Source: Candidatus Poribacteria bacterium
GTDB lineage: Bacteria > Poribacteria > WGA-4E > JAJDTR01
NCBI GenBank assembly: GCA_965222225.1
Contig: CBDCTK010000002.1
Coordinates: forward strand, 1,120,001-1,184,000
DNA: 64,000 bases
Direction of reading: 5' to 3'
Shown here: positions 1 through 64,000 of the stretch, piece after piece
How positions within the stretch are numbered: the stretch's first letter is position 1
Layout of the letters: each line of letters starts with the position of its first letter
Notes under the pieces: generated by a model
Seen by the model: only the letters and a program-made list of their open reading frames with translations
Database searches by the model: none
What the model was told of the DNA's origin: nothing
Position numbers and translations under genes: made by a program

Positions 1-38
1 GAAATTTAACTTTCATAATTACCATGGACCTGATACAA

Positions 39-70
39 AGAGAGCGCATCCGTCCAACGATGCGCTCTCT
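39..70 (-). terminator. Rho-independent terminator for the 101..592 gene
   Basis: Perfect 12-bp stem AGAGAGCGCATC/GATGCGCTCTCT with 8-nt loop, 30 nt past the stop codon; only a short T tail on the minus strand. Confidence 0.7.
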
Positions 71-100
71 CGTATTGCGAAATCTATCTTTGTGTATGGT

Positions 101-592
101 CTAACCCCGCGGACTGCCTCCTCCTCGTCTGCCTGGTCCGCCGCCACGACGCATCATCTGCTCTATTCGCGTCGCTTCTAATTTCTCAAGTTGGCTGATT
201 TGTTCCTCGGTCAAGACAGCATCTCGTTCTGTAGCGAATGCCTCGCGAAGCTGCGCCATCTCAGCGCGCATGGACTGAAAGTCACCCGAATCCCTAGCCT
301 CTTTGACGGCTTTTTCAAGCTTCTCTCGGTGTTTTTGGAAAACTGGCCGCGCTTTCAGAAGTGTCTCATCGTCGACCTTAACAACAAAGGTTAAGTCGGT
401 CCATGAACTGTCAATTATACTGGTTGGTGAAAATCCGCGCATGCCGCCAGGGCCACCGCGTCCTCCGCCGCGCCCTCTCTCGCGCATTTCGCTCCTGTCC
501 GGACGTTGGGCTTGAGTAATTTGATTTGAAACAAAAATCACTACTAACACAATCGCGAGCACGGAAACAATGCCAAAACTTTTACGTGTCAT
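101..592 (-). CDS. Hypothetical exported/membrane-anchored helical protein with Gly/Arg-rich segments (Spy/CpxP-like LTEEQ motif)
   Basis: N-terminal hydrophobic signal, VLTEEQ motif, RBS AAGGAG upstream. Confidence 0.65.
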   Translation of the reverse strand: MTRKSFGIVSVLAIVLVVIFVSNQITQAQRPDRSEMRERGRGGGRGGPGGMRGFSPTSIIDSSWTDLTFVVKVDDETLLKARPVFQKHREKLEKAVKEARDSGDFQSMRAEMAQLREAFATERDAVLTEEQISQLEKLEATRIEQMMRRGGGPGRRGGGSPRG

Positions 593-868
593 GATAGTAT
601 CTCCTTAAATAGTTGAATTTAGCCGAACCACGCGAACATCCCTATAGAATGTGAGGTTAGGCAAGAATTTTCGGGGCTATTGGTTAGACAAATAACAAGA
701 AGAAAAATTCGCTCTGTTGAACAGAAAAATGGTTAAACGCTTCGCCCAATAGGTTACCATCAATCCGACTCATAAGGCATTGAGAGTAGTGTGGAATGAA
801 ATCTTCCATCCTTCCAATCATATCCCTCACAGTCGCTTCAGAAGATGAACATTCAAATTGAAACTTGT

Positions 869-1681
869 CTAATCTTCCAGTAGATATTGTAACATTGAGA
901 GTGGCGTTGCCACTATTGCGCCACCATCAACCGGCAAGACCACACCAGAAATCCAGCGGGCTTCCTCACTCGCCAAGAACACGCCAGTCCACGCCACATC
1001 CCAAGCCGTCCCTTCTGTGCCTAATGGATTGGCGCGACGACGGAGATCTCGCGATTTCGCCGGAATTGGCCCAACGAAAGACCCCCAGAGTTGACCGGGG
1101 GCAATCGAATTGACTCGAATGTTATCGCGACCGTGATGCACTGCCATATTCTGAGTCATAGCTATGACGCCCCCCTTAGCCGCGGCATAAGGGACATTAG
1201 GTCGCCACCCCGTGCGCATACCGTCAATAGAAGAGATATTGATAATCGACCCGCCGCCATTCCGAATCATCGCCGGGATGGCGAATTTGCATGACAGCAT
1301 CGTACCCTTTAGGTTGACCTCTACCACAAGATCCCAACTGTCCTCTTCCACTTCAACCACCGTTTTCCTATCGGTGAACCCCGCATTGTTGAAAAGGATG
1401 TGTAATCCTCCGTAACGTGACACCGCGTCTTCAATCATTCTTTGACACGCGCTACTTTGTGTCACATCGGCAACGCACAGCGACGCCCTGCCGCCCTCCA
1501 CCTCAATTTGCGACAGCGTTTTCTTGGCGTTCCGTTCGTCCTTGTCCACCACCAAGACGCTTGCCCCTTGCCTTGCAAACAGAATAGCAGTAGCCTGACC
1601 AATGCCTACGACCTCGCCACGTGAACCAGCTCCGGTAACGATAGCGACTTTCTCTTTTAACCTACCTCCGGTCCGTTGCAT
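869..1681 (-). CDS. Short-chain dehydrogenase/reductase (SDR)
   Basis: TGAGSxxxxGIG, NNAG, YAAAK catalytic motif, IRVNSIAPG, VDGG. Confidence 0.92.
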   Translation of the reverse strand: MQRTGGRLKEKVAIVTGAGSRGEVVGIGQATAILFARQGASVLVVDKDERNAKKTLSQIEVEGGRASLCVADVTQSSACQRMIEDAVSRYGGLHILFNNAGFTDRKTVVEVEEDSWDLVVEVNLKGTMLSCKFAIPAMIRNGGGSIINISSIDGMRTGWRPNVPYAAAKGGVIAMTQNMAVHHGRDNIRVNSIAPGQLWGSFVGPIPAKSRDLRRRANPLGTEGTAWDVAWTGVFLASEEARWISGVVLPVDGGAIVATPLSMLQYLLED

Positions 1682-1710
1682 TGGATTCTATCCTTTGAGA
1701 GAAGTTGGAG

Positions 1711-2616
1711 TCAACCCAGTCTCGACAAATACTGGCCGACAACATCTATACCCACCAGCTCGCTGTACGCCGTCTGGAGGCGATGTGTAACGTGACCGGG
1801 CACACTACCATCACCGATAGTGATTCCGTTGACCAACGACACGGGACAGATGCAGTAGCTGGTCGAGGTGATAAAGGCTTCATCAGCGGTATAAGCGTCA
1901 AAGAGATCAATGTCTTCTTCACACACCTCGATTCCCAGCTTTGCAGCGAGTTCCATAGTAGTTTGACGGCTGATGCCAGCCAAGATATATTGGTCTTTCG
2001 GCGTGATTACTACACCATTCTTTACAATGAGAATATTGGCGCCGGCTCCTTCGCAAATGTTGCCATTAATGTCCAGCAGAATCGGAATCGCATCCGGGTT
2101 CTGAGCTTTGACTTCCTGCTCACCGAGAAACAGATTGATGTAATTGTGTAACTTTGCTCTAGGACTCATACACTCGGGCGGCGTTCGCCTCGTTGCAGGA
2201 GTTACCACCGAATGACCGTCGCGAAAATACCTCGCCCTGGCAGCGAATGGTATTGGCATAGTTTCGATAATAACGGTGGGATTGAACGTACCGTCTGTAG
2301 TAGGTGTCCCTCTACTGATTCGTTGATTCGCCCAAGTGTCATCATTTTCGCCTAGCAGAGGAAGATTTGCGTTGACCACTTGGCGAGTCAGCTCCGCCAT
2401 GTAATCTTGTGTCATTCCCGGATCTATGCGCATGTATTTTAGAGAATTATACAATCGGTCGAGGTGTTCTTTCAGCTTGAAGATTGTCCCGCCAAATGTT
2501 CGGGTCGCATCGAACACGGCATCTCCAAACATAAATCCTCGGTCACGGAAAGGAACCCTTGCCTCGCTCTCCGGTATTATCTCTCCATTGAAATATACGA
2601 CACGTTCTTGAGCCAT
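1711..2616 (-). CDS. PLP-dependent aminotransferase class IV (branched-chain/D-amino acid aminotransferase-like)
   Basis: DRGFMFGDAVF, HLDRL, AKLHNY (PLP Lys), EGAGAN, LAGISR, ADEAFITS; start moved to MAQERV on RBS spacing. Confidence 0.9.
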   Translation of the reverse strand: MAQERVVYFNGEIIPESEARVPFRDRGFMFGDAVFDATRTFGGTIFKLKEHLDRLYNSLKYMRIDPGMTQDYMAELTRQVVNANLPLLGENDDTWANQRISRGTPTTDGTFNPTVIIETMPIPFAARARYFRDGHSVVTPATRRTPPECMSPRAKLHNYINLFLGEQEVKAQNPDAIPILLDINGNICEGAGANILIVKNGVVITPKDQYILAGISRQTTMELAAKLGIEVCEEDIDLFDAYTADEAFITSTSYCICPVSLVNGITIGDGSVPGHVTHRLQTAYSELVGIDVVGQYLSRLG

Positions 2617-2805
2617 TTTCATACCCCGTGGTATAGATGTGTTTGTGTGTAACCGGGTCATTGCAACCACTCGGTTGAATGCTGATGACTTGGCGTAAAA
2701 AATCCATTAATTCCGCTTAATAATTCCTGAAGTTGGTCGGCATTGTAGCACAATTGTATCCAAAATCACAGGAATTCCAACCACTACGGTGGCTTCGCAA
2801 AATGC

Positions 2806-2833
2806 TTGACTTTTCACCGGCTCAATGTATAAT
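2806..2833 (+). promoter_or_regulatory. Sigma70-type promoter upstream of sppA
   Basis: TTGACT-16 nt-TATAAT. Confidence 0.6.
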
Positions 2834-3019
2834 CCTCGTTGCATGTCCATGCAAATTAACCGCTTCTACCACCGATACCTCACCGATCCCAGTTTGGGCA
2901 GGGCATTTCAAAGAATTACCGAATAATACGCATCGGACATCCGCTCGTCGAAAGTAATAAATGGATGTACATCCACCTTCGCGTTCTTTATTTTATTTTG
3001 TGCTAGAAAGGAAATTGGA

Positions 3020-4855
3020 ATGACAATTCAGCTAAAGCGCTATTGGATACTTGTAATAGCATTGCTAATCTTCACTTCGTCCAACCCCGTGCACGCCGCG
3101 TCTAGTTCCGAACCTGCCGACAAAGCGTTAAATGCTGATGTCGCTGAAGCGGATGAAGAGCAATCACCAAGTCAGTACATTGAGGTATCGATCCGCGGTC
3201 CGTACGCAGAGGTTAAATCCCCTTTCACATTCGGTCAAACGTTCAAGACAGTGCGAAGTTTGACATCTGAACTTGAGTTCATTCGGAAAAATGAGAAGGC
3301 AATTGGCGTGCTTTTGAAGATTGACAACCTTGGCGCCGGATGGGCAAAGCTACAAGAGATTCGAGACAAGATTATTCAACTCCGCCTGTCGGGAAAAGTG
3401 GTAATTAGCCATCTCAACAGTGGAGGGAACATGGAATATCTGATCGCTTGCGCCGGCGATCAGATATTCCTTAGTCCCTCCGGCACCGTTGGCTTAACAG
3501 GGCTTCGCGCAGAGGTGATGTTCTACGCCGGATTGTTTGAAAAACTGGATATCGAAGCAGAAATGATCGCTATGGGTAAATATAAATCCGCAATCGAGCC
3601 ATTCATGCAAGAGCGTATGTCCGAACCCTTTCGTGAAGCTGTTAATACCATCCTTGATGACCTGCATATTCAACAAATTGAGATGATTGCAGATGGAGGT
3701 GCACACCTTGATGCTGTAGCCGTAGAGAAACTTATTGACGAAGGGCCATTCACTGCACAGGAAGCACTTGAAAAGGGGTTAGTGGACGGTCTCCTATACT
3801 ACGACGAACTACTCTCTTCAATTCAAACTGAATCGGCTAAACCAATTGAGATAGTCTCAGACTACCGCAAGAAGTCCAAGGAGGTGCAGGATTTAACCGG
3901 AATTGCCGGATTAATGCGCCTGTTTTCTATGTTGTCGCCACCCAAGAAACACATTAAACCTTTGGGCACCCCACGAATTGCGCTCATTTATGCAACAGGT
4001 CCCATCTTATCGGATGTGCCGGATGGCCCTTTCAATATTGGACAGGTTATCACCTCTCGCGAAATCAGTGAGGCACTCCGTCAGGTACGCGCGGACGATT
4101 CTACCAAAGCCGCCGTAATTCGCATCGACAGTCCCGGAGGTTCAGCACTTGCTTCAGACCTCATCTGGCGCGAAGTTCTCTGGACCCAGCGCGAAAAACC
4201 TGTTGTCGTATCCATGTCGGATGTTGCCGGATCAGGCGGTTACTATATTGCAATGGCGGCAGGAACGATTGTCGCTCAACCGGCGACAATTACCGGATCG
4301 ATTGGAGTCTTTGGCGGAAAGTTCAATCTGAAAGGACTCTACAATAAGCTTGGGTTGACGAAGGAAGTTGTTACCCGCGGCAAGAATGCGAATATTTACT
4401 CCGATTATGGAAGTTTCACCCCAACCGAACGTGAACGGGTAGAAAAACTGATGAAAACGGTTTACGAGGATTTCGTTCGGAAAGCCGCTGAAGGCAGGCG
4501 TAAGACGAAAGAGGAAATTCATGAAATCGCGCAAGGACGCGTTTGGACAGGCAAACAAGCAAAAAACATCGGGCTTGTGGATGTGCTTGGAGGGCTCGAC
4601 ACAGCCCTTTCTCTTGCAAAAGCTAATGCCGGATTAAGGGACGATGATGAAGTCCAGATATTCGTGCTGCCTAAGCCGAAGACGTTCGTTGAGTTTCTTG
4701 TGGAAGATATGGAAAAAAACCTTAGAATTCCGCTAACTCCGGATTTGTCCGTCCCTGTCTCGCTCGCAACGTCACTATCGGCACTGTACCGACTTCTGTC
4801 ATTCGCAAACGGACCGGTCGCTACGGTCTTACCGGTTGATATCGTAATTAGATGA
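3020..4855 (+). CDS. sppA: Signal peptide peptidase SppA, long (67K, tandem S49 domain) type
   Basis: GKYKSAIEPF (Lys), RIDSPGGSALASD, SMSDVAGSGGYY (Ser), TITGSIGV, AQGRVWTG. Confidence 0.93.
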   Translation: MTIQLKRYWILVIALLIFTSSNPVHAASSSEPADKALNADVAEADEEQSPSQYIEVSIRGPYAEVKSPFTFGQTFKTVRSLTSELEFIRKNEKAIGVLLKIDNLGAGWAKLQEIRDKIIQLRLSGKVVISHLNSGGNMEYLIACAGDQIFLSPSGTVGLTGLRAEVMFYAGLFEKLDIEAEMIAMGKYKSAIEPFMQERMSEPFREAVNTILDDLHIQQIEMIADGGAHLDAVAVEKLIDEGPFTAQEALEKGLVDGLLYYDELLSSIQTESAKPIEIVSDYRKKSKEVQDLTGIAGLMRLFSMLSPPKKHIKPLGTPRIALIYATGPILSDVPDGPFNIGQVITSREISEALRQVRADDSTKAAVIRIDSPGGSALASDLIWREVLWTQREKPVVVSMSDVAGSGGYYIAMAAGTIVAQPATITGSIGVFGGKFNLKGLYNKLGLTKEVVTRGKNANIYSDYGSFTPTERERVEKLMKTVYEDFVRKAAEGRRKTKEEIHEIAQGRVWTGKQAKNIGLVDVLGGLDTALSLAKANAGLRDDDEVQIFVLPKPKTFVEFLVEDMEKNLRIPLTPDLSVPVSLATSLSALYRLLSFANGPVATVLPVDIVIR

Positions 4856-4935
4856 AAACACCCGTACCGACATGTTTGGATTCTGTCTTTCAGGCGCCAT
4901 CCTTCAAAGATATTTGCAGTCGGCATCTCAGTTTA

Positions 4936-6018
4936 TCAGGCGCTCATCTGTAGCATCCGTTCAATGGGCGCCCGTGCCCGCTCAATCACGTCGGGACAGA
5001 GGGTCACTTCATAATCACTTAGACTGTTACCCGTATCTATGGCTTCAAGGATATCAAGTACTTTAGCGAGGCTGACTTTCGCCATGTGCGAACAGCGAAC
5101 CGAGCATGCAGTCCAAAACTGTACAGATGGAAACTCTTGTGAAAGGTTGGATGTAAGCTCACATTCTGACGCCACGAAAGCGCGGTCCAAACGCTTTTCC
5201 TCTACCCGTTTTGCGATATCTCGCATAATCTGACTTGTACTCCCGTAAAAGTCGGCTTCTCTGAGAACTTCACGTCGACATTCCCAATGCGCATACAAGG
5301 CGCGGCGCGTGTGCCCTTTGGGAATCTCAAAGGATTCTCGCACGGCTAGCAAATCCGAAAGCTTGAATTCTTCATGCACCTCGCACACCGCACCCTTTTC
5401 GTGGTTTCCCTTGCCCGGGTAGATAACAGTTTTCTCGCCAGCTAGTTCATCCTCCAAGTTCTGAGCAAAGAAGATGTCCGGCACAAACACAATCCGATCG
5501 CCCGGCATTTCCTTAGCTATCTTGGCGGCGTTTGCCGACGTGCAACAAACGTCCGATTCCGCCTTTGCATCCGCATAACTATTGATGTAAATCATAACCG
5601 GTACATTTGGATACATGGCTTTCAGTTTCTTCACATCTTCCGCACCAAAGTTATCAGCTAGCGAGCACCCTGCCGTCTTATCGGCGACAAGAACCGTCTT
5701 TGACGGGTTGAGAATCTTGGCTGTTTCCGCCATGAACGGAACCCCATTAAAGATGATATATGGCCCAGTTGTTTTGGCGGCGTGCATACTTAAGCCTAGG
5801 GAGTCGCCCTGTTCCTCTTTCGTGGACACTCCAAACACGAGCGGCTCCATGTAATTGTGACCAAGCATGACAACGTTGTGTTTTTTCTTGAGCGTAAGTA
5901 TTCTGTACAAGGTTTTGGCATGCGCTTCAATGTCCACCGGTGTTAAGCCCGGATGATCCCTTTCGTACAGTTCCGCTTTCACACTCTCAAGATTTAAATC
6001 CCCTGCCTGTATGCTCAT
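4936..6018 (-). CDS. nadA: Quinolinate synthase NadA
   Basis: GHNY, GDSL, FMAETAKIL, GCSLA, YINS, CTSAN, CEVH, HWEC, CSHM (three Fe-S Cys). Confidence 0.93.
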   Translation of the reverse strand: MSIQAGDLNLESVKAELYERDHPGLTPVDIEAHAKTLYRILTLKKKHNVVMLGHNYMEPLVFGVSTKEEQGDSLGLSMHAAKTTGPYIIFNGVPFMAETAKILNPSKTVLVADKTAGCSLADNFGAEDVKKLKAMYPNVPVMIYINSYADAKAESDVCCTSANAAKIAKEMPGDRIVFVPDIFFAQNLEDELAGEKTVIYPGKGNHEKGAVCEVHEEFKLSDLLAVRESFEIPKGHTRRALYAHWECRREVLREADFYGSTSQIMRDIAKRVEEKRLDRAFVASECELTSNLSQEFPSVQFWTACSVRCSHMAKVSLAKVLDILEAIDTGNSLSDYEVTLCPDVIERARAPIERMLQMSA

Positions 6019-6149
6019 GTGCTGCTACCTTTGGATTCTCTCGTCGCCGCTAAACCACGTTAGCTGCTAGTCTACGGCTGTCGTTACCATGCACCTTGAA
6101 CCTGCCAAAATAAGTAGATGCTTCAAGTTTATGAACGGAATTAAGGGAG

Positions 6150-6178
6150 AGTGTACATCAGGTCTCAGTTTTTGTCAA
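6150..6178 (-). promoter_or_regulatory. Sigma70-type promoter for nadA
   Basis: Minus strand TTGACA-17 nt-TACACT. Confidence 0.65.
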
Positions 6179-6735
6179 GCATGTTTCCACTAGCGCACAC
6201 AGCCACTAAACCTAAGCTCGCTAGCGCTAATTCCATTTAGGCATTGGTATATGACTCCTTGTTAATCCTATTCGACGACCTGTTTTCACACTGTTTTCAC
6301 ATGGGTGCCCGGACGCCGATATTAGTCTCGCAATTTGAGATTTACAGGACTTGGATTCTGGTACTTGAATGCGAGGATTTTCTGGCTAGTTCTGGATTTT
6401 TTGTTCGGCGGAGAATGCCGCTCAACCACGCGAATCACCAAAGTGAGGATTTCGACGAAATCATTGTGCCCGTCATTGAATCTAACACACATTGCTGATT
6501 CTCTGCGCATGATTGGCTTATGCTGACGCCGCACCTCCCTATTTTTGCGTGTCATTTTTCTACGACTCGTGCTATAATTATGCAGAATTTTGAGAAGCAA
6601 TGAAGATTCAGATTCCGGGCAGGTAGGCCCCCTCCACTGCAACTTGACGCATGGATCTAATTGAAATCTTTGAATTTCTAGCCTCCCGCTTCACCCGCCC
6701 GCCAAGAAAACTGTTAGGAAAGAGAAGAGGAAAAT

Positions 6736-9267
6736 ATGGCAGATAGTGTAAACGCGAACCCGTTACTATCACCGGTTCAGCCGCTGACGGTCGATTACAA
6801 TCGAGAACGCATAGAAGACATTGGATACATGACATGTATGACGTTAGTGTTGCTCGGCAATTACGCTCAAACTGGCCATTTCGGCGGCCCATTAGCATAC
6901 ACGCCCTATAACGTAGCTCTCCATCTAGCCGGCCCAGAACTAGGTGGGCTTCGCTATGACTACCGGAAGCCAAAGCATCCATTCTGTGACAAATTCATGC
7001 TCGCGGGGGGACATAACATTCCGACCGCATACGCCTTGTGGATGATTATGGGCGAGGCTATGGCACGTAAGCACTCTGCTACAGCCGATGCGCGCCATTA
7101 TGTGGATCCAGAAATCGCTATGCTCCCAATTGATGCCCTCGGTTTCCGTCGTGGGGCTGGCGCATTGAGAACTCTTCTTGAAAATCATGGTCTCGAAGAC
7201 CATCCGCTTTTTGCCCAAGCGAGAATACGGGGCATTCGTTCTCTCGCGGGTCACGCGGAAACGACTGATTTGACCAACGATGTCAATGGCGGTCCCTCCG
7301 GGATTGGTGTAGCAACGGCTGCAGGAAAAGCTGCTTTTTGGAATTTTGTAGGTGCTCCAGATTCCCTCAAGGTTTTTGCTCTCGAGGGCGAATTTGCCAT
7401 GACGGAGGGACATGCTCAGGAACTGAAAACGCAAGGTCTCGCCATGCAGGTGGGCAAACGCCTACGTATCCTGATTTCATACAATAACGCAGGAATTGAC
7501 GACACCTTGGTCGGCGGTGTTGTAGACGCCAAATATAAGCAATACCAACTCGAGGACCAGTGGACCTCCTACGCATGGAATGTATTTGCTCTTGAGAATG
7601 GCAATGATTATGACCAGATTTTGGCGGCTCTTCACACCATGGAGAATTGGGGTGCAGATGACCGACGACCAATGGTTGTCATCGGAAACACGATAAAAGG
7701 ATATTGGCCGGCAGCCGTCAATGGGAAGATTGAGGGCTATGGCGATCAACTCATCAGCTATCCAAGCCATCCCTATTCCTTAAAGATGAATTCGGAGTAC
7801 TTTGTGGCACTCGCCACAACCTTTGAACAACAGTACGGTGTCGAATTTCAAGGCATCCACGACGGACCGGTGACTGACGAGCGCGAGCGTTTGATTCAAT
7901 TCAAAACAAACATTGACGTGGTGATGTCGGTACTAGATCGCAATGGACTCGGAGACTGGTTGGCGCATCGACTCGTAGAGATTGGTGATTCGGTGCAGGA
8001 TGACTTGCCGCTGCGAGTTGATGTCACCCGCGACCCCTTCCTAGATAATCGGCTCCGCGTTGAGAATCTCCCGGTTGAACCACAGCACCTCTCGGTTACA
8101 AATCCCGTATCTGGTGAGGAGCAGGAAGTAGATATTTCGCTATTTAAGAAACCGGGGGAAGTCGCTGGAACGCGCCGCGCTATTTCTGAATTCATCAAGT
8201 GGGTCAACTACGTGACGGACAACCGCTTTATCACGCTTGCTGCCGACCTTTCCGAGTCTATCAACATAGAACACGGAAGCCTTTGGGGACACTACAATCC
8301 GGACACCAACCCTGCCGCCACTCGGTTCAAAGCTCCCATCCAAGAAGCGGGCAACGCCTCAAGTGCAATCGGGCTGGTGGGACAGAGTGCGTCGCTTGAC
8401 CCGGCGAAGTTTGCCGGCGTCTGGGCATTAAGCGGCACCTACGGCGCCTTCACACCGTTGATGTATTTGCCTGCCCGAGTATGGAGTCAGCAGAGCCAAG
8501 ACAGCCGTTTTCGTATGGGAATTTTGCACATTCTCGCCGGTCATTCAGGCCCGGAAACCGCCGCCGATGCTCGCACACATTTTGGCATTTTTGCACCTCA
8601 GGTGTGGAAACTGTTTCCGCGCGGACAAGCGATTCATGTCAGCTTCTGGGATTATAATGATGTTGCCCCTGGATACTTTGCCGCGGCCGAAATTGCAGCT
8701 CGAGACCCCAAGGTTAGTGTGATTATCATCGAAGTTGCGCGTCCGGATTTTCCGGTAGCAGATCGAAATACGTTTGCCGATAAAGACCTCAAGGCGGCTG
8801 CCAAAGGATTATATGTTATCCGAGACTTCCGCCCGAACCAACCCAAACACGGTTATGTAATCGTCCAAGGATCTAATTCTACTGTTAATCTCGTAAAGAT
8901 AATTCCACGCCTGGAAGCACAGGGCATCAATGTGAAGATTATTGCCGCTGTCAGCGAAGATCTTTTTGATCGCCAATCGGCTGATTATCGCCAATCGGTG
9001 TTGCCCCCGGAGGCAAAGTATGACATGATGGTAGTCAGCACGGGCACGCAGAGAGTCTGGCCAATCAGGGATGTTGGTCCGTTGACGGACGAATATTCAT
9101 TGACCGCCGACTGGGACAATCAGTGGCTCACCGGCGGCACAGAATCGGATGTCATCGCAGAAGCTCATCTTGATGCCGAATCTATCTTTGCTGGAATACA
9201 ACGATTCGCCGAGATGCGCGAAAACCGTATAAATCGGCAGCGTGACTTTCTCGAAAACTTGGCGTAA
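6736..9267 (+). CDS. Divergent transketolase-like ThDP enzyme
   Basis: GHFGGPL, DKFMLAGGH, LAGHAE, GGPSGIG, TIKG, ADLSES, IQE, HSGPETAADARTH follow the transketolase motif order; ThDP motif is atypical. Confidence 0.8.
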   Translation: MADSVNANPLLSPVQPLTVDYNRERIEDIGYMTCMTLVLLGNYAQTGHFGGPLAYTPYNVALHLAGPELGGLRYDYRKPKHPFCDKFMLAGGHNIPTAYALWMIMGEAMARKHSATADARHYVDPEIAMLPIDALGFRRGAGALRTLLENHGLEDHPLFAQARIRGIRSLAGHAETTDLTNDVNGGPSGIGVATAAGKAAFWNFVGAPDSLKVFALEGEFAMTEGHAQELKTQGLAMQVGKRLRILISYNNAGIDDTLVGGVVDAKYKQYQLEDQWTSYAWNVFALENGNDYDQILAALHTMENWGADDRRPMVVIGNTIKGYWPAAVNGKIEGYGDQLISYPSHPYSLKMNSEYFVALATTFEQQYGVEFQGIHDGPVTDERERLIQFKTNIDVVMSVLDRNGLGDWLAHRLVEIGDSVQDDLPLRVDVTRDPFLDNRLRVENLPVEPQHLSVTNPVSGEEQEVDISLFKKPGEVAGTRRAISEFIKWVNYVTDNRFITLAADLSESINIEHGSLWGHYNPDTNPAATRFKAPIQEAGNASSAIGLVGQSASLDPAKFAGVWALSGTYGAFTPLMYLPARVWSQQSQDSRFRMGILHILAGHSGPETAADARTHFGIFAPQVWKLFPRGQAIHVSFWDYNDVAPGYFAAAEIAARDPKVSVIIIEVARPDFPVADRNTFADKDLKAAAKGLYVIRDFRPNQPKHGYVIVQGSNSTVNLVKIIPRLEAQGINVKIIAAVSEDLFDRQSADYRQSVLPPEAKYDMMVVSTGTQRVWPIRDVGPLTDEYSLTADWDNQWLTGGTESDVIAEAHLDAESIFAGIQRFAEMRENRINRQRDFLENLA

Positions 9268-9360
9268 GTTGCACACTCTTCTCAGATGGCGAGGACAGGA
9301 TTGAATATGAGAAGTTGTCTAATGAATCATACGCACTTCAAAATGTAGGATTGAGGAAGG

Positions 9361-11118
9361 TTGGATTTCATGGATTTGAGACCTATCACGGCGAATCCTT
9401 CCCAAATAATGGTGGAGCAACTCGCGACGCTAGGAGTCAAATATGTATTCAACAACTCTGGCTCCCGAGAGGCGCATTTCTTCGACGCTCTGAATTCACA
9501 TCCCAAAATACACGGTATTCTCGGTCTACATGAAGGCAGCGTTGCAGCAATGGCTGGAGGTTACGCGCAAGTAAATCTGGACCCGGCTGTAATGCTCGTG
9601 CACCTCGGCGCAGGATTGGCTCAGTGTCTTGGCCAATTCTATAACGTATGGTACGGGGGGCTCCCTGTCGTGGTCATTACATTCGCAGGAGACACAGGAA
9701 GCTACACCGACAGGGTTAGTTTAGACCTCGGCCATAGTTTTGCGCCAACCTCAATTGCTGCGCCCATGGCAAAGGCTACTTGGACAATCATCGAACCGGA
9801 AGGACTACCTCAAGCCATTTATAGAGCCATTCACATTGCCAAGACGCCTCCGGTTGGGCCAGTGCATCTGGCTGTTTACGATCGGGCTTTGGACAATCAT
9901 CAGGTCTCGACGAACATCATCGAAACTGACATTGTAGACCTGCACCTAGGGCACCCAGACGATGATGACGTAGAAAAAATGGCACGTCTCCTACACGATG
10001 CCGAGCGTCCGGTGGTATATATTGGTGATGGAATCTGGAAGAGCGGGGCAGAGCCAGAAGCCACTGCGTTGGTTGAGCATTATGGACTTCCTGTTGTCCA
10101 CGTGTGGGGCGATCTGCGAAGCATCCCGATTAGGCACAGATTCCGTTGTGGACAGATGGCAGCCATAGAAACTCTTAATCCGGATCTTATTCTCTGCCTT
10201 GGTGTTCGGCACGCCGGGCTTGGTAAGCCTTACGATTACCACGCGTTTACCGACGGGCGTAAGGTAGTTGCCATTGGATCGGATCCCGCAAACATCAAGA
10301 ATATCCCGGGAGTTGATTTCGCGATTTTAGCGGATGAGAAGCGAACCTTGGCACGCTTGAACGAATTGGCGGAGAATCATTCTACATCAACTCGATTGGA
10401 GCTACGACGAACATGGGCACAAACACAAGCGGCATCGCTCCATGCACAACGTACCAAAGCCGAGCGCAGTTCCAAACCACAATCCGGTCGAGTTCGTCCT
10501 TGGCTGTTACGAGATGCGCTTGATGAGGCATTAAACAGTCGTGACGGAGGCACGGTTATGATTGAACAGTATGTCGTACCCGTGGAAAACCTCGCTAAAT
10601 CCGAAGATGTAGGGAACAACTTGTATATGATCGCTGCTGGCGGATCGGAAGGTTACGGAGTTGGCGCAGCCATCGGCGCCAAGCTAGCGGCTCTTGATCG
10701 GCCTGTTGTTGGGCTGGTCGGAGATGGTTCGCTGTGTTATGCCGATTCAGGGCTATGGACAGCGGTTCATCACGGAATTCCGTTGCTCTATGTGATTTCC
10801 AACAATCAATCTTACGGCATCGTTGCGTATCACTTTGGTCGAGCCAAAGGTTCGACAATGGAGGAAACCGATGAGTACCCCGGCGTCGTTTTGAGCGGCA
10901 TAGACCCTGTGAAGATTGCCGAGGGATTCGGAGTGGAGGCCATGTGCATAAAGGATGAGTCTTGCGTCGCAGATTCAATCGAACGTGGATTGGAAGTAGT
11001 GGAACACGAAGGGCGACCATTCCTTCTGGATGTGCATCTACCGCTAGATCTTCCAAACAACGGGAGAGGTGTAGAACCATTTCGCGCTACAGACATTGGA
11101 TACAAAGAAGAGTTTTGA
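9361..11118 (+). CDS. ThDP-dependent decarboxylase family protein (benzoylformate decarboxylase/ALS-like)
   Basis: FNNSGSRE, GLHEGSVAAMAGGYA, GDGS...NNQSYG ThDP motif. Confidence 0.88.
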   Translation: MDFMDLRPITANPSQIMVEQLATLGVKYVFNNSGSREAHFFDALNSHPKIHGILGLHEGSVAAMAGGYAQVNLDPAVMLVHLGAGLAQCLGQFYNVWYGGLPVVVITFAGDTGSYTDRVSLDLGHSFAPTSIAAPMAKATWTIIEPEGLPQAIYRAIHIAKTPPVGPVHLAVYDRALDNHQVSTNIIETDIVDLHLGHPDDDDVEKMARLLHDAERPVVYIGDGIWKSGAEPEATALVEHYGLPVVHVWGDLRSIPIRHRFRCGQMAAIETLNPDLILCLGVRHAGLGKPYDYHAFTDGRKVVAIGSDPANIKNIPGVDFAILADEKRTLARLNELAENHSTSTRLELRRTWAQTQAASLHAQRTKAERSSKPQSGRVRPWLLRDALDEALNSRDGGTVMIEQYVVPVENLAKSEDVGNNLYMIAAGGSEGYGVGAAIGAKLAALDRPVVGLVGDGSLCYADSGLWTAVHHGIPLLYVISNNQSYGIVAYHFGRAKGSTMEETDEYPGVVLSGIDPVKIAEGFGVEAMCIKDESCVADSIERGLEVVEHEGRPFLLDVHLPLDLPNNGRGVEPFRATDIGYKEEF

Positions 11119-11187
11119 CGTGACTTCAACAGGGGCAACAAAACCTTCGCCCTCGGATCCCATGGTGTTGCGTCAAAGTTATTATCT

Positions 11188-11835
11188 ATGAAACAGGTCC
11201 TTGTCTACTCCGATTCGCTTACATGGGGCATCATTCCGAATACCAGAAAACGTCTGCAATTTGACGCACGTTGGCCCGGCGTCTTGGAAAATACGCTGAT
11301 TCGTGAAGGTATACCGACGCGCGTGATTGAGGACTGCCTCAACGGACGTAGGACGGTGTGGGGCGATCCGTTCAAAGCTGGGCGTAACGGAGTGGAAGGA
11401 TTAGCTCAACGAATCGAAGTCCATTCTCCCCTCGATCTAGTTATCTTGATGCTCGGCACGAACGACTTTCAATCCGTGCACTCGTACACTGCTTGGCATT
11501 CGGCGCAAGGAATTCGTGCATTGATCGCCGAGATTAGAGGCGCGCCTATAGAACCGGGAATGCCAATCCCTGAGATATTGGTCATCGCACCACCAGAACT
11601 CCGCACACCGAAAGGCCTCATGGCTCCAAAGTTCGCCGGCGCAGATGTCAAGTGCACTGGACTTGCTACCGAATTCCGCAAAACAACTGAAGAACTCGGC
11701 TGTCACTTCTTTGATGCCGGGTCGGCGACAACAACTAGCAAAATTGATGGAGTTCATCTAGACGAAGATCAGCATAGTGTCCTTGGCGTCGCAGTAGGAG
11801 AAATCGTTGCTGGACTTCTCGGAGATACGTGTTGA
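11188..11835 (+). CDS. SGNH/GDSL hydrolase (arylesterase-like)
   Basis: SDSLTWG, LNGRRT, MLGTND, DGVH. Confidence 0.92.
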   Translation: MKQVLVYSDSLTWGIIPNTRKRLQFDARWPGVLENTLIREGIPTRVIEDCLNGRRTVWGDPFKAGRNGVEGLAQRIEVHSPLDLVILMLGTNDFQSVHSYTAWHSAQGIRALIAEIRGAPIEPGMPIPEILVIAPPELRTPKGLMAPKFAGADVKCTGLATEFRKTTEELGCHFFDAGSATTTSKIDGVHLDEDQHSVLGVAVGEIVAGLLGDTC

Positions 11836-11880
11836 GCCGTACCTATACCTGTGAACGAAATAGAAACATTGGGAGGTTAT

Positions 11881-12921
11881 ATGCCGGAACGGAAAGGATA
11901 TCGTTTTTCATTTGGTCCTTGGAACATACACGAAGGCGAGGATCCATTTGGTCCCCCCGTCCGTAATTCGTATTCATTTGATGAGAAAATCAGCTTTTAC
12001 CGCGATCTCGGATTCATTGGTATTCAGTTTCATGACGATGACATTGTACCTGACATTGATGACAAGACGCATGAGCAAATCATACAGAAAACCAGAGACG
12101 TTAAACGACTCATTGAGAATCTGGGCTTAACACCCGAAATCGTGGCACCACGTTTGTGGTTTGCACCACAAACCATTGACGGTGGTTATACCTCCAATCT
12201 GTCATCTGATCGCGACTATGCCCTTGAACGGTCAAAACGCTGTGTGGACATCGCCAACGAAATTGGGTGTCGGAATATTGTTCTCTGGCTTGCCCGCGAG
12301 GGCACGTATCTCCGAGAAGCAAAAGATTCAGCGGGGGCAGTGGGCCGCATCGTTGATGCCATTAACACCATGCTTGACTACGACCCGCGCATCCGCGTGT
12401 TGGTTGAACCCAAACCGAATGAGCCAATGGATCAGGCTTATATTCCGACAATCGGACATGCACTAGGGCTTGCTTACATCAGCAATGACCCAGACCGAGT
12501 CGGCGGTCTAATTGAGAGCGCACACGCCATTCTTGCAGGACTGGATCCTTCGGATGAAATGGGATATGCGCTACATCACAAAAAGCTGTGGAGTGTCCAC
12601 CTAAACGATCAAAACGGGTTGAAATTCGATGAGGACAAGGCGTTCGGATCAGTGGATCTCCGACGTGCTTTTAATCAGGTTCGCATTTTGGAGGAACACG
12701 GTTACGGCAAGAATGGTGAATTTGTGGGTTTGGACGTGAAAGTCATGCGAACACAACCGCGCGCGATCTCGACCAAACACCTCCTCAACAGCCGCAAGAC
12801 CTTCTTCCGCTTGCTGGAGAAAGTGCGCACGCTTGACCGCGCAGTCGAACGAGAGTTGATCGACGCACGCGATTACGAGGAATTGGATCTCTACATTCTT
12901 AACCACCTTCTCGGGCAGTAG
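11881..12921 (+). CDS. xylA: Xylose isomerase-like TIM-barrel sugar isomerase
   Basis: FSFGPW, DPFG, FHDDD, WLAREG, EPKPNEP, HLNDQNGLKFDED; GGAGG RBS before ATG 11881. Substrate not certain. Confidence 0.8.
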   Translation: MPERKGYRFSFGPWNIHEGEDPFGPPVRNSYSFDEKISFYRDLGFIGIQFHDDDIVPDIDDKTHEQIIQKTRDVKRLIENLGLTPEIVAPRLWFAPQTIDGGYTSNLSSDRDYALERSKRCVDIANEIGCRNIVLWLAREGTYLREAKDSAGAVGRIVDAINTMLDYDPRIRVLVEPKPNEPMDQAYIPTIGHALGLAYISNDPDRVGGLIESAHAILAGLDPSDEMGYALHHKKLWSVHLNDQNGLKFDEDKAFGSVDLRRAFNQVRILEEHGYGKNGEFVGLDVKVMRTQPRAISTKHLLNSRKTFFRLLEKVRTLDRAVERELIDARDYEELDLYILNHLLGQ

Positions 12922-13396
12922 GGCGGGCTACCAACCGGTCCAGATTCGCGTCAAGGATTATTTGGCTAAGGAATGCTTACCGTACTCCATATATGCCATG
13001 TTAGCAGCTGTGAAATTAGGGCGCTACGAGAATAACAGGCAGCGAGTCTTACCTCAGATACGCGGCCCCCAATTCTCTTTCTACCGCCAAAAAGAAATGA
13101 GACAGTAACGGCACGCGAGTTAATATCCGGAAAATAATCGCACCGATGACATTCCACTTCTAGCAAGCTATTCATCGACAGTGCTAACATTCTACTCCGC
13201 CTACACCCCATCAATGTCCTAAACTGCTGGTCTCTTTTCGTAGGAAGCCGCGCGGCATCAGAGTTTGCTGCACAGATTTTTCTGATTCAAATCGCAACCA
13301 ACCAAGATTTCTTGGTTCTAGCACTACACGAAGTAATATAATACTTCACTCATCACTTTACACAGTGATGCATTACAATTAGCAAGGAGAATTCCG

Positions 13397-15031
13397 ATGA
13401 TTGTTTCCGATGCTATCGGCGAGATTCTGAAGGCTGAAGGCACAGAGTATTTATTCACTTACCCAGTTAATCCTATCACCGAAGGTGCAGCCAAAGCGGG
13501 AATCCGCCCCATTGTAGTCCGCCAAGAAAGAATCGGGCTGCACATGGCGGATGCACTTAGTCGGATGAACTCGGGCGAGAAGATTGGCGTGTTTTGTATG
13601 CAACATGGGCCCGGAGCGGAAAACGCATTCGGAGGCGTCGCCCAAGCCTATGGAGACTCCGCACCAATCGTGGTATTGCCGGCAGGTTATAGTCGAGACA
13701 AAACAAACGTCGATCCCAACTTCAGTTCGCTGATAAATTACCGTAATGTCACTAAATCTTGCGAGCAAGTTACGATGCCGGCCTCCGTTCCGGCGGCGCT
13801 TAGACGCGCGTTCATGCAGGCGAAAAACGGGCGTCCGCGTCCGACGCTAGTAGAGATACCCCAGGATATATTCAGTGCGGAATTGCCTGGGGAGTTGAAT
13901 TACCGACCCGTTCCAAAACTGCGTCGCGCACCTGATCCGAACGAAATACCAAGGATTGCCAAAATTCTGATTGAGGCCAAGCGACCAGTTATTTATGCAG
14001 GACAGGGTGTCCACTACGCTAAGGGGTGGGAAGAGTTGAAGGAGTTGGCAGAATTGTTGGAAGCTCCAGTTACCACAAGCCTACAAGGCAAGAGCGCGTT
14101 TCCGGAGAACCACCCTTTGTCCCTCGGCTCTGGTGGGCTTGCCATTCCAAAGATGGTGCACGATTTCTTGCAAACTTCAGACGTTATTTTCGGCATTGGG
14201 TGCAGCTTCAGCAGCACCGGCTTCGGGGTAGCCATGCCGAAGGGCAAAACCATTATTCACGCCACGCTCGATGAAGCAGACATCAACAAAGACCTAGAGG
14301 CAGACTATGCCTTGGTTGGCGATGCGCGCCTGACGTTGCAAGCACTTATTGATGAAATCCACGATCGGTTGGGTGGTAAACTTCGAGGCCATGGTAATGG
14401 GGTGGCTCAAGAAATCAGTCAGATTAAGGCAGGATGGCTGGGTGAGTGGAACCCAAAATTGACATCGGATGAAGTTCCTCTTTGTCCCTACCGCGTGATC
14501 TGGGATCTGTTGCATACCGTGGACGTGGCGAATACGATCATTACTCACGATGCCGGTAGTCCACGCGACCAACTCTCACCTTTCTGGCAACCCACGACTC
14601 CGCTTTCGTATATCGGCTGGGGAAAAACCACGCAATTGGGTTATGGGCTTGGCTTAGCAATGGGGGCAAAGTTGGCGCGACCGGACAAACTATGTATCAA
14701 CGTCTGGGGCGACGCAGCTATCGGCTTCACGGGCATGGATTTTGAGACAGCCGCTAGAGCCGAGATTCCTATCCTTTCCATACTGTTCAACAATTTCTGT
14801 ATGGCTATTGAGTTAAGAATTATGGCGCTTTCGACCGAGAAATTTCGTAGCACGGACATATCCGGCAACTACGCTGACATGGCAAAGGCTTTCGGCGGGT
14901 ACGGGGAACGGGTCGAAACTCCAAACGAAATAATCCCCGCCATCAAGCGGGGTATTGAGCAGACAAAGGAAGGTCGCCCCGCCTTATTGGAATTCATTAC
15001 ATGTAAAGAAACCGAGATTTCACGGTTCTAG
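13397..15031 (+). CDS. ThDP-requiring acetolactate synthase-like protein
   Basis: RQERIGLHMADA, QHGPG, WGDAAIG...FNN; RBS AAGGAG. Confidence 0.88.
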   Translation: MIVSDAIGEILKAEGTEYLFTYPVNPITEGAAKAGIRPIVVRQERIGLHMADALSRMNSGEKIGVFCMQHGPGAENAFGGVAQAYGDSAPIVVLPAGYSRDKTNVDPNFSSLINYRNVTKSCEQVTMPASVPAALRRAFMQAKNGRPRPTLVEIPQDIFSAELPGELNYRPVPKLRRAPDPNEIPRIAKILIEAKRPVIYAGQGVHYAKGWEELKELAELLEAPVTTSLQGKSAFPENHPLSLGSGGLAIPKMVHDFLQTSDVIFGIGCSFSSTGFGVAMPKGKTIIHATLDEADINKDLEADYALVGDARLTLQALIDEIHDRLGGKLRGHGNGVAQEISQIKAGWLGEWNPKLTSDEVPLCPYRVIWDLLHTVDVANTIITHDAGSPRDQLSPFWQPTTPLSYIGWGKTTQLGYGLGLAMGAKLARPDKLCINVWGDAAIGFTGMDFETAARAEIPILSILFNNFCMAIELRIMALSTEKFRSTDISGNYADMAKAFGGYGERVETPNEIIPAIKRGIEQTKEGRPALLEFITCKETEISRF

Positions 15032-15266
15032 ATACAGACGTTGATAGGGTGGATTTTTCGGTCTTTCGTAGCCACCCAAGGACGTGGTATGGCTAGGAGA
15101 AACTGATTTTAGCAAAGAACTAATGAGCGTGGAACAATTACTTTTCTCAAACCCAGTGACATCTGACGGCAGACATTGTGCATCAGAGACTTTGATTTAT
15201 GGTCTAACATCTTGGGCAATCTGGGTAGTCGCCTATTCTATTCCTTGGAGGTTCTGATTAGGTACT

Positions 15267-16277
15267 ATGGCTGATTTGGATCGAGACGAGGTTTGGAACA
15301 ATCGTGCTGCTCAAATACGACATTTCTGCGTCGAACGCGGCATTACGAAGCTCCTTCATTTTACACGAATTGAGAACCTACGTAGCATTCTGCGAGAAGG
15401 CTTATTGAGTCGTGAGACACTGGATTCACGCGGGCAACAATACTGTTTCAACGACCAGGACCGCGTTGACGGTTATAAAAATGCGGTTTGCCTTAGCATA
15501 AGTTTTCCAAACTACAGAATGTTCTACTCAATTAGGGAAGAGAAGAAAGGTGAGGAGGTTAATGATGCCTATTGGACTGTTCTGCTCCTTGACGCTGAAG
15601 TCTTATGGGAATTGGATTGTGCTTTTTGTCACACAAACGCCGCTGCTAGTGCCATGACATCCATTTCATTGGATGAGCACAAGGAATTCAATGCTCTAGA
15701 GGCAATGTTCTTGAATGCTCCCGAGAAGCGCCGGGCACTTGATAATAATGAGCCGACAGACCCACAAGCGGAAATACTAGTGTTTAGCCCAATTCCGCAA
15801 AATCATATCAGAGAAGTCCATTTTTGGGATGGAAGCATCTTGAGACAGTGGTTGTCTGACCATCACCCATCTTTTGATGAACGGCTTGACGAAAATCAGA
15901 AATTTTTTCGACCGAGGCACGACTGGGAGATATGGAAGAGCGATGATTTGAAGAACGATGATACATCTGAGGTGCAAGAGCATCGGAACTTTTTTGAGAA
16001 TCCTGAACCACGGATAAACGACGATACATATGATTCCCAATTGAAAACTCTACCACTTTTTGTGCCATATTTAATGAGATTTCCATACGTCAAAGCCATT
16101 GACCTAGAGGTCCATTGGTACTCTGGACAGCCACAAAAGTCCATCAACTCTTTTCACCAAGCTGCCAAGAAGAATGGTGTCTCTCCCGTACTTGAGATTT
16201 CAAGAGAATCAACGTCGCCACTTGGGGTTTCATTGTGTGCGTTCAATCTGAAATTTCGAGCACCAAGTGGTCAATAG
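15267..16277 (+). CDS. darT: DarT1-type DNA ADP-ribosyltransferase toxin (DUF4433) fused to the N-terminal part of a NADAR domain
   Basis: HFTRIENLRSILREGLLSR, ND..R.DG, CLSISFPN, CAFCHTNAA, PTDPQAE (catalytic Glu); the last ~75 aa (PLFVP...LEIS...LGVSLCAFNL) align with the NADAR at 16807. Confidence 0.88.
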   Translation: MADLDRDEVWNNRAAQIRHFCVERGITKLLHFTRIENLRSILREGLLSRETLDSRGQQYCFNDQDRVDGYKNAVCLSISFPNYRMFYSIREEKKGEEVNDAYWTVLLLDAEVLWELDCAFCHTNAAASAMTSISLDEHKEFNALEAMFLNAPEKRRALDNNEPTDPQAEILVFSPIPQNHIREVHFWDGSILRQWLSDHHPSFDERLDENQKFFRPRHDWEIWKSDDLKNDDTSEVQEHRNFFENPEPRINDDTYDSQLKTLPLFVPYLMRFPYVKAIDLEVHWYSGQPQKSINSFHQAAKKNGVSPVLEISRESTSPLGVSLCAFNLKFRAPSGQ

Positions 16278-16643
16278 GTAACCGTCGAATGCGCTTTTGA
16301 AGGAAGTAAAGTGTTTGAAAATGGCGGACCGTATCATGAATTGTACTCAGTTCCTCCTAGCGAGGCGAACAACGACAGTCGTTTACGGTATTCAGGAAGG
16401 GTGATTGCCTTTAACTTTTTCGGTAAAGAGTACCCGATTGAATCCAAAGATGAGTTCTACAACCGACTGTACATAACAGCACTGAAACAGGAAGGACGGC
16501 ATTTCGCTCGAAGACTTCAAAAGTTCGAGGGTTTTTCAGACATAGGTTTTAATCCACAGCGCGCTAACAATTGTCCTGCCCGCGCCACTGCACTATTTGT
16601 AGCATTGTGCCGAATCCAATGGTCTGATGAGTTCAAACTCTAA
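16278..16643 (+). pseudogene. In-frame continuation (C-terminal part) of the DarT-fused NADAR domain after the TAG at 16275-16277
   Basis: Same frame as darT; VTVECAFEGSKVFENGGPY...FSDIGFNP...NCPARA is colinear with the intact paralog. Confidence 0.82.
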
Positions 16644-16806
16644 AACCGATTATATCACGTAAGCAGTCCGCAAGGAGTTTTTCTATTTTCCACGTTCCAG
16701 GAAGAGTTGCTGTGTGGGCAGGTTACACTATGCTTTATCTCGTGTTTCGAAGGATTTTGCAGAACCCTGACTAGATTTTATAACTACTTGAAGGACGTTG
16801 AAAACA

Positions 16807-17481
16807 ATGGCGAAACGACCTGTTTTTGCACCGAATCCGAGCGAATTTCCTTATGTCGAAGTCATTGATGTAGAATTTCAATGGTATCCCGGATTTGCGA
16901 AATCACAGCTACAGAAATCTATAGATTCATTACACCTAGCCGCTAAAAGCCGGGGCATTAACCCCATTTTGGAGATATCGGGAAAATCGGCATTTGCACT
17001 TGGGGTTTCACTGAGTGCGTTCAATCTGAAACTTCAAGCACTAAGCGGCCAGACGATGAGTGTTGAATGCGCATACCAAGGGAGCAAGGTATTCGAAAAA
17101 GGCGGGCCATATCACGACCTGTACACGGTGTCAAGTAGAGAGGCGAAAACCGACGAACGTATTCAGAATTCGGGGGAGTTAATTAGTTTTATCTTTTGCG
17201 GTAAAGAATTTCCAACTGAGCCCAAAACGGCTTTCTACGATTCTTTATATATAACAGCACTATGGCAAAATAAGCAGAATCTAGCGCCTGAACTCGTAAA
17301 GTTTCAAGGTTTTTCAGATATAGTTTTTAATCCGCAACGTTCTTTCAATTGTCAAGCGCGCGCCGCTGCAATATTTGTGTCGCTGTCTCAAAATCAGTTG
17401 CTCAATGAAGTAGCAATGCAAGATCTGGATGGCTGTATGCGACTCCTGACAGATCAAAAACCACTCCTCCAATTTTCGTAA
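16807..17481 (+). CDS. darG: DarT1-associated NADAR antitoxin (DarG1/DUF6977-like)
   Basis: MAKRPVF, QKSI..LH, LEISGKS, LSAFNL, VECAYQGSKVF, TAFYD.LY, FSDIVFNP, NCQARAAA; directly downstream of darT. Confidence 0.88.
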   Translation: MAKRPVFAPNPSEFPYVEVIDVEFQWYPGFAKSQLQKSIDSLHLAAKSRGINPILEISGKSAFALGVSLSAFNLKLQALSGQTMSVECAYQGSKVFEKGGPYHDLYTVSSREAKTDERIQNSGELISFIFCGKEFPTEPKTAFYDSLYITALWQNKQNLAPELVKFQGFSDIVFNPQRSFNCQARAAAIFVSLSQNQLLNEVAMQDLDGCMRLLTDQKPLLQFS

Positions 17482-17650
17482 ACTGACGCTTTAAACGCGA
17501 GTTAGCAAACCTCGCCCAATTGTTTTCTGAGCATATGGGGCTTGAACGGCGAATGCCTGAAAAGGTAGTGACCAATACGGGTGGGAACAAACGGTTTTTC
17601 GATTTGGCAACTGATATTCCTAGTTACTTTAGTCCAAATTGCCACCTAAT

Positions 17651-18514
17651 TCAACTGGCTTTCTTCGCAAAGACAGGATTTTCTAGCAAACTCTGGACTT
17701 CATAGATGGAGCCCTTGCGTGCTGCGTGCGGAAGCGGCATTCGAACTGGAATTGATTCGATACGCGGTTGGTTCGTCGGCTCGCCGCGTAGAACAAACGA
17801 GTTAAACGTTTCCAAGTCAGGAATCCCTGATAAAGGCCACGCATCAATAGCACAATACTGGCTAAGCAGCAGACGACGTGGGTTGCTAGACGTGTTTGGC
17901 GCCGAACCGTGCACCGTGCGCACATGATGAATTGAAATCCCACCGGCTTTAACTTCAACAGGTACCGCGCCATCCGAACTGAAGTTGGAATCGGTAACGG
18001 CACCGACAAATTCTCCATTCTGATGGTGATTGTAGGTAGGCCCCTTATGTGATCCCGGAATGACCATCAGGGCACCATTTTCAACCGTCATGTCATCGAA
18101 CGACACACCAACAGCCAACAGATCGTCGTTAGTGTGCGGATAGAACGCCCAATCCTGATGCCATTCTACCGGACTTCCGTACTCCGCATACTTCATATTG
18201 AGTTTCTGACCGTTGAAACGAAGACCGTTACCGATTAACTGCGAGACAATGTCAAGAATTTTTTCATGTCGCAGTGCCCTGTCGTAGACGATGTGTTCCA
18301 TATGGGGGTTTTTGAGACGCCGCACGCGAGGATCTACTGGTGAATGACTAGGCTCAAGGTCAAAGACGCTCGTGTGTTCGGTTAACGCTCGAGACTTCTC
18401 AACAAACTCATCGGTTACCCCTCGCAGGTCCGCGACCTCGTCGGCAGTCAGTACGTCTTCAACGCCGATATAGCCATTCCTATGGTAGAAATCAATCTGT
18501 TCTTGCGTTAACAT
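17651..18514 (-). CDS. Phytanoyl-CoA dioxygenase (PhyH) family Fe(II)/2OG oxygenase
   Basis: MLTQEQIDFYHRNGY, WHQD, ENGAL.VIPGSH, HGSAPN...RR. Confidence 0.93.
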   Translation of the reverse strand: MLTQEQIDFYHRNGYIGVEDVLTADEVADLRGVTDEFVEKSRALTEHTSVFDLEPSHSPVDPRVRRLKNPHMEHIVYDRALRHEKILDIVSQLIGNGLRFNGQKLNMKYAEYGSPVEWHQDWAFYPHTNDDLLAVGVSFDDMTVENGALMVIPGSHKGPTYNHHQNGEFVGAVTDSNFSSDGAVPVEVKAGGISIHHVRTVHGSAPNTSSNPRRLLLSQYCAIDAWPLSGIPDLETFNSFVLRGEPTNQPRIESIPVRMPLPHAARKGSIYEVQSLLENPVFAKKAS

Positions 18515-18734
18515 AAGTGACTCCTTTTGAGCCTTTGAATCCCCAAACTTGCGTAACGAAATGTACCTTTATCTATCACTACGGTGCGCAACACTGTTGG
18601 ACATTTTAAATCTCACGCCGACGGCGAGTTCCCCTCCTGGGACCATCCAAGAAGTGTAGCAATCTTCACCATGCGAGCTGTAACCCACTTTCAGTTGCAG
18701 AAGCCAGAGCCCCACGTCCTAACATCAAGTATTA

Positions 18735-18809
18735 TTTATAACCGAAGAGTCTTCGATTGTCAAGTTTAATCCGTTCACGTTGAACTGCCGGGCACTGAAG
18801 GTGTATACT
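18735..18809. promoter_or_regulatory. Back-to-back sigma70-type promoters for the PhyH gene (-) and rqcH (+)
   Basis: Minus: TTGACA(18758-63)-17-TATAAA; plus: TTGAAC(18780)-18-TATACT(18804). Confidence 0.5.
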
Positions 18810-18872
18810 ATAATGTGTGGAACTCCGACATTTCAGCGCGAACATTCAACTCCCCTCAGACGAGGTTTTCCA

Positions 18873-20600
18873 TTGTCATTTGATAGCTTGTCTCTGCGAC
18901 ATGTGGTTCACGACTTACGCGACACGCTTTTGCACGGTAGCATTCGTCATGTTGCGCAGCTAGATGCAACTTCCATCGCGGTCAAGATTACTAAAGCCGG
19001 TAAGACCCAATTTCTAATGATGTCAGCCCATGCGCGCCATGCTCGGACACATCTGATTGAACGCCCATCTGCAGAAATGAGGCAGTCATATTTTGCAGAT
19101 TTCCTCATGACCCACATTGGTCGCGGCACAATCTCGGGAATTGAGCAACTCGGTTGGGACCGCGTGCTGAAAATCACCATAAAACCACAAACGGACATGC
19201 CAATTGAATCCCAATCACGAATACTCATTGGGGAGTTCATGGGCAAGCACAGCAATATCATTCTTGTCGATGAGTCAACAGGGAAGATTCTTCAAAGTAT
19301 TAAACATATTGATGAAACTCTGAGCCGTCATCGTGAAATCCTGCCGGGCGTTATCTACACACCACCTCCAAAGCCTGCAAAACTAGACCCGTTAAAGCTG
19401 GATTACGAGACGTTTGTTACCCTCGTCGAAAACAACTCGGAGGTAGACTGGCTATGTCTATTTAATCAGGTTGACGGTCTTAGTCCAACACTTGCCAAAG
19501 AGCTCCTCTTCCGCGCAGATAAACCAAATTGTGCCGAAAAGTTATGGACAGCTTATAAAGAGATTAGAGCGTATTTCAATCCACCTCACGGCAATCCGCT
19601 AGTGCTTGTCAGCCCGAAAGATCGCAGTGACGCCATTGCCGTTTCTCCATTACCTCTCCACCAATTCCACGGAATGGACAGCCTGACATTCAACACAATG
19701 AGCGAAGCACTGGAATCCTTTTGCGAAATGGTCGTTATTAGAGAAACGATTCAATCGGAACAGCGCACACTCAGCCAAGTGTTAGAAAAACTGCTGGACG
19801 CTCGTGACCGGAAAATCGTGCGCCTGAAACAGGATCTAGCCAATGCCGAGCAAGCTGAAGATTACCGGATAAAGGGGGAGCTGTTAACAGGAAACCTACA
19901 CCGAATCCAGCGAGGCACCGTGTCCGTTGAGGCACAGAACTACTACACGCAAGAACTGAAGCAAATTGAAATTGAACTCGACCCTCAACGCAGTCCATCC
20001 GAGAATGCCCAAGGGTATTTCAAGAGATATACAAAAGCGAAACGCGGACGATCCGTCATCAGTCAGCTACTCGCTGAGAGTCATGCTGAACAGAAGGTAT
20101 TGCAAAGTTATGTGTCAGAGGTACGGCAGGCAGAAACAGTAGATAAATTTGACGCCATTCGCGAACAATTCGTCAAAAAGGGCTGGATTAAAGAGAGGAA
20201 GAATGGGCGGCCGAAACAGCGAACTGCAAGCAGTACGTTTCAAAAATTCACCTCGCCCGACGGTTTCCAAATTTATGTTGGCAGGAACAGCAAGGAGAAC
20301 GATCTCTTACTTCGTCGTATCGCCTCGGGGCGCGACATGTGGCTCCACACCAAGCAGATACACGGCTCACATGTTCTTATCCGAAACCCCGAGAATAAAC
20401 CGGGAATCCCAATGCCAACGCTTTTACAAGCCGCACAGATAGCCGCTCTCTTCAGCAAAGGAAAACATGCTAGTCACGTGCCCGTAGATTATACATGGGC
20501 GCGATATGTGGTCAAACCGAAAGGTTCCGCTCCTGGGTATGTACATTATTCTCGCGAAAAGACACTGTATGTCGAGCCGGGACTTCCTGACACGCGTTAA
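18873..20600 (+). CDS. rqcH: RqcH/NFACT (FbpA) ribosome quality control protein
   Basis: WDR, EFMGKHSNIIL, ENAQGYFKRYTKAKR, VGRNSKEND, WLHTKQIHGSHV, VPVDYT; TTG start with GAGG RBS. Confidence 0.92.
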   Translation: MSFDSLSLRHVVHDLRDTLLHGSIRHVAQLDATSIAVKITKAGKTQFLMMSAHARHARTHLIERPSAEMRQSYFADFLMTHIGRGTISGIEQLGWDRVLKITIKPQTDMPIESQSRILIGEFMGKHSNIILVDESTGKILQSIKHIDETLSRHREILPGVIYTPPPKPAKLDPLKLDYETFVTLVENNSEVDWLCLFNQVDGLSPTLAKELLFRADKPNCAEKLWTAYKEIRAYFNPPHGNPLVLVSPKDRSDAIAVSPLPLHQFHGMDSLTFNTMSEALESFCEMVVIRETIQSEQRTLSQVLEKLLDARDRKIVRLKQDLANAEQAEDYRIKGELLTGNLHRIQRGTVSVEAQNYYTQELKQIEIELDPQRSPSENAQGYFKRYTKAKRGRSVISQLLAESHAEQKVLQSYVSEVRQAETVDKFDAIREQFVKKGWIKERKNGRPKQRTASSTFQKFTSPDGFQIYVGRNSKENDLLLRRIASGRDMWLHTKQIHGSHVLIRNPENKPGIPMPTLLQAAQIAALFSKGKHASHVPVDYTWARYVVKPKGSAPGYVHYSREKTLYVEPGLPDTR

Positions 20601-20861
20601 GTTGGGGGCTAAGATGCGCTATGTCAACATGCCCAAGTTTTGGTACGTTGAGATGTGTCGGTTCTGAAAGCATGGCGAACAAAAGTCAAATCATCCGTGC
20701 AAAGCTGTCAGACATCCTCGCATCTTCCGTGGACGTTTGAACAACACAAGCCGAACCGAGATTACTAAGTCAAAAAGCTACTCTTACTCTTCGAGTTTCT
20801 TGAAATAGGCCAATGTCAATCTCATGTTGGACTACCTAGAACCCAAATCACAGGTTGAGAT

Positions 20862-22295
20862 ATGAATCTAATCGGGACAGGTCCAAAAAACCTGTCGTTG
20901 ATCGTCTTGGTCGGGGTATTCTGCGTCGTGTTCGGCACAATCTTGGCGATATACTCGGAGACACCCATTCCTATCTTGAGCGCATTGGTGGTAACAGGTG
21001 TGCTCGTGTTTTTGGCTCCTGATCTTGTGCTTTACGTGTTGTTGATCTGTCTGCCGTTTTCTTTCCGCTACATTCTCCCCTCCCAAGTGGAAATCCAAAC
21101 ACCGACAGAGCCGTTATTGGGGCTGTTAATAGCTATTTACTGTCTTAAAAAAATCATCAACCGAGCAATCAATCGACAACCTAAACCGCGGGAAGAAGGT
21201 CGGTTTCCACTTGCTCTACCACTAATCGTCTATATTGCAGCGACATTTTTGCCAACTATCAACTCGCCGGACCTCTTTGTGACCCTTAAGGGAGCCTTCC
21301 GGGCTACAGTGTATATGATGTCCGGTTTTCTCGCTTATGAACTCATCCGTAATCACCAAGGTCTGTACCGGCTCTTCGTCTCTACATTTCCTTCCGCTTT
21401 GGTAGCGGTAGTTTGGACAAGCTGTGTGTTAGTCTATCAAATCGATCAATGGCAATGGCGAAGCGCATACGAAGGGACGCCGTTTACAAACCACTCCAGT
21501 TACGGTGCATTCGCCGGTGTCTTCTTTCTCATCGTGCTTAGCCGCTTGATGTTTGATCGAAGTAGCTACGATCGCGTATTCTGGACGATACTACTGTTTA
21601 TCTTTGGAATCGGACTCTTGGTTTGTTTTTCGCGAGGTGTATGGCTTTCGCTAATCGTCGCCGTCGGATTTCTTCTAATGCAAATCAAAACAGGCGAACA
21701 ACACAGAAAAGTCATGTTCGTCGGCGCCTTCACTGTCTTGCTCCTGTTGATTGTTAGTCTTCCGGGGGCATCCAATATCGCACAAGAACGGATTTCCTCT
21801 GTTTTTAACTTCCAATTTGCCTCAAATCAAGCCCGGCTTCTGCGGTGGGGACAAGCGTTGCTAATGTTCCTCGAAAGTCCAATTATTGGAAAAGGGTATG
21901 GCGCATTTGCTATTCTATACGAAGAAGATGCCTCACTGGTCGGCGAATATACCTCACAATTTCAGTTAGGTGCACATAGTGAATATCTGCAAGTCCTGGC
22001 AGAACTTGGAATCGTTGGATTCGCCGCTTGGATGTGGTTGGTCATTACATTTTTTCGTTATGGGTTTCGCGCGTTAAGGGATATTGAGGATGGTTTCTAT
22101 CGTTCGCTTATCATAGGGTTGCTTTCCGTCGAGATTTCATTGCTTGTGCACTTCGTCGTAAATAACCTGCTTAATGGAGATGCGATTGCTATCCCATTCT
22201 GGTTGACTTACGGGTTACTCCCAGCAGTCGTAAACATCGCAAAGCGTAAGAGTAAGCCCGAAATCTCCACAAATTTGAACGAAGCCGTGGCTTAA
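20862..22295 (+). CDS. O-antigen ligase/Wzy_C family membrane protein
   Basis: Multi-TM; FSRGVW, SNQARLLRW, PIIGKGYG, AHSEYLQVLAELGIVG. Confidence 0.9.
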   Translation: MNLIGTGPKNLSLIVLVGVFCVVFGTILAIYSETPIPILSALVVTGVLVFLAPDLVLYVLLICLPFSFRYILPSQVEIQTPTEPLLGLLIAIYCLKKIINRAINRQPKPREEGRFPLALPLIVYIAATFLPTINSPDLFVTLKGAFRATVYMMSGFLAYELIRNHQGLYRLFVSTFPSALVAVVWTSCVLVYQIDQWQWRSAYEGTPFTNHSSYGAFAGVFFLIVLSRLMFDRSSYDRVFWTILLFIFGIGLLVCFSRGVWLSLIVAVGFLLMQIKTGEQHRKVMFVGAFTVLLLLIVSLPGASNIAQERISSVFNFQFASNQARLLRWGQALLMFLESPIIGKGYGAFAILYEEDASLVGEYTSQFQLGAHSEYLQVLAELGIVGFAAWMWLVITFFRYGFRALRDIEDGFYRSLIIGLLSVEISLLVHFVVNNLLNGDAIAIPFWLTYGLLPAVVNIAKRKSKPEISTNLNEAVA

Positions 22296-22328
22296 TCAGA
22301 GGGTTTGGGTAAACTTCTATACTGACAG

Positions 22329-23774
22329 TTGAAATCTACTATGACAAGAACAATGTCCGCTGAACAGCAACACCGAATTCGACACAGAGTTCGACGAAGA
22401 TCTGCTGCATTATTTTCACTCATTATACACATGTTAGTCGCCATCATTTATCTATATATTCACCAAGGTGAAGTGACAAAAGACACCGATAGTATAGCGA
22501 TTAGCTGGGTGAAAGATGTCCCACCTCCACAACTTCGGAAACTGAAGATGAAACCGCCATTAAAGACAGAAGTCTACAAACCGGAAAATCGTCTGGCGCG
22601 AGAAGCAGAGAACAAACTGGCAGAATCATCCCCCAACAAAATTACTGAAGTTGCGCGACTCAGTGAACGGATTGTTGTTGAAAACGTAGAAGTTCATGAG
22701 GCGCCTCCTAGTGATAAAATTCCTGAACTGATGACTGATGCCAATCTGCGGCCCGCAGAAGCGTCTAACCTGAATCGCTTGGTGTCGCACCCTGGACGGT
22801 CAGATGGTAGTGGCGTAGTTACGGGACGCGCGCGCGTACGCGGACGTGGAATGGGGCGTTTCCTAACCGATTCGTATGGTGACTCAGAAGACGGACTATT
22901 GGGTGGAGGCGGCAGCCCCGGAATGATGGATCCGTTAGGCATTGTCGATTTCATCAAGGAAAAGGAATTTGGCGATCGCCAACAGGTCGTCTATTGTCTT
23001 GATGTCTCAGCAAGTATGCAAATCCCGGGACTGCGAAAACTCGAATTGGCGATTCAATCCATCAAGGAATCGCTACGCGCCCTTAGTGTTGATAGCTACT
23101 TCGATATCATTACCTTTTCTGCCGAAGCCAAGTCTCGAAAGCCGGAGCTCGTTCCTGCCACGGTGGAAAACATTACAGAAGCGTCGAGATACCTCGATAG
23201 ATTTAAGTCTGATCGACTCCTTGAGAATCGGGGTACGAACCTCCTAGGCGCAATTGAGAAAGCTCTTGAACGGAAACCGACAGTTATCGTCTTGGTGACA
23301 GATGGCCTTCCGACTGCAGGTGCGAATAAACAAAGGCACTTGTTCAGTCTCGATTTAAAGTACCAAACTCATCTAAACAAAAATCGTATTGCTGTGTTGA
23401 ATGGGATGTTCCAGAATCACGGTATTTCCATCGCTTCGGACGCCGTTCTAATCGCGGAGACGAAAGACCTTCAGTGGAAAGTAATGAGTGGAGAACAGAC
23501 ATTTTACATACATAAAGAACTCAGTCAACTTAATGTATACAGAAAGGGCAAGATGACAATCGAAACAGACAGCCAGAGGATTCTTGAAGCAGTAAGAACA
23601 AAAAACGTAAATGACACTAGCATCTATATTGTGGGGCTTGAGATTGTCCTGGCACAATCGCTAGGTGCAGATCTTCTTGTCCATCTCGCAGAGCAAAACA
23701 ATGGCAAACTCAAACTCTTGGGTTATGAGCAACTGTTGAAATATGCCGCTCAAGACAGTCGAGGTGCGAACTGA
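22329..23774 (+). CDS. Membrane-anchored vWA domain protein
   Basis: N-terminal TM SLIIH, low-complexity linker, MIDAS DVSASM, GTN, VTDG. Confidence 0.82.
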   Translation: MKSTMTRTMSAEQQHRIRHRVRRRSAALFSLIIHMLVAIIYLYIHQGEVTKDTDSIAISWVKDVPPPQLRKLKMKPPLKTEVYKPENRLAREAENKLAESSPNKITEVARLSERIVVENVEVHEAPPSDKIPELMTDANLRPAEASNLNRLVSHPGRSDGSGVVTGRARVRGRGMGRFLTDSYGDSEDGLLGGGGSPGMMDPLGIVDFIKEKEFGDRQQVVYCLDVSASMQIPGLRKLELAIQSIKESLRALSVDSYFDIITFSAEAKSRKPELVPATVENITEASRYLDRFKSDRLLENRGTNLLGAIEKALERKPTVIVLVTDGLPTAGANKQRHLFSLDLKYQTHLNKNRIAVLNGMFQNHGISIASDAVLIAETKDLQWKVMSGEQTFYIHKELSQLNVYRKGKMTIETDSQRILEAVRTKNVNDTSIYIVGLEIVLAQSLGADLLVHLAEQNNGKLKLLGYEQLLKYAAQDSRGAN

Positions 23775-24003
23775 TACAGGACTCATCTCACCGCTAGTAA
23801 TCAAGTTTATTTGACCTCAGGGATTATCATGTCGTAACCTAGTTTCATCAATCCGGCGCCCAGAACGTATTGGGGGAAAGATTTGCCGCACAATTGGACT
23901 TGGAATGTCCGAAAAATTGGATGAACTGCAGTCGGCAGTGTCCGTAGGACAAAGAATCTGAATATTGTATCTGACTCATCCTCACTACAAGCAAAAATTC
24001 GCC

Positions 24004-24411
24004 ATGCAATTTCAACACGGAAATCTTATCATTGTATTCGTAATGGCTAGTTTAGGGGCAACGATTGGTTGTGCTAAGATACTCGAAGATCAGGGAGAAT
24101 TAGAACGCGTTGATGCGACGTTCTTTTACGATTCAACGTCGTCATCCATCCCCAGCGCGTATGCCGTCGAGTTGCCCGAGCAGCGTACCATCCGAAGAAT
24201 TATCGTTCATTCGGTTGACCGAATTCGAAACACTGATATCTATGTTCGATCTGGGAAAAACAGGTGGATTCATGCCAAGCAAATCAAGGGCTGGATTGAA
24301 GGGGCTACCGACATTGATATTCGAGCTAGAGGAGATGCCGTTCGAGTAATTCCCAAAACCGATGCGTTGCGCGTCATTCAAGATGTTGAGGTGTTTGTCG
24401 TACCCAAGTAA
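24004..24411 (+). CDS. Hypothetical lipoprotein with a small beta-rich domain
   Basis: Hydrophobic signal ending TIGC (lipobox-like); start uncertain. Confidence 0.6.
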   Translation: MQFQHGNLIIVFVMASLGATIGCAKILEDQGELERVDATFFYDSTSSSIPSAYAVELPEQRTIRRIIVHSVDRIRNTDIYVRSGKNRWIHAKQIKGWIEGATDIDIRARGDAVRVIPKTDALRVIQDVEVFVVPK

Positions 24412-24489
24412 AATTGAGTCTAGCGAACCTTAGCAGGAAAGAGATAGAGTTTTGAGATTGGGCTAACCTTCAGGCACAGGGGTATCACG

Positions 24490-24666
24490 ATGTCATTACA
24501 GCACAGAAAAGTTATCATGTTAATTATAATATTCGCCTGCGTTCAAATGTGCGGTTGCGCACAGTTAAAAGCCGTTGGCGGAGGTGGACTTGAGCGAGCA
24601 GAAGGAAGGTTTTATAATGGCCAATGGGAGATTTTGGCGGCGCGATGGGATACTTTTTTACACTGA
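24490..24666 (+). CDS. 58-aa lipoprotein-like ORF, probably a truncated paralog of the upstream gene
   Basis: MSLQHRKVIMLIIIFACVQMCGCAQLKAVGGGGLERAEGRFYN...; below the ORF-track cutoff; AGGGG RBS. Confidence 0.5.
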   Translation: MSLQHRKVIMLIIIFACVQMCGCAQLKAVGGGGLERAEGRFYNGQWEILAARWDTFLH

Positions 24667-24757
24667 ATGAACCTCGCTTTGTTCGCCGCATAATACTGCA
24701 TTGCGCTTCCCCTGTCAAGAATGTATATGATGTCTGAATTATATCGTTCACTTTCTC

Positions 24758-24815
24758 CGTAGGCGGAGATCAACCGGGTGGATAGCGAGGGCGATAGGGA
24801 TCGCGTTGCCCCTCC
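24758..24815 (+). repeat. Dispersed GTAG-initiated REP-like repeat, copy A
   Basis: Similar to 30901-30959 (29 of 39 core positions identical by eye plus a shared CGTAGG start). Confidence 0.5.
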
Positions 24816-25621
24816 GACTTTGCGTGGATACAAGGCTTCTTACTCCGCTCCACGCAAGTTTCTTTACTTAATCCACGTAATCAATGCACTTGCATTTTAG
24901 AGAAATGGTATAAGCACCTATTGTCCTGGATACGCTAGCGATCTGACTACGAACTGTTCAGCGCTCACAACCACGAGTCAATTAAGACGTACGTCAGATT
25001 GTAGCAATTGAATCCATCGGATGTCGGGAGCTATGTATTCGAAGGAGAAGCGTCGAACCATGAAGTTGTGAGCGATCGTCTACGTAAACACAATCAATTG
25101 GAATCATTCGGTGGGATTTACGAGAACTGGATAATCAAATCAGATTGGAGGGTGTAACTTTAAACTACGTCAAAGACTGGCAGGGAGGGGAGAAAAATCT
25201 TGTCATTTTTCAAGCAGCTCGAAAATATGCTGCTGTTGTCACATATCTAGTCTTAAACCTAACAAACAAAACTTATTTGGGCAGAAAGAATGCGATTTCA
25301 ATATACTCTCCTACTTCGTCTCAAAATCTCTCATTTTTTGAGCAACAAGGATGCCGTATCCCACATTATAGATTTTCGTTTTCCATTCCGGCGATGCTTC
25401 TAGGTACGGCTTAATGACCCTACCCTTGTCTCCCCACAAGACATCATCAATAATAACGATAGAGTTCGCTCTGAAAACCTTCTCACAAGTCTTGAACTTT
25501 TTCCAAATGCGATCTGCATCATTCACGGAATCAAATAAGGCGAGATGGATTGTGTCCAAGACATCGGCGTCGACCATTTTCCTTAAATTATCAATCGCGT
25601 CACCTTCAACATAGTTAATAT

Positions 25622-26621
25622 ACCCAAGTTGCTACCTAATTGAATTGAAAATCCCCGGGGTTTTCGTTAGAGTTGAGGAGTTCACTATTACCTCAATACC
25701 CTAAAGGAGAACCCATGGACATTCAAATTGTAACTGTTTTCTGTTTGTGTGACGCTCTCTTAAAAGCATTCAACCATCAACCAGACCCACAATCTCGGAT
25801 GTCTGATGCCGAAGTTATGACGACTGCACTGGTTGCAACACTCTTTTTCGGTGCCAACTTCCAAACCGCTCGTGACTTTCTCCAAACTCACGGCTATATT
25901 CCAAACATGCTCTCAAAGAGCCGGTTCAATCGACGGCTTCACCGAATTAAACCCATGTTCATCACACTGTTCGAAATCTTAGGCGAAAGTTTTGTACAAC
26001 TCAACAAGCAGAAACGCTATGCCGTAGATACTATACCAATTGTTGTTTGTGACAATTTCCGCATTCGTCGCTCAAAAATCTACACCAATGAAACATTTCG
26101 AGGCTATCAGTCGTCCAAACGTCGGTATTTCTACGGCTTAAAGATTCATCTACTGGTTACCGCTCAACGACAGCCGGTTGAATTCTTTTTGACCCCGGGT
26201 AACACCGGTGATGTTGAAGGCTTACAATACTTTGACTTCGACTTACCACCGGGCAGCCGTGTCTATGGAGACAAAGCGTACAATAACTACGATTAACTGA
26301 GCGAATAGCGAAGGCGATAGAAATTCCTATAGAAGACAGTATTGCCGAAGTTGGGGTGGAGTTGAAACCGATACGCAAGAAGAATTCAAAGCGGCAATAT
26401 CCACCATGGGAAGCCTATCTAGTCAATTATTATCGCAAGTCTGTTGAGACGACTGCGAGCTTGATTGAGAGGTTGTTGCCGCCTTCAATTCATGCGGTGA
26501 CACCACAGGGATTTGAACTGAAAGTCGTCTTGTTTGTAGTGGCTACCAGTATCAACCAATATGAACCCACTCAGAATTCACCCATATAGCCAATACCCGA
26601 TGAATAGGTAGCAACTTGGGT
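25622..26621 (+). mobile_element. IS982-family insertion sequence, 1000 bp
   Basis: 17-bp perfect terminal IR ACCCAAGTTGCTACCTA; 6-bp TSD TAATAT at 25616-25621 and 26622-26627; DDE transposase inside. Confidence 0.92.
25715..26589 (+). pseudogene. IS982-family transposase disrupted by an apparent 35-bp insertion at 26294-26328
   Basis: MSDAEVMT, SKSRFNRR, AVDT.PI, FYGLKIH, YGDKAY, then after the break IEDS...PIRKKNSK...RKSVET...HAVTPQGFELK in another frame. Confidence 0.85.
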
Positions 26622-27409
26622 TAATATATTCGTTATAGTCACGGCATAGAGATTGATAGATGCGGATATTTTCTTTGCAAATCTCAAATTTATAGAACAT
26701 TCCACGGCTATTCAGCGTTGACGCGATTGTCAAGGTACTTTCGGTTCCTTCATTGGCATCCCGAATACAACCAGTTTCGATGACAGTTGGGTGCGATGTT
26801 GTTTTGAACACCTCAGCAGGCATTTCCTGATGATTGGCTTGTGCGCCCTCCGATAATCCCGCAATCCAAGTTTGTACAAAACCAAGTGTTGCGCTTTCCA
26901 AATCTTATTGACCAATCGGCTTTCTTTAATCGACATTGTAAAGGTTCCCTAAAACCGAAATACGTAAAAGCCTGAAAAGTATCCGGGACATTTGCAATAG
27001 CCGCACTCGGATGATAATCTACGAACTGGCCATTGCAAAACGTCATCAGGCTCAAAAAACTTCACGGGAATTGAACCGCAATTTATCTCTTACAATTACT
27101 ACATAATACCAATACGTCATCTCTGACTGTCAAGACAAAATTGGGGCGTAGTAGCACGCTTCTTCGGTCTTGATTCCATTACTACCTCTCGTCATAACTC
27201 AGACAGCCTAACTCGTAGGTGTTAATTGTTCTCCGGATTCTTACACCAGTCTCAAGTAACCTCGGACACTGATGCCTAATCTCCTTCCACGTGGCGGCGG
27301 AGAAAGCCGCCGTCCATCTAACTTGGTTTACACTTCCTTGCGCGACTTGTCGCTGACTCGCGAGGTTATTAACATACATTTGCTGAAACTATGAAAAATG
27401 GCTGAAAAT

Positions 27410-29161
27410 CTAGTCAATGGGAACAATCGGCAGGAGTATGTGTGATGGGTGCTCCGCATCATGGTAAATCGTCTGATTTGCCATCTGAATGTCTGAGTCT
27501 AGCCCGAAAGGCTGTCCCGTGTTTGGGTTGCGATCAAACTGAGGAAAGTTGCTACTTGATACTTCAACACGAATTCGATGATTCTTCAGAAAGCGATTAC
27601 TAGTGGACCACAAATCAATGGTATATTTATAAATCTTCCCGGGGGTCAGTAACGTCGGTTCCTCCCAAGAATCCCGATACCTGGCACGGATAATTCCCTG
27701 TGTCACATTGATCGCGCGTCCGTCAGGAAAGACATCCACAAGTTTCGCGGTAAAGTCGGTGTCCTTCGCATGGGAAGCGGCATATAACACCATTGATACC
27801 GGACCGGACACTTCAACATCTGATTCGAGTACCGGTGAGTCATAAACAAGGACATCCGGCCGCCACTCCACAGGTTGTTGATCTCGCGGGCCCATAGGAA
27901 CCGGTGTCACATTTTCCGCACAACAGGTGCTCCCACCAATTGTCATGACAGGGTTACTCGGATCATAGACGAAGTGGTCTGAATTCTCCACTTCTGGTTT
28001 GTGTGGATTAAGACTACCGTCACCGAATAACGAATTAGCAGTGCCTCCACTGTGGAGATAGTAAGGAACATAAACTGTACCCGGGATTGGCCAGTCTGAG
28101 GCAGTACGCCATTCATTCGCGCCCATAACGAATACTTTGACCGGCGGATCTTCAGCAATCCTATTATTGATTCCTTTTAGCCAATAGTCAAACCAACGAA
28201 GGCACTCGTTTCGCAAATTGATCAGGACTGCATGCCCGAAATCAATGTCGCCTACTTTAGTTTCAGTGCCGTGACCGCCGAGATTGTGTATCCACGGCCC
28301 GATAATGACCTTCTGGTTACTCTTTCCAGGCTCACGTCCCTCCCTTTTGACCCCCATAAAGTTGTTGAGTGTGCCTTGCAAAAACACGTCAAACCACCCG
28401 CCCATTCCGTATATAGGCACCTCTATATCCGCGTAGCAATCTTCGACTGGCTGCATGTCTTGCCAATACTCGTCGCAACTTGGATGGTCTATCCAATCCT
28501 TCCAAATCTTGTTGTTGCGACCAGCAGCTTCATCCATGGTTCTCAAGGGGAGATGCCAATGAAGGTCTGAAAGGTGATTGCCTTCGGGAAACCATAGATA
28601 CTGCACTTGGTTCGTGCGAGTGTGCATCTTCACTGCAGCCCAGCGAAGGTTGAATCCAAGCTGAAAAGCACCGCCAGTGTAAGCCCAGTTATGATAAGCG
28701 TGCGAATAGCCGACGCGTGGGATCAGCGCTTTCAAATATTTGCTACGCATCGGCGCAGCTTGCAGTTGCACTAAAGCCACATACGAATCGCCTAGCATCC
28801 CGACGTTTCCACTGCACCAAGGTTGAACCCCTAGCCATTCGTGTGTATCAAATCCATCCTCCGCCTCATGCTTAAAGGGATACCATTCACCATCGGAATC
28901 GTGTCGTCCACGCACATCTTGGACAGCGACCGCGTAGCCACAAGAAGCAAAATAGAAGGCTTGTGCAACCTCACTCTCGCTGTTGTTATCGTAAGGCGTT
29001 CTGACCAAAATCGCGGGGACGGGGTAACCCACATCAGGCATGAAGAGATCCGTGGAAAGGGCTATTCCATCTCTCATGGGCACTTTGATGTCGCATTGCA
29101 TCTTCACTTTGTGTACGGGACTCGATCCTTCACTTTCCGGTTGTGTCATTGCTACTCCCAT
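27410..29161 (-). CDS. CocE/NonD family alpha/beta hydrolase
   Basis: VPMRDGI.L, RTPY, QDVRGR..SDG, GDSY nucleophile, GGWFD, GPW.H, SSNFPQFDRN. Confidence 0.94.
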   Translation of the reverse strand: MGVAMTQPESEGSSPVHKVKMQCDIKVPMRDGIALSTDLFMPDVGYPVPAILVRTPYDNNSESEVAQAFYFASCGYAVAVQDVRGRHDSDGEWYPFKHEAEDGFDTHEWLGVQPWCSGNVGMLGDSYVALVQLQAAPMRSKYLKALIPRVGYSHAYHNWAYTGGAFQLGFNLRWAAVKMHTRTNQVQYLWFPEGNHLSDLHWHLPLRTMDEAAGRNNKIWKDWIDHPSCDEYWQDMQPVEDCYADIEVPIYGMGGWFDVFLQGTLNNFMGVKREGREPGKSNQKVIIGPWIHNLGGHGTETKVGDIDFGHAVLINLRNECLRWFDYWLKGINNRIAEDPPVKVFVMGANEWRTASDWPIPGTVYVPYYLHSGGTANSLFGDGSLNPHKPEVENSDHFVYDPSNPVMTIGGSTCCAENVTPVPMGPRDQQPVEWRPDVLVYDSPVLESDVEVSGPVSMVLYAASHAKDTDFTAKLVDVFPDGRAINVTQGIIRARYRDSWEEPTLLTPGKIYKYTIDLWSTSNRFLKNHRIRVEVSSSNFPQFDRNPNTGQPFGLDSDIQMANQTIYHDAEHPSHILLPIVPID

Positions 29162-29574
29162 AAGTGTTTATCTCCTTCTCGGATGTATCAAAAATACATC
29201 AAGCAGACACCGATTGCCACTAATCTGATATTTCGTGTGTCGCCGGAGTAACGTCGAAGTCTAGTGCATCTCTTTACGATAAGACAGGGGTTGTTTGGGC
29301 AGGAAACATCGTAATACTGTGGAATGATGGGAACATGTCTGACAGAGAGTTAATCGTGAGAATATATACCACGGAAAATGCGTGAGGATCCCGATTGAAT
29401 ATCTTGAAGCATCTCCAAACTCCTCGCTGCCTTTGCCCGTATGGTGGAGATTGTCTTCACCTGTTGTCGAGGGAAATAAATAAGAACAATGGAAACCTGC
29501 CGCATGGTATCGTACCAAATTTAGTATCTAGCGCTAAAATGGTGCATTTGTGTTAATCAACTCGACTTTCCACA

Positions 29575-30588
29575 TCATACATTCACCACTTGCCCTGTCT
29601 GATTAGATTGGATTGCCGCTTCCACAATCTCCAAACCACGCAAACCGTCCTGTCCCGTGACTAGTGGGATTTTGCCCTCTGCCAGTCGTTCTAGGAAGCA
29701 GTGGACATGATTTGTCAGAGAATCGTAAAAAGTGGTTTGGCCTTTGAAAAAGTTGGGACAAAAACGTTCAATGTGGTCGGGGTCTACCGACCAGAATTTT
29801 ACGGCTCTCATCACATCTTCAATTACTACTGTTCCCTTAGTACCACCAATCTCGGTCCATTCAGATGTCCGTGTCCAGCGCGGCACTTCCTGCCATCCCC
29901 CGATTAACGTGCCTAGAGCGTCTCCCTCAAATCGAAATGAAAAAGCAACGTCATGTGCTAGATCCGTTTCACCCCGCGGGCTAAAAGAGGCATGTATCGA
30001 ACGAATTTCGCCACAGAAGAAGCGCATCAAATCTATATGATGGATTAGGACGTTCCTTATTATTGAATGAGCCTTCAGGTCATTCTTCGATCCGGTAAGC
30101 GGTTCGGTCACGCGAATTACGATATACCGAATATCGCCGACTGCTCCTTCAGCACAGAGTTCTTTCGCTTTCAAATACCCAAATCCGAATCGACGGTTGT
30201 AATCAATCGCCAGATGTCGATTGTGTCGTGCGGCGGCATCGGCCATTCGTTGTGCATCTGTCAAAGTCGACGCCATCGGCTTTTCACAGAATACGTGACA
30301 ACCAGCTTCAACTGACTTGACTACGGGGGTCATGTGTAGGTGTTCTGGGGTTGCCACTGTGACAACGTCCAACCGTTCAGCTAACAATAATTCTTCCAAA
30401 TCATCATATACGTTTGCCCGGACCGGTGCAGCGACAATTTCTGCGCGTTTCGGTTCAACGTCACAAGCTGCTGCCAACTGGGCATGCTGAGATTGAACGA
30501 CTGCCTGCGCATGGAGTAATCCGATGGCACCGCAACCGACTACGGCTACGCGCAATTTTTCGTTCTGTAATCTCTCTGATTTCCCCAC
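29575..30588 (-). CDS. Gfo/Idh/MocA family oxidoreductase
   Basis: VGCGAIG, VATPEHLH, CEKP, NRRF. Confidence 0.93.
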   Translation of the reverse strand: MGKSERLQNEKLRVAVVGCGAIGLLHAQAVVQSQHAQLAAACDVEPKRAEIVAAPVRANVYDDLEELLLAERLDVVTVATPEHLHMTPVVKSVEAGCHVFCEKPMASTLTDAQRMADAAARHNRHLAIDYNRRFGFGYLKAKELCAEGAVGDIRYIVIRVTEPLTGSKNDLKAHSIIRNVLIHHIDLMRFFCGEIRSIHASFSPRGETDLAHDVAFSFRFEGDALGTLIGGWQEVPRWTRTSEWTEIGGTKGTVVIEDVMRAVKFWSVDPDHIERFCPNFFKGQTTFYDSLTNHVHCFLERLAEGKIPLVTGQDGLRGLEIVEAAIQSNQTGQVVNV

Positions 30589-30683
30589 TGATTTAATCCT
30601 CTTTGACGAACGTCCATCCCTTACCTAAACTTAGCTATGGCACGATTCGCCGAAAATATACATGCTGAACCATGAACTCGGAA

Positions 30684-30712
30684 AGAATATACTAACGCGA
30701 ACTCGCTGTCAA
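30684..30712 (-). promoter_or_regulatory. Sigma70-type promoter for the Gfo/Idh/MocA gene
   Basis: Minus strand TTGACA-17 nt-TATTCT. Confidence 0.6.
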
Positions 30713-30756
30713 GAATAATACCCCATGTTTCTCCTAGGGATTAAGCTTGATACACT

Positions 30757-31036
30757 CATAAGGATCAAGTTAAGCGTTTTAGGGCACAATTCACTTGGTT
30801 TCAATGTCTTAAACTGTTAGTCTCCATGCTAACTTGGAGAGGGAATTCTACCAATTCATTGATCTGCCCGCCTAAGAAGATCTTTCACAGCGCCCGTTTT
30901 CGTAGGGGCGGGGATCAAGCGACTGAACAAGGAGCGCGATAGAGATCCTTTCCCCGCTCAATAGGGACTGAGTAAGGGGTTTGTGGCGGAAAACCCGACC
31001 AAATACTAAACAAACTCTCTTAAGTTGATCCTTATG
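30757..31036. mobile_element. 280-bp non-autonomous MITE-like element with 18-bp TIRs and a 20-bp flanking direct repeat
   Basis: Left end CATAAGGATCAAGTTAAG, right end CTTAAGTTGATCCTTATG (17/18 complementary); GGGATTAAGCTTGATACACT at 30737-30756 and 31037-31056. Confidence 0.85.
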
Positions 31037-31046
31037 GGGATTAAGC

Positions 31047-31076
31047 TTGATACACTTCCTTCATCTCTGATATAGT
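31047..31076 (+). promoter_or_regulatory. Sigma70-type promoter toward the DUF2851 gene
   Basis: TTGATA-18 nt-TATAGT; the -35 box lies inside the duplicated 20-mer. Confidence 0.5.
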
Positions 31077-31361
31077 ATCATCATCATAGACGCTAGCGTC
31101 TGGCAACCGTCCTAGTTGGACACGAATACTAGCAATCGTTAATTCGGAGGAACGCTTGGATTCTGTAAATCCAAATCAAGAAAGCAAGTTGGCAGGCTTT
31201 CGGTAACGCTCTCCACGCTGATTTCGTTTCTTGCAATTCCCATCATTTTCTTAACGATGCTAGTTTTTATTTCTGTGACGCGCGAATTGCTTATAAGATG
31301 CTCGGCACTGAGTCCGATTGGAATTAGCGTGTGACAAAATTACGTCATACCTGCGGACAAG

Positions 31362-32795
31362 ATGATGACCAATCTAAAGAATATTAACGAAGATTTCGTT
31401 CAGAACATCTGGAATGATCAACGTTTTTTTGATATCGACCTCCGGGCGACAGATGGTAGGTCTATCAGCATATTGAAGGCTGGTATTTGGAATAGTGACG
31501 AAGGACCGGATTTTGTTCGCGCGGAAGTCATTATTGACGGACAACTTCAGGTTGGCGATATTGAGATTCACGTCAAATCGTCAGACTGGTATGCCCACGA
31601 GCATCATCTTAACCCGAGATACAATCGCGTTGTTCTGCATGTTGTCCACTGGGACGATGATTTGAACTTGCGCACACGTCTTCAGGACGGGCAAAGAATC
31701 CCAACCCTTGAACTCTTGAATCGGCTCAACACACCAATCGGAGATTTATTTGACGAAACAGAGGCGGCAAAAACGAGAACGGTCGACTTTTGCCGAGTGG
31801 CGGGGAAAATTCTCAAGATTGGACCGCTCAAATCAATCTTTGACGACCTAGGTCAGGAGCGGTTGATGGAGAAGGCCGACGCCATGAAGCATCTCCGCAT
31901 TCGGATGGACTTTGAACAATTGCTGTATGAGGGGATTATGGAAGCGTTGGGATACGCCAAGAATCGTGAACCCTTCCGGGAATTAGCCAGACGCGTTCCC
32001 TTTTCAGCACTTATCGGTAAGATTGATGAGGAGATTCAGGCCATCCTATTTGGAACGGCGGGACTGCTACCTTCGCAATCCCAACGTTCCACCGATCTGG
32101 ACAAATCCGACAGAATATTCATAAAGCGGCTAGAATCCCGCTGGAATGCATCCGAACAAGCGAGCATGCCAACCCGTATGGTTGCCGACCAATGGCAGTT
32201 TTCGAGAATACGTCCGGCGAACTTTCCAACTCGTCGGATTGCCGCTATTAGTCAGCTAATTGGAAACTGTCAAGAAAGCTTGATGATGGTCTACCTACCA
32301 ATTATTCTGCAATCGGCGGAGGCAGATAAAACAAGTTTGGGGAAGATTCGGCGACAGTTAGTGGAAAGATTAACACCCGTACCCAGCGGATATTGGACGG
32401 ATCATTGTAATTTTGGAAAACGGATTCCGCAAATCGGCGCAACTTTAATCGGAAAAAATCGCGCATTGGACATTATCGTCAACATATTACTGCCAATTGC
32501 GACAGTCTGGGCTGAGGAGTCACAAAGTACAACTTTGTACGAAGCGGTAATACGACTATACGGCAGTTGTCCGAAGTTGCAAGACAATCGCATCACTAAA
32601 CAAATCCAATCCCAAATTTTTAGCGACTTACAACCCTTTAACGTAATCTCGCCGAACTCAAAGATCCAGCAAGGTGCAATGTATCTTCACAATAACTTTT
32701 GCAGTAGCCGACTCTGCGATCTCTGCCCAATCATTAATGGCGGCGCCACCGAGGACTTGAGAGGAGAAACTGTCAAAGCGGCTGGCGTTAAATAA
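31362..32795 (+). CDS. DUF2851 family protein
   Basis: GIWNSDEGPDF, GDIEIH..SSDW..H.H, YNRVVLHVV, LGYAKNREPF, RPANFPTRRIA, C-terminal C....C..C. Confidence 0.88.
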   Translation: MMTNLKNINEDFVQNIWNDQRFFDIDLRATDGRSISILKAGIWNSDEGPDFVRAEVIIDGQLQVGDIEIHVKSSDWYAHEHHLNPRYNRVVLHVVHWDDDLNLRTRLQDGQRIPTLELLNRLNTPIGDLFDETEAAKTRTVDFCRVAGKILKIGPLKSIFDDLGQERLMEKADAMKHLRIRMDFEQLLYEGIMEALGYAKNREPFRELARRVPFSALIGKIDEEIQAILFGTAGLLPSQSQRSTDLDKSDRIFIKRLESRWNASEQASMPTRMVADQWQFSRIRPANFPTRRIAAISQLIGNCQESLMMVYLPIILQSAEADKTSLGKIRRQLVERLTPVPSGYWTDHCNFGKRIPQIGATLIGKNRALDIIVNILLPIATVWAEESQSTTLYEAVIRLYGSCPKLQDNRITKQIQSQIFSDLQPFNVISPNSKIQQGAMYLHNNFCSSRLCDLCPIINGGATEDLRGETVKAAGVK

Positions 32796-32830
32796 CTGGA
32801 ATCGAGAGTTATTTGAAACGCCATTGTAAC

Positions 32831-34600
32831 TCAAAGCAGTTCTTGGAGATATTGCACACGCGTGTGATGCCGCAACTTGCGAAGTGCTTCATCTTCGATC
32901 TGGCGCACCCTCTCGCGACTGATGCCAAGTTGTCGGCCAATTTCAGCCAAGGTATACTCTGTACCATCCGTCAATCCATACCGGAGTTTAATCACAAGGG
33001 TCTCACGCGGTGCCAATGTATTGAGCACTCTCTCAAGCGATTCCTTTTCCGAGACACAGAGTAGTTCCTCTTCCGGTGTCACCTGCGAATCATCTGCTAA
33101 CAGGTCCGAAACGGTCGCATCGGGTGACGCTTCACTCAATGGCGAATCCAGTGAAATTGTGCCTTTTGTGCTTTGTAAAATCTCAATTACGCGACTCTCA
33201 GGCATGTCGACTTTTTCGGCAATCTCCCTTATATCTGGTTCTCGCTCAAGATTTATTGCCAAGTTAGATTGCTCCTGTTTAATCGACCTCCAAGTTTCTC
33301 CTACGTAACATGGAATACGAATCGTTTGACTTTGCTGGTCAAGAGCGCGTTTGATTGCTTGCATCACCCACCATGTAGCATACGTACTGAAACGGTACCC
33401 TCTCTTCAAGTCGAATTTCTCGACAGCCTTCATTAGACCAATACTACCCTCTTGCATCAGATCGAGAAATGAGAGCGATGATTTGCTGAAATTGTGTTGT
33501 TTGGCAATGCTTGCAACGAGCAGCAAATTCGCTTCTACAATCTTCAACTCGGCGTCATGGACTTTCTGGGCAGCCGTTTGTAACTTACCCCACAATGCTT
33601 CAAGGTGCTCGCGTTCCTTAGCATGTACTCCTGCCGCTTGGGTACCCCGCGCATCCGGGCAGCGGTAAACTTCAATTGCTTGGCGAACCTCATCTAAGAT
33701 TGTGCCAAGATTCATTGGGCTCCACCACAATTCACTTCCTGATTGTTGTCTAGCCCCACGGCGTTTGTTTACCTTCGGACGTACCTCCGCCAGAATAGAT
33801 TCTGGAAGCTGATCTAACAACTCCGCCACTCCTGCCTTACCGTCTTCAAACTTTATGAAAAGATCTGCTTCTTCTTTAGGCTTAAGTAAGGGAGTACGAG
33901 CTATTTCTTGTAAATAAGAAAACGCTTCATCTCTTGTGCTGTCCGTACCATCTGGACGCTTCCGAAACGAGGAAATCAATTCATCCTCATTATCGTTGTC
34001 TGTATTACTATCTAAGCCGTCATTTGAGCCATCGGTTGGTGACACTGATAGAAAACCATCTTCCTCTTTCCCAGTTACGGGTCTATGGTTACTGACGGAA
34101 TTATTGTCAAAATCGGGACTGGGAGGCCCCGCAGTTGGCAACACAGCTAAAAAGTCCATGTCTTCTTTCTCATCCACGCCGTTGTTATCCCCAACTGAAC
34201 TATGGTCTAAACCTTCCTCAGAGGAAATCAATTCATCCTCATTATCGTTGTCTGTATTACCATCTAAGCCGTCATTTGAGCCATCGGTTGGTAACACTGA
34301 TAGAAAACCATCTTCCTCTTTCCCAGTTACGGGTCTATGGTTACTGACGGAATTATTGTCAAAATCGGGACTGGGAGGCCCCGCAGTTGGCAACACAGCT
34401 AAAAAGTCCATGTCTTCTTTCTCATCCACGCCGTTGTTATCCCCAACTGAACTATGGTCTAAACCTTCCTCACCTGATTCAGCAGTTGGCAACACAGCTA
34501 GGAAATCTGTGTCCTCCTTTTCATTCACGTCTAATGTTAGATCATGGTTGAACGAGTTATTGTTTATCATTCGCTCTACCAAGTTTTGTTTTGCTTTCAT
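32831..34600 (-). CDS. RpoD/SigA-like sigma70-family factor with a long acidic repetitive N-terminus
   Basis: Region 1.2 [49 protein letters not shown], region 4 [20 protein letters not shown]. Confidence 0.92.
33969..34472. repeat. Intragenic tandem duplication, 2 x 252 bp (84 aa)
   Basis: Copies 33969-34220 and 34221-34472; I see only two mismatches. Confidence 0.93.
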
Positions 34601-34969
34601 CGTTGATTCATTCCTATCCTCCGCTGTGCCGGAACTCCAATGTGGCTGAATTGTTGAAGATACCTCCGATTTTGTGATATACTGAATGCGTTATCTTCGT
34701 TCAATTTAACACTACACGTGCTATGTCCAATCTATTGACGCTAAAAACCTTCCCTTGGGGCCTCAACAAGCCATAAATTCCAAGGACGGCTCTAAATTTA
34801 TGTGGTCGCACCGGGTCATGATATGAGTGGCTACCTTCATATTTCATGGCTATCTTCACATACGTGGGAAGAAGCATGTTGCGTCTTCCATCGAACATCC
34901 GAAATACCGCGTCCTCCTTATGCTCTCCACGAATTAAATCCTTCCCATCCAAGACTTTGGGAGTAAAAA

Positions 34970-35545
34970 ATGAGTAAAATTAGCAAACCTGATGTAGTAA
35001 AACGCATAAGCGCTGGCGAATCCTTTGCTGGCGAAAATCTAGCGAATATTGATTTATCTGGCACACACTTGGTTGGAATCGATTTTCCGCGAGCAAATCT
35101 GAGCGGCGCGAGATTAAAAAACACCAATTTGACCGATGCTAACCTTAATGAAGCCGACCTTTCCGGCGCTGATTTGTCGGGCGCGGTGCTGCGAGGTGCT
35201 TATTTGATAGGTGCCAATTTAGCGAACACAAACATTGAAGGAACCAATCTCCAAGGAGCCTTTCTTGGTGGTAGTATCCTTGCGGGCACAAACTTTCGGA
35301 ATGCAGATCTACGTGGCGCAACCATTGGGTGTCCACACTGGGTCGCCTCAGATCAGTTTGGAAGATTAACGAGTTTTGAAAACGCCAATCTTGAAGAAAC
35401 AATCTTTGGAGAAACCAAACCGCAAGCGGTCGTCTTACTTGGGGCCAAGTTCACGGGCGCTTACTTGTATGAAGTAGATTTTTCAGAAGCGGTGTACAAG
35501 CGCTCTGACCTCAAAGACGCAATCATTAAAAAGGGGAGAAATTAA
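34970..35545 (+). CDS. Pentapeptide repeat protein
   Basis: A(D/N)Lxx repeats (ANLSG ARLKN TNLTD ANLNE ADLSG). Confidence 0.92.
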   Translation: MSKISKPDVVKRISAGESFAGENLANIDLSGTHLVGIDFPRANLSGARLKNTNLTDANLNEADLSGADLSGAVLRGAYLIGANLANTNIEGTNLQGAFLGGSILAGTNFRNADLRGATIGCPHWVASDQFGRLTSFENANLEETIFGETKPQAVVLLGAKFTGAYLYEVDFSEAVYKRSDLKDAIIKKGRN

Positions 35546-35693
35546 TTCCCTCAATGAGGCCTAAAAGATTGAATAGTCGTCAATTTTGTCCATCTCTATG
35601 ATTTGCTTCACATGAGACGGTGTTATTCAAGATGAAGTTTACACGATTTTCACTATTTGACTCAAATTCATTGCCCTCCACAGTTTCTAATTC

Positions 35694-37508
35694 TCATCGG
35701 AGTTGCAATCTGCATAAATTCTGGTACAGCCCTTCGCGTTTCAATAGTTCTTGATGCGTACCAATTTGCGCTACTTCCCCGTGGTCAAGCACAACTATTT
35801 TGTCCGCGTGAGAAACCGTCGAAAGCCGATGAGCAATGACAAAGCTTGTCCTTCCTTTCATTAACTTTGCAAGAGAATCTTGAACAAGGGCTTCCGATTT
35901 GCTGTCTAATGCAGATGTGGCCTCATCAAGAATGAGAATACGGGGGTTCTTGAGAATAGCCCGAGCAATTGAAACACGCTGCTGTTGCCCACCGGACAAT
36001 TTGAGGCCGGATTCACCTATAGATGTCTCATAACCGTTAGGCATCTGCATGACAAACTCGTGCGCATTTGCTTGTTGTGCAGCCTCAATCACCGCTTCGC
36101 GAGTCGCTTCCGGACAACCGTAACTAATATTATCCCTGACCGTACCATCAAATAAGATTGTATCCTGTGGAACAATCGCAATCTGGCGCCTGAGGGACCT
36201 AGCCGCCACCTCAGAAATGGGGTGACCATCAATCAGAATCTCTCCCGAATCAACCTCGTAAAACCTCGGCAGGAGATTAAGCAACGTGGTCTTTCCACTT
36301 CCACTTTCCCCCACCAAAGCAACAACTTCCCCCGGCTTGGCATGAATATTTATATCCTTGAGGACTACCTGCCGATCGTAACCAAAGAAAACATTGTAAA
36401 ACCGAACATCTCCCACCACGCCTGGAAGTAGCGCTTTCTTCGTATCCTTTGGCTCCTCTTCCTGAATATCTAATATGTAAAAAATTCGATCGGCCGATGC
36501 AAGACATTGCTGTAAGACGTTGTTAAACTGTCCGATAGTCTTTATCGGCTTAAACATAAAGCCAATCATGGCGTTGTATCCGATGAACCATCCGGTGGTC
36601 AACTGTCCTTGGATAACTTGCCAACAGCCAAACCCAAAAACTGCCCCAATACCAACCGCGCTGATTAACTCAATTAAAGGTGGTAGCATTGCCACAAGAC
36701 GAACACGTTTCATTGCTACACGGTATTGACGGTTGTTGGCCGTCGCAAAGCGTCGCCGTTCCAACTCCTCAGCAGTAAAACTCTTAATGATTTTGATGCC
36801 AGCGATAGTCTCCTTCAGCTGTGAAACGATGTCTGCGGTGCGCTGCTGAATTCCCGTGCTCACATGGCGCACCCGCTTCCCCACACGTGTAATAATGTAT
36901 GCCAAAAGTGGCAACACGAGCACAGCTAATACAGTTAACTCAAAATTTCTGACAAACAGTAAACAGACGAAGACAGGAACAGTGACAATTGCACGGATGG
37001 TAGGTGCTGTTGTTCCAACACCGTTAAGCCATGTTCGAGCATCGTCGGTGACTCGCGACATCAGATCACCTGACCGATGTTCCCTGAGCACACCTAAAGG
37101 AGCAAAAAGTATCTTCGCGTACAATTCGTTGCGAACTCGGACAAACAATTTATGTCCAACTCGCGACATAAGATAATCATTGCCAAACGTGAAAACCCCT
37201 TTGATGACCACCAGTATCAAAATGCTTGTGAGAACTAGACCCACAAGCTGAAGTGCGTCACGACTATCTACTAGGACAATTTCGGGGATTCCGCCAAAAA
37301 ATCCTTCGAAATAAAAGTAACGAACGACAATTGGCTCTCCGTTAAACCCCTTTGTTTTAATCAATACAAGGAGGTCTGTCGTCTCCGCCAGAATGTGAAA
37401 GTAACCGTATTCACAAATCGAGATTACAAACGCACAAACTACCGCAAATAAGATTTGTACAGTATACGGCGTCAAATACCGTACAAACCGTCCAAAAATC
37501 AGCATCAC
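35694..37508 (-). CDS. MsbA-like ABC exporter (fused permease/ATPase)
   Basis: TM domain plus GESGSGKT, LSGGQQQR, LDEATSALD, IAHRL. Confidence 0.93.
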   Translation of the reverse strand: MMLIFGRFVRYLTPYTVQILFAVVCAFVISICEYGYFHILAETTDLLVLIKTKGFNGEPIVVRYFYFEGFFGGIPEIVLVDSRDALQLVGLVLTSILILVVIKGVFTFGNDYLMSRVGHKLFVRVRNELYAKILFAPLGVLREHRSGDLMSRVTDDARTWLNGVGTTAPTIRAIVTVPVFVCLLFVRNFELTVLAVLVLPLLAYIITRVGKRVRHVSTGIQQRTADIVSQLKETIAGIKIIKSFTAEELERRRFATANNRQYRVAMKRVRLVAMLPPLIELISAVGIGAVFGFGCWQVIQGQLTTGWFIGYNAMIGFMFKPIKTIGQFNNVLQQCLASADRIFYILDIQEEEPKDTKKALLPGVVGDVRFYNVFFGYDRQVVLKDINIHAKPGEVVALVGESGSGKTTLLNLLPRFYEVDSGEILIDGHPISEVAARSLRRQIAIVPQDTILFDGTVRDNISYGCPEATREAVIEAAQQANAHEFVMQMPNGYETSIGESGLKLSGGQQQRVSIARAILKNPRILILDEATSALDSKSEALVQDSLAKLMKGRTSFVIAHRLSTVSHADKIVVLDHGEVAQIGTHQELLKREGLYQNLCRLQLR

Positions 37509-38227
37509 CCCGACTTCTCCGCAACTGTGATCATGCGCCTCGACTCCGTAGTAAAATCACTGCCATCATAATCGCCATAAGTGGCACGAATGCACAAACC
37601 AACGGTCTCCAACAACCTTTTCATTTCTGTGGGGAAGTAAAACCGCACGGTGTTGACCATCTTGCGAATCGTTTTTGCGGGCAATTCAATGATTGTACGA
37701 TAGTCGAACAAGCGACCTGATTGAGGCTCGTACTCCACTTCTGCCAAGGCTAAGGTTGAATCAGAGACCCACCACCAATTTCGAGTGTGGTCGAGCTGAG
37801 TTACCACGTATGGATTCCAGTAGTCAATGAGCAACTTACCACCTGGCTTAAGTACCGACGCGATTTCCGAAAGGACGTTTCTGTTGTCCGTTTCTTCAAA
37901 AAAGCCAAAGCTTGTGAATAGGCATATAACGGCATCACAATTCGGTTTCAGAGGAATATGGCGCATGTCCGCTTCAATGAGTTGAAGTCTTCGCCCATCC
38001 GAATGTGCATTGTTCTTTGCTTCATTGAGCAGAAATCGAGAATTATCCAACCCAATGACATTTCCACCCAAATTCGCCAGTTGTTCCCCATGCCGGCCCT
38101 GCCCGCAGCACAGATCCAAGACTCTCGACCCCGGTTGGAGATTTAACTCACTAAAGATAAAGTTTGCTTCTTCTTCCGTCTCGGCTTCCGATGGTAACTC
38201 CGAATGCAGGTAAGTTTCATCCCACAT
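37505..38227 (-). CDS. Class I SAM-dependent methyltransferase
   Basis: VLDLCCGQGRH, GLDNS, ADMR, FTSFGFF, LKPGG. Confidence 0.92.
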   Translation of the reverse strand: MWDETYLHSELPSEAETEEEANFIFSELNLQPGSRVLDLCCGQGRHGEQLANLGGNVIGLDNSRFLLNEAKNNAHSDGRRLQLIEADMRHIPLKPNCDAVICLFTSFGFFEETDNRNVLSEIASVLKPGGKLLIDYWNPYVVTQLDHTRNWWWVSDSTLALAEVEYEPQSGRLFDYRTIIELPAKTIRKMVNTVRFYFPTEMKRLLETVGLCIRATYGDYDGSDFTTESRRMITVAEKSG

Positions 38228-38286
38228 GACAGGTCCAATATGTTAATCTACGGCTGTAACAGTGACTGTTCTCTCCTCCATTAGAC

Positions 38287-39330
38287 TTATTCATGCTTAT
38301 ATTGTCCAAATTGCACAATCTTCGTTTCATCTGCCGCATCCGGCTTGCAGCATACCTTGAGATGATTTGCCTCGAAGTCTGCTGCTTTGATGATCGCAAC
38401 AGAAACTATCTTTCCTCGCGCATCAACTAAACCAGCAAAACGTCGCTCAAAATATTCCGGAGTTCTTGTAACCAAATTGGTTAGGCTCAACCGATTCTTT
38501 ATTTGCGAATGCGCATAATCAGTCAAAAGGTTTTGAGTTACAAGCGCGAGCGTTCGATACCCCCACTCTGCATAAAGGATTCGGTCATTAGCCAAGTCGG
38601 AAAGAATCTCCAACTCCTTTTCATTGGCACGTCTGCCAATGAAAAAAGGAATCATCTGCCCACAAAACTTCTCAAACGGGAGGCGTGCTTCGACTGTTTC
38701 GGAAAAATAACGATTCACGCGGGTCTCACGATATTTTCGTCGGAATTCGCTGTTTTTGGAAGTAGCCGCGCAATGAGGGGAGAGTTGATAAACCTTCATG
38801 CACTGGATGGCATCAAACCCGGCGACGATCGCATCCAACTCTCCTGAATGCTGGATACAGACTAGATAGCGAGGTTGAATTATCTCAATCTTGTGCCGTT
38901 TAAGCGCGACGGCCCCCATACCCTTGACATAGCCAGTTGTGTCAATCACAACAAAGTCCACGGCGGCTCTAAGCGCAGCATCCACCATTAATCGGATACC
39001 GGTGACACACCGCAGAAAATGTCTTTCGGGAGAAATCCAACCGACGAAGTACAGATCGTCGGCTTCCATATCATCCCAATCGGGGTTTCGGGACAAGATT
39101 GTGAGCCCAATCGTCGTCGGTGGTCCGATTTGCGATTGGCCTACGTCAGCATCAACCAAACCGACTCTCAAGCCTTGAGACACGCCCTGTTCAACAAGGA
39201 ATCGGCAGAACGTAGATTTGCCGGTGTCAGTTGACCCAACCACAAGTATAATCGCTTGTGGATGGATAATGCATCGCGCAATACGTTCCCAATTATGGTT
39301 CCCCTGATAATCACACTTCATACTCTCCAA
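38287..39330 (-). CDS. Clp1/Grc3-family polynucleotide 5'-hydroxyl kinase
   Basis: GSTDTGKST, DADVGQSQIGPPTTI, IDTTG, LKRHK, RRKYR lid. Confidence 0.87.
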   Translation of the reverse strand: MESMKCDYQGNHNWERIARCIIHPQAIILVVGSTDTGKSTFCRFLVEQGVSQGLRVGLVDADVGQSQIGPPTTIGLTILSRNPDWDDMEADDLYFVGWISPERHFLRCVTGIRLMVDAALRAAVDFVVIDTTGYVKGMGAVALKRHKIEIIQPRYLVCIQHSGELDAIVAGFDAIQCMKVYQLSPHCAATSKNSEFRRKYRETRVNRYFSETVEARLPFEKFCGQMIPFFIGRRANEKELEILSDLANDRILYAEWGYRTLALVTQNLLTDYAHSQIKNRLSLTNLVTRTPEYFERRFAGLVDARGKIVSVAIIKAADFEANHLKVCCKPDAADETKIVQFGQYKHE

Positions 39331-39414
39331 GATTGGGTCGAAACATGACCATTCGATTTGTAGCCGTACCCAGTGAGCTGTCGACTCAACTGATGCTTCC
39401 CTTCTCGTGCGACC

Positions 39415-40281
39415 CTATTCAACAAAACTTAACTGGTACCGAAATAAAACACCTGTGTCATCAAGAAAATTCTCTAACGTGCGTTTTCCGGCAAATCCTA
39501 TCAGCCGTTCCAGCAAAGTAGGCTCGTGTTTGACACGCGTTACCTTTGGCTTCCCTACAATGCCGGCAAGCTCTGCGGCATGAGCTACGGCGTCAGGAAG
39601 ATTACCTAGTTTGTCAACGAGCTTATATTCCAACGCTTGATTCCCCGAAAAGATACGTCCATCCGCTAACGCTTGCACCTCGTCACGTGTTAGTAGATCT
39701 TTTCGTTCGTCAAATATTGCTTCAACGAATTGATGGTGCACGTCGTCAATCGTTTCCTGTAGCAACTCCCTTTCTTCTGGTGTGAGATTTCGGATTGGTG
39801 AACCTGTGTCCTTGAATTGACCACTCTTTACAGTTTGCCGATCTATTCCCACCTTATCGTAAAGCCCCTTCATTTTCACGAACTGCATAATTACCCCTAT
39901 GCTCCCCGTCAGCGTTCCTGGATTTGCAAAGATTTGATCGGCGGCGCAAGCAATGTAGTATCCTCCGGATGCAGCTGTTCCCCCAAGTGACGCAACAACC
40001 GGTTTGTCTAATTTCTTCAGTTCGCTGTATATTTCTTGAACTGGTGCAACACTACCCCCTGGCGAGTCTATTCGCACAACTATCGCTTTAACACTTCCAT
40101 TGTCACGATATTGATGAATCAACTCAATGACCTTGTCCGACTTTGTAATCGTCCCGATGATATCGACAACCGCGACTTTTTCTCCAATAAATCCATCACC
40201 CACTAGTGCCCGTACAATAAACACTAGAATTAGCAAGACTGCGAGGGTGACGAGAAGTTTAATGAATCTCTTCCGCGTCAT
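39415..40281 (-). CDS. sppA: Signal peptide peptidase SppA, short (36K) type
   Basis: RIDSPGGS, AASGGYY, TGSIGV, KSGQFKD, ADGRIFSG. Confidence 0.93.
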   Translation of the reverse strand: MTRKRFIKLLVTLAVLLILVFIVRALVGDGFIGEKVAVVDIIGTITKSDKVIELIHQYRDNGSVKAIVVRIDSPGGSVAPVQEIYSELKKLDKPVVASLGGTAASGGYYIACAADQIFANPGTLTGSIGVIMQFVKMKGLYDKVGIDRQTVKSGQFKDTGSPIRNLTPEERELLQETIDDVHHQFVEAIFDERKDLLTRDEVQALADGRIFSGNQALEYKLVDKLGNLPDAVAHAAELAGIVGKPKVTRVKHEPTLLERLIGFAGKRTLENFLDDTGVLFRYQLSFVE

Positions 40282-40314
40282 GTAAATTTCGTTTCCTCAA
40301 TTCCACGTAATCAA

Positions 40315-40989
40315 TCACCTGTGAGAGAAGACTATTACAAAAGGTGTCTTAATCAGCCACAAGAGATCGGAAGCTACGCTCTGTTTTTCAATATAAACAA
40401 GATCGATTTCAAGCTTTTTTGGCATTAACTGGGTGATGTAATACTGTTCAGGATCGGCCTGGCCCTCTAGCATTTTCTCTTCATCACGATTCGCGATCTG
40501 CGCCGGGCCGGTAATCCCTGGTCGAACCTGGAGCACCCGCTTCTGATTTTCAGTATAATAGTCCACGTATGCAGGTGCCTCAGGACGCGGGCCAATAATG
40601 CTCATGTCGCCCTTGATGACATTGAGGAACTGTGGAATCTCATCCCACTTCGTCCACCGTAGAAACCGGCCCAGTTTTGTAATCCGTGAATCACCGTAGA
40701 CTGTCAATCCTGCTCCGAGTGACTCGGCATTTGCGACCATAGTCCGAAATTTGTACATCTCAAAGATTCGCCCGCCTCGGCCAACGCGTTTTGCTCTATA
40801 AATGATTGGTCCGGGAGATTGGATGCGCGCCAATAATGCGCACAGTAGCACTAACGGTAGAAGACCAATCAATCCCAATGTTGCGAATGTAACATCCAGC
40901 CACCGTTTTGATGGACTCTGGGAAATGGATCGATTTGGTTTTCTACCGTCTCGAGATAGGTCAAGAGCTTCCCACTGCTGGCTTTTCAT
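40315..40989 (-). CDS. Bacterial sugar transferase (polyprenyl phosphoglycosyltransferase)
   Basis: KRWLD, RVG..G..F.MYKFRTM, DEIPQFLNVIKGDMSIIGPRP, RPGITG. Confidence 0.93.
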   Translation of the reverse strand: MKSQQWEALDLSRDGRKPNRSISQSPSKRWLDVTFATLGLIGLLPLVLLCALLARIQSPGPIIYRAKRVGRGGRIFEMYKFRTMVANAESLGAGLTVYGDSRITKLGRFLRWTKWDEIPQFLNVIKGDMSIIGPRPEAPAYVDYYTENQKRVLQVRPGITGPAQIANRDEEKMLEGQADPEQYYITQLMPKKLEIDLVYIEKQSVASDLLWLIKTPFVIVFSHR

Positions 40990-42967
40990 AGGATTTTCGG
41001 CCGATTGGAAGATTTATTACTTGAGGCTCAGATTGTCTCAATTTTTCAGCACTCATTTGGTCGATGAATGTCCTTTGAGGTTTGTAGGTTGGAACAATCT
41101 CCTGAAGTTTCGCGATAATGCCCTCGGTATCTAGCCGATCCGCCAATTCTTCCAAAGCACCAATCTGGGCAAGTAATTCCGTTTCCTCAATTGTCTCTAG
41201 CTGTCCAACGAAAATCCGTTGATGTTTTGTGGCGGTAACCCCCTCTTGCGGGGTTAAGAGTTCTTCGTACAGTTTTTCGCCGGGTTCCAATCCGGTAAAT
41301 TCAATCTTGATATCTTGGTTGACCTCAAGCCCGGATAATCGAATCAAATCTTGTGCCAGATCGAAAATTTTGATTGGTTCGCCCATATCCAAGATAAATA
41401 TCTCGCCCCCATTGCCCATAGCGCCTGCCTGAATAAGCAACTGTACCGATTCAGGAATCGTCATGAAGAACCGCGTGACCTCACGGTGTGTGACAGTAAC
41501 AGGTCCTCCTTTTGCTATCTGACGTTTGAAATTTGGTAAGACACTTCCACGACTGTCAATCACGTTCCCAAAGCGAACCGCGATGAAATCAGTCCCGTTA
41601 CGTTTCGCTTTGCTCTGAATCAACTTCTCAGTAACGCGTTTGGAGGCCCCCATTACACTAGTCGGATTGACCGCTTTGTCTGAAGATACCAAGATAAACG
41701 CCTGAACATGATGTTTAATCGCCGCATCAATAAGGCTTTTAGTGCCTAATATGTTGTTCTTCACGGCTTCGTCAGGATGTATCTCCATAAACTTGACATG
41801 TTTATGTGCCGCCGCATGGAATATGATATGCGGTCTATACTTCTTCATGATTCGATCAATCTTCGAACGGTCACGAATGTCGCCCACGATTACCGCACGG
41901 TTGACATTCGGGTCAGATTCGCTCAATTCTATGTCAATGTGATATAAGCTATTTTCGCCTCGTCCAACGAGGATAAGTAATTCAGGTTCAAATTTTGCCA
42001 CCTGTCGACAAAGTTCCGATCCAATTGAACCGCCGGCCCCGGTTACCATTACACGTTTGCCGGATAAGTACTTCGAAACCTCTGCCAAGTCAATGGGGGA
42101 AGTTGAACGATTGAGCAAATCTTCGACCCTGACATCCCTAATCTGGCTAATACTCACATGCCCATCAAGGATTGCATGGATGCTCGGAACAATTTTGAAT
42201 TTACACCCTTTATATTTATGTTGTCGGACGATTTCGCGAACCTTACTCTCCGACGCAGAAGGCATTGCAATAACAATTTCATCAATTTGTCGCTTGCGCA
42301 CAATATAAGCCAATTCACGCGTCGTACCAAGGACCTCAAGTCCTTGAATGCTCTGTCCTACCTTCTCACGGTTATCAGTAACAAATCCAACAGGTAAATA
42401 CCCTTTTTCCGGATGATTGCGTATTTCGCGCAACACTCCAATGCCTGCCTCGCCCGTCCCAACAATTAGCACTCTAATCCAGGGGGTTGCGACTTGTTTC
42501 TTTCGATATTCCTCCAAAATACGTAGGGAATATTTCGCCAATCCTATAAGAACAATATTATATAACCCATCCATTGAAAACAATACCCACGAATGGAGAA
42601 GATTTCCGGAGAATTGGATGACCCGGAGGAAATCCGCAACATAAGGAACAAGAATTAACGCAAAGGTCCCACAGATTATAGCACTGATCAGGGAAAGGAA
42701 TTCTCGAACGCTCGCGTATCGCCAGACCGGTTTGTAGAGCCTAAAAACCAAGAATGCACCCAGACGAACTACGGTAATGATTACTGCCGAGATCGCGAAG
42801 GAATGTTGAAGTAGTTGGGACTGTCCCGCCTCACCTTGATGCTTGATTGATGCGATCAAATCAACTCCCAGTGATTTGCACGTGTGATATGCTACTAAGA
42901 AGGCAAGATTAATCAGACAGACATCAACAACAATCGAAGTTATCAATCTTTTCTTGGATTTCGGCAT
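40961..42967 (-). CDS. CapD/PglF-type nucleotide-sugar 4,6-dehydratase
   Basis: TM N-terminus, TGAGGSIGSEL, HAAAHKHV, SSDKAVNPTSVMGASK, VRFGNV, PGEKLYEEL. Confidence 0.94.
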   Translation of the reverse strand: MPKSKKRLITSIVVDVCLINLAFLVAYHTCKSLGVDLIASIKHQGEAGQSQLLQHSFAISAVIITVVRLGAFLVFRLYKPVWRYASVREFLSLISAIICGTFALILVPYVADFLRVIQFSGNLLHSWVLFSMDGLYNIVLIGLAKYSLRILEEYRKKQVATPWIRVLIVGTGEAGIGVLREIRNHPEKGYLPVGFVTDNREKVGQSIQGLEVLGTTRELAYIVRKRQIDEIVIAMPSASESKVREIVRQHKYKGCKFKIVPSIHAILDGHVSISQIRDVRVEDLLNRSTSPIDLAEVSKYLSGKRVMVTGAGGSIGSELCRQVAKFEPELLILVGRGENSLYHIDIELSESDPNVNRAVIVGDIRDRSKIDRIMKKYRPHIIFHAAAHKHVKFMEIHPDEAVKNNILGTKSLIDAAIKHHVQAFILVSSDKAVNPTSVMGASKRVTEKLIQSKAKRNGTDFIAVRFGNVIDSRGSVLPNFKRQIAKGGPVTVTHREVTRFFMTIPESVQLLIQAGAMGNGGEIFILDMGEPIKIFDLAQDLIRLSGLEVNQDIKIEFTGLEPGEKLYEELLTPQEGVTATKHQRIFVGQLETIEETELLAQIGALEELADRLDTEGIIAKLQEIVPTYKPQRTFIDQMSAEKLRQSEPQVINLPIGRKSYEKPAVGSS

Positions 42968-43225
42968 ATTCCGTCCTTAATGTTAGTTGAATCGCTTAAA
43001 TGCTAGTTTGCCGCAGCTACTTTAATTATGCTTAGACAGTTTTTCCCATGCGATAGGCTGTGCAATCCCGGGTTACTAATACCGCCTTCGCCGCGTTGAC
43101 GAAACAGCAACCAGTTGCTTAGTCATCAACATCGTAGAGAAAGACACCAATATACACCAGTTGCTTTGTTGAGGTACCGTAACGCGTGTTGTTTGGTTAT
43201 CGAACTTCACAATTGCTAAATTATT

Positions 43226-44404
43226 TCAGCAACAAATCTGAGAGTAAACTCCTTCCAACCGTTCTACTAAGACATCCCAACCATATTTTTCCTCGACGAG
43301 ACGTCGGCCTGCAGTACCAACCGCCTGACGATAATCCGGTGATTCAATTAAGTCATTGATGTGTTTTGCGAATGCTTCAGGGGTGTCACCAACTAAAAGG
43401 TCTTTTCCGACCCGCGCGTCCAACCCCATAGCGCCTAGAGAAGATGTGACAACCGGGACTCCCATTGCCATTGCTTCCAAATTTTTAACCTGCAAACCTG
43501 AACCTGCACGCATCGGCGAAACGAACACGGCGGCATCATCAAAGTATGGTCGTGTTTCGGGCACATATCCTGTGACGACAGTATTTTTGTGACTTACCAG
43601 CTTTCGAATTCGGTTCGGAGGGGCACTACCCACAACATAGAAAACAGTTTCCGGATGCGTCTCTTGCACTAGTGGGAAAACTTCCGTGTGAAAATACAGC
43701 ACTGCATCCCAATTTGGGAAATAGTTCATTGTGCCAGTAAATAGGATATGAGGCAGGTACTCGGTTGAGGATGGTTGGAAATGCTCTAAGTCGACCCCCA
43801 TTGGTACCACTGACAATTTTAGCGAGCCGTCCTGCTTTAGCAAATAGTCTCTATCGATCGGAGCCGCAACGGTACCCCAATCAAATGAATTCATTATCTC
43901 AACTTCATAGTGCCGAACTCGCCTTGCTTCCAGTTTCACCAGAGTACGTATTAAGTCTCTATCAAGAACGGCACGACGACTTAAGTTTAGCCCAAGCGAA
44001 TCACAAAGATCTAACATCTTCGGAACGCCTTGAACGTGCCGAACATATTGTCCCATGCGAAACAACTGCGCATGAATCAAATCATAGCTGTGTTGATCCA
44101 ACAGTCGATCAATCGCCCGTTGCATCTGAGGAACATACCAGTAGTAAACTTGCAACGGGCTGTTAGACAAGCAATGCAATAGAGAATTTAATCGAGCTCT
44201 ACCATGGTGAAATCGCACTGATTCGACCCGATCGCAGAAAGACTGCAAATGTTTGACATAGGCTACTTCTTGATCTGATTCGAAAAATGAGACAACAGTG
44301 ACGGAATGATGTCGGGCAAGTTGTTTGATGAAATGGTAAGCGCGAATTCGATCGCCCCGATGAGGCGGGTACGGAAATCTAAGGCTCAAGAATAGAATCT
44401 TCAT
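43226..44404 (-). CDS. GT4 glycosyltransferase
   Basis: MKILFLS.RFPYPPHRGDRIR, FTGTMNYFPN, GSGLQVKNLEAMAMGVPVV. Confidence 0.9.
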   Translation of the reverse strand: MKILFLSLRFPYPPHRGDRIRAYHFIKQLARHHSVTVVSFFESDQEVAYVKHLQSFCDRVESVRFHHGRARLNSLLHCLSNSPLQVYYWYVPQMQRAIDRLLDQHSYDLIHAQLFRMGQYVRHVQGVPKMLDLCDSLGLNLSRRAVLDRDLIRTLVKLEARRVRHYEVEIMNSFDWGTVAAPIDRDYLLKQDGSLKLSVVPMGVDLEHFQPSSTEYLPHILFTGTMNYFPNWDAVLYFHTEVFPLVQETHPETVFYVVGSAPPNRIRKLVSHKNTVVTGYVPETRPYFDDAAVFVSPMRAGSGLQVKNLEAMAMGVPVVTSSLGAMGLDARVGKDLLVGDTPEAFAKHINDLIESPDYRQAVGTAGRRLVEEKYGWDVLVERLEGVYSQICC

Positions 44405-44471
44405 GCGAGAAAAGTGAAACACAAACCCCAAGCTCGCCCTATAAAGTAGTTCACAACGCACTCTTCGCCAT

Positions 44472-44663
44472 TTACGCGGCGGGCATCTCAGCTTCGTCAA
44501 TTAGCATAACAGGGATACCATCTCGAATGGGATAACGACGCTGGCACTCACCGACACATATTAGCTTTTGATTCTTAGAGTCGTATTCAATATCACCTTT
44601 ACAAGCGGGACAAGCCAGAATCTGAAGTAATTCTTGACTAATTGTTTCTTCCTGTGAAGTCAA
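44472..44663 (-). CDS. Trm112/YcaR family protein
   Basis: LLQILACPACKG, LIC, YPIRDGIPVMLIDEA. Confidence 0.9.
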   Translation of the reverse strand: MTSQEETISQELLQILACPACKGDIEYDSKNQKLICVGECQRRYPIRDGIPVMLIDEAEMPAA

Positions 44664-44790
44664 TATATCCCTCCGGAAATTTTACATAATACATGGTATA
44701 CTAGGTGAGAAAAACAATCAAGCATAAAATAGCAAGCCTAGACTGATATGTTCCCTGTGTCCTCATCCCACGTCTTCAATGTTGCGTTAC

Positions 44791-47499
44791 CTACTTCCCA
44801 TGACACCGTTTATACTTCTTTCCGCTGCCACAAGGACAAGGCTTATTGCGACCAACCTTGGGAAGACTCCCCATGGCTTCCTGAGTAGCAAATTCAGCAG
44901 ACGAGGGAGATTCTTCTCCACTGGACTGCGACGGTATTGACCGTCGCCTACGGGACACGTCAGCTTGTCGCGAGTTACGCTGAGGTACAGCACGCTTCGG
45001 TGCTTCAACATCAAGATGTACTTTGAAGATGTATTCGCTGGTCTCTTCTTCAATTCGCTGATACATCGCTTCAAAAACATTGAAGGCTTCGTTCTTGAAA
45101 ACTACTATTGGGTCCTTACCCCCATAGCTACGAAGATGAATCCCTTCTTCAATATAATCGATATTGTATAAATGATCTTTCCAATGGCTGTCGATGCGAT
45201 CCAAGAGCAAAAGCCGTTCGAGAGTCCGCATCTGTTCTGCCCCCATCTCTGCTTCGCGTCTTTCGTAAGCTGATTGAAGCGTTTCAATCAATTGTTCGCG
45301 AAGTTGTGGAAGACTCATCTCTGCTACCGGAGTCTCCCACGCTGCGAAATCAATAGGAAAAGTCTGTGCAAGCCATTTCGTGATGCTCTCCAGCTCTTCT
45401 TGCTCCGACCCTTCCGCCGGTAGGTCCACCTCTAACCTGTCATCCAGCACGTTCTCAATCATGCCCCAAATTGTCGTCCTGAGGTTTTCACCCTCAAGGA
45501 TACTATTACGTAGGTCGTAGACGGTTTGGCGCTGCGTGTTCATCACATCATCGAATTTGAGTACGTTCTTGCGGATCTCAAAGTGTCTCTCTTCCACACG
45601 AGATTGGGCTTTCTCAATGGCTTTGGAGACCCAGGGGTGTTCAATCGGAATATCCTCTTCCATGCCTACCCGGTCCATCATGCCTGATAATCGGTCCGAC
45701 CCGAACTTGCGCATGAGATCGTCCTCTAACGACAGATAGAAGCGGGATGAACCGACATCCCCTTGTCGCCCCGATCTGCCACGCAATTGATTGTCAATCC
45801 GTCGAGAATCATGCCGCTCGGTGCCAATAATGTGCAATCCGCTCGCCTTCAACACTTCTTCACGTTTCTTTTCACAAGCCGCCTCCGCCTCCTCGTAAGC
45901 CGCCTTCCATTCATCCGAATCTTCGTCAATGGCGTCTGCTTCAATATTGCGCTTGCGAAGAATCTCTTTGACCATGCCGTCAGGATTTCCGCCCAGCAAA
46001 ATGTCAACTCCTCGTCCTGCCATATTAGTGGCAATTGTAACGGTTCCTGGTGTGCCAGCTTGGGCAATAATCTCTGCTTCGCGAGCGTGCTCCTTGGCAT
46101 TCAACACCTGATGTCGTATGTCTCGCTGCCTAGCCTTAAGCAGTGTACTCAATTTCTCGGACTTCTCAATGGATATTGTTCCCACCAATACCGGACGTCC
46201 TTTTTCATGTTGTTCCACGATATCATTGATGATCGCCCGGCATTTCGCTTCTTCTGTTTTGTATATCTGATCTGAATAATCCTCCCGAATCATCGGTTCG
46301 TTTGTGGGCACTACAACGACATCCAACTTGTAGATATGTCCAAATTCTGCGGACTCCGTTTCGGCGGTTCCCGTCATCCCCGCCAGTTTTTCATACATGC
46401 GAAAAAAGTTCTGATAGGTAATGCTTGCGCCGGTTTGGCTTTCCTGTACAATTCGAACACGCTCCTTGGCTTCGATAGCTTGGTGAAGTCCTCCACTCAG
46501 TCGTCTTCCAGGCTGTTTTCGACCTGTAAACTCATCCACGAGGACAACCTCCCCGTGCTCAACGAGATAGTCCACATCACGCTGGTATAGGTGATGAGCG
46601 ATTAACGATTGATTTACATGATGAACGAGTTCCATGTTCGTGTGATCGTATAAATCCGTTACACCGAGCAGGCACTGCATCTCTTCAACACCCTCCTCCG
46701 TCAGCGCAACGGAACCGCGCTTACTGCTCTTTTCATCAATCTCATGATGCTCATCCGCCTTAAGCCGAACTACTGCACGGTTAATCTTTGTGTAGAGCTC
46801 AACGGGTTCGCCATAGGGCTCTGAAATGATTAATGGCACACGAGCTTCATCAATCAGAATGCTATCGACCTCATCAAGAATCGCATAGTGATGACCTCGT
46901 TGTACTTTTGCGTCAATGTATGATGCTTTATTGTCCCAGAGGTAGTCAAAACCAAACTCACTGTGGACGCCATATGTAATGTCTGCTTTGTACCCAAGCT
47001 TTTTTTGCTCGTGAGGCATCATACTAATGGTCAAGCCGACCGAAAGACCGAGGAAGTTATAGATTTTCCCCATCCATTCCGCGTCGCGCCTCGCAAGATA
47101 ATCATTTACAGTGGCAACATCAACCCCATTGCCTGTTAGTGCATTTAGGTAGACAGGAAGTGTTGAAGTCAGAGTTTTACCTTCGCCGGTTTTCATTTCG
47201 GCGATACAACCCTGATGGAGCGCGGCCCCGCCCATTATCTGGACATCGTAGTGACGTTGGCCCAGCGTTCGCACAGCGGCTTCTCGCACCACCGCAAAAG
47301 CCTCGGGGAGAAGATTGTCAAGTGACTCTCCCACATCAAGTTTCTCCCGAAAATGTGCCGTCTTCGATTGAAGTTCGGAATCAGTTAAGCGTTTCGTTTC
47401 GGCCTCTCTTTGATTCACCGCGTTGATTATCGGTTGAAATTGCTTGAAATCTCGACCTTGTTTGCTTCCAAGAAATTTGGTTAAAATCTTCTGAAACAT
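44791..47499 (-). CDS. secA: Preprotein translocase ATPase SecA
   Basis: [65 protein letters not shown]. Confidence 0.98.
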
Positions 47500-47958
47500 A
47501 AAACATCATCCCCTTCTTATCTCATAGCGCACCACGCAATGTCTGAGGGATAATAAAGACCTAACATATAGTTCCACATTTACCGTACCAGAACAATGGA
47601 GCAAGTCCTCAATATCTTGATTTTCATCTCTTGGGCAGCACTCCTCGGATTCAGTCGAACTATATATTCACTGTCAGTCTGAGCGATAGCACATCGTTTC
47701 TCACCGTTTTACTTGCTCAACTGTGCTTCGACTCGCGGATTTAATTTTTTCTCCGCGTCATGGTATATATACGGCTAAGGTTGCTCCCGTCACTTCCGCG
47801 TCACAGTTTCGCTGAAAGGAAGACCGTCGACCTTGTTAGAAATCCGCCTCACTCAACCATTTAGCCTTCAAGGGTAATTTCGAGAGTACAAAATTCCACC
47901 TTTTTCCACTGTTCGGAGACGAAACCTGCTAAGTTGCACAATCTTCAATGATTTCCGT

Positions 47959-49146
47959 CTACGCGCCAGACTGAGTTTCAGATGACCCCTCAGTCGCTTC
48001 CTTTTCTTGCGACACTTCATCGTCCGGGAAAGAGTCTTCTTCCTCTTCAGCTTCTAGCAAATTTTCACCGTCAGACCGTCTCCGCAATACCGCATAGATG
48101 ATTGTATTTCCTACCGAAGAAATTGAGAAGAGATATGCCAAAATTAGTCCTACTACAAATAATAGGGACAAGGTTATGAAGATTGATGTGAGAGTCACAA
48201 AAAAATTATCAAACATCGACAACTGAGCCCCGGAGACATTCGAAGGCGCGATTGTATCGAATACACCTAAATTCCGAAGAAGTGGTAGTGCGGATATTTC
48301 ATTCATCAACTTACCAAGCCACTTGTTCGCATTTCCCATAATAAGAATCATGTCCTCAGGTAAGAGATAACGAATCGGCAACATCACCAAGCTGAGACCG
48401 AACAAGCAAGAAATCATCCAAACCGGTACGCAGATTAATTTAAGACCAAATAAGAGGAATTCATAAACCATGATTCGCCACGGCTGGTTCCAAACGATAG
48501 AAAAATGCTGATAGATAGTTTCAAAGGTATCCGTGTCAGCGGCAGCAACGATGGCGGGAACGAAGAACAGGCTTACACTCAGAATCACAAGCAGATAAAC
48601 CATCAGCAATCCAAGGAAAAATGCAAACGGCATTAGCAGAGATGAGAACGTTACGACAACTCTTCCAGCCCACGGAATCTTGCCGAGTAAACCTACGACA
48701 ATCGGCACTAGCATGCAAAGAACGAAAATAACAATTAGTCCTACGAACGCTCCGAAGACAGCTTTCCAATGGTGCTTCAAGAACGACGCGGCTTCCTTCA
48801 TCGAAAAGAAAGTGTCGCCCCGCAACTGCTGTATCGTGATTTTTGACACCATCGTGCTCGTTGAAAAGAAGATGACGAAGAAAACCAACAAACCCAACCA
48901 CATAGCTCCAACTGTAACGGGATTTAACGCATAATCCACAATGGGGCAAACCGGAACTAGCGCGTATTCATTCCAGAAATCCTCTAGCGCATTTCCTCCA
49001 ACAATCAAGAGGCTGACATACACAATCACCTCGTAAATCAGATACGCAAGTACAAGACCGATGAAATGAACCGTGAGTTTTTTGCCACTAAATCCGTAGC
49101 GTCCAGCTCGAAAAACGTCCCTAAAGTCAAAGTGAAATTCGCTCAT
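47959..49146 (-). CDS. Hypothetical multi-pass membrane protein
   Basis: Several long hydrophobic segments and an acidic tail; upstream TTGACA-18-TATTAT on the minus strand. Confidence 0.75.
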   Translation of the reverse strand: MSEFHFDFRDVFRAGRYGFSGKKLTVHFIGLVLAYLIYEVIVYVSLLIVGGNALEDFWNEYALVPVCPIVDYALNPVTVGAMWLGLLVFFVIFFSTSTMVSKITIQQLRGDTFFSMKEAASFLKHHWKAVFGAFVGLIVIFVLCMLVPIVVGLLGKIPWAGRVVVTFSSLLMPFAFFLGLLMVYLLVILSVSLFFVPAIVAAADTDTFETIYQHFSIVWNQPWRIMVYEFLLFGLKLICVPVWMISCLFGLSLVMLPIRYLLPEDMILIMGNANKWLGKLMNEISALPLLRNLGVFDTIAPSNVSGAQLSMFDNFFVTLTSIFITLSLLFVVGLILAYLFSISSVGNTIIYAVLRRRSDGENLLEAEEEEDSFPDDEVSQEKEATEGSSETQSGA

Positions 49147-49484
49147 TGGTAGTCCCTTCTCTTGCCGTTGGAAACTCATCTCTCAGCCAGATTTGTTACA
49201 AGAATTGACCGAAATTCTTGCCGAACAAAGATTTAAGAACTTATCAGTACGTATAATACAACAAATTGCGGTTTTCTGTCAACAGCATCCTTATCTGTTA
49301 TGACTTCTCATTAAGGCTGTGGCGTGGGTTTAGACCCACTAATTTTCCGAAATCGCTAGCTTAACAAAAAGCCATGAGGTTTGAGGGAGTTACAGTCAAA
49401 AGCAAGTGTTTCGATATGAGTACGCAGGTTAGCCTCCACTGTAGAATATCTGCGTGCTGTCACCAGACCCGCTAATACGCCAAT

Positions 49485-50663
49485 TTAACGTGTCGTTGAT
49501 ATTCCCTCGTCTTGTGTATATCGATTATATTTCTCCATCAATGCACGCAAACGATCGAGGGGAATTGCATGAACGACATTTCCATTCCTTCCAACAGTAG
49601 TAACTGCCATCGTCATGGCGTTAATAACGGCTTCCTCCGTAGCTTCAATGACGCCTTGATAGAAGACATCCATTCGATTGTTACAAAGCATTTTGACTGA
49701 CAGTAGACTAGCCTCGGACGATGAGGACACCGTGTTGCCGGTCGAAAAAGCTACTACGAATTCGCCGCTGCTAACTGTACTTGGTGTACCTGTCCGCGCG
49801 AGTCCGTGAGTTGCTCGCTGGGCAAGACTCAATAGCTGTCGATGTGCAAGAGGCGCGTCTGTGGCAACAACGATGATGAATGAACCATCTCGATGGCGCT
49901 TTGGTGTCAAATCGGTGATTTCTTCTCCAACAGGAACGCCGTCAATTCGGAGTTGATGACGACGACCGCCGTTAGCATTGACTAACACCCCTACGGTATA
50001 CGTCTGATCTGCCACTTTCAGCACGCGCGATGCGGTGCCAATTCCCGCCTTGAATCCGTAAGAACGCATTCCCGTGCCAGCGCCGACACATCCTTGCGAC
50101 ACAGGACCTGTGGCAGCATTTTCGATTGCCTCAATAGCATGTTCAGCCATAACATGAAGCCCGCTAATATCATTGAGTCCGCCATCGTAGCATTCAGCGA
50201 CTATGGGCAGAATAATGTGAGATTGTGGATATCGCTTGATCGTATATCGCACTACCCCGTCGTGGACTGCCCCGATACTGAGTGTATTGGTGAGCATGAT
50301 GGGCGACTCAATCAAGCCGGACTCGTTGACCCAAGCAAGTCCGGTTACTTCGCCGTTTCCATTGATAACATGAGCAGCACCAAATACTCGATTTAACCAA
50401 ATGTCATCACGTGGAATTATTGCGGTAACGCCAGTGCGGACACTGTCTCCAACATTCAAAGTAACATGACCGACCTTTACCCCGGCGACATCGGTAATCG
50501 CATTGTGTTTTCCCGGTTCGTATATTCCAATCCGAATTCCAAGATCGCACGCCGATGCTCTTGACTCGGACGGCAACCTACTTTGGCACACGGGCGTAAA
50601 GACAAGATGAAGGATTAGAGGATACATCATTGAGATGAGCAGATTCCGAATTCGCGTTTTCAT
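49485..50663 (-). CDS. dmpA: DmpA/P1 family aminopeptidase (peptidase S58)
   Basis: NAITDVAGVKVGH, TGVT, NGNGE, ECYDG.LND, VGAGTGM, DGS cleavage site then IIVVATDAPL. Confidence 0.92.
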   Translation of the reverse strand: MKTRIRNLLISMMYPLILHLVFTPVCQSRLPSESRASACDLGIRIGIYEPGKHNAITDVAGVKVGHVTLNVGDSVRTGVTAIIPRDDIWLNRVFGAAHVINGNGEVTGLAWVNESGLIESPIMLTNTLSIGAVHDGVVRYTIKRYPQSHIILPIVAECYDGGLNDISGLHVMAEHAIEAIENAATGPVSQGCVGAGTGMRSYGFKAGIGTASRVLKVADQTYTVGVLVNANGGRRHQLRIDGVPVGEEITDLTPKRHRDGSFIIVVATDAPLAHRQLLSLAQRATHGLARTGTPSTVSSGEFVVAFSTGNTVSSSSEASLLSVKMLCNNRMDVFYQGVIEATEEAVINAMTMAVTTVGRNGNVVHAIPLDRLRALMEKYNRYTQDEGISTTR

Positions 50664-50678
50664 AGAATGTCCCTGTAT

Positions 50679-51239
50679 CTAAACCGGGTGTGCGCTCAAT
50701 CCTTTTTCTTGCAGCTGTCCTAAATAGATTTGGCGAATTTGATTGAAAATCTCAATATACGCAGGTGTGCGGTAATCCGGGTAAGTCCACTCCCAAGGCT
50801 GGAAGGTTTTGTCACGGAATTTTAACGTATTTTCGGCGTAGATGCCGTTCTGAAGATGGATACGATGGGCATGATCCTTCGTGGATGCGAGAACTAGCTT
50901 GGCAGCAGAGATATAGCCGGGATCGAGATTCACTCGGCGACGTGTCGTCTCGTTTTCTGCAAAATAGCGTTCAACCGCGTTCGAAAAGTACTTCGCTGCT
51001 GCAAGTTCATCTGGTAGGGTGAGTCGATCGAAACTAATGAACTGACGTTGCAACTCCCGGCCCATCTCCTTTTTATAGTAGGCTGTGTAGTCAAAAGGCA
51101 TAAGCCGCCCTTTAAAGTCGATTTCGCCAAATCGCTCTTCCAATTTGAGGTACACTGCCTCCAGAAGATTCGTGTTAGCGGTGATGACACCAACTATTAG
51201 CTTGACGAACGAAGGCGGTTTAATCTGTCCCACAGTCAA
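50679..51239 (-). CDS. DUF4416 family protein
   Basis: YYKKEMG, RRVNLDPGY, LASTKDHAHRIHL..GIYAE, WTYPDY. Confidence 0.88.
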   Translation of the reverse strand: MTVGQIKPPSFVKLIVGVITANTNLLEAVYLKLEERFGEIDFKGRLMPFDYTAYYKKEMGRELQRQFISFDRLTLPDELAAAKYFSNAVERYFAENETTRRRVNLDPGYISAAKLVLASTKDHAHRIHLQNGIYAENTLKFRDKTFQPWEWTYPDYRTPAYIEIFNQIRQIYLGQLQEKGLSAHPV

Positions 51240-51384
51240 GTGTTCAAAATTTTGAAGCCAAAAAATGTTGATAAAACTCTAGTAAAGCGTTAACAACGAC
51301 CACGGTACCATTAGGAAGGTGATATGCATATTGAATGGACACGCGGTCTTCCACTAAACATGCTAGTCTAGTTTTCCAATCCTG

Positions 51385-54300
51385 TTAGCCTGTTAGATTG
51401 TCATAGACGCACTTCCACTCTCCTTTATCAACGTGATAAATCGCCACAGCGATATCCAAGTGGTCACAAAACCGCACTTCTACCCCAGCTGCCGATTTGC
51501 CCCACGTTGTCTGATGGATGAACCTTGCTACCGAAAACTCGTCGGCAGGACAAACAATGTACCACGGCGTCGATTTCTTGTCCCAGCGATATCCCTCCGC
51601 GATGAGCAAATCTTTGATTTCAACGGTTGGCTTTGAACCACGTCCGTCTTGATTGCACACCCGTATGGTAATATGCTTAGACGTGTCCTCTACTGGCGGA
51701 AAATCTGACCATTCCAACCTAGAGAGTTTTATGTGTTCTTCTAAATCCTCAAGAAATGGTGAAAAGTTGCCGCTCTTGGTCAGAATATACAACTCTTCCA
51801 CGGCGCGAGTCAATGCCACATAAAGGAGACGCCTTTCCTCGTCGGTGACGCCCTCGATGCTGTCGCCAAAAACGCGAGTGAAAATCAAATTTGGGTGTAG
51901 TAACGGATAACACCAATCTATAGCATCAAGCACGATTACAGCATTTTTCTGGCGCCCTTTGCACTTGTGAACCGTCGATATGGTGACTTTTTTCGCGTGT
52001 TCATCTGGAAGCCTAGAGCGTAACGTCGCAAGAAGGCGGTCAATCCCACTCCCGTTTGATGATTTTCCCTTAGTGTCATACTTTACGCTCCAAGGCACAC
52101 TATTCATTCGGCTGAGCAAGACGACATCCTTGCCGTCGCTGATGATTTTACTCACGAGGCGCAATACGGCATTCGTAGAGTAGTCTCCGAGGTTTGTGTT
52201 TTTTTCTTGCGGAGTCGGCGAGAAAGCACTCAAATCAGCAATTACTGCCTTGCCCGCAATCGTCTTGTGAGCCCGTCCAGGCGTACCCCGTTTCTTCATC
52301 AATGCATTCCCGACGTCAACAATCGTGCGGGAGGAACGGTAATTTGTAAGCATATCAAGTCTCCGCGAGTCAGCAAAGATTTCTGAAAAGTTATCGAAAA
52401 AGTGAAGATCGGAACCTGCAAACCCATTAATTGCCTGCTAGTCATCCCCGACACAGAAGAAGCGAGCACCGGGATTTTCCCCCCGGATTGCCTGCATCAG
52501 ACGATAAAAGAGATTCGAAAAATCCTGATATTCATCAATGAGTATGTATCGAAGGCGCTTCAAATCGCCGGATCCAGTTTTACGCCGAAATATGGTTTCG
52601 CCCTTGGCAACCATCTCGGCGGCTTTCTGCACTAGCCCATCAAAATCCTCCTCATCAGTGGTTTCAAGGTATTCTAAATAAGATGCGTAGAACTCCAGTG
52701 CAAGGCTCAAGAAGCTCTCCTCAACATCGCCGTCGCAATGGTGATTGTTTACCATTTCCGAAAGTTGCTCCGGAGTCAGGCTAAGTTTTCGACCGCGTTG
52801 TATAAACCCTTTTGTAACTTCAGTGAAGTCATCTATGGTGCGGTCTTCAATCTGGTTCCATATTTCATCCTCGCTGAGTCGCTCGCAGGAGATTCCGAGG
52901 CGTTCAAGGTGCTGTTTTAATAAAGCATAAAGATCGTCCTCTCCACTTGTTAAATCTGGCAGAGAATAGTCAAGTAGTTCCCAGTTAGGTTCGTTTCGCC
53001 AATAGTTGCGTTTTTCATCCGACATCTCGTCGTAATCGGAAAAACCTTTGAGTCCGAAATACTCAATGATTACCCCTTGGTTGTCACCAGTGGAAATCGT
53101 AAAATCAGGACGGTACGGCCGTCTGTCCCACCAGAAAGTCCGTTCGTATTTGTATTCGATACCGTGTTCAAACAGGAAATTGGCGATAGCTTTCTCGCCA
53201 TCCGATTTCACGTATTGCCCATCAAGGCTTTCCCCTCTCAATGAGCGGCGATAACGCAGCATCTCTTTTGGAGGTCTATCGTACCCGCCGGAAACAATGC
53301 GTTCCCAATCCGGACGAAAGTGCGCCATCATTAAGCCACGAATCCTGTTGTAATCGTTAGGATTGCGAAGATGCTGGCCAATCACGTGCTGTATAGCACG
53401 GCTCTGACTCTGTTCGCCTTCAGGCTCATCAAATAAAATCTTTTCAGGATGAATCATTGCGTAAGCCAGCGCGTGAAACGTCATTACATTAGGCGTAGAT
53501 TCTTGTACGAATGAAGCGATACGTCCTCGCATCTCATCCGCCGCCTTACGATTGAAAGCCAAAAGTAACATCTCGTCAGGCGACACGCCACAGTGGAGTT
53601 GCAGGAACAGCGCCCGATTGACCAGGGTCCCCGTCTTGCCGCTGCCAGCCCGGGCAACCAGCTGAATATTACCTTCGACAGCGCCAATGGCTTCAGCTTG
53701 ATGTCGGTCTGGCTGCTGGTCCAGTTGATTCTCCGCCCAAGATTGCACGAAATTGATTTTTTCAGCCTCGTACTCATCGGGCGATATGCCATAGCTACAC
53801 TGATCTTGATAGAAACTATCCACATGGAGAAAGTCATGCCTGAAATGTTGTCTCAATTTCTTAAGTAAAGTCTGTTTTTCTCTTGCACGGAGTTCCTCCG
53901 CTGCGCGCTGTGTTCCCTTGCTAGCAAGTTCATGCGCTCTTTCAAGCCGCCCAGACACACGAGCCTTTTCGGCATAATCTAGCAATAATTCCGGCGGCAG
54001 TTCAGATAACAGAACATTCAATGCACTATCATTGTCTAGCCGAACTAATATATCGTCAAGATAACCATCATCGTAGGAAATCTCATTAGCGTCCGCCGCT
54101 TCTTTTGCGAACTCACCACACCTCTCATGCCATTGGCGCGCGGACATCTCCTTAATCCAGTTGAACTCCACGGTATGTCGGTCGCACAACTCAAGCAATT
54201 TTGACCAAAGATCCGCATTCGCAATCCTTGGTTTGTTGTTCCCGACGGCTACGATGTCATAACCCCACCCGTTCGCCTCCCAATCTCGGGGCCACTTATC

Positions 54301-54546
54301 TGTCATTGCATCCACTAAATACTTGGAATCAGTGAAGAGTTGTACCGCGCAGAAAGATTTTAGCGCCTCCAAGCCGGCGATAGTGCCCATAACTGTCATC
54401 CGCATGTCTGTTGTAAATCGAAATCCTTGACCGAATACTTTGTGAGAGTCATTATAACACATCACAACACCATAGCCGCCCCGTCCGGGATATTTAGGTG
54501 ATGTACCGGTTCCATTAGCGTATATTGAAACTTCCTTTTTGCTCAT
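51385..54546 (-). pseudogene. RNase HI-like + UvrD/helicase IV-like SF1 helicase with embedded nuclease-like domain; one in-frame TAG at 52438-52440
   Basis: ORFs 52438..54546 and 51385..52353 share a frame and read GDD*QAINGFAGSD across the stop; ARAGSGKT, TFH, DEYQD, NYRS, TVHKCKG, EERRLLYVALTRA. Confidence 0.85.
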
Positions 54547-54889
54547 TCCGTCCGCCTGCTAAATACTTAACGTGATGACACCGGAAAGCCTGAGAAATCA
54601 TAACACAATAACTCATTAAACTATGCACCTTCGTATTGAGGACTCAAAGCTATGCATTCTGATAATTCGTCAACGACAAACACAATCCCCAAGCTAAGAA
54701 CCGCGCAATTTACGTCTGAAATGTGAAACTTCTGTCGTAAGGCGTACAGTATAGCACCACTTAATTTCCGAGTCAATGTGGATTAGCGATTCGATGGAAT
54801 TGTGGCTTAGTTTCAAGATCATTACGCTAGTTGATAGTCGGATAAATACCTAAGAAGGTCAACTTTTTGGGAATTGTTAAAAAATTTAC

Positions 54890-54919
54890 TTGACACACGC
54901 GCCAGATGTTCTATATAAT
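54890..54919 (+). promoter_or_regulatory. Consensus sigma70 promoter for rpoB
   Basis: TTGACA-18 nt-TATAAT with an A-rich upstream tract. Confidence 0.75.
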
Positions 54920-55044
54920 ATCCTGTTGTGCCTACTTTAGGGTTAATCTATGATCGCCATCAATGTTGCCCCTCAACTCCCCTCCGCCGCACAGTAACTT
55001 TAAAAGTGCAACGTGTGCCCCAAATAAGGTAAACGGTGTAAAGT

Positions 55045-58000
55045 ATGCCCCATGCAGTCAACTTTGGGAAACGTGAACGACTCTCCTTTGCGAAATCACC
55101 AGAAATCATGAATCTCCCGAATTTGATTGAGATTCAGAAATTATCCTACCACGAGTTTCTCCAAGCAGACGTAGACGACGATAAACGCAAAGATGAAAGT
55201 TTACAAGCTGTATTCAACGAGATTTTCCCAATCACTGACTTTTCAGAAACCTCAAGTCTCGAATTTGTAAGCTACTCCCTCGGCAGCCCAAAATACGACA
55301 TCAACGAGTGTCAATATCGCGGATTTACCTACGGTGTGCCGTTAAAGATTCGCCTTCAGCTCATATTGCGCGAGAAGGACAAAGACACCGGGGACAAACA
55401 CGTTATTGATATTAAGGAGTCCGATGTCTACATGGGCGAAATACCGTTGATGACAGAGAAGGGTACTTTCTTCATCAATGGGGCGGAACGGGTCATTGTA
55501 AGCCAACTCCATCGCTCTCCCGGTGCTACTTTTAACGAAGCAATTCACACGAGCGGGCACAAACTTTTTGTCGCCAAGATTGTTCCGTACCGCGGCGCTT
55601 GGATTGAGTTTGAATACGACATCAAAGACCATATCTACGTGCGGATAGACCGTCGGAAAAAGATGCTTGTCACTATTTTGCTTCGAGCATTGGGTTGGGA
55701 GACCGATGAGCAGATTCTCAAATTATTTGCCAAGACCGAACTAGCATCGCTCAAGAGCAAAAGAGTATCGCGCAAGGACAGTGTAGCGTTGCCAAAAGCC
55801 GAAGAGATAGTCTTGATTGATGATATCGCCGATTTGGAAAAGCTTGAGGGCCGAATTCTCGTTGACCCCGTCATCGATCCCAGCACCGAAGATGTACTGC
55901 TTGAAGCCTACATTGAACTGACTAAGAGAAATTTGAGTGCGGCCCAACAGGCTGAGAAGGCTGAGATAAAAAAATTAAGAGTGCTGAGTCCTGAAGCTTC
56001 AGACTTCTTGAAAGCACTTGAAGGTCGAATTCTTTTTGACCCTGTAAACCATCCTAGCACCGATAAACTGTTACTTAAAGCCGATACTAAGCTGACTATA
56101 GCAAAGTTAATGGAACTCGTGCGGGTTGATATTGAAAGTATCAACGTTCGCCATGAGGAGCCTGTGGTAACACTTGAAGGCAGAGTTCTTGTTACTCCCG
56201 TCATCGATTCTAGTTCCGGGGAAGTGTTGCTTGAAGCCAATATAGACCTGACAGAAAAAGAACTCGCGACACTCCAAGAAGCCGGTGTTGAAAGCATTGA
56301 GGTACTGAATGAAGAAGATGCCCGAAGGATTCAGTTTCTGCGAAACACACTAAAGCGCGACGTTCAATCCGATTATAAAGAAGGGCACATCCAGGATCAA
56401 GCGCTAGTCGATATTTTTCGTAGGATTCAACCTGGCGATCCCCCAACTCTGGACAGCGCACGTAGCCGTTTCGAGAAGTTGATCTTCGACCCCGCCCGAT
56501 ACGATCTTTCCCGTGTGGGCCGCTACAAACTTAATGAAAAACTTGGAGAGCTTTCCATCTACCAAAATGGCACGCCTGATGACTCGTCCGATTCAAATGA
56601 GCTTCCGGACGAAAGTGTCCGCATTCTGCGGCGGGAAGACATCGCTGCTACGCTTGAATATTTGATGCATGTTCAAGACAACAATGGCGAGATGGATGAC
56701 ATCGACCACTTGGGAAATCGTCGGGTGCGAGCCATTGGTGAACTTCTTCAAAACCAAATACGCACAGGGCTGATTCGAGTTGTTCGCGCTACCCGAGAAC
56801 GGATGACGGCTCAAGAACTAGAGAGTGCCACACCGCCGGATCTCATAAATCCAAAACCGTTGACCGGAGCGATTAAAGACTTTTTCGGGTCCAGTCAGTT
56901 GTCCCAGTTCATGCAGCAAACCAATCCGATTGACGAGCTGACTCACAAGCGACGCCTTAGTGCACTTGGTCCTGGCGGGCTGCACCGTGAACGAGCCACG
57001 TTTGAAGTCCGCGATGTGCACCGTACGCATTATGGTCGTGTGTGTCCGATTGAAACGCCTGAAGGCCCCTCCGTGGGCTTGATTGTCTCGCTCTCCACAT
57101 ACGCTCGCGTAAATGAATACGGGTTTTTGGAGACGCCTTACCGGAAAGTAAAGGACGGCGTCGCAACCGGTGAAGTTACACACATGACAGCGGATAAAGA
57201 AGACGCGTTCGTCATCGCACAGGCAAACACAAAACTCAATCCGAACGGTAAGATAATCGAGAATCAGGTTTCCACTCGTTTCAAAGGAGATTTCCCGCGA
57301 AAGGCGCCAAAGGAAGTCGATTACCTTGATGTCTCCTCAAAACAGATTGTCGGTGTCTCTGCGTCACTGATTCCGTTCCTTGAACACGACGATGCCAATC
57401 GCGCTCTTATGGGAGCGAATCAGCAGCGTCAAGCAGTGCCCTTGGTGCGTCCACAGGCACCCTTGGTCGGAACAGGTATGGAATACAGAGCCGCTCGCGA
57501 CTCCGGCGCTGTAGTGCTCGCAAAACGCGGCGGTGTCGTTGAGAGTATCTCCGCCGCCGAAATTATTGTCCGCACCGATGATGCTTTCCGCGTTGACGGC
57601 GGCGAACAGTCCTTCTCTGAAATGGGCTACGATGTTTACCATCTGACAAACTTCAAGCGATCTAATAACGGCACTTGCATCCATCAGGTTCCGTGCGTTG
57701 CAGTAGGCGATCATGTTGAATCCGAGCAAGTAATCGCTGATGGCACTGCCACTGACAATGGTGAGCTTGCCCTAGGTAACAACGTTTTGGTGGCGTTTAT
57801 GCCTTGGGAAGGATATAACTTTGAAGACGCTCTTCTCATCAGCGAGTCTTTGGTGTCAGATGATACATTCACTTCCATCCACATTGATGAATTTGACGTG
57901 GAAGCGCGCGACACGAAGATGGGACGCGAGGAAATTACTCGCGATATACCTAACCTTTCGGAAGAAGCTCTCAATCAGCTTGACGACGAGGGCATAATTC

Positions 58001-59361
58001 GTGTCGGTTCGATTGTCCGACCGGGGAGTATCCTTGTGGGAAAGGTGACACCAAAGGGTGAAAGCGATTTGGGCCCCGAGGAAAAGTTGCTCCGAGCTAT
58101 TTTCGGTGAAAAAGTTGGCGAAGTGCGCGATGCATCTACGTATGCCAAACCGGGAGTAGAAGGTGTGGTCATTGACGTTAAAGTGTTCTCCCGGAAAGAA
58201 CGCGAGCATGACAGACAGACCGAGTTGCGTGAGATCGCCAAGGAGAAAACCGTTGACAAGGCTTGGCGGGAAAAGTGCGAACTTATCAATCGAAGACGAA
58301 ACGAAGAGATTCAACACGCTTTACTTGGCAAACAGTTGGCACAGTCGGTCTCCACAGCCACCATTCAATTAGCGGCAGAGGGTGATATCGTCACTGAAGC
58401 GCTGCTTGAAAACGACATCCCGCTCGATTCGATCGTAGTCGATAATGCCGGCGCAATGGATCGTATTACACGTATCCAACAACTTGCCGATGGACGCATT
58501 CAAGAGTGCACTACTGAGAAGGAGGCGGAGTTAGAAAAGATTCGGAAAGGCGATGAACTCAAACCGGGAGTAATCAAGTTGGTTAAGGTTTACGTTGCCA
58601 ACCGTCGGAAGATCTCCGTTGGAGATAAGATGGCGGGACGACATGGCAACAAGGGAGTCGTTGCCAAGATTCTCCCTCAAGAGGATATGCCTTACCTTGA
58701 GGATGGCACGCCGGTAGGTATCGTCCTGAACCCGTTAGGTGTCCCTTCCCGAATGAACGTTGGACAGATCCTGGAAACCCATCTTGGCTGGGCAGCTAAA
58801 GCATTGGGACTTCATATTGCCACGCCAGTTTTTGACGGTGCTACGGAATCAGAAATTTCCGAACTGCTCGAAAAGGCGAATCTACCGAAATCTGGCAAAG
58901 CCATGCTCTACGATGGACGGACGGGGAGGTCTTTCGCACAGAAAGCTACAGTTGGCTATATCTACATATTGAAACTCAATCATCTCGTTGATGACAAGAT
59001 TCATGCGCGGAGCACAGGCCCCTACTCCTTGGTGACTCAACAACCGCTCGGTGGAAAAGCCCAACAAGGCGGACAACGATTTGGAGAGATGGAAGTCTGG
59101 GCACTTGAGGCCTACGGTGCAGCTTATACGCTCCAGGAGTTGTTGACAATTAAATCGGACGATGTGACGGGTCGAAGTAAGATTTACGAGTCAATCGTCA
59201 AAGGGGAAAATGCACCAAGCCCGGGAACCCCGGAGTCGTTTAACGTCCTTATCAAAGAACTACAGAGTTTGGGGCTTGACGTAAATCTTGAACAACGTGA
59301 TACACAACCTGATGAAATAGGCTCTTCTTCTTCAATGCCGTGGCCAGAAAGTCGCGAGTGA
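55045..59361 (+). CDS. rpoB: RNA polymerase subunit beta
   Basis: [71 protein letters not shown]. Confidence 0.99.
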
Positions 59362-59909
59362 CAGTTTTGCCATGCTTGACGGCTTGTTTGTTACTACACT
59401 TGAAGTCAAATCCAACCGAAGCAGGATTGCCGTCTAATCACATGGGACTATCCAATAACAAGCAATCCTACGATATTGGCACGACGCGTTTTTGCCCTCG
59501 TATCCGCTTTGCATCAATATTTTGGATTTAATCTGACAGCTAACCTTTCGAAGGAAGAAATCGATTGGTCAGAGTATACGCATATTGATGGCTGTAAAGT
59601 AGTCCTAAGGCTTTCGTTTTTGTCAGCGTGTAAGGTTAGAAGTAGATATACTTTCATTCGAGAACCTAGTCTATTGGTTGCAGCATTCACGAAATACGAC
59701 GACATTGGGAGATTGTTCTCTATCTTAAAGCGGTTTCATCTTTTCAAGTCTTAAGGTTGAGAAAGAGTCAAATCAATCTCCTCATGCAGAAGAACCACCC
59801 ATATGACTATTATGACTATATTGATAGGCGTAACGAGGTTTAGCGATACCCAGTAAACAGGGAGGCGGAAATAATCGCCTCATTTTCCACACATTTAAGG
59901 AGAATTGCC

Positions 59910-62900
59910 TTGTCAGCGAATCTAAACAACTTCGACGTAATATCAATACGGATTGCATCACCAGAGCGGATAATAAGTTGGGCAAAACAAACTTCGTGCA
60001 AACGGCGAAGTAACGGTATATGGCCCTGTCCGATGATGAACGAATGTTCCTGTGCTGAAGTTCGTAAACCTGAAACCATAAATTACCGAACATTTCGTCC
60101 TGAACGCGATGGGTTATTCTGTGAAGCGATTTTCGGCCCTCAGAAAGATTGGGAATGTGCATGCGGGAAATATAAACGCATTAAGCATAAAGGCACGATT
60201 TGCGATCGATGTGGTGTGGAGGTGACACATCAACGCGTACGTCGAGAACGGATGGGATACATCCAACTTGCTGCACCCGTGTCTCACGTTTGGTTTTTCA
60301 AGGGGATTCCGTCTCGACTTGGGCTTTTCTTAGACTTGTCGTCGCGAGATGTTGAGCGCATTCTCTATTTTGAAGCTTTCATAGTCTTGGAAGTCTCCGA
60401 TCCGAATTGTCCATTGAAAGTCAAGCAGTTGTTAACGGAAGAAGAGTACAATGAACACCTTTCACAATTTCCCGACGGTTTTCGTGTAGGAATGGGTGCC
60501 GCGGCGGTTCACGAGTTATTGTCACATATTGATTTGGATAAGGAAATTGAAACTTTACGTGTCGAACTTGAGGAAACCGGCAGCAAGCAAAAGGCAAAGA
60601 AACTAGCAAAACGACTCAAGCTGGTATTGGGATTCAAGAAGTCCGGAAATAAACCGGAATGGATGATTCTGTCGGTTATTCCCGTTATTCCTCCCGATCT
60701 TCGGCCACTGGTTGCGCTTGATGGTGGACGTTTCGCTACCAGTGACCTTAACGACCTGTATCGGCGGGTAATTAACCGAAACAATCGGCTCAAACGCTTG
60801 ACTGAACTACGTGCCCCTGATGTCATTATCCGTAATGAGAAACGGATGTTACAAGAAGCTGTTGACGCCTTATTGGACAACGGCAGGCATGGTCGGATAG
60901 TGCGCGGTCCCGGAAATCGTCCGCTCAAGTCGCTGGCAGATATGCTGAAGGGAAAGACTGGTCGTTTCCGACAAAACTTATTGGGCAAGCGCGTCGATTA
61001 TTCTGGACGCAGCGTTGTTGTGGTAGGTCCCGACCTTCAACTTCATCAGTGTGGCTTGCCGAAAGAGATGGCTCTCGAACTGTTCAAACCCTTCATAATC
61101 CGGAAACTCCAAGAAAAAGATTATGCGCACACCATCAAACGGGCGAAGCATATGACAGATCAAATCTCGCCAGAGGTGTGGGAGGTACTTGAGGAAGTGA
61201 TTGACGAACACTTGGTGATGCTTAATCGGGCACCAACTCTCCACCGTCTCGGGATACAGGCATTCCAGCCTATTTTGGTCGAAGGAAAGGCTATTCGCGT
61301 ACATCCGCTCGTTTGTAAAGCATTCAACGCGGATTTCGATGGCGACCAGATGGCAGTGCACGTCCCGCTGTCAGTAGAATCACAAATTGAAGCAAAACTA
61401 CTTATGATGGCGCCCCGTAACATTCTGAAACCCGCACATGGGGGCGCAATTGCCGTTCCTGAACTTGATATGGTACTTGGCTGTAGTTTCTTGACCAAAT
61501 CTATTCCCGATTCTAATCGGGACAATCAAGAACTACGCCATTACCGAGATTTCGATGAGGTCATTATGGCGCACGAATGCGATAGACTAGGCCTACACGA
61601 TTCCATTCTATTGCATCTCGATAGTGTTACCAAACCCATTGAGACAACAGTTGGGCGCGTTATTTTCAATCAAGTTATCCCTGATGAACTCGAGTTTACT
61701 GATTTGAAAACAGAGCAGCGGATCCATTTCATCAATCAAGAGGTGCGATCCAAAGACCTCTCTCGACTCGTCTCCCGGTGTTTCAATGAACTTGGAAATA
61801 GCCGAACAGTTGAATTCCTTGATGAGCTGAAGCGAATTGCCTTCCATTACGCTACCTTCTCCGGTCTCTCAATTGGCATGGAAGATATGATTATCCCCGA
61901 GGCAAAGGAGACATTAATCGCCGAGGCGAGGAAAAAAGTGGATGCAATCGAGAAGGAATACCGGCGCGGTGGGATGAGTGAAGGAGAGCGATATAATCAA
62001 GTTATTGACGTGTGGCATCAATTGATTCAATCGGTTGAAGCGGCGTTGTTTGATTCCTTGGAAGAAGGGCGCGAGGATGAAATTAGAGGGTTCAATCCCG
62101 TGCACGTCATGGCGGACAGTGGGGCGCGCTCTAAGAAAGAACCGATTCGTCAGATTAGCGGCATGCGCGGTTTGATGACAAAACCGAGCGGCGCAATTAT
62201 CGAACAACCAATTGAATCGTGTTTCCGTGAAGGCCTTAGCGTGCTTGAATACTTCATCTCAACACACGGGGCACGTAAAGGACTAGCTGATACAGCAATC
62301 AAGACAGCTTCTTCCGGCTACCTCACACGCAAGCTAGTCGATGTTGCTCAGGATGTCATGATAACAATGAAGGACTGTGGCACATTGAACGGTATCACGA
62401 AAATCGCGGGAGAAACAGAGGATGACACACTCGCCGAGCGAATCCATAGTAGAACTGCGGCTGATCAGCGAAACTTAAATAATCAGCAATCAGAAGATAT
62501 TATCAATCCAAACGATGGCTCCGTAATTGTCGCCAGAGATGGTCTGATTAACCCATCAACTGGTGAGAAGATTGAAGCGGTAGGAATTACAGAGGTCCGC
62601 GTACGATCGGCGCTGACGTGTGAGGCCCCTCATGGGATATGCTCCACATGTTATGGCGCTGATTTGACAACGGGGGGGGTCATTGATATCGGTGAGGCCG
62701 TTGGCATAATTGGCGCCCAGTCAATTGGAGAACCGGGAACGCAGTTGACAATGCGCACCTTCCACACGGGTGGTACCGTAACAGCCGGTGATTTTCAATT
62801 TCAATCCCGGATTGAAGCTCGGCACGATGGTCGCGCTAAATATGAGAAAATTGGGGTTACAGAGCGCAAGGCGCCCGATTCCGAGATCACAGAGAGGGTT

Positions 62901-64000
62901 GTGCTCTCTCGCAATGGACAGTTGCTAATTGTTGATGAAAATGAGAGAGTAGTTGAACGCCATCAAGTGCCGATTGGAGCAACGCTTTCCGTCGAAAACG
63001 GTGCGAGAGTGACTAAGGGCAATCCGGAAACGGATGATTCGCCGCCCACCCTTTTGCTTGAACGGGATCCGTATCGTGTGCCGATCTTGACGGAACACAA
63101 TGGAACTGTTCTGTTTAAAGACATTATTGAAGGACATACCGTTCAAGAAGAAAAAGCGTCGGGGCTTGCTGAGCGGGTAATTGTAGAATACAAAGGCGAC
63201 TATCAACCTCGAATGGAAATTCAAACACCTAGCGGCGAAGTGCTGGCGAGTTATTTGATGCCGACAGGTGCTCACTTATCCGTTGCCGACGGTGAAGCGG
63301 TTGAAGCTGGAATCGTATTGGCAAGATTGCCAGAAAAAAGCGCAACCAGCCAAGATATTGTGACCGGGTTGCCCCGCGTAACGGAGCTTCTTGAAGCCCG
63401 AAGGCCCAAGGATAGAGCAGTCATGGCCGAAATCGAGGGATATGTGGAGTTTGACCGTATTTCTAGAGGGATGCGCCAACTTCGTATCAAACATGGCGAG
63501 GAATCAAGTGCACTGTATAGAATTCCCATTGGTAAGCACCTCGTCGTGCATGAAAATGATTGGGTAGACGCTGGTGACCGCCTGACGGATGGTTTTCTTG
63601 ACCCACACGATATCTTGAAGATTAAGGGTGAGGAAGAAGTCCAATCCTATCTAGTTAATGAAGTTCAGGATGTCTATCGTAGCCAAGGTGAACACATTAA
63701 CGACAAGCATATTGAGGTGATTGTCCGCCAAATGCTGAAAAAGGTAAAAATTCTCGCGGCAGGAGATACCGAGTTCCTTGAGGAAGATGAAGTGGATCGA
63801 TCAGTTTTCCATCGGATCAATCGTCGAGTTGAAGAAGATGGGGGACAGCAAGCCATTGCCGACCCGATATTGCAAGGCGTTACAAAGGCGTCGTTAAGTA
63901 CAGAAAGTTACATCTCGGCTGCATCATTCCAGCAGACAACAAATGTGTTGACCAAAGCCTCGGTCGTTGGACAAAAGGACTATCTAAAAGGTTTGAAGGA
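59910..64000 (+). CDS. rpoC: RNA polymerase subunit beta' (partial, runs off the window; absent from the ORF track)
   Basis: TTG start after AAGGAG; [16 protein letters not shown]...[51 protein letters not shown]; start and end are in the same frame. Confidence 0.98.

Follow-up and report, generated by a model that had tools for sequence, protein, structure and literature searches.

The locus analysed here is best explained as a whole, at roughly even confidence, as a three-part variant of a chromosomal DarTG1-type toxin-antitoxin or defence locus in a Candidatus Poribacteria-like genome, comprising a DarT1 toxin, a NADAR domain tethered to it and a free NADAR. The tethered NADAR would be a specialised, non-essential module acting in cis, knocked out in this genome by a change of lysine to TAG; this reading, to which we give about an even chance, accounts best for the observations taken together. 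The window, which is the whole stretch of DNA considered in the current analysis, comprises 64,000 nucleotides of the contig CBDCTK010000002.1 (assembly GCA_965222225.1, positions 1,120,001 to 1,184,000 of the forward strand), and all coordinates below refer to it.

Organisation of the locus

A single reading frame at 15267-16643 encodes DarT1, an acidic disordered linker and NADAR, and is interrupted by one TAG. Past this codon the same frame stays open to the TAA at 16641-16643, which gives a length of 458 codons, with codon 337 as X. The following features have been assigned:

15267-16277, + strand: ORF as found, running from DarT1 through the linker into the fused NADAR, of which it includes the first 74 residues (336 residues, ending at the TAG)
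15267-15950, + strand: DarT1 ADP-ribosyltransferase domain, residues 1-228 (Pfam PF14487, phmmer match to PDB 8baq, AF2 model)
15643-15933, + strand: replaced segment in the C-terminal part of DarT (gap in blastn against the loci L001 and L002)
15957-16025, + strand: acidic tether, predicted to be disordered, residues 231-253 (pLDDT below 50 in the model of P0002; 8 D+E and 2 K+R)
16053-16643, + strand: diverged fused NADAR, residues 263-458, broken at codon 337 (PF22397 in two pieces)
16275-16277, + strand: in-frame nonsense TAG (Lys in the nearest intact relative, P0260)
16644-16806, + strand: spacer of 163 nt separating the free NADAR from the fusion (also conserved in L001 and L002)
16807-17481, + strand: free canonical NADAR of 224 residues, the presumed working antitoxin (PF22397 at full length)

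The preliminary description had proposed that DarT1 and NADAR share one frame of 458 codons up to 16643 with one stop, that the two domains are joined by an acidic linker and that an intact stand-alone NADAR follows. The first is borne out by the ORF and the Pfam matches, the second by the composition of residues 216-262 (13 D+E against 6 K+R) and the third by a match to PF22397 (E-value 1.9e-82) over profile positions 1-203. The darT1 and nadar genes are adjacent on the same strand, which is the gene order of DarTG1. In the search of the locus with PADLOC 2.0.0 the match to DarT is weak (33.6 bits) and the free NADAR is unmatched.

The window shares the same two Pfam families with the DarTG1 systems of E. 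coli C7 and Geobacter lovleyi (PDB 8baq and 8bat; PMC11543638). From what the available text of that paper describes, the likeness extends to the catalytic residues of DarT1, to E88, K95, K115 and D171 of the free NADAR and to the order of toxin followed by antitoxin. The window differs from them in possessing a second NADAR that is covalently joined to DarT1 through the acidic linker, and this fused copy has neither K115 nor the C-terminal tail and carries a deletion of four residues in the N-terminal extension. NADARs associated with DarT1 are mostly free-standing single domains according to the same available text (PMC11543638).

The DarT1 domain

The N-terminal region shares significant similarity with PF14487 over residues 31-185 (E-value 1.4e-18; 67.8 bits against the Pfam cut-off of 22.5), while the stricter NCBIfam equivalog toxin_DarT is matched with 26.8 bits against its cut-off of 150. 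In the phmmer comparison with the DarT1 of E. coli C7 (PDB 8baq; E-value 8.3e-33) the positions H-F-T, N-D, R, D, M-F, N and Q-A-E are all aligned. The catalytic and NAD+ binding residues of the E. coli C7 enzyme are given in the available text of PMC11543638 as H17, F18, T19, N48, D49, R52, D54, M71, F72, N104, Q150 and E152. The QAE motif, which had been noted earlier as intact, is indeed so, with Q167 and E169 aligned to the E. coli C7 protein. An AF2 model of P0002, a fusion protein that is 96% identical, superposes on 8baq with a TM score of 0.85 (E = 1.1e-17). The DarT1 of the window thus looks like a catalytically intact guanine-DNA ADP-ribosyltransferase.

The equivalents of K74 and Y75, which contact the guanine, are S88 and I89 in the DarT1 of the window. 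An altered base specificity was considered and rejected, as both columns are highly variable across 59 DarT domains, in which 'MFYSI' is the most frequent version (8 of 59).

The segment 15643-15933 could not be aligned by blastn to the loci L001 and L002, which are syntenic elsewhere, and pS reaches 0.72-0.75 in this part. The variant segment is common to P0002, P0123 and P0260, and is likely to be a recombination tract.

The free NADAR and the intergenic spacer

The downstream protein scores 276 bits against PF22397, whose profile has 212 positions, and matches the NADAR of G. lovleyi (8bat) with an E-value of 2.4e-57. The positions E88, K95, K115, R119 and D171 are all canonical. Its start is most likely the ATG at 16807, giving MAKRP as in the relatives, rather than the listed TTG at 16798, and AAGGA is situated 14 nt upstream of this ATG. 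The alignment of 16630-16815 with L001 and L002, which includes the coding ends, has a mean column identity of 91%. A promoter or a conserved RNA element within the spacers was considered and rejected for three reasons: there was no Rfam match to the spacers, the consensus fold from three sequences is weak with no convincing conserved structure, and promoter-like and terminator-like sites are not in excess over shuffled sequences (4 against 4.8 and 3 against 2.9, respectively).

The fused NADAR domain and its tether

The fused NADAR is recognised by PF22397 (NADAR-DarT1) on both sides of the stop, with residues 263-333 covering profile positions 4-79 (E-value 7.7e-13, 48.8 bits) and the region after the stop covering positions 85-196 (E-value 3e-40, 138.4 bits). 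The corresponding domain in the AF2 model of P0002 is similar to the G. lovleyi NADAR 8bat (TM score 0.83). The equivalents of E88, K95, R119 and D171, that is, the hydrolase triad and R119, are retained here and in all eight class-A fused copies. The position of K115 is Asn in the same eight copies, and is Lys in 62 of 66 free NADARs. In the E. coli C7 NADAR catalysis is possible without K115 and rescue from DarT1 is not, and a role of this residue in DNA recognition and/or interaction with DarT1 is considered possible, as reported in the available text of PMC11543638. On this basis the fused domain could perhaps be no longer active on DNA at all.

The motifs described earlier as kept (VE, SK and FSD) and as changed (YQG to FEG, EAK to EAN, FYD to FYN and CQA to CPA) are all found in the fused copy. 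The change of Y to F in the first of these is normal variation, since the G. lovleyi NADAR has FQS, and the change of Q to E is not decay after the stop because it also occurs in the intact sub-lineage P0260. Three additional positions, conserved as basic or invariant, have also changed, besides the deletion and the loss of the tail mentioned above. A general loss of positive charge was rejected, since the net charge of the fused domains (+1 to +5) falls within that of free NADARs (-7 to +12). A loss of DNA-binding residues from the fused copy would therefore refer to four conserved positions only.

The linker has a pLDDT below 50 at residues 231-253 in the model of P0002, a class-A fusion in which there is no confident packing between the domains (pTM 0.57). 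A fusion with a short junction, P0007, is predicted without a disordered linker and with a pTM of 0.74. This comparison points to a flexible tether in P0002. A stretch of ~45 residues, acidic and partly predicted to be disordered, would thus tether the second copy of NADAR to the C-terminus of DarT1.

The premature stop codon and other truncated alleles

The lysine of P0260 at codon 337 implies a change of AAG to TAG. TAG closes 7 of the 26 long ORFs of the window, and is hence taken as an ordinary stop, which rules out recoding. An intact fusion in the window, with the TAG being an error of sequencing or assembly or being read through or recoded, is suggested by the lone stop within a frame that is otherwise open for 458 codons. 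We consider it most improbable, as the change with respect to P0260 is a substitution with no indel, and as the 336-residue product of the window genome (P0250) recurs on two further contigs as P0254, a variant with one residue different. The window TAG is best read as a real nonsense allele. Six fused-NADAR substitutions that had been taken as specific to the window were considered as decay following the stop; this was rejected, since N334S, S339T and Q345E also occur in P0260, an intact allele of 454 residues.

The product of the window consists of DarT1 and a C-terminal remnant of 108 residues made up of the linker and 74 residues of NADAR. As the fused copy is cut by the TAG, the locus probably works as a plain, ordinary two-gene DarTG1 pair of DarT1 and NADAR.

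Truncated alleles make up at least 8 of the 34 listed members of the family, besides the window TAG and a TAA in the linker of L002. The other broken alleles include products of 410 and 422 residues, whose ends lie immediately ahead of window codon 415 (CGA), as well as frameshifts at 335 and 320 residues. Their frequency suggests that the fused domain is dispensable. The common truncations are explained equally well by selection that is weak or fluctuates and by a useful cis module.

Recurrence of the fusion with a free NADAR

Intact fusions elsewhere, the existence of which had been left to a database search by the preliminary description, have been identified in P0002, P0003, P0004, P0260 and P0277, and 18 of the 34 listed members of clusters 1, 2, 3 and 5 are of full length (454-468 residues). 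The window locus is syntenic over ~15 kb with two Candidatus Poribacteria chromosomes (L001 and L002; 83-87% nucleotide identity), both of which carry the fusion followed by a free NADAR, the fusion of L002 being broken as described. A second NADAR after the fusion is also found in L008, which forms a separate lineage. In addition, 11 contigs of the fusion clusters match a contig of the free-NADAR cluster in exact size, from which co-occurrence in the metagenomes may be suggested. The proposed architecture of a DarT-NADAR protein with an additional NADAR thus holds and recurs, although in the window itself a real nonsense allele cuts the fused domain short and leaves the architecture non-functional. 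The layout is not a one-off accident and is kept in related sponge-symbiont bacteria.

Another class of single-chain fusions, referred to here as canonical, is represented by P0006, P0007, P0011-P0016, P0122 and P0124 and by the loci L004, L006, L018 and L040. They resemble the window in that a single ORF encodes DarT1 and then NADAR, and they differ from the window lineage in a short junction that still includes the NADAR's own MAKRP or MANRP start, in keeping all the motifs including K115 and in lacking a second NADAR of their own. The canonical fusions have an origin independent of the window lineage on the NADAR and DarT trees alike, and DarT1 and NADAR have been fused on several separate occasions. 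No description of such a fusion was found in our literature search.

Origin of the fused copy and selection acting on it

In the NADAR tree the fused clade (support 100/100) is sister to the clade with its own neighbouring copies (91/54), and a tree that joins the fused and neighbouring copies is not rejected and has a better likelihood (lnL +10.3, p-AU 0.67). The stem branch of the fused clade has a length of 0.6-0.77, against 0.01-0.07 for its tips. Relative-rate comparisons, 20 in number, all show 2-5 times more unique changes in the fused copy than in the free copy (p = 0.047 to 1e-9). The fused NADARs of the canonical loci L006, L018, L040 and L004, which retain K115, have no acceleration in any of 12 comparisons. 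The absence of acceleration in fusions devoid of a second NADAR indicates that redundancy rather than fusion drives the divergence. The two classes constitute a natural experiment on the fate of duplicates, in which fast divergence is seen only with a free copy present (20/20 against 0/12).

The dN/dS of the fused domain, calculated from three DNA sequences only of which two are interrupted, is 0.23-0.37, compared with 0.23-0.27 for the free copy, and is below 1 by binomial tests (p = 0.001, 2e-4 and 8e-7). Neutral evolution of the fused copy, which the preliminary description had named as evidence against its proposal, is contradicted by these values (p <= 0.001).

These observations bear on the view of the fused copy as a redundant duplicate in the course of being lost, joined by loss of the darT stop and retained for a limited time only, with the window representing one stage of the decay. 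The TAG in the domain, the TAA in the linker of L002 and the alleles of 410 and 422 residues and with frameshifts are in keeping with it, as are the faster evolution relative to the free copy and the loss of K115 and other conserved positions. We regard it as unlikely, for the dN/dS is significantly below 1 and near the value of the free copy, the catalytic residues are kept in all eight copies and more than half of the listed alleles are of full length. The architecture is moreover kept across three syntenic species that are 13-17% apart in nucleotides, and the short branches within the clade after a long stem argue for a new constrained state and not for ongoing decay. The fused NADAR is evidently under purifying selection following a burst of change after duplication.

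Under the preferred reading of a specialised cis module, the NADAR of the operon would have duplicated to give the fused copy. With a redundant free copy present, the fused copy would have undergone a burst of change, including K115 to N, the other conserved changes, the deletion and the loss of the tail. It would then have settled under purifying selection with the hydrolase triad intact.

Possible role of the tethered domain

The tethered domain would still bind, and probably hydrolyse, ADP-ribose adducts beside its own DarT1 and would thereby damp self-intoxication. Its own DNA-engaging residues would no longer be needed, since DarT1 would bring it to the DNA. The canonical free NADAR would serve as the general antitoxin acting in trans, and the Lys to TAG mutation would have removed the tethered module in the window genome.

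For the fused domain the preliminary description had put forward a possible role as an intramolecular brake, an ADP-ribose-DNA reader or a phage sensor. A role of this sort may be suggested by analogy with the CapRel type of fused immunity proteins, in which a single polypeptide likewise contains a toxin and a domain derived from an antitoxin; they provide a possible model for a tethered antitoxin domain that gates a toxin. They differ from the window in their unrelated folds, and the antitoxin domain of CapRel is non-enzymatic and binds a phage protein, as described in the available text of PMC9712102. The tethered domain of the window lineage, in contrast, keeps the catalytic residues of an enzyme and is accompanied by a separate free antitoxin. 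In such a role the tethered NADAR would be a regulatory pseudo-antitoxin, either an autoinhibitory brake or a phage sensor, whose contact holds DarT1 off until it is freed by a phage protein or by a cut in the acidic linker, with the free NADAR clearing the leakage. Apart from the precedent of fused toxin-antitoxin sensors (PMC9712102, available text), this would agree with the toxin and the antitoxin-derived domain being on one chain, with the accelerated burst of change followed by conservation, with the conserved, acidic and predicted disordered tether, and with the loss of a residue that perhaps serves DNA recognition and/or DarT1 interaction (PMC11543638, available text). The role is nevertheless doubtful. 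The triad and R119, kept in 8 of 8 class-A copies, would be needless for a purely steric module, the docking in the AF2 model is not confident (pTM 0.57) and such a brake or sensor is not known to have a trigger. The canonical DarG1 also did not associate with DarT1 in a bacterial two-hybrid assay, and the NADAR antitoxin is an enzyme that is not known to bind DarT1, so far as the available text of PMC11257639 goes.

The DarTG2 system, with DarT2 and the macrodomain protein DarG, similarly combines a toxin that ADP-ribosylates a DNA base with an ADP-ribosylglycohydrolase antitoxin. It differs in the macrodomain fold of the eraser and in the thymine base, and its fold is only moderately similar to the DarT domain of the window type (TM score 0.6 with the AF2 model of P0002). 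A single chain of 376 residues has been deposited as 'Thermosipho africanus DarTG' (PDB 7omu), which we take to be a natural macro-DarT fusion; the literature search found nothing on this protein. DarG has a second, toxin-binding part besides the hydrolase domain according to the available text of PMC11257639, and may be regarded as an earlier example of an antitoxin acting in two ways.

Significance

Two-gene pairs of DarT1 and NADAR are known, and the new element is a second NADAR that is covalently placed on DarT1. The window alone has a modest meaning, as a DarTG1 locus with an extra domain that is knocked out.

A bolder and rather improbable proposal is that the tethered NADAR without K115 is a purpose-built switch that converts a type IV pair, in which the antitoxin does not normally make contact with the toxin, into a self-guarded single-chain effector. 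If so, the acidic linker or the NADAR-derived domain would sense infection through a phage protein, proteolysis or the load of ADP-ribosylated DNA, with the threshold set by the free NADAR. The truncation alleles, that of the window included, would be 'unguarded' variants kept by fluctuating phage pressure, and L008, as an independent second case, together with the repeated fusions elsewhere would indicate that tethering of the eraser to the writer is a recurrent solution.

Natural fusions of writer and eraser sharpen the question of how DarTG1 is restrained and released during infection. The sharpest case is the one described here, in which a tethered eraser has lost a residue needed for the antitoxin function and has kept the triad, with a normal eraser adjoining. 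The intact, truncated and canonical-fusion alleles provide ready-made natural constructs.

Domain organisation of the locus

The locus comprises a DarT1 part joined through an acidic linker to a diverged NADAR domain in a TAG-interrupted frame, followed by a free canonical NADAR gene. The parts identified are as follows.

15267-16277, + strand: truncated fusion ORF of 336 aa, ending with TAG at 16275-16277
aa 31-185 of the fusion: DarT domain (Pfam PF14487)
aa 263-333 of the fusion: fused NADAR before the stop (Pfam PF22397, the DarT1-associated NADAR family)
After the stop, same frame: remainder of the fused NADAR, matching PF22397 profile positions 85-196
16807-17481, + strand: free NADAR gene, likely start ATG 16807, full-length PF22397 (E = 1.9e-82)

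Past the TAG the same frame is open up to 16643. Against E. coli C7 DarT1 (PDB 8baq) the DarT part scores 8.3e-33, and it retains all the catalytic and NAD+ residues listed in PMC11543638; the free NADAR matches the G. lovleyi NADAR (8bat) at 2.4e-57. The identity of the parts and of their catalytic residues is thereby established, and Pfam assignments and alignments bear out the preliminary description of a DarT-NADAR fusion followed by a second NADAR, every motif difference included.

In E. coli C7 NADAR, guanine de-ADP-ribosylation requires E88, K95 and D171, while K115 is not required for catalysis yet is essential for rescue from DarT1 (PMC11543638). By alignment, the fused copy retains the equivalents of E88, K95 and D171 together with R119, but K115 is replaced by N; all five are present in the free copy. 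Of the 66 free NADAR domains in the window and the 78 loci retrieved, 62 have K at this position, two have R and two Q. Fusions of the window type, with the same diverged NADAR tethered by an acidic linker, are referred to here as class A. Their fused copies (n=8) have ten changes in common (R4L, L42F, K60E, S70C, S110P, K114N, P139S, D145N, W146R and A187T, free-copy numbering) at columns at least 85% conserved among 63 free NADARs. They also have a 4-residue deletion within the N-terminal extension and are devoid of the C-terminal tail.

The AF2 model of P0002, an intact class-A protein, has a mean pLDDT of 88.4 and a pTM of 0.57 (109-row alignment), with both domains above 90 and residues 231-253 below 50. 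Its halves match 8bat and 8baq in Foldseek with TM 0.83 and 0.85 respectively. The model of P0007, a canonical short-linker fusion, has pLDDT 91.0 and pTM 0.74 without a disordered linker. The disordered linker and low pTM of P0002 as against P0007 weakly suggest that in class A the two domains hang on a flexible tether and do not pack against each other.

Recurrence of the fusion

A word-indexed protein search has revealed both Pfam domains in 10 proteins among the 120 matches listed, and the same diverged NADAR is carried by P0002 (458 aa, 96% identical), P0003 and P0004. A search of 1.84 billion cluster representatives gave, within its best 150 matches, only 5 that cover both domains (P0002, P0122, P0009, P0124 and P0208). 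In 185,579 species genomes, 78 loci were recovered. In the HMM-based architecture table DarT and NADAR lie within one stop-to-stop ORF in L001, L004, L006, L008, L018 and L040, and the fusion is in frame but interrupted in L002 and the window. Intact fusions thus exist elsewhere, as the architecture proposed earlier implied, and in the window, L001, L002 and L008 the fusion is itself succeeded by an additional NADAR. The fusion architecture is conserved and is not an accident.

L008 (6968-8359 and 9086-9826) is a second, independent locus with a fusion plus a free NADAR. The fused NADAR of this locus sits on a very long branch (1.6-1.9), retains K115 and has a 5-residue deletion in the same N-terminal-extension loop as the class-A deletion. 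P0208 (498 aa), from the representative library, is a reverse-order fusion, NADAR then DarT, with R at the K115 position.

Origin and divergence of the fused NADAR

Class-A fused copies group in one clade of the NADAR tree (99 SH-aLRT; 100/100 in the careful tree), which has a long stem (0.6-0.77) and short tips. Its sister group, at the moderate support of 91/54, is the clade holding its own downstream neighbours. A tree constrained to unite fused and neighbour copies is not rejected and has a better likelihood, which fits duplication in place. The label 'fused' changes at least 4-5 times on the NADAR trees and 10 times on the DarT tree, with strong branches forcing 3 of the latter; it follows that fusion occurred repeatedly.

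Unique changes in the fused copy are 2-5 times those of its free neighbour in 20 of 20 relative-rate comparisons (three class-A loci and L008, five outgroups), and where a fused NADAR lacks a second NADAR of its own, no rate asymmetry is seen (12 of 12). The divergence of the fused NADAR is linked to the presence of the free copy. Among the window, L001 and L002, the dN/dS of the fused domain is 0.23-0.37 (below 1 at p = 0.001, 2e-4 and 8e-7), so that its evolution is not neutral; that of the free copy is 0.23-0.27. The fused NADAR underwent a burst of change during redundancy, followed by constraint.

The stop in the window and other broken alleles

For this genome the protein collection contains the 336-aa product, two other contigs carry a one-residue variant of it, and TAG terminates 7 of the 26 long ORFs of the window. 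The nonsense allele is real. P0260 is the closest intact allele and groups with the fused copy of the window (support 98/89). It has Lys at the position of the stop and has S334, T339 and E345 in common with the window, so the stop arose recently, by AAG>TAG, in an allele that is otherwise normal.

Among the listed members of four fusion clusters, 18 of 34 are full length and at least 8 are cut within the fused NADAR. The broken alleles include the following.

336 aa, two members: cut in the fused NADAR
410 and 422 aa (two members each): end immediately before window codon 415 (CGA), judging from one sequence per length
335 aa and 320 aa: frameshifts
L002: TAA within the linker

The DarT part is intact in most of them. 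Over the long term, then, the fused domain is conserved, yet single strains often lose it.

Genomic surroundings

L001 and L002, both on Candidatus Poribacteria chromosomes, are syntenic with the window at 83-87% nucleotide identity over about 15 kb. The flanks are metabolic genes, a TPP enzyme upstream and PhyH, then NFACT downstream; the system is accordingly an inherited part of the chromosome, and a poribacterial origin of the window is very probable. The sole mobile-element signal seen near the locus is a DDE transposase fragment (25673-26296, PF13612/PF01609) about 8 kb downstream.

The C-terminal DarT part (15643-15933) is unalignable with L001 and L002 (pS about 0.72-0.75) between flanks 83-87% identical. 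The variant segment also occurs in P0002, P0123 and P0260 attached to different N-terminal halves, a sign that DarT1 alleles have recombined into mosaics. The spacer that precedes the free NADAR (16644-16806) and the region upstream of darT (15150-15266) align at about 90-91% identity with L001/L002, slightly more than the coding flanks, short coding ends being included; neither has an Rfam match or a convincing conserved fold.

Other architectures and functional implications

Poribacterial DarT1 genes very commonly have an N-terminal WD40 beta-propeller (L003 5867-7795, L004 4652-6475 and many of the listed proteins, for example P0015, P0018 and P0022). DarT1 is also found with ankyrin repeats (P0098, P0105, P0113, P0118) and with a C-terminal SSB domain, PF00436 (P0108, P0115). 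DarT1 fusions, possibly for sensing or targeting, seem to have radiated in this phylum.

L004 7814-10060, which contains P0006, encodes Macro, DarT1 and NADAR on one polypeptide, i.e. two different ADP-ribose erasers and a writer. It comes right after a separate WD40-DarT1 and NADAR pair, the two NADARs being near-identical (branches about 0.02). L044 7700-10594 is a 965-codon stop-to-stop frame with two DarT domains and, behind them, sigma-70 regions 1.2, 2, 3 and 4; a NADAR gene lies upstream. The frame may represent two genes that share it or a real fusion. L063 (1319-2704) has a tandem pair of NADAR genes, with no DarT detected within the 9.6-kb locus.

DarT1-associated NADARs are mostly free-standing according to PMC11543638. 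No description of a DarT1-NADAR fusion was found in the literature searched, including the accessible parts of PMC11543638, PMC11125620, PMC11257639, PMC11825919 and PMC9503650; the supplements of PMC11543638 could hold architecture lists. We infer that the tethered NADAR is a specialised, non-essential cis module still handling ADP-ribose. It may alternatively act as a brake or sensor, two of the roles proposed in the preliminary description. The free NADAR is probably the working antitoxin, and the locus in this genome would act as an ordinary DarT1 and NADAR pair.

Follow-up and report, generated by a model that had tools for sequence, protein, structure and literature searches.

The locus analysed here poses a twofold question: whether the unusually long direct repeats flanking a short, non-coding element are true target-site duplications (TSDs) and, in that case, which kind of enzyme could have produced them. 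The DNA considered is a stretch of 64 kb (hereafter, the window), to which all the positions given below refer. The element spans 280 bp (30757-31036) and lies between two perfect 20-bp direct repeats, the left copy of which (GGGATTAAGCTTGATACACT, 30737-30756) adjoins the left end of the element and is identical to the right copy (31037-31056). Its terminal inverted repeats are 18 nt long, the left one (30757-30774, plus strand) being CATAAGGATCAAGTTAAG and the right one (31019-31036) being CATAAGGATCAACTTAAG on the minus strand; the two arms are separated by 244 nt and are complementary at 17 of their 18 positions (94%), and the direct repeats adjoin them without any gap. The first-pass annotation had described this same architecture, and its coordinates, its inverted ends, and its identical, abutting 20-mers proved to be exact.

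Within the window, the 20-mer occurs twice, even allowing up to three mismatches, with an expectation of 0.00 (100 shuffles), and the end 18-mer also occurs twice, once per strand (expected, 0.08; at least two occurrences in 0 of 100 shuffles). A chance origin of the 20-mer repeat and of the inverted ends is excluded. The element is the sole copy of its family within the 64 kb. The 20-mer itself includes a near-palindrome, around AAGCTT, and is similar to the inner portion of the element ends.

The element is short and devoid of coding capacity, as expected of a MITE. The earlier statement that it contains no ORF holds for ORFs of at least 60 amino acids; the frames overlapping it (30725-30820, 30826-30942, 30915-31013, and 30709-30804) are of 31-38 amino acids only, the longest internal one being of 38. 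No Rfam family reached the gathering score either in the body of the element (plus strand) or in the whole window, and an RNA gene was discarded, the sole match obtained in E-value mode being a fungal snoRNA model (E = 0.84), which was treated as a chance match. The element folds strongly (z = -4.4), because its two ends pair with each other. A plasmid or phage origin was likewise discarded: probing with the element by blastn did not retrieve any match from 72,556 plasmids or from 50,697 phage records.

The element is located in a 773-bp spacer between two diverging genes, both reading away from it: a GFO/IDH/MocA-type oxidoreductase gene on the minus strand (29575-30588; Pfam PF01408, E = 3.7e-31) and a gene for a DUF2851 protein on the plus strand (31362-32795; Pfam PF11013, E = 1.1e-79). 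A promoter-like site facing the latter (31047-31076, plus strand; TTGATA, 18 nt, TATAGT, matching at 10/12 positions, with a TG before the -10 hexamer) has its -35 hexamer within the right TSD copy, and a second promoter-like site, to the left of the element, faces the oxidoreductase gene; both are consensus matches only. This copy would seem to have been inserted between two divergent promoters, neither of which was destroyed, and, if the promoter-like sites are real, the long duplication would have kept an intact promoter on the right side. An IS982-type fragment lies in the vicinity (25673-26296), and the ends of the element had been said to differ from it; no matching end was found there or, with up to three mismatches, anywhere else in the window, and this fragment was discarded as the source of the element.

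The distribution of the family was analysed by scanning 185,579 species genomes with the end 18-mer, the variable 13th position being left open and the match being otherwise exact (the CATAAGG variant), with 2 kb on each side of every locus. The scan retrieved 52 loci, of which 31 belong to seven Candidatus Poribacteria assemblies (18 in CAXXCS01, six in OZ240209.1, three in OZ244829.1, and one each in JAJDTR01, OZ242354.1, CBDDPW01, and OZ246960.1) and 21 to other phyla; the locus of the window is absent from the 52, and its genome is not among the representatives scanned. According to our own arithmetic, based on the size of the collection, a pattern with 17 specified bases should give about 70 matches by chance, so that nothing special attaches to the 21 loci in other phyla, most of which have the 18-mer within an ordinary gene. 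In the Poribacteria loci, the sequence is conserved inward of the 18-mer and differs between loci outward of CAT, which implies that CAT is the true terminus. Moreover, in most of these loci a second, inverted end (with up to four mismatches) was found 145-456 bp away.

The element of the window is homologous to loci L048 (75% identity over 277 nt), L040 (84% over 161 nt), and L038 (88% over 86 nt), all of them from Candidatus Poribacteria assemblies; L048 is a full-length MITE minus its last 6 bp. The multiple alignment revealed that the left part (about 100 nt) and the right part (about 60 nt) are conserved, and that the middle is variable and modular. A 36-bp internal module (30914-30949, plus strand) is missing from the related copies L001, L017, L051, and L040 in the alignment, and the same unit, of about 37 bp, was found outside MITEs in L004, L014, L016, L017, L020, L029, L041, L047, and L051; in L017, L036, and L040 this dispersed repeat is itself the target of insertion. 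The internal module is a short dispersed repeat of these genomes.

In CAXXCS01, 14 copies of about 214 bp share a mean pairwise identity of 97.3% (minimum, 94.4%), which points to a recent amplification in this genome. All the copies examined sit between ordinary housekeeping genes, and the presence of many dispersed copies per genome, with 18 loci in CAXXCS01 and six in OZ240209.1, is also what a MITE should exhibit. The proposal of a non-autonomous MITE is borne out. The elements form a new family of MITEs, known, as far as the scan went, from Candidatus Poribacteria, a phylum without cultivated members; a literature search for MITE families in Poribacteria, whose coverage left out most subscription journals and ISfinder, found none.

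The 20-bp repeat had been interpreted as a target duplication, and this interpretation is corroborated by the copies of other genomes, which carry repeats of 18-21 bp with different sequences. Thirty-five pairs of inverted ends (that of the window, 33 of Poribacteria loci, and one of a Chloroflexia MAG) were scored by setting the k bases that precede the left end against the k bases that follow the right end, the score being the number of matches minus three times that of mismatches, and the threshold being 8. Twenty-five of the 35 pairs passed, with duplications of 18 bp (two), 19 bp (two), 20 bp (18), and 21 bp (three), whose sequences are mutually unrelated and which include 12 perfect 20-mers; when left and right flanks were combined in a non-cognate manner as a control, only one combination out of 1180 did so. 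The figures for cognate and control pairs, together with the differing sequences, imply that a length near 20 bp characterises the family as a whole, and we have very little doubt that the duplication is real and family-wide. Inverted ends coupled to copy-specific target duplications are, in turn, a further feature of MITEs.

As for the pairs that failed, L043 had been mis-paired with an internal look-alike, and its true ends are flanked by a 21-mer with one mismatch (by eye); in L001, L014, L028, L029, and the middle one of the L034 elements, the 18-21-mers are recognisable but degraded by an indel or by three or four mismatches; L040 agrees, by eye, at 14 of 20 positions; and no duplication is present in L021, which terminates a tandem array, or in L024. 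The one copy from outside Poribacteria (L031, from the Chloroflexia MAG) has a repeat of 8 bp (exact) or 9 bp (one mismatch). The 37-bp repeat that serves as target in L017, L036, and L040 also has uninterrupted paralogues, which carry the corresponding 20-mer once; this supports duplication as weak evidence, the sites being paralogous. Concerning the copy of the window, its perfect TSD and 17/18 ends make a recent insertion plausible. In a literature search on 20-bp duplications, with most subscription journals and ISfinder outside its coverage, the papers listed dealt for the most part with CRISPR target sites, and no insertion sequence (IS) with a duplication of this kind was described among them; a search for transposase TSDs spanning two helical turns did not find any.

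The target itself was analysed by aligning 17 reconstructed sites with 20-bp TSDs, omitting the second copy of L047, which shares the site of the first; the sites of L015, L041, and L047 are paralogues, being copies of a single repeated flank, so that the independent targets are fewer than 17. The consensus is symmetric, TA/GGG-N14-CCC/TA, where the slashes mark the borders of the TSD. G occupies TSD positions 1-3 in 11, 10, and 8 of the 17 sites, C occupies positions 18-20 in 9, 11, and 13, and the T and the A just outside the TSD are found in 9 and 10 sites, respectively, on the left and in 10 and 13 on the right; the local base composition around the target sites is even (25% each). A symmetric target is the product of a two-fold symmetric transposase complex. 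Because an insertion duplicates the GGG-N14-CCC site in its entirety, two possible targets are present afterwards. Such a re-creation of the target fits the tandem arrays of L047, where two elements alternate with three identical 20-mers (repeat-element-repeat-element-repeat), and of L034, with three elements; unequal crossing-over between long repeats would give the same picture in both loci.

The MITE ends carry the signature of the IS231/IS186 type, that is, 5'-CAT plus a conserved inner block. An IS of Parageobacillus toebii (plasmid NZ_CP049704.1), retrieved when plasmids were searched by tblastn with the transposase of IS186, has a left end, CATAGCCATCAAGTTAAG, that matches in register the left and the right ends of the window element at 15/18 and 14/18 positions, respectively, and the commonest other Poribacteria end (CATAGGG...) at 16/18. 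The IS186 copies of Escherichia coli K-12 begin and end with CATAAGCGCTAACTTAAG, to which the left end of the window element is identical at 13/18 positions, in register, and the right end at 14/18. The same right end matches the ends of IS231C (CATGCCCATCAACTTAAG; B. thuringiensis plasmid NZ_CP114400.1) at 14/18 positions by eye. In one in-register comparison, at least 14/18 matches have a chance probability of 4e-6, and at least 16/18 one of 2e-8. The ends of IS186 and of the P. toebii IS share 12/18 positions, the MITE ends being closer to each of them than they are mutually. An IS of Clostridium tagluense has an end of the same type as those of the P. toebii IS and IS231C.

At the protein level, the P. 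toebii transposase is 36-37% identical to IS231-type transposases, and both this protein and the IS186 transposase score above the cut-off of NCBIfam NF033592, the IS4 family, which is characterised by a DDE transposase encoded in a single ORF and bearing a Y-2-R-3-E-6-K motif. ISApu1 and a Natrinema IS4-family element were compared as further relatives; their ends lack the inner block, so that the end signature is specific to the IS231/IS186 type and not to the whole IS4 family. In PMC2266710, 5'-CAT ends are ascribed to the IS231 and ISH8 subgroups, IS231 is described as showing target specificity and IS231A as a cut-and-paste element, and a duplication spanning about one helical turn is named as a hallmark of the IS4 family.

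The likeness extends to the target. Each of the three K-12 copies (IS186A, B, and C) has a 10-bp TSD, GG-N6-CC within GGGG-N6-CCCC, and the 11-bp TSDs of the P. toebii IS (GGGGGAGTACC) and of IS231C (TGGCGGTACCC) have a G-rich 5' end and a C-rich 3' end. A symmetric target starting with a G-run and ending with a C-run is thus common to the MITE family, IS186, IS231C, and the P. toebii IS. The length is not: the duplications of the MITE family are of 18-21 bp (mode, 20), in contrast with the 10-11 bp of its relatives and the approximately 10 bp of the IS4 family.

Taken one by one, the two groups resemble the Poribacteria family in different respects. The IS231 group shares with it the CAT termini followed by an ATCAA-S-TTAAG block, 14-16 of the 18 end nucleotides in register, and the preference for a symmetric target whose duplicated segment is G-rich at its start and C-rich at its finish; moreover, judging from titles cited in PMC2266710, this group also has non-autonomous derivatives (MIC231) mobilised in trans. 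It differs in that IS231C and the P. toebii IS make an 11-bp TSD instead of 20 bp (18-21), in that the elements compared have Bacillota hosts and not Candidatus Poribacteria, and in that they carry a transposase gene for 440-480 amino acids, whereas no gene was found in the Poribacteria family. IS186 (IS186/IS421 of E. coli K-12) shares the first six nucleotides of the end (CATAAG) and its last eight positions, 13-14/18 overall, together with the symmetric G-run/C-run target, but it differs in its 10-bp TSD, in the four central bases of the end, and in being a 1339-bp autonomous element.

Going by these termini, the MITE family stands beside a catalogued IS group and is not categorically new. 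The first-pass annotation had considered that its reading would fall if the ends matched a catalogued family already known for such TSDs. The ends do match a catalogued group, the IS231/IS186 type, but this group is not one known for such TSDs, because those documented or measured in it span about one helical turn (10-11 bp). The duplication class described here is outside that documented for the IS231/IS186 group and outside what the literature search returned for any insertion sequence.

No gene for the enzyme was found next to the copies. The Pfam scans did not reveal any transposase among the 15 ORFs around the element (17651-40281 of the window), among the 112 ORFs of the 31 Poribacteria loci, or among 17 of the 93 ORFs of the 21 other loci (those beside the match); no Cas1 was found among the ORFs scanned in the window, the Poribacteria loci, and the other loci. 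A tblastn search of the whole window and of the 52 loci with IS186 InsL1 gave a best E-value of 0.28. Furthermore, an autonomous partner with the same ends was found neither in the window nor in the 52 loci; this search covered exact 18-mers with 2 kb on each side, a parent IS with CATAGGG at both ends lying outside its reach. The unpaired ends of L018, L020, and L048 were discarded as possible full-length ISs, the adjoining ORFs coding for a methyltransferase, a VIT/VWA protein, and a pyridine-nucleotide oxidoreductase.

The reading that we favour, with a probability of roughly 0.6, is that a DDE transposase of the IS4 family, similar to those of IS231 and IS186, acts in trans on the MITE and makes its target cuts 20 bp apart. 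The termini match those of the IS231/IS186 type in register, which makes a DDE transposase of a catalogued family the most likely enzyme; its assignment to this type, which we hold to be probable, rests on the similarity of the 18-nt ends and on a shared taste in targets rather than on a protein. The length of the duplication speaks against this assignment, one helical turn being a hallmark of the IS4 family. The enzymes that had been put forward earlier (Cas1 of casposons, IS1549/IS1634, and IS1630) are not those to which the ends point.

The following steps can be depicted for this mechanism. A transposase of IS231/IS186 type, encoded elsewhere in the genome, would bind the two CAT-terminated ends and excise the element. 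It would recognise the half-sites of its relatives, i.e., a G-run at the start of the segment to be duplicated and a C-run at its end, and it would join the element ends to target phosphates lying 20 bp apart on opposite strands of a TA/GGG-N14-CCC/TA site. The spacing of strand transfer would be about one helical turn wider than the 10-11 bp of the relatives, on the same face of the DNA. The repair of the two 20-nt gaps would then give the 20-bp direct repeat.

Long duplications are known for casposons (Cas1) and for IS1630. It is conceivable, albeit unlikely, that the enzyme is a long-stagger one from outside the IS4 family, for instance a transposase of the IS1202 family, a casposase (Cas1), an enzyme of IS30 type as in IS1630, or one of IS1634/IS1549 type; the absence of any transposase from the window and from the loci examined would agree with this, but the in-register match of the ends to IS231/IS186-type termini argues against it. 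The IS1202 family (with the ISAba32, ISTde1, and IS1202 subgroups) offers a precedent: according to bioRxiv 10.1101/2022.12.17.520857, its subgroups make discrete duplications of 5-6, 16-17, and 27-28 bp, about one helical turn apart, and these classes are tied to indels in the transposase. According to the same source, however, its ends start with TGT and it has no 20-bp class; with CAT ends and duplications of 18-21 bp, the Poribacteria family departs from it in both respects, which discards the IS1202 family as the source and leaves an analogy of mechanism, not of membership. IS1634 and IS1549 have long direct repeats as well, of 8-514 bp (PMC2266710); such repeats vary widely from copy to copy, whereas those of Poribacteria stay within 18-21 bp (20 ± 1-2 bp).

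Slightly less probable still is the possibility that the transposase is an ordinary IS231-like one, with a stagger of about 11 bp, and that the 20 bp derive from the short substrate or from the target, e.g., from a strongly bent, AT-rich centre. Indeed, A+T makes up 61% of TSD positions 5-16, the target centre (summed by hand), vs. a background of 50%, and L031, the copy from outside Poribacteria, has nearly the same ends and a duplication of only 8-9 bp. On the other hand, copies of 145-380 bp with differing internal sequences all give about 20 bp, and no MITE that departs from its parent in the duplication it makes is known to us.

That the 20-mers are not insertion duplications at all, but belong to the element, form the core of a recombination site for a site-specific system, or repeat by chance, is scarcely credible: the AAGCTT near-palindrome of the window and its likeness to the inner ends suggest a structured site at first sight, but 25 copies have abutting repeats of one length class and of unrelated sequence, no common sequence lies outward of the CAT end in the different copies, the chance expectation for the window 20-mer is nil (0.00), the uninterrupted paralogues of the 37-bp repeat have the corresponding 20-mer once only, and, on the present data, the variety seen among the flanking repeats refutes it.

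Coming back to the preferred reading, a transposase of IS231/IS186 type acting in trans with a 20-bp stagger, we would give even odds to the idea that Poribacteria harbour an as yet undescribed branch of this type, characterised by an attack across two helical turns and by GGG/CCC half-sites separated by a spacer of 14 bp instead of 5-6 bp. If so, this would be the second DDE lineage, after the IS1202 family, to have shifted its stagger by about one helical turn. From a practical point of view, the Poribacteria family would be mis-annotated by IS or MITE finders that accept duplications of no more than about 15 bp. For the genomes that host it, 20-bp direct repeats can drive tandem amplification, as in L034 and L047.

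The geometry of a transpososome is reflected in how long a target duplication it leaves, and the IS4 family includes the structurally solved enzyme of Tn5. If a lineage combined the ends and the half-site preference of its relatives with a fixed stagger of 20 bp, it would represent a natural experiment on active-site spacing or target bending, parallel to the 5/16/27-bp series of the IS1202 family.

A dispersed repeat of approximately 36-37 bp, starting with GATCAAG and ending with GATCC, is scattered across the Poribacteria loci, and one copy lies within the window's MITE (30914-30949). Among the loci harboring the 18-mer of the MITE ends (L numbers, with coordinates counted within each locus), it was retrieved from L004 (623-653), L014 (2311-2348), L016 (2079-2116), L020 (3140-3175), L036 (1961-1998), L040 (1964-1998), L041 (998-1032), L047 (1864-1899), and L051 (2219-2257), as well as twice each from L017 (1640-1673 and 1731-1770) and L029 (2037-2073 and 2231-2270). 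The related MITE copies in L001, L017, L051, and L040 lack the repeat at the position where the window's MITE has one, and the latter looks as if the repeat had been inserted into it. Moreover, the MITE target in L017, L036, and L040 corresponds to the last 20 bp of the dispersed repeat, the register being identical in all three, and the repeat begins with bases similar to those in the inner portion of the MITE ends.

Both ends of the MITE harbor a GATC at positions 8-11 (window 30764-30767 and 31026-31029), which is kept across the family, at the same position in nearly all members. Transposition of some IS4-family elements is regulated by Dam methylation of GATC sites in their ends.

Some of the loci embed more than one unit. 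L047 (2001-2310) and L034 (1768-2449) are tandem arrays of two and three MITEs, respectively, separated by single copies of the duplication of 18-20 bp; L016 (1805-2466) contains a 448-bp tandem duplication carrying a MITE inside. Four exact MITE ends and one variant end, with a spacing of 132-135 bp, are present in L021 (1868-2619), an arrangement resembling a series of truncated MITE units. Outside Poribacteria, a 188-bp element with near-identical ends (zero and two mismatches) was found in the Chloroflexia MAG contig JBBQXW010000281.1 (L031, 2001-2188); in this single case the flanking repeat is only 8-9 bp long, the usual size for the IS4 family.

Concerning the other features of the window, the plus-strand ORF at 25673-26296 codes for a truncated IS982-family transposase of 207 aa, whose NF033520 score of 120.9 bits falls short of the 130-bit cut-off and whose match covers just the first 163 of the 243 profile positions; the ends of this fragment are unrelated to the MITE. 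The minus-strand ORF at 32831-34600 encodes a sigma-70-type factor of 589 aa, whose N-terminal part contains a 252-bp direct repeat (33969-34472; 99% identity; sub-periodicity of 99/153 bp) that keeps the reading frame, each copy representing 84 codons. A 26-nt inverted repeat (3422-3481; 88% complementary, 8-nt loop) is located within the ORF at 3020-4855.

Lastly, promoter-like sites, recognized by consensus match only, face the right-hand (31047-31076, plus strand) and the left-hand (30712-30684, minus strand) genes flanking the window's MITE. In the right-hand site, the -35 hexamer falls inside the right copy of the target duplication; both flanking promoters may therefore have been left intact by the MITE insertion.
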